A stretch of DNA of 5,643 nt from an archaeon. GTDB taxonomy: Archaea > Iainarchaeota > Iainarchaeia > Iainarchaeales > CSSED10-239. The translations under genes were made by a program, and so were the position numbers. The number at the start of each line of letters is the position of its first letter. Positions within the stretch are counted from its first letter, which is position 1. Under the pieces are notes generated by a model. It did not search any database. It saw only the letters and a list, made by a program, of their open reading frames with translations, and was not told the origin of the DNA. This document shows, in pieces, positions 1-5,643 of the stretch. Location: positions 28,177 through 33,819 of the forward strand of contig DAOOON010000009.1 of assembly GCA_035387745.1 (NCBI GenBank). The letters run 5' to 3'.

Positions 1-2
1 GT

Positions 3-599
3 TCAAGTAATTTTACAGCTGAAGAAACAAGTTCAGTAAAGATAATGGTTGATGGTATCTCAAGTGAAACTATGTGTTTCAATTTCAATAATGGCTTTAT
101 GTTGTGGTACAATCCTCAAAAAACAACATTTAGTGTTGATGCCAATATGGCAACTACTGAAAACGCAACAGCGGGTACAGGGCAAGGTTCTATAAGTCCT
201 GCAACACCAACGCCAGCCACCGGCCCAGCACAACTAGCAATAACAGGCGGAAACTTTAATGTTAACACACCTATAGGGTCTGAACCTGCAAAAGTAACCG
301 GCGGTAATTTAACTTTAGATTTAGAAAATAAAAAATTAAGTGGAACTGTTAAATTTGAATCTGGAAATAAAACCGCAGAGGTTTCAATATCTAGTGGTAA
401 AGCAATAATAAGTGGCAACACAGTGCAATTAAATATCTCTGGTAAAGCGCTGGGATTTGATGTAACTGCATCTGGTAATTTAAATATTTCAGGTAATCAA
501 GGTATTGATGGAACCTATACAATTGTTTCTGGACAAAAGGCGTCATTAACAGGGCCAGTTTTAACATTAAGTAATTTAAATTTTACAAAAACAGCATAG
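3..599 (+). CDS. 3' portion of a secreted/surface beta-rich repeat protein (5'-truncated by the window edge; function unknown)
   Basis: Frame 3 is open from nt 3 (TCA AGT AAT TTT ACA ...) with no stop before the track's ATG at 45. ATG-45 has no GGAG/GGTG-type RBS in front of it, so the gene probably begins upstream of the window. It ends at TAG 597-599, with in-frame TAA at 603-605. The translation has a Pro/Thr/Ala/Gly linker (ATAGTGQGSISPATPTPATGPAQ). About 120 aa follow in which an (S/G)G(N/K/Q/T) turn motif recurs every 6-18 residues (ITGGNFNV, VTGGNLTL, ESGNKT, ISGNTVQL, ASGNLNISGNQG), which suggests a beta-solenoid or adhesin-like fold. I recognise no family. Confidence 0.7.
   Translation, partial: SSNFTAEETSSVKIMVDGISSETMCFNFNNGFMLWYNPQKTTFSVDANMATTENATAGTGQGSISPATPTPATGPAQLAITGGNFNVNTPIGSEPAKVTGGNLTLDLENKKLSGTVKFESGNKTAEVSISSGKAIISGNTVQLNISGKALGFDVTASGNLNISGNQGIDGTYTIVSGQKASLTGPVLTLSNLNFTKTA
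165..230 (+). other. Pro/Thr/Ala/Gly-rich interdomain linker inside the upstream CDS
   Basis: Codons 41-62 of the track ORF translate to ATAGTGQGSISPATPTPATGPA. The stretch is locally much more G+C-rich than its surroundings (gcgggtacagggcaaggt ... ccaacgccagccaccggcccagca). This is typical of a flexible linker between extracellular domains. Confidence 0.5.
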
Positions 600-615
600 A
601 TATAATATAATATAT
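582..615 (+). promoter_or_regulatory. Promoter-like element upstream of the giant ORF (bacterial -35/-10 reading or archaeal TATA-box reading)
   Basis: TTTACA lies at 582-587, and two overlapping TATAAT hexamers lie at 601-606 and 606-611 (18-nt spacing from TTTACA to the second). The same TATAATATAATATAT run can be read as an archaeal TATA box about 25-30 nt upstream of a start near the RBS. This rests on motif resemblance in AT-rich DNA only. No hairpin terminator is visible after the upstream gene, so co-transcription is equally possible. Confidence 0.3.
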
Positions 616-636
616 GAAATAATATTCAAAAAATTT

Positions 637-642
637 AAGGTG
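637..642 (+). promoter_or_regulatory. Shine-Dalgarno-type ribosome-binding site (AAGGTG)
   Basis: AAGGTG is complementary to the conserved CACCUCCU 3' end of 16S rRNA. An 8-nt A-rich spacer (TAAAAAAC) separates it from ATG 651. Confidence 0.6.
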
Positions 643-650
643 TAAAAAAC

Positions 651-3600
651 ATGGGATTAAAGAAATTCTATTATTCTATAGAAAATAAATGGTATGATTT
701 TGTTGAAAAAACAGGGTTGTATAAAGTAACAGATAAGATTGACAAATTTATGCCTTCTCTTATTTTCTTTATACTTCTAATAATAATGATAATTGCAGGA
801 ATCTTTTTATTACTGCCAATGATTAAAGGATCAGGAGATATAGAATTAACTTTTAAAGTAATGGATGAATTTGATGAGCCAGTCCCATTAGCGCCAGTTT
901 TAGTTACTACTTCCGATGACGCTTATAATCTTAAAACTAATGAAAACGGCTTAACTTCAAAAATTAGATTGCCATTCAATACTAAATATTCTGTAGATAT
1001 TGATTATTTTGGAAGTGATTATGAATCATATAGCGAAGAATTTGTCGCAGAATATGACGACGAAATAGATATTTATTTGTATAGTATTTCTGAAGAAACA
1101 ACTTCTACTTATTCTTTTACACTAGTCGATAGTCAAACAAGAATGCAAATAAATAAAACAGGAACAATTGAATTTATGTGTAGTAATTTTGGAGTCTTAC
1201 CACCAAATTCATTAACATTTAGTTCTGGTAATATAACAATTATTGCAGATAGTGATTGTCAATTGAAAGCAAAATCTATAATGATTGAAGGTTATGTTAC
1301 AAGAAACGACATATCCATAACCCAAAATATAGGCACAATTGATTTTGTTTCTAGTGATCCAATTGATTTTGAAGCAGTTTATCCTGTTTATGTAACAGTT
1401 CTTGGAGAAGACGGAAGTCCTCTTACTGGAATGAGAGCAGAATTATATACAAATGGTATTGCAGCGTATGGAAAAAACTGTACAACGACAGCTGGATCTT
1501 GTACAATATTAAGTGTAGATGCTGGCAGCTATGTTTTGAAAATAACAGACACAAGAGCAGTTCCAGAATATGGATTAGTTGAGGAATCAATAATTGTTTC
1601 AGGTATTACTCCAAAAACAATAAATATGACAAGAACAATTGCAGGATATATTCAAGTAAAAGTTAAGAGAACAAATAATCAAGCAATAGAAAACGCAGAA
1701 GTAAAATTAAAATATGGAGACAATATTATTTCTAGTGGGCACACTACAAATTCAAATGGTATTGTTAATGTACCAGTTTATGATTTAAGTAGAACATATA
1801 GAGTTGTGGCTTCAAAGGAAGGATATTTGGTTGGTTCAGCAAGTAACATTACTGCTTCTGAAAGCATTCCAACAAACCCAACAGTTACAATTACTTTACA
1901 ACAAATAACTCCACAAACAACAGCGACCGTAAAAGTAACTGTATTAGATAGTGTAACAGTAAAAGGTTTTAGTCACGCGCAAGTTGTTCTTTATGATTCA
2001 ACTACCGGATTTTTAACAGATTATGATTCGCAAATTACAAATTCTGATGGCAACTGTACATTTAGAGTCGCACCAGGCACATATTATGCTAAAGCATTTA
2101 AGGGTTCTTCTGAAGGCGTAAGTGAAGAATTTGAAGTAATTATCAGTAGCTCAACCGAAGAAGTAAATGTAATTATTCCAATAGAAGTAGTTAAAACATC
2201 AATAAATATTACTGTTGTGGATCATTATGGCGAGCCAGTACCAAGAGCAAACATTTTATTATTTGATAAATATAATTCTAGAAGAGCAATTTGGGGTGGG
2301 GATTTAGCAAATATAGACGGTACATTTTTAATATCTGATTTAGTTTCAGATTCAGAAGTTTATGCCGTAATTTCAGATATTGCAGATAATCTTGGTGCTA
2401 CTCAATCAGAGTACATATATCTAAAGGCAGACACAATAAATGAGTTAAAAGTAACGCTATATCCAAAACAAACAAGTCTTCAAAAACCAGAAATTAAATT
2501 TTTAGGTTTTTTTAATGATGTTGGAGAAAAACTAAATGGTTATTTAAAATCAGGCGCAGACTACAAAGCAAGATTTTTATTATTAATACCACAAGATAGA
2601 GACGGCAGAGACGAGTTTGAAGAAGTTGGGGCGGTTGTAAGAACTGGCTCTCCAAGCTCAGTTGCAAGCCCATATATGGAAAACGATAGTATCTATATAA
2701 GATCAATAAATCTACCAAACGCAGAAGTCACAAGATATACTCAGTATAGCTCTGAAAGTGGTTATGACGGTATTGATGATGTTGACACTTTAACTGAAGG
2801 AGACGCGAAATGGGCAAAGATTTTATTTAATGAAATTTATGGTTCCAATTATGCAAATGCTTATACCATTATGGCAGACGTAAAAGTAAAAGACACAGCA
2901 GTCTATGGCGAAGAAGTTGCAATCAATTATCTAGGTTATGGTTATACAGAAAATAACAGATATGAAACAGATCCAATAGATGACACACCAAATAGTAATG
3001 ATTTAGAATATATGACACAGAAAACAGAAAACTTTAATATTGGCGAAGAACAAGCATGTTCTGATGATTTCTGTTTTAATTTAAATATTATTAATCTTGA
3101 TGAGGACTTAAGAGAAGATGTTGTTGACAATTATACTGCTTCTCCAAATCAACATTATAAATTAAGATTTGGTTTAATCAATAATGACGCAGACACGGTC
3201 TATAATGTAAATTCAAGAATGCAAATTAAAAACGAAGACAAAGGCCTAAAGTTTAGTAGCATTAAGATAACTCAACCAAATGGTCAATTATTAACAACAA
3301 CTGCAAATGAGAATACTAGCGAATATGATATTTCAATAACTCAATTTAATCCACACACAAAGATATTAGGAGAGATTGATTTTATACCAGTTCTAAAAGG
3401 CGACAGAATATTTGATTTAACTTTTGTTTCTGATCAAAGAGTAATTTTTACAAAGCAAGTAGCAATACATGTGCTTTCTGATAAAACCTTTATAGTTAAG
3501 ATTACGCCGAATGTAATACCTTCAGGAAAGAACTTCAATCTTCAAGTTGAGGTTAAAGATGCAATCACAAATATCGAAGTTGATAAGCAAGTTAATGTTA

Positions 3601-5643
3601 GAGTAAAGGACAGATTCAAAAGAGATCTTTTGGCAAACCCAGTTCCAGTAGGAGCTTTAGGTATAGCTTCAGTAAATAATATTCCAGGCCAAGAACCAAA
3701 CAACAAAGTTTATGTTTATGTTGAGGCACAAGAGTATGAGACAAGTATAAGTGAGATAAAGATAACTGACGAGATCTTTGAGATCACTCCAACAAGACTT
3801 GGAGTATCCTTAAATATTAATACTAAGAAAACAGAAAATGCAAAGTTTACTATTGAAAATAGAAGCGAAAGCGAGTTAGTAATTGATTCTATTACCTTTA
3901 TGGGTAACGACAGTGAAATAGATGCAATAGATGTACAAAGAGTAAATAATTCGTTATTAGGATTTGTAGGCACAGAGATTCCTGGTGTTGATTCAAGTGA
4001 AAAGCCTGGCGCAGATAATTATAATAATAAACAAGAGATTACTGCAAGTTTCTTTACAAGCCCTAGAGCAAGCACAATAGATTCAACAAGAAACATCAGT
4101 TCTAAATTAGTAATTAAACTAAAAGATAAATATAATAAAGAGTATATCTGGGCAACAGAACTACCAGTAACATTAACTGTTGGTTATGAAGGGTTAATGG
4201 ACGATTCTCATTGTATGACTCTTTCAGAAGAGTCTTGGGAGACAACAGTAGTTGATAAATATGTAGAAAAGCAATTTACTTTTAAGAACAACTGCGGAGT
4301 TAATTCTAAACCAGTTCCATTAAATGGGGGTCTTTCTGCTAAAGTTGAGTATGAAGGCAGTAGTCCTTTAGGGGTATTTACAGTTAATGTTGGTAACAGA
4401 TTAGTGGAGTTATCACATGGCTATTATAAGAACATCTATGACTCTGTGGATTCTGAAAAGCAACACAACGTTGTTTTAAAATATACTCCTGTTGGTAGAT
4501 TTACAGGAGACATAAAAGGAAAGATTATTTTTAGATCATTAAATGACACAGGCTCTGGTGCTCAAGAATTAATAAGCGAATATAAGTTTGTATTACATGT
4601 AATAAGCTTAAAAGACTGTTATGCGGTCTCAAAGAAAGTCTTAACAGCAAAAGATACTGGCGAGCCAGACGCCTTTGTAATTGAGAACAAAGGTTGTGGT
4701 TCAGAGATAACTTATCGTTTATCTTGTGATGACTGTACGGGCTTAGTATTAAATCCAAAAGAAAACATAGTAGTTCCAGCTACCGGATCAAGTGAAGAGA
4801 TAAAAGTTATGTCTCAGGGTGCAATGCCAGGAATTTATCTATTAAATGTATATTCAAAGGTAAGTGGAGCAAGAGGCTCAGAAAGAAATGTTGGAAAAGT
4901 AAGAGTAGAAGTAAGGCCAACGACACAATGTATTGATCTTGATAGATACGAGTATGATTTATACAGATATGAATTTTCAGACACAGGAAATCCAACAAAA
5001 GCAAAGAGTTACGATATTGGTAACATTATCAATAAATGTTACGGTCAAGACGTAAACGTTTTAGGAAAAATGAAGAAAGACGCCATCTGGAAGATGGCCC
5101 TATGGAATGGCCTAAGAGATGGTCTATTCACCTGGGGTGTCTCTTCTTTAATAAAGAATTTTGAAGAAGTTACTAAAAATATAAAATCAATAACCTCATC
5201 TGTTTTAGCTACAGTTGCTAAAGATTATACAAACTCAACACCTGCTCAAAAAACTGATGCTCTAATGAATGAATTAAATAAAATAGACAAAGAATTAGAT
5301 AAATATTTAAAATACTTAGATAATCCAAAAATTAAGTCCAAAGAAAAGACAAATATTAAGAATGCTGTAACTGACCTTGAATCGGGTCTTGGTAAATTAA
5401 AAGCAAAATTCCCAGATCAAGCAGGAATTGCGCCTGCAAATGCTTTGGTTGCAGAAATAGAAAACAAAATTACAGAAATTAAAGAAAAGCTAAGGGATAA
5501 TTCTAAAGAGCCAGAATGTTCTACAACAAAACTATGTACTGATACTACAAAAGAATGTAAAGATGGTGTTTGTGTAGCAAAGTCAGCTGAGCCAGAATGT
5601 TCTACAACAAAACTATGTACTGATACTACAAAAGAATGTAAAG
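651..5643 (+). CDS. Giant membrane-anchored multi-domain cell-surface protein (3'-truncated by the window; more than 1,664 aa; putative adhesin or S-layer-associated mega-protein)
   Basis: I translated this frame by hand. ATG 651 is the only start possible, because in-frame TAA at 636-638 closes the frame just upstream. I saw no TAA/TAG/TGA in frame up to nt 5643, and I re-verified the phase at 2520, 3000, 4200, 5100 and 5508. In DNA this AT-rich a random frame should close within a few dozen codons at most; the longest minus-strand ORF is 101 aa. The translation is protein-like throughout, with an RBS, a signal anchor, recurring beta-sandwich motifs, paired Cys and many N-x-S/T sequons. Codon bias is consistent (Arg almost always AGA; Ile ATA/ATT; Leu TTA). 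The ORF is missing from the supplied track, presumably because it has no in-window stop. Confidence 0.93.
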   Translation, partial: MGLKKFYYSIENKWYDFVEKTGLYKVTDKIDKFMPSLIFFILLIIMIIAGIFLLLPMIKGSGDIELTFKVMDEFDEPVPLAPVLVTTSDDAYNLKTNENGLTSKIRLPFNTKYSVDIDYFGSDYESYSEEFVAEYDDEIDIYLYSISEETTSTYSFTLVDSQTRMQINKTGTIEFMCSNFGVLPPNSLTFSSGNITIIADSDCQLKAKSIMIEGYVTRNDISITQNIGTIDFVSSDPIDFEAVYPVYVTVLGEDGSPLTGMRAELYTNGIAAYGKNCTTTAGSCTILSVDAGSYVLKITDTRAVPEYGLVEESIIVSGITPKTINMTRTIAGYIQVKVKRTNNQAIENAEVKLKYGDNIISSGHTTNSNGIVNVPVYDLSRTYRVVASKEGYLVGSASNITASESIPTNPTVTITLQQITPQTTATVKVTVLDSVTVKGFSHAQVVLYDSTTGFLTDYDSQITNSDGNCTFRVAPGTYYAKAFKGSSEGVSEEFEVIISSSTEEVNVIIPIEVVKTSINITVVDHYGEPVPRANILLFDKYNSRRAIWGGDLANIDGTFLISDLVSDSEVYAVISDIADNLGATQSEYIYLKADTINELKVTLYPKQTSLQKPEIKFLGFFNDVGEKLNGYLKSGADYKARFLLLIPQDRDGRDEFEEVGAVVRTGSPSSVASPYMENDSIYIRSINLPNAEVTRYTQYSSESGYDGIDDVDTLTEGDAKWAKILFNEIYGSNYANAYTIMADVKVKDTAVYGEEVAINYLGYGYTENNRYETDPIDDTPNSNDLEYMTQKTENFNIGEEQACSDDFCFNLNIINLDEDLREDVVDNYTASPNQHYKLRFGLINNDADTVYNVNSRMQIKNEDKGLKFSSIKITQPNGQLLTTTANENTSEYDISITQFNPHTKILGEIDFIPVLKGDRIFDLTFVSDQRVIFTKQVAIHVLSDKTFIVKITPNVIPSGKNFNLQVEVKDAITNIEVDKQVNVRVKDRFKRDLLANPVPVGALGIASVNNIPGQEPNNKVYVYVEAQEYETSISEIKITDEIFEITPTRLGVSLNINTKKTENAKFTIENRSESELVIDSITFMGNDSEIDAIDVQRVNNSLLGFVGTEIPGVDSSEKPGADNYNNKQEITASFFTSPRASTIDSTRNISSKLVIKLKDKYNKEYIWATELPVTLTVGYEGLMDDSHCMTLSEESWETTVVDKYVEKQFTFKNNCGVNSKPVPLNGGLSAKVEYEGSSPLGVFTVNVGNRLVELSHGYYKNIYDSVDSEKQHNVVLKYTPVGRFTGDIKGKIIFRSLNDTGSGAQELISEYKFVLHVISLKDCYAVSKKVLTAKDTGEPDAFVIENKGCGSEITYRLSCDDCTGLVLNPKENIVVPATGSSEEIKVMSQGAMPGIYLLNVYSKVSGARGSERNVGKVRVEVRPTTQCIDLDRYEYDLYRYEFSDTGNPTKAKSYDIGNIINKCYGQDVNVLGKMKKDAIWKMALWNGLRDGLFTWGVSSLIKNFEEVTKNIKSITSSVLATVAKDYTNSTPAQKTDALMNELNKIDKELDKYLKYLDNPKIKSKEKTNIKNAVTDLESGLGKLKAKFPDQAGIAPANALVAEIENKITEIKEKLRDNSKEPECSTTKLCTDTTKECKDGVCVAKSAEPECSTTKLCTDTTKECK
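753..824 (+). other. N-terminal transmembrane signal anchor of the giant protein
   Basis: Residues 35-58 (PSLIFFILLIIMIIAGIFLLLPMI) form an uninterrupted hydrophobic stretch. A 34-aa charged, aromatic N-terminal segment precedes it (MGLKKFYYSIENKWYDFVEKTGLYKVTDKIDKFM). That n-region is too long for a classical cleavable Sec signal peptide. It therefore looks like a type-II-style anchor with the bulk of the protein outside the cell. Confidence 0.75.
837..2462 (+). repeat. Array of about six diverged ~85-aa transthyretin/CarboxypepD_reg-like (PEGA-like) beta-sandwich modules (protein-level repeats only)
   Basis: A pattern recurs about every 85-90 aa: h-x-h-x-V-x-D ... G-x-P-h ... A-x-V-x-L ... 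T-(N/D)-x-(N/D)-G-x-h-x-h ... G-x-Y-x-h-x-h ... G-Y/F. Examples are IELTFKVMDEFDEPVPLAPVLV..NENGLTS; VYVTVLGEDGSPLTGMRAELY..AGSCTILSVDAGSYVLKI; IQVKVKRTNNQAIENAEVKLKY..NSNGIVNVPVYDLSRTYRVVASKEGY; VKVTVLDSVTVKGFSHAQVVLYD..NSDGNCTFRVAPGTYYAKAFK; INITVVDHYGEPVPRANILLFD..NIDGTFLISDLVSDSEVYAVISD. Module 2 (aa 154-236) is the least canonical. The family assignment comes from motif memory, not from a search. Confidence 0.55.
3786..4919 (+). other. Three consecutive Ig-like beta-sandwich modules with an F-x-(I/F)-x-N strand (CARDB/ASH/PapD-like pattern)
   Basis: Approximate modules are 3786-4190, 4212-4607 and 4617-4919. Each has an early strand of the form AKFTIENRSESELVI, KQFTFKNNCGVNSKPV or DAFVIENKGCGSEITY. 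Each ends in an alternating hydrophobic strand (VTLTVGY, KFVLHVIS, VRVEVRP). Cysteines are placed at module boundaries (C1188, C1215, C1323, C1349, C1359, C1362, C1427). Boundaries are approximate. Confidence 0.45.
5070..5150 (+). other. Trp-rich amphipathic/hydrophobic segment
   Basis: Residues 1474-1500 read MKKDAIWKMALWNGLRDGLFTWGVSSL, with 3 Trp in 17 residues and hydrophobic runs interrupted by R and D. It is not a clean transmembrane helix and looks more like an interfacial or membrane-interacting helix. Confidence 0.35.
5151..5504 (+). other. Predicted alpha-helical (coiled-coil-like) stalk
   Basis: Residues 1501-1618 are K/E/L/N-rich with heptad-like stretches (TDALMNELNKIDKELDKYLKYL, AVTDLESGLGKLKAKF, ALVAEIENKITEIKEKLRD). 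This contrasts sharply with the beta-type composition of the preceding ~1,400 aa. Confidence 0.45.
5508..5643 (+). repeat. Nucleotide-perfect in-frame 81-bp tandem repeat encoding a 27-aa four-Cys module (array truncated by the window end)
   Basis: nt 5508-5562 and nt 5589-5643 are identical at 55 of 55 positions (GAGCCAGAATGTTCTACAACAAAACTATGTACTGATACTACAAAAGAATGTAAAG). The period is 81 nt, or 27 codons, and 5508 is a first codon position of the giant ORF. The unit is EPECSTTKLCTDTTKECKDGVCVAKSA. Confidence 0.95.

Follow-up and report, generated by a model that had tools for sequence, protein, structure and literature searches.

A truncated giant gene of Iainarchaeota encodes a predicted membrane-anchored surface protein of an uncharacterised family

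What does an archaeal contig encode when one reading frame runs unbroken to its last base? The window considered here, a stretch of 5,643 nucleotides that is the whole of ENA contig ERZ761564 NODE_17577 (5.6 kb), raises this question, and several others follow from it: whether the gene is real, who else carries it, how its product is built, and what such a product might do at the surface of a cell. The features discussed below are collected in Table 1.

The frame itself comes first. On computed translation, frame 3 holds no stop across 651-5643, giving 1,664 codons from ATG 651, as a sequence-only reading of the same letters had asserted; with 32.5% GC and a stop probability of 8.4% per codon, the chance of such an open run is ~3e-64. 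That reading was also right in noting that the program-made list of open reading frames omits the giant frame, the sole reason being that it runs off the window end. The start, which it called unambiguous, is preceded by an in-frame TAA at 636-638 and AAGGTG at 637-642, and ATG 651 is confirmed because every orthologue of the giant protein opens with the residues MGLKK.YY. An identical 1,664-aa product is deposited at NCBI as PLK55_02245 (archaeon), a partial hypothetical protein. At the contig end lies a perfect 55-nt direct repeat (5508-5562 is the same as 5589-5643) with a spacing of 81 nt, or 27 aa; since the contig stops within this repeat, it is a break in the assembly that truncates the gene, and the truncation proposed earlier is upheld. 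About 85-95% of a real gene of Iainarchaeota (Diapherotrites, DPANN), counted from its start, lies in 651-5643.

Upstream, a second frame is open up to the left window edge. Its product shares 52% identity (E 1e-56) with the last 216 aa of a 2,354-aa protein encoded at 2884-9948 of a related locus, L002, and proteins of this family, family A, reach ~2,300-2,560 aa in relatives. The spacer between the two genes holds ATATAATATAATATA (600-614) and a GGTG ribosome-binding-like motif (639-642), 8 nt ahead of the ATG, and might act as promoter or ribosome-binding site; at the equivalent A/B junction of L002 the spacer measures 52 nt.

Table 1. Features of the 5,643-nt window, with the basis or main property of each
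Feature	Position	Strand	Basis or property
3' end of upstream giant paralogue, family A	3..599	+	198 aa, stop TAG 597-599
A/T-rich intergenic spacer, 51 nt	600..650	+	read from sequence; TRF
Giant ORF (family B)	651..5643	+	1,664 codons, 3'-truncated; product ~185 kDa so far, pI 4.8
Predicted cytoplasmic head, aa 1-34 (MGLKKFYYSIENKWYDFVEKTGLYKVTDKIDKFM)	651..752	+	most conserved segment; defines superfamily
Predicted single transmembrane (TM) signal-anchor, aa 35-58	753..824	+	Kyte-Doolittle and flanking charges
Six diverged transthyretin-like (CarboxypepD_reg-type) modules, aa 62-606	834..2468	+	Pfam, module HMMs
Superfamily core, aa 607-1040, beta-sandwiches with inserts	2469..3770	+	AF2, Foldseek, profile search
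Three ASH/PapD-like Ig modules, aa 1041-1425	3771..4925	+	AF2, Foldseek
Orthogroup-specific element, aa 1426-1505	4926..5165	+	invariant residues; last conserved segment
Variable helical region, aa 1506-1619	5166..5507	+	AF2: four helices, ~23-33 residues each
27-aa Cys-rich tandem repeats (EPECSTTKLCTDTTKECKDGVCVAKSA)	5508..5643	+	1.7 copies up to contig end

Who else carries this gene? Fifteen full-length orthologue clusters, drawn from independent assemblies, are collinear over ~1,500 aa, and these 15 sequences form the alignment from which invariant residues are counted below. The orthologues (family B) measure ~1,500-1,950 aa and show 38-88% identity, the overall identity of the 15 full-length clusters being 38-83%. 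All of the genome loci (17 of 17) belong to Iainarchaeota/Diapherotrites or to unclassified archaeal MAGs, among them the complete Ca. Forterrea chromosome CP045477.1 and a 671-kb Ca. Iainarchaeum contig. The homologue search that the sequence-only reading had recommended thus finds full-length homologues, and its guess of a small-genome DPANN origin is borne out by close relatives that all lie in Iainarchaeota/Diapherotrites genomes. With dN/dS at ~0.1 (0.08-0.15), the body of the protein experiences strong purifying selection; the head together with the TM has values of 0.03-0.11. The open frame, the orthologues and this pattern of selection show that the gene is real.

Another question concerns the company that the gene keeps. 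The family B locus is a same-strand cluster with short spacers, made of three collinear giants (A, B and C), a pilin-like protein and Sec-secreted orphan proteins, and the gene order is identical in nine loci. All three giants are retained in every sufficiently long locus. In L002, the sole locus with known gene sizes, the cluster spans ~39 kb, which would be ~5% of a genome of 0.67-0.84 Mb, the size seen in two relatives (L011 and L012). The query aligns with family A at 23% identity over 1,351 collinear residues (E 8e-44) and with family C at 20% identity over 1,403 residues (E 4e-19). Pfam scans of the neighbour proteins (598, 978, 775 and 638 aa) gave no match. A CHAP/NlpC-like hydrolase considered for the C-terminus of the cluster's first giant was dropped, with nothing at E<=0.01 and only noise in a lax scan. 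The region past family C, followed through fragment P0043, is covered only by an error-ridden contig at 0.7x coverage.

Does the family extend beyond these orthologues? An exhaustive profile search with aa 600-1190 retrieved 312 clusters at E<=1e-3, 212 of them still at E<=1e-30, the profile being built from the query's own orthogroup, so that the query matches by construction; the match always falls at ~aa 600-1150 of the relative. The outcome is ~300 related clusters of giants (50% identity clustering), most of them with a ~40-aa head of consensus YY.LEDKYY..LD...IPVYKIVDPIDK..PSF followed by a TM. The query carries the pattern YY.LE.KYY..[LV][DE]...YK[IV].D.ID...PSF directly before its one TM; 18 invariant residues lie inside aa 1-36, and the head is common to paralogue families A, B and C. 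A head-only HMM matches 113 of the 128 N-terminally intact superfamily representatives. Pfam has no model for the head, and a Pfam scan of it returned sub-threshold noise driven by the TM (ODV-E18, DUF1523). A search of a 5.8-billion-protein index with the head alignment gave four short fragments and missed even known members, and is hence uninformative; the distribution of the head was taken instead from the exhaustive profile search together with the local head HMM. The sequence-only reading had thought the architecture undescribed. It is so in that no characterised homologue was found, and no description of the family turned up in the literature on Forterrea, the Micrarchaeota S-layer, DPANN giant proteins and archaeal dark matter; it is not unique, however, since ~300 clusters of related giants share it. 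The query belongs to an uncharacterised family of giant proteins with an unusually conserved short cytoplasmic head.

The predicted topology follows from the N-terminal part. The strongest hydrophobic segment, aa 37-55, has a Kyte-Doolittle value of 3.47 over 19 residues, against 1.55 for the runner-up, in agreement with the 34-aa cytoplasmic head and single anchor that had been read from the letters. The net charge is +2 in the head, before the TM, and -4 after it; the protein has 22 cysteines, and its ectodomain contains six invariant Cys pairs. The positive-inside charges and the invariant Cys pairs support an N-in/C-out surface topology, so that the giant is predicted to be a type II membrane-anchored surface protein. 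The hydrophobic segment (~22-24 residues) has no conserved cleavage site and is therefore probably an uncleaved anchor, not a cleaved signal peptide. The earlier suggestion of an extracytoplasmic, possibly glycosylated, protein divides here: the location is favoured by the paired cysteines, but the N-x-S/T sequons, 16 observed and 17.9 expected from composition, are not enriched and therefore give no evidence for glycosylation.

Beyond the anchor, the body is an array of diverged beta-sandwich modules, ~1,370 aa long, that are CarboxypepD_reg-like at the start, then macroglobulin-like, then ASH/PapD-like. There are ~13 of them, each conserved, mutually diverged and in some cases disulfide-stapled, and their module HMMs match one another weakly. 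In the first part, PF13620 CarboxypepD_reg is found in three stretches (58.8 bits against a cut-off of 32.3, E 6.9e-16), above the Pfam threshold, where only a weak match had been expected; the fold assignment of aa 62-606 rests on Pfam and on module HMMs of ~85-90-aa units, this region being outside the AF2 models. Big_1, MG4 and A2M_recep appear as sub-threshold Pfam matches in the giant protein. The next region had been called an orphan acidic core, a description that does not survive: it is beta-sandwich, it has an invariant C803-x4-C808 'ACSDDFCF' motif, and no other part of what is a large superfamily is conserved as widely. Its AF2 model (madeabfa344fb, pLDDT 79.5) is all-beta and matches, in Foldseek, the Ig-like part of PrgB, bacterial alpha-2-macroglobulin and the MG arrays of complement C3 (E 1e-15 to 1e-9). 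The three modules that follow contain the invariant Cys pairs 1188/1215, 1323/1349 and 1359/1362 and match ASH-domain ciliary central-pair proteins, CEP192 SPD-2, the CfaB pilin and intimin D00-D0; AgI/II and an RTX adhesin are further matches among adhesin Ig arrays. The AF2 models spanning aa 600-1424 are all-beta (pLDDT 79.5 and 71), which, with the Pfam match, sustains the beta-sandwich body first proposed. A PDB sequence search gave no match, and Pfam, NCBIfam and PHROGs revealed no catalytic domain in the giant protein. As modelled, all of its folds would be ordinary Ig-like modules.

The distal part has a different character. The orthogroup-specific element comprises a loop between Cys1427 and Cys1463 (CIDLDRYEYDLYRYE...NIINKCYGQ) and then an amphipathic Trp-containing helix (W1480, W1485, W1495), which is not TM-like by hydropathy; although conserved, aa 1427-1505 have an AF2 pLDDT of ~35, and of 119 full-length superfamily representatives only 4 carry the Cys-loop motif. 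Helices appear in the AF2 models only after aa 1476. The variable region, aa 1506-1619, has 12-20% amino-acid identity to its counterparts in loci L002 and L003, and 52% identity, with a dN/dS of 0.73, to that in L006. Cys repeats comparable with those at the contig end occur in L005, L006 and L007, often broken by N-runs, and relatives show a C-terminal 'W.CVC' module, which the complete giant, expected to measure ~1,700-1,950 aa with several further 27-aa repeats, may share. The repeat-rich tails are wholly different among proteins with 85-90% body identity; among close relatives the distal tail has been swapped. The Trp-rich segment, helices and Cys-rich repeats that the sequence-only reading had placed here are all present. 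Its coiled coil is not: AF2 gives four or five helices of 14-33 residues, and not one long helix.

What could such a protein be for? We think it probable, with some reserve, that the membrane-anchored giant is a long, fibrillar, adhesin-like surface component whose stalk projects a variable tip. Two features expected of a fibrillar adhesin are seen, namely a cell-surface anchor, in the form of the predicted N-terminal signal-anchor with its positive-inside charge, and a tandem beta-sandwich stalk; in the tail, as far as the truncated gene reaches, Pfam and NCBIfam show no recognised adhesive or ligand-binding domain. The beta-sandwich modules would form a long, semi-rigid stalk, ~50 nm if extended, to judge from the module count. 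This stalk would end in the disulfide loop and the amphipathic helix, and beyond them would come a fast-changing tail of helices and Cys-knot-like 27-aa repeats. As part of a multi-protein surface apparatus, the stalk would hold the variable tip away from the cell, and it may be through this tip that partner cells or surfaces are contacted. The conserved head, for its part, is probably a common cytoplasmic handle for the targeting, insertion or anchoring of very large proteins. Whereas the reality of the gene, its lineage, topology features and folds, the paralogy, the cluster and the selection pattern are shown by the data, we infer how far the stalk extends, that the protein adheres, that it forms complexes and what the head does. 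Attachment to a host is conceivable too; some authors have argued that Diapherotrites are free-living (PMC5905446), which weakens this version of the reading.

Against the adhesin-like reading stands the observation that the stalk modules are conserved individually and are collinear in three paralogues, a pattern that a structural lattice or heteromer would explain no less well than a simple spacer does. It could be that A, B and C co-assemble through their equal-length stalks into the proteinaceous envelope of the cell, as an S-layer-like canopy or its membrane-anchored pillars, instead of working as separate adhesins, with the variable tails as the exposed outer face. Such an envelope scaffold, which we hold to be unlikely but worth keeping in mind, would agree with the retention of the three paralogues, collinear over ~1,350-1,400 aa, with the conservation of every stalk module (dN/dS ~0.1), with the acidity of the protein (pI 4.8), with the share of a relative-sized genome that the cluster takes up in L002, and with the presence of the S-layer protein SbsB among the weaker Foldseek matches. 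Yet, to our knowledge, hypervariable repeat-rich tips and 22 cysteines are untypical of lattice-forming S-layer proteins; no S-layer family (PF05123, TIGR01564, TIGR01567) matches at E<=1 in Pfam/NCBIfam, and the experimentally shown Micrarchaeota S-layer protein differs, being a 101-kDa protein of the PF05123 type (10.1101/2021.04.28.441871). The neighbourhood suggests another assembly, in which the giant would serve a type IV pilus-like structure, or some other dedicated surface filament, as its accessory or tip protein, with the pilin-like protein delivering it or keeping it in place. This protein (550-600 aa) is encoded two genes upstream of the giant in 9/9 loci, always with [KR]G-F-[TN]-L-F-T-A and then a hydrophobic stretch, a class III-like N-terminus. 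We nevertheless regard the idea as improbable: the neighbour's N_methyl match (E 0.016) lies below the Pfam cut-off, the query itself lacks a class III signal, its TM being preceded by a 34-aa head and lacking an adjoining [KR]G site, and within 10 kb on either side of the giant lies no gene for a secretion or pilus ATPase, a TadC-type platform or a prepilin peptidase.

The macroglobulin-like folds raise the question of a membrane-anchored alpha-2-macroglobulin-like protease trap. Foldseek matches to Escherichia coli and Salmonella alpha-2-macroglobulin and to complement C3 MG arrays (E 1e-12 to 1e-10), the sub-threshold MG4 and A2M_recep matches, a similar size (~1,700-1,950 aa) and the membrane anchoring all point that way. 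However, a regular-expression search found no C-x-E-Q thioester motif in the whole protein, and there is no helical thioester domain, aa 600-1424 being all-beta in AF2 and aa 62-606 being beta by Pfam and module-HMM matches only; the TM-scores are <0.2, and the alpha-2-macroglobulin match therefore reflects generic Ig arrays. The missing motif and domain effectively refute this identity, and we consider a protease trap very improbable. The slightest chance of all is left to an origin in a virus, a plasmid or some other extrachromosomal element, or to a chimeric or mis-assembled ORF. It is true that the contig measures only 5.6 kb and has a repeat at its end, and an archaeal extrachromosomal element had been among the origins first entertained, but the locus is chromosomal: one complete chromosome and contigs of 100-670 kb carry the same gene in the same context, independent assemblies yield orthologues that are collinear over ~1,500 aa, and no relatives exist in IMG/VR, INPHARED phages or PLSDB plasmids. 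An origin of this kind is rejected.

A bolder reading would make the head-TM a cytoplasmic sorting or anchoring signal that recruits A, B and C, together with the pilin-like and secreted neighbours, into one heteromeric organelle. This would be an attachment or envelope apparatus not described so far, specific to Iainarchaeota and Micrarchaeota-type DPANN, with a swappable tip setting partner specificity; we offer it as a speculation that is decidedly unlikely. Which partner does the head bind? Do the paralogues co-assemble? Is the tip the determinant of partner specificity? These questions matter because DPANN archaea are believed to rely on cell contact, yet their surface molecules are, as far as we know, almost wholly undescribed. 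A sizeable family of giant surface proteins (~300 clusters) hides here under database names that are only 'hypothetical' or 'carboxypeptidase regulatory-like domain-containing', and the head HMM, the conserved cluster, the three collinear paralogues and the hypervariable, repeat-rich tip offer handles for annotating it. Short-read assemblies systematically break or mask the tails of these genes, and their true lengths are therefore underestimated.

How does the giant compare with known systems? The fibrillar adhesins and other Ig-array giants (PrgB, antigen I/II, RTX adhesins, intimin) likewise have a beta-sandwich stalk, fixed to the membrane or cell wall by one end and variable towards its opposite end, and they match in structure (Foldseek), but the identity in the structural alignments is 8-16% and there is no sequence relationship. 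Bacterial adhesins are held by LPXTG, a beta-barrel or T1SS retention, whereas here a predicted N-terminal signal-anchor with a cytoplasmic head takes that place; the stalk modules are old and individually conserved rather than recent near-identical repeats, no recognised adhesive domain is present, and the host lineage is archaeal. With the MG arrays of ECAM and complement C3 the giant shares macroglobulin-like beta-sandwiches, length and membrane attachment, but not the thioester motif and domain, and the TM-scores set it apart. The ASH/PapD-like (MSP-fold) modules of aa 1041-1425 resemble hydin-type ciliary central-pair proteins and CEP192 SPD-2 in fold only, those being eukaryotic cytoplasmic proteins.

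Closer in lineage are the SPEARE giants of Nanohaloarchaeota, DPANN proteins with protease, adhesion and restriction-endonuclease domains and a proposed part in host interaction; they too are giant, but none of these domains, the serine protease and restriction-endonuclease ones included, was found in the query (Pfam, NCBIfam). The head recalls ESPR (autotransporters, TPS proteins), YSIRK-G/S and KxYKxGKxW, conserved N-terminal extensions of ~25-40 aa that precede a hydrophobic segment and are specific to very large surface proteins. The analogy is functional only: there is no sequence similarity and no Pfam match, and the hydrophobic segment is probably uncleaved here. Among archaeal envelopes, SlaA/SlaB of Sulfolobales, tetrabrachion of Staphylothermus and SLP_Mh of Micrarchaeota are large, acidic, membrane-anchored and Ig-rich, with a helical segment, and may be multi-subunit; the giant differs from them in having no S-layer family match, an N-terminal anchor and a hypervariable Cys-rich tip, and the PF05123 protein SLP_Mh (101 kDa) is unrelated to it (10.1101/2021.04.28.441871). 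In genome organisation, a parallel is offered by Apilactobacillus kunkeei, whose clustered giant surface-protein genes, Giant1-5, likewise stand consecutively and fill ~5-6% of a small genome (PMC12863079).

The giant frame claimed by the sequence-only reading is borne out by computed translation: positions 651-5643 of the + strand hold 1,664 sense codons and zero stops, an open run with a chance of ~3e-64 at a per-codon stop probability of 0.084 (32.5% GC). The start is also as it had been described. The in-frame TAA (636-638), AAGGTG (637-642) and the ATG at 651 are all seen in the sequence, and this ATG is confirmed because all orthologues open with identical residues. The frame is missing from the mechanical ORF list only because it runs past the window edge.

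The window is the whole of a 5,643-bp ENA contig (ERZ761564, NODE_17577), and the identical 1,664-aa product is found in NCBI as 'hypothetical protein PLK55_02245, partial [archaeon]'. As had been proposed, the gene is truncated: the contig breaks off within a perfect direct repeat (55 nt, spacing 81 nt; window 5508-5643), i.e., 27-aa Cys-rich units, so that the truncation is an assembly break. Runs of N fall exactly in the tail repeats of three orthologous genes from public MAGs (loci L003, L005 and L006). Together with the contig end, they show that the 3' ends of this family are systematically unassembled in short-read data; the annotated lengths of family-B-type genes are consequently underestimates.

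Features of the giant protein (residue numbers) and of the gene cluster that contains it (nucleotide positions; L002 is an orthologous locus in another assembly)
Feature	Position	Description
Head	aa 1-34	Net charge +2
Transmembrane (TM) segment	aa 35-58	Sole TM-grade hydrophobic stretch; Kyte-Doolittle 3.47 at aa 37-55
First array	aa 62-606	Six modules of ~85-90 aa; Pfam CarboxypepD_reg
Core	aa 600-1190	All beta; AlphaFold2 pLDDT 79.5
Last sandwiches	aa 1180-1424	Two confident beta-sandwiches (predicted model)
Distal conserved element	aa 1427-1505	CIDLDRYE...NIINKCYGQ loop between invariant C1427 and C1463, then Trp-containing amphipathic helix
Helical region	aa ~1476-1616	Four or five helices of 14-33 residues (predicted)
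Cys-rich repeats	aa 1620-1664	Small beta-hairpins (predicted)
Cluster gene 1		End of first giant; 3,077 aa in L002
Cluster gene 2	L002 929-2725	550-600-aa pilin-like protein, two genes upstream of the family B gene
Cluster gene 3	L002 2884-9948	Family A giant, 2,300-2,560 aa
Cluster gene 4	Window 651-5643 (+)	Family B, the gene studied here
Cluster gene 5		~970-aa protein with Sec signal
Cluster gene 6	L002 18925-21252, 21270-23186	Variable secreted proteins; 775 and 638 aa in closest relatives
Cluster gene 7		Family C giant, >2,000 aa; 2,490 aa in L002

The charge before the TM segment and the net charge of -4 across the 22 residues that follow it predict, by the positive-inside rule, an N-in/C-out topology; the next-best hydrophobic stretch reaches a Kyte-Doolittle value of 1.55 vs 3.47 for the anchor. 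In the first array, CarboxypepD_reg is matched above the Pfam cut-off in three stretches (E 6.9e-16), with Big_1 and MG4 sub-threshold, and this generic domain is the sole above-threshold family assignment of the protein. Cross-matches among the single-module HMMs of the array are faint; the modules are therefore old and diverged, not recent repeats. The last sandwiches have ASH/PapD-like domains, chaperone-usher pilins and intimin D00-D0 as structural neighbours. The distal element is very well conserved yet has a pLDDT of only ~35, and its helix has no TM-like character by hydropathy. A PDB sequence search returned no relative, and domain scans and predicted models offered no surprising fold or chemistry.

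Six Cys pairs (177/203, 803/808, 1188/1215, 1323/1349, 1359/1362 and 1427/1463) are invariant in 15/15 orthologues and fit an extracytoplasmic location, of which paired cysteines had earlier been taken as a sign. The N-x-S/T sequons, called upon for the same location and for possible glycosylation, carry no weight: 16 are observed vs 17.9 expected, i.e., without enrichment.

Where does such a gene belong? A word-indexed search of 5.8 billion proteins gave 15 full-length orthologue clusters (1,516-1,953 aa, 40-83% identity, covering aa 1 to ~1,500) and one further distant relative. Scanning one genome per GTDB species gave 17 loci, all from Iainarchaeota/Diapherotrites or unclassified archaeal MAGs, including the complete Ca. 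Forterrea multitransposorum chromosome (CP045477.1) and a 671-kb Ca. Iainarchaeum contig, while IMG/VR viral contigs, INPHARED phages and PLSDB plasmids contained no relatives. The gene is therefore chromosomal and from a DPANN archaeon. This leads to rejection of the extrachromosomal element once considered, and the core of the earlier interpretation, a surface mega-protein of a DPANN archaeon, is supported.

The core had been regarded as an orphan, a view that did not survive an exhaustive HMMER search of 1.84 billion representative proteins. The profile of aa 600-1190 matches 312 clusters at E<=1e-3, 288 at E<=1e-10 and 212 at E<=1e-30, and the supposed uniqueness of the architecture is tempered by these ~300 related uncharacterised clusters. 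The best eight (E<1e-148) are the orthogroup itself; most of the others are giants (2,300-3,250 aa) whose match invariably falls at ~aa 600-1,150. Those that carry a name in their source are 'hypothetical' or 'carboxypeptidase regulatory-like domain-containing' proteins from Ca. Diapherotrites, Ca. Micrarchaeota or 'archaeon'. A C-x4-FCF motif of the core occurs in 65/119 full-length representatives; the Cys loop and Trp helix of the distal element occur in 4/119 and are specific to the narrow orthogroup.

The best-conserved segment of the orthogroup is the head, where 18 of the first 36 residues are invariant and dN/dS is 0.03-0.11. The head stands ahead of the TM segment in almost every member of the wider set whose N-terminus is intact; its consensus is lKd.YyslEDKYY.fLDkld.kiPvYKivDpIDkviPSF, to which no Pfam model matches, and a head-only HMM (TM removed) finds 113 of the 128 representatives having an N-terminal TM segment. 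The head is probably a shared cytoplasmic handle by which very large proteins are targeted, inserted or anchored. Giant bacterial surface proteins carry N-terminal extensions of their own (ESPR, YSIRK and KxYKxGKxW), analogous to the head in logic but unlike it in sequence.

The gene is part of a cluster whose order is the same, on one strand and with spacers of tens of bases, in nine sufficiently long loci. The cluster totals ~39 kb in L002 and, set against the 0.67-0.84 Mb of the relatives' genomes or contigs, would amount to roughly 5% of a genome, a figure inferred across organisms. Families A and C are collinear paralogues of family B: the protein studied here shares 23% identity with family A across 1,351 residues (E 8e-44) and 20% with family C across 1,403 residues (E 4e-19). 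In the window, ORF 3-599 (+) encodes the final 198 aa of family A (52% identity to the L002 orthologue, E 1e-56); its sole match is to NCBIfam LiaG, sub-threshold (E 0.065). The last ~130 aa of this ORF consist of short beta-strand repeats rich in Gly and Asn (GGNLTLDL..SGTVKFESGN..ISGNTVQLNISG..), of beta-helix-like appearance. The 51-nt spacer at 600-650 (52 nt in L002) contains ATATAATATAATATA and GGTG 8 nt ahead of the ATG, and suggests operon-like co-transcription, perhaps along with a TATA-like internal element.

A Pfam scan of the neighbours gave no match apart from CarboxypepD_reg, MG4, SpaA and PEGA in the giants. A ~600-aa module of family A exists in free-standing form as the secreted 775-aa neighbour, which has 31% identity over 605 aa to the C-terminal third of family A (L002 aa 1610-2179, E 1e-69); modules are therefore exchanged within the cluster. 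The 638-aa protein ends in a stretch that matches the family-B tails of L002 and L003. A Cys-rich C-terminal module, W.CVC...G....V.A.C......L.LY, is shared by this protein and the tails of L002, L003 and L005 (32% over 114 aa, E 1e-9), which may use it in common for docking or binding. Cluster content is not entirely fixed, since in L016 (14911-19742) two extra genes (279 and 1,325 aa, with N-terminal hydrophobic segments) lie between family B and the ~1,000-aa Sec-signal protein.

A distant version of the cluster is seen in L020 (ENA ERZ2647912 NODE_560, 1-24239): its pilin-like gene is called at 471 aa, perhaps from a wrong start, and is accompanied by an A-like giant and by a B-like one of >2,000 aa, ~25% identical to family B over ~1,570 aa. 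The A-like giant is apparently split into a 1,412-aa gene, which matches family A, and a 972-aa gene, which does not. The upstream genes resemble pieces of another giant.

In comparisons with the closest relatives, strong purifying selection is seen on the body (dN/dS of 0.08-0.15, with 84-90% of amino acids identical). Past ~aa 1506, identity falls to 12-20% and the sequences are no longer alignable; only L006 retains the tail design, with dN/dS of 0.73 there. Every orthologue has a different tail, made of helical segments, Pro/Thr/Glu-rich linkers and tandem Cys-rich repeats of ~24-28 aa. The membrane-proximal anchor and stalk are therefore fixed, whereas the membrane-distal tip is exchangeable.

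From the single N-terminal anchor with its conserved cytoplasmic head, the disulfide-stapled stalk of ~13 Ig-like modules, the variable tip, and the two collinear paralogues and other exported proteins encoded with it, we infer a fibrillar adhesin-like component. This would be a long element of a multi-protein surface apparatus, an estimated ~50 nm by module count if extended, whose variable tip would face partner cells or surfaces. The chief alternative is a scaffold of the cell envelope formed by paralogues A, B and C, with which their module-by-module conservation and collinearity agree. Such a scaffold is at odds with the hypervariable Cys-rich tips and with a protein that has no S-layer signature; moreover, the experimentally identified Micrarchaeota S-layer protein is from a different family (10.1101/2021.04.28.441871).

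Other readings are weak or excluded, that of a mobile element among them. For a pilus accessory, there is the N-terminus of gene 2, [KR]G-F-[TN]-L-F-T-A plus a hydrophobic stretch in 9/9 loci (L002, L005, L008, L009, L011, L012, L013, L016, L018), which is of the class III, type-IV-pilin-like kind; its Pfam N_methyl match is sub-threshold (E 0.016), and the 10 kb to each side contain neither a pilus ATPase nor a platform gene. For a macroglobulin-type protease trap, bacterial alpha-2-macroglobulin and complement C3 macroglobulin arrays are among the closest structural neighbours of the core, as are PrgB Ig-like domains, antigen I/II and an RTX adhesin; the low TM-scores of these model-based matches indicate generic Ig arrays. 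Scans of Pfam, NCBIfam and PHROGs found no catalytic, S-layer, protease or nuclease domains in the protein.

All of the building blocks of the protein are ordinary. What sets it apart is the conserved head-plus-anchor, a tip that can be swapped, and a triad of collinear paralogues whose cluster is conserved. General mention has been made of large DPANN-symbiont surface proteins, some of them Cys-rich (PMC6792436). Literature searches turned up no account of the present family, head or gene cluster. The family is a useful, well-defined way into DPANN surface biology, with a putative function. In sequence, the protein is a member of none of the characterised families; in its manner of working, it would resemble bacterial fibrillar adhesins and clustered giants such as Giant1-5 of A. 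kunkeei, five consecutive giants that take up ~6% of a 1.5-Mb genome (PMC12863079).

Follow-up and report, generated by a model that had tools for sequence, protein, structure and literature searches.

A tandem four-cysteine module in the repeat-prone tail of a giant surface protein of Iainarchaeota

Introduction

In-frame tandem repeats of variable number form a general class among the surface proteins and adhesins of microbes. The exposed parts of such proteins often carry in-frame repeats that were recently duplicated or homogenised, and short-read assemblies routinely break at them. Borgs, extrachromosomal elements of Methanoperedens, provide another point of reference; their tandem repeats are defined as regions that span 50 nt or more and comprise three or more perfect units, are scattered across the genome in genic and intergenic positions, and encode amino acid repeats that are mostly intrinsically disordered (PMC9879509). 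At the protein level, the closest described families are the small Cys-rich extracellular modules DUF7107 (PF23416), Ldl_recept_a and the EB module (PF01683).

Here we describe an 81-bp tandem repeat at the right-hand end of a 5,643-nt stretch of DNA, which we analysed whole and call the window. Like the variable-number class, it lies in frame in an exposed part of a surface protein, it belongs with tail arrays whose copy number differs between near-identical strains of sister lineages, and it breaks short-read assemblies. It differs from that class in being documented at two copies, in one assembly that crosses the array, in having, in place of a low-complexity linker, a unit that is a Cys module with a predicted fold, and in its host, a DPANN archaeon. 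With Borg repeats it shares perfect nucleotide identity, a unit length divisible by three, an extracellular or membrane protein as carrier, and an A-rich coding strand.

Results

The preliminary description had reported a perfect 81-nt repeat in frame with its ORF, and we found the same for the long ORF at 651-5642. Positions 5508 to 5562 and 5589 to 5643 are identical at 55 of 55 nucleotides with a start-to-start spacing of 81 nt, and leftward of 5508 the identity does not extend. Counted from the ATG at 651 [(5508-651)/3 = 1619], the repeat is in phase with the ORF and unit 1 begins at codon 1620. The translated unit, EPECSTTKLCTDTTKECKDGVCVAKSA, is 27 residues long with the Cys pattern C-x5-C-x6-C-x4-C, and unit 1 passes into unit 2 as ...GCAAAGTCAGCT followed directly by GAGCCAGAA.... 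When the window was shuffled 30 times, no exact direct repeat exceeded 16 nt (mean of the longest, 13), which rules out the 55-nt identity as a chance event. Tandem Repeats Finder (TRF) did not call the 81-nt repeat in the window because fewer than two copies are visible there; the same repeat scores 313 in L002, a second assembly of this locus. The window contains no further strong tandem repeat. Its 81-bp four-Cys unit has been truly duplicated, in tandem and in frame.

The protein that carries the repeat is an N-terminally anchored surface protein of about 1,750 residues from Iainarchaeota (Table 1), in keeping with its initial assignment as a surface protein. The window ORF exactly matches NCBI HOZ35779.1, annotated as "partial," and its complete form is the 1,754-residue P0018 on L002. 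A conserved 35-residue N-terminal segment precedes the transmembrane anchor, and M34, P35 and S36, along with many earlier residues, are invariant across 16 orthologues; this arrangement would place the N-terminus inside the cell and the rest of the protein outside. The Pfam CarboxypepD_reg profile matches at 58.8 bits (cutoff, 32.3). The core/tail boundary was set by orthologue alignment and tail listing. The spacer that opens the tail is probably helical, and its only matches, weak and of coiled-coil type, are to Dynamitin (residues 1522-1623) and the SMC-related ASRP (1533-1622). The upstream ORF, open at the window's left edge, is 46% identical to the C-terminus of a 2,563-residue ORF upstream of the L005 orthologue, an ORF with the same N-terminal anchor, "MGLKEFYYSLEDKY...", ahead of a transmembrane segment.

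Table 1. Features of the window (positions counted from its first nucleotide)
Feature	Position	Strand	Description
Upstream gene, 3' end	3..599	+	C-terminal 198 residues of paralogous giant surface protein
Giant surface-protein ORF	651..5642	+	1,664 codons visible, without a stop within the window
N-terminal transmembrane anchor	756..824	+	Residues 36-58, SLIFFILLIIMIIAGIFLLLPMI, read from sequence
Best-scoring CarboxypepD_reg (Ig-like beta-sandwich) domain	1650..1898	+	Residues 334-416; one of three matched stretches
Start of hypervariable tail, Lys/Glu-rich spacer	5109..5507	+	Directly behind GLRDGLF (residue 1487), the final conserved motif of the core
Repeat unit 1	5508..5588	+	81 nt, 27 residues, EPECSTTKLCTDTTKECKDGVCVAKSA, four-Cys "EPEC" module
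Repeat unit 2	5589..5643	+	First 55 nt present, then contig end; 55/55 vs unit 1

The window is the entire SPAdes-style contig NODE_17577_length_5643, and its last 55 nt are the start of copy 2. The default largest k-mer of SPAdes is 55. The contig end is most likely a by-product of the repeat, acting through the assembler's k-mer size: in a de Bruijn graph with k=55, an exact repeat of 75 nt closes into a loop, which would truncate the contig at this point. L006, also a SPAdes NODE scaffold, is interrupted within its own 84-nt module repeat: exactly 55 nt into copy 2, a gap of 100 Ns begins. In contrast, L002, an independent MEGAHIT contig (k141_517726) from a different sample with 99.75% identity to the window (13 mismatches in 5,269 nt), is the sole assembly to cross the array, and it continues through two copies, the terminal domain, the stop codon and the next gene. 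Its copy 2 is perfect for 75 nt and matches at 78 of 81 positions across the full period, the final 6 nt differing at three positions (TCAGCT versus ACAGTA). Such crowding of three differences into 6 nt is unexpected for a brand-new duplication followed by random mutation. Downstream of copy 2 come TVTTVYPTYY..., an 83-residue Cys-rich terminal domain and the stop codon. The array had been described as cut by the window edge, and the contig does end inside copy 2, but that wording overstates the case: L002 supplies the rest of copy 2 and, with about 1.9 to 2.0 copies, shows no long array beyond it. This count is that of L002, one of two assemblies of the window's lineage; searches of viral, JGI and protein collections found no further ones.

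Could copy 2 be nothing more than a product of the assembler, created by a false k-mer overlap where the contig stops, with a single module in the genome? The visible part of copy 2 is exactly one SPAdes k-mer long and lies at the contig's very end, as this reading would have it. However, a different assembler working on a different sample recovered a complete copy 2 with its own exit sequence, the frame runs on from it into the conserved terminal domain, and the 6-nt junction TCAGCT is present in both the window and L002. The NCBI record, in which the gene is split into two "partial" proteins on one scaffold, agrees, since the second protein begins inside the module (GVCVAKTVTT...), consistent with copy 2. 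We regard an artefact as exceedingly unlikely.

We recovered 19 genome loci for the giant surface protein, including the complete 840-kb chromosome of Ca. Forterrea multitransposorum (CP045477.1) and a 671-kb Ca. Iainarchaeum contig. Flanking genes are common to the loci checked (L002, L003, L005 and L006), and the orthologues lie on Iainarchaeota metagenome-assembled genomes (MAGs). Core identity within the orthologue group (P0001-P0015) is 40 to 87%, and the window protein has the group's conserved N-terminus and anchor, its CarboxypepD_reg domains and its core of about 1,486 residues ending in GLRDGLF. One orthologue carries the NCBI title "EB domain-containing protein."

These genomes bear directly on the earlier suggestion that the repeat is a Borg-type perfect amino acid tandem repeat on a Borg or Borg-like element. 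Several properties of the window invite that reading, namely a low G+C content (32.5%), genes on a single strand, a perfect in-frame repeat within a surface protein, and a coding-strand order of A>T>G>C (38.6/29.2/18.4/13.9%) close to the Borg values reported by Schoelmerich et al. 2023 (PMC9879509). However, orthologues with shared neighbour genes sit on Iainarchaeota genomes, the complete chromosome among them, and a location on a Methanoperedens Borg was rejected on this ground. The definition of at least three perfect units likewise fails, with 2.0 copies in L002. Borg repeats occur genome-wide and are mostly disordered, whereas the window-type repeats are confined to one gene's tail, with almost none elsewhere in the related loci, and the unit is Cys-rich, with four invariant Cys residues and a predicted fold (pLDDT, 84.2). 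We give the Borg interpretation virtually no chance.

The confinement to the tail was evident when 294 kb of related loci were scanned: 12 of the 13 strong tandem repeats (TRF score of at least 80) lie in the tails of this gene, which make up 5.6% of the sequence scanned. Every period is divisible by 3, and no strong repeat is intergenic, so the genome-wide scatter of repeats described for Borgs was not seen. Unit sizes vary by lineage (81, 84, 72, 30, 18 and 15 nt). Copy numbers vary as well, as had been predicted, although in equivalent tail arrays of orthologues: a 24-residue Cys module is present once in L022 versus five times in L026, with flanks 100% and 99.7% identical, and L025/P0023 carries two TEPPA units more than L009/P0005, between flanks that are 100% and 99.9% identical. 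L006, a sister lineage, has a perfect module duplicate of its own in the tail; that 28-residue module is homologous to the window unit but looks only about 60% identical to it by eye, which bears out the proposal that the copies are young or homogenised. Whole tails differ, too. Over 1,505 core residues, L003 and P0002 reach 98% identity, but their tails are unrelated and their terminal domains are of different subtypes. For its spacer and module, the window has its counterpart in the distant L006, whose tail alone is collinear with the spacer; its terminal domain, in contrast, is shared with L003. Judged from these alignments, tails appear to have been swapped between lineages. The tail beyond the conserved core is a variable cassette that gains and loses in-frame tandem repeats.

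The variation in sister tails also raises the question of whether the array here is longer, with three or more units or a copy number polymorphic in the population, so that L002 would be a collapsed or minority form and the locus a true variable-number repeat. In de Bruijn assembly, an exact repeat longer than k should branch the final graph. Three perfect copies would give an exact repeat of about 156 nt, above k=141, at which the MEGAHIT graph should branch; instead, the L002 contig continues unbroken, and its sequence to either side of the array is unique. In favour of a longer array, the SPAdes contig broke at the repeat rather than passing a simple loop once, and the NCBI scaffold has a gap there. 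Furthermore, the one-copy form of L022 is a MEGAHIT contig of a sister lineage for which other assemblies give five copies between identical flanks, so assemblers can under-count; collapsed tandem repeats and contigs that stop at such repeats are both documented (PMC9879509). By the same token, the copy-number differences between near-identical strains may be assembly collapse. A longer array is, in our judgement, unlikely, and two units remain the preferred count.

Searches with the module gave no Pfam, NCBIfam or PDB family by profile or sequence, the PDB searches being empty, which agrees with the first impression of a four-Cys module outside named families. Pfam yielded no match to DUF7107, EB or EGF-like domains, and Ldl_recept_a (PF00057) scored 8.2 bits against the native tail and 18.4 against four artificial copies (cutoff, 24.1). 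Orthologue tails do resemble these families. They hold similar modules of pattern C-x5-C-x5-C-x4-C, and the P0008 tail passes the cutoffs of both DUF7107 (32.8 versus 24.6 bits) and Ldl_recept_a (26.0 versus 24.1 bits).

Relatives of the unit itself came from a phmmer search with window positions 5508-5642 against 1.84 billion representatives, which returned six matches (E, 2.7e-40 to 4.9e-5), each with four to nine matched stretches. These bacterial proteins (P0028-P0033, e.g., MBQ9817850.1 of GCA_017441205.1), from which we define the EPEC four-Cys repeat family in this analysis, have two to seven tandem copies that are 42 to 58% identical to the window unit pair. Their motif, xEPECSxxKPCxDxxKxC(x)xxGxCVxK, has window-like Cys spacing, the units are 27 to 28 residues long and head to tail, and in the bacterial MAG of one such protein the DNA period is likewise 81/84 nt. 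The window pair shows the same features (27 to 28 residues, C-x5-C-x6-C-x4/5-C, E-P-E-C-S...C-V-x-K, in tandem); the module consensus is xEPECSxxKxCxDxxKxCxxGxCVxK, and P3, C5, C11, C18, C23 and V24 are invariant across the aligned units. Unlike the two DNA-identical window copies, the EPEC copies are diverged (about 86% DNA identity in P0028). EPEC proteins have 455 to 1,008 residues. All six but P0029, which begins inside the repeat array, open with a lipoprotein-type signal peptide. The window pair, by contrast, stands near the end of a 1,754-residue archaeal protein. The one EPEC-bearing bacterial MAG checked has 50% G+C, compared with 32.5% in the window.

AlphaFold2, given the module alignment, predicted a loop plus beta-hairpin for the repeat unit, with a hairpin in every module and a mean pLDDT of 84.2. 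Foldseek found no significant structural relative (E above 2), and its non-significant neighbours were disulfide-rich extracellular repeats mixed with zinc-binding LIM domains. The module is probably stapled by disulfides. Alternatively, the Cys residues might bind metal in a zinc or iron knuckle, giving the tail a redox or metal-dependent role. In favour, all four Cys of a unit are invariant, and in a host that is probably anaerobic, extracellular disulfides would be less obviously favoured. However, zinc ribbons and rubredoxins carry CxxC knuckles, and C-x5-C-x6-C-x4-C has none. The module also occurs in lipoprotein-like or secreted bacterial proteins and, here, beyond a membrane anchor, while the mixed Foldseek neighbours do not discriminate. 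We consider metal binding highly unlikely and retain the disulfide reading.

Discussion

As a duplication this is nothing unusual: it is a young or homogenised repeat in the variable tail of a surface protein. The best overall explanation, to which we assign a probability of roughly three in four, is a real in-frame duplication that places two modules and a terminal domain in the distal tail, with a contig break caused by the repeat, a variable tail and a spacer role for the pair. Replication slippage or unequal recombination presumably adds and removes in-frame tail repeats, and gene conversion may hold the copies identical. Most likely, the module pair is a rigid spacer that determines how far the terminal Cys-rich domain reaches and how it is presented; that domain would sit at the outermost tip of the protein. 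The tip could serve in cell-cell or substrate contact, or it could be what phages or hosts recognise.

The analysis disposes of the Borg reading, which was tempting but wrong. In its place is a conserved giant surface protein of Iainarchaeota with a mosaic, repeat-prone distal tail, and because the tail is repeat-prone, the gene is fragmented in many MAGs. The 27- to 28-residue four-Cys module, unannotated and found in bacteria and DPANN archaea, is a candidate for domain databases. Little is understood of these small archaea, and the tail offers a concrete candidate for the surface that touches the host or is exposed to phages. More tentatively, and less likely than not in our view, the tail may be a dedicated diversification region of these DPANN archaea, in which cassettes are swapped by recombination and repeats, folded four-Cys modules included, are expanded, contracted and homogenised, so that the outermost tip varies. 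If so, tail diversification would vary the tip for host or partner contact or for phage evasion, and would represent antigenic or contingency variation in archaeal form.

A perfect repeat at the end of a contig

The 55 nt at window positions 5508 to 5562 recur without a mismatch at 5589 to 5643 (55/55 nt), a spacing of 81 nt, and the identity does not extend leftward. The repeat unit lies in the codon register of a 1,664-codon open reading frame that starts with the ATG at 651 and runs off the end of the window without a stop codon; the 81-nt unit translates as EPECSTTKLCTDTTKECKDGVCVAKSA. After shuffling of the window (30 shuffles), the longest exact direct repeat was at most 16 nt, and besides the 81-nt repeat the window holds no direct repeat above 29 nt at 76% identity. 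The repeat is therefore far beyond chance, and the in-frame 81-nt tandem duplication reported in the preliminary description is real. In exact DNA searches the unit was absent from the viral collection and from the JGI metagenome contigs, which likewise gave no further copies of the window lineage.

The window is the entire contig NODE_17577_length_5643_cov_13.04 of ENA ERZ761564, a SPAdes-style name, and it ends exactly 55 nt into copy 2. The default largest k in SPAdes and metaSPAdes is 55. An exact repeat longer than k forms a loop in the de Bruijn graph, and a contig that ends on a loop edge carries an end overlap of length k. The locus of a sister lineage, L006 (NODE_5960), which has its own 84-nt repeat and is independent of the window, shows a 100-N gap after exactly 55 nt of its copy 2. 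At NCBI, the identical protein HOZ35779.1 is annotated as partial, and next to it on its 34,349-nt scaffold comes the locus tag of an 89-residue partial protein starting GVCVAKTVTT..., so the scaffold gap sits at the repeat. An exact look-up of this downstream fragment (P0017) did not find it on record. Given the break at 55 nt in both lineages and the gap at NCBI, the repeat most likely brought about the truncation, which is then no coincidental window edge. The sequence does stop inside copy 2, as first described, but the repeat itself is the probable cause of the stop.

Copy number

Contig L002 (ERZ27257431, k141_517726, 5,785 nt), assembled with MEGAHIT from a different sample, reads through the repeat region and supplies the downstream sequence and unit count that the preliminary description had called for. 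Of 5,269 positions compared, 13 differ between L002 and the window, and TRF finds 2.0 copies of the 81-nt unit in L002. Copy 2 continues to 75 perfect nt, and the last 6 nt of the period differ at three positions (TCAGCT versus ACAGTA). Past copy 2 the reading frame runs TVTTVYPTYYLASSNNGTRAC...GCVCV...ICGPRKD to a stop codon, forming a terminal domain of 83 residues with six cysteines. The full protein on L002 (P0018) has 1,754 residues, and the product of the gene that follows has a signal peptide. A two-copy array would be expected to show the junctions upstream-unit, unit-TCAGCT-unit, and unit-ACAGTAACT.

From the way assemblers work, an exact 75-nt repeat is resolved at k=141, and three perfect copies (~156 nt exact) should branch the graph. 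Since L002 passes straight through, two copies, resting on this one assembly, are the best estimate for the locus. A reading of the second copy as purely an assembler artefact was considered and rejected.

All 13 differences between the window and L002 fall in one 206-nt segment, with no mismatch in the remaining ~5,060 nt of the comparison; the segment looks like a short imported recombination tract. With the closest sister lineage, L003, as donor, the comparison gave 29 versus 34 mismatches.

The host protein and its genomic neighborhood

The protein that carries the module is a giant, conserved surface protein from a DPANN archaeon, and the module occupies its distal tail, which is hypervariable. 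Fifteen full-length homologs were found at 40 to 83% identity, and a scan of one genome per species gave 19 loci with the giant protein. Their hosts include metagenome-assembled genomes (MAGs) named Candidatus Iainarchaeum, Ca. Diapherotrites and 'Candidatus ainarchaeum', a 671-kb contig, and the complete 839,632-bp chromosome of Ca. Forterrea multitransposorum (phylum Iainarchaeota, kingdom Nanobdellati [DPANN]). A 3.2-kb contig, L017 (CAYJAI010000057.1), carries an ortholog at 39% identity over residues 1 to 1085 and belongs to a MAG labeled 'uncultured Christensenella sp.'; it is probably mis-binned.

Neighboring genes are alike in the loci examined. The upstream gene encodes a paralog of 2,341 to 2,563 residues that shares the 'MGLK.FYYS.E.KY' segment at the N terminus and has a transmembrane helix after it, and the window begins with its C terminus (46% identity). 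The downstream gene encodes a secreted protein of ~975 to 987 residues. Large surface proteins thus stand in a three-gene cluster in the Iainarchaeota loci examined. A tRNA scan of nine related loci found none. The window has a G+C content of 32.5% and related loci have 24 to 34%, so that a low G+C content and an A-rich coding strand are normal for the lineage.

Features of the giant protein, its genomic context and the tandem arrays. L numbers denote genome loci or contigs.
Locus or protein	Position	Feature	Length, period or support
Window	3-599	Upstream paralog (fragment)	
L005	2265-9956	Upstream paralog	
L006	402-7427	Upstream paralog	
Giant protein	Residues 1-35	Highly conserved segment	
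Giant protein	Residues 36-58	Hydrophobic helix	
Giant protein	After helix	CarboxypepD_reg beta-sandwich domains	58.8 bits (cutoff 32.3)
Giant protein	Up to GLRDGLF, residue ~1487	Conserved core	
Window lineage	Tail part 1	Lys/Glu-rich spacer, probably helical	~130 residues
Window lineage	Tail part 2	Two modules	
Window lineage	Tail part 3	Terminal domain	
Window	4381-4586	Segment with all window/L002 differences	
Window (L006)	5397-5484 (~12226-12313)	Segment just upstream of module array	~88 nt
Window / L002		Cys module	81 nt
L006		Cys module	84 nt
L005 / L026		24-residue Cys module (VCTPACSDTHECVNGACQLKVAAN)	72 nt
L003 / L023 / L024	4738-4947 / 7588-7660 / 7588-7720	KEPDPN	18 nt
L009 / L025		TEPSA/TEPPA	15 nt
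L013		TPEDE	15 nt
L028		GTGTG	15 nt
L039			30 nt
L041	3108-3694	Cys-containing array beside bacterial module gene	126 nt

In the alignment consensus, conservation collapses behind the GLRDGLF motif. The anchor is at the N terminus, which should place the tail at the greatest distance from the membrane. The Lys/Glu-rich spacer gave weak coiled-coil-type matches and nothing else. A word-indexed protein search with the full tail returned one partial protein only, matched through the terminal domain. AlphaFold2 prediction of the last 142 residues without an alignment was mediocre (pLDDT 65), and Foldseek found no significant match for the model.

The tail as a hotspot of repeats and an apparent mosaic

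TRF (score of at least 80) was run on 22 loci totaling 294 kb. Tails make up 5.6% of this sequence and hold 12 of the 13 arrays (binomial P about 1e-14, the loci being not all independent), and every array period in the 22 loci is divisible by 3. Assemblies repeatedly break in these arrays: L003, L005 and L006 have 100-N gaps there, and the contigs L023, L024, L027 and L029 terminate within them. The KEPDPN unit of the closest sister lineage (87% core identity; L003, L023, L024 and P0027) forms an array left unresolved in every assembly seen, with one 100-N gap and 254- and 293-kb contigs ending inside it; an NCBI 'partial' fragment begins directly after this array.

Copy number differs between otherwise nearly identical loci. 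The 24-residue module is present in five copies in L026 versus one in L022, with flanks that are 100% (upstream, 6,222 nt) and 99.7% (downstream) identical, and L025 has two more TEPPA units than L009 between flanks of 100% and 99.9% identity. The single copy in L022 versus five in L026 could also reflect assembly collapse, since assemblers are known to compress tandem repeats and to break contigs at them (PMC9879509).

The tails appear, from sequence comparison, to be mosaic between lineages. In the core, L003 and the orthologous protein P0002 show 98% identity over 1,505 residues, yet their tails are unrelated and their terminal domains are of different subtypes (31% identity). The window core is nearest to L003 (87%), whereas the spacer and module are common only to the window and the more distant L006 (69%), and the terminal domain groups with L003 and P0027 (67 to 71%), not with L006 (36%). 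The ~88-nt segment just upstream of the module array, encoding KAKFPDQAGIAPANALVAEIENKITEIK, reaches 96% DNA identity when the window lineage is compared with L006, the highest value of any 90-nt stretch along a gene with a mean of 74% (SD, 9%); the two proteins are 69% identical overall. Recent recombination may have produced this tract, or the segment may be under constraint.

L006 carries a homologous module of 28 residues (GCTSDTDCKDTTKPKCIDNVCSVAPATG) at the same position, also duplicated. Copies within a lineage are identical in DNA, over 75 nt for the window lineage and over 55 nt or more for L006, and aligned units of the window and L006 are only ~60% identical as judged by eye. Such a contrast is what concerted evolution produces, or else recent duplications that arose independently, and it supports the preliminary description's view of the array as young or actively homogenized. 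Exact identity ends 6 to 7 nt before the full period in both lineages. Three differences in 6 nt versus none in 75 nt make a fresh duplication followed by random mutation unlikely. Either an older duplication would have undergone gene conversion on its core, or the array would have formed with a partial terminal unit.

The four-cysteine module and its relatives

The module had been described as not assignable to a named family, and database searches bear this out. The best Pfam match was Ldl_recept_a with 18.4 bits on an artificial four-copy construct (cutoff 24.1), NCBIfam gave no match, sequence and profile searches of the PDB gave none, and nothing scored in a word-indexed protein search with module profile A3. 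Among ortholog-tail modules of the same general pattern, by contrast, P0008 passes the DUF7107 and Ldl_recept_a cutoffs, and NCBI names one ortholog 'EB domain-containing'. Matches of the 24-residue array of L005 to a BmKX toxin, and matches to CAMSAP_CH and Nodulin, were dismissed as below cutoff or as cysteine-pattern artefacts summed over repeats.

An exhaustive phmmer search with window positions 5508 to 5642 against 1.84 billion representatives matched six proteins (E values of 2.7e-40 to 4.9e-5). All six contain 2 to 7 tandem units of xEPECSxxKPCxDxxKxC(x)xxGxCVxK, 27 to 28 residues long, and five start with a lipoprotein-type signal peptide; the sixth, P0029, starts inside the repeat array. 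One is encoded in the bacterial MAG GCA_017441205.1, adjoining a pyruvate phosphate dikinase gene at 50% G+C, and in its DNA the array repeats every 81/84 nt, at 86% identity. The 27-codon period is therefore intrinsic to a repeat family that is genuine, so far without annotation, and common to bacteria and archaea. The neighbor of that lipoprotein gene (L041) has another cysteine-containing tandem array, with 3.6 to 4.7 copies at 82 to 88% identity. The taxonomic origin of the bacterial carriers is uncertain, because the 90%-identity cluster of P0028 has members labeled 'Proteobacteria bacterium' and 'Spirochaetales bacterium' in different MAGs.

A structure prediction, suggested earlier for 3 to 4 units, was made with AlphaFold2 for a two-module unit, using an alignment of 19 two-unit segments. 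The model has a mean pLDDT of 84.2, and in each unit an irregular loop at the N terminus is predicted to lead into a beta-hairpin built around a D-G turn; the pTM of 0.40 does not fix how the two units are oriented to each other. A Foldseek search of the PDB with this model returned nothing at an E value below 2, and the non-significant neighbors mix disulfide-rich extracellular repeats and zinc-binding LIM domains.

Comparison with Borg repeats and biological meaning

The preliminary description also raised a link to the Borg elements of Methanoperedens, whose repeats comprise at least three units, are spread through the genome, and are mostly disordered (PMC9879509). Set against that definition and those properties, the link does not hold, on four counts. 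The replicon is the wrong one, the loci being Iainarchaeota; L002 has two units, not at least three; repeats in the window and in the 294 kb of the 22 loci are confined to one gene's tail instead of occurring genome-wide; and the unit is cysteine-rich and predicted to be folded, not disordered. The base composition resembles that of Borgs because the genome is low in G+C and its coding strands are rich in purines.

The repeat is genuine and most likely explains why the contig ends, and the single assembly crossing it has the four-cysteine module in two copies. Most likely, the two-module stretch would be a stiff spacer that presents the terminal cysteine-rich domain, and slippage or recombination could lengthen or shorten it. 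The feature is of an ordinary kind; what is modestly interesting is the behavior of the tail at the level of the protein family, together with the unannotated module family.
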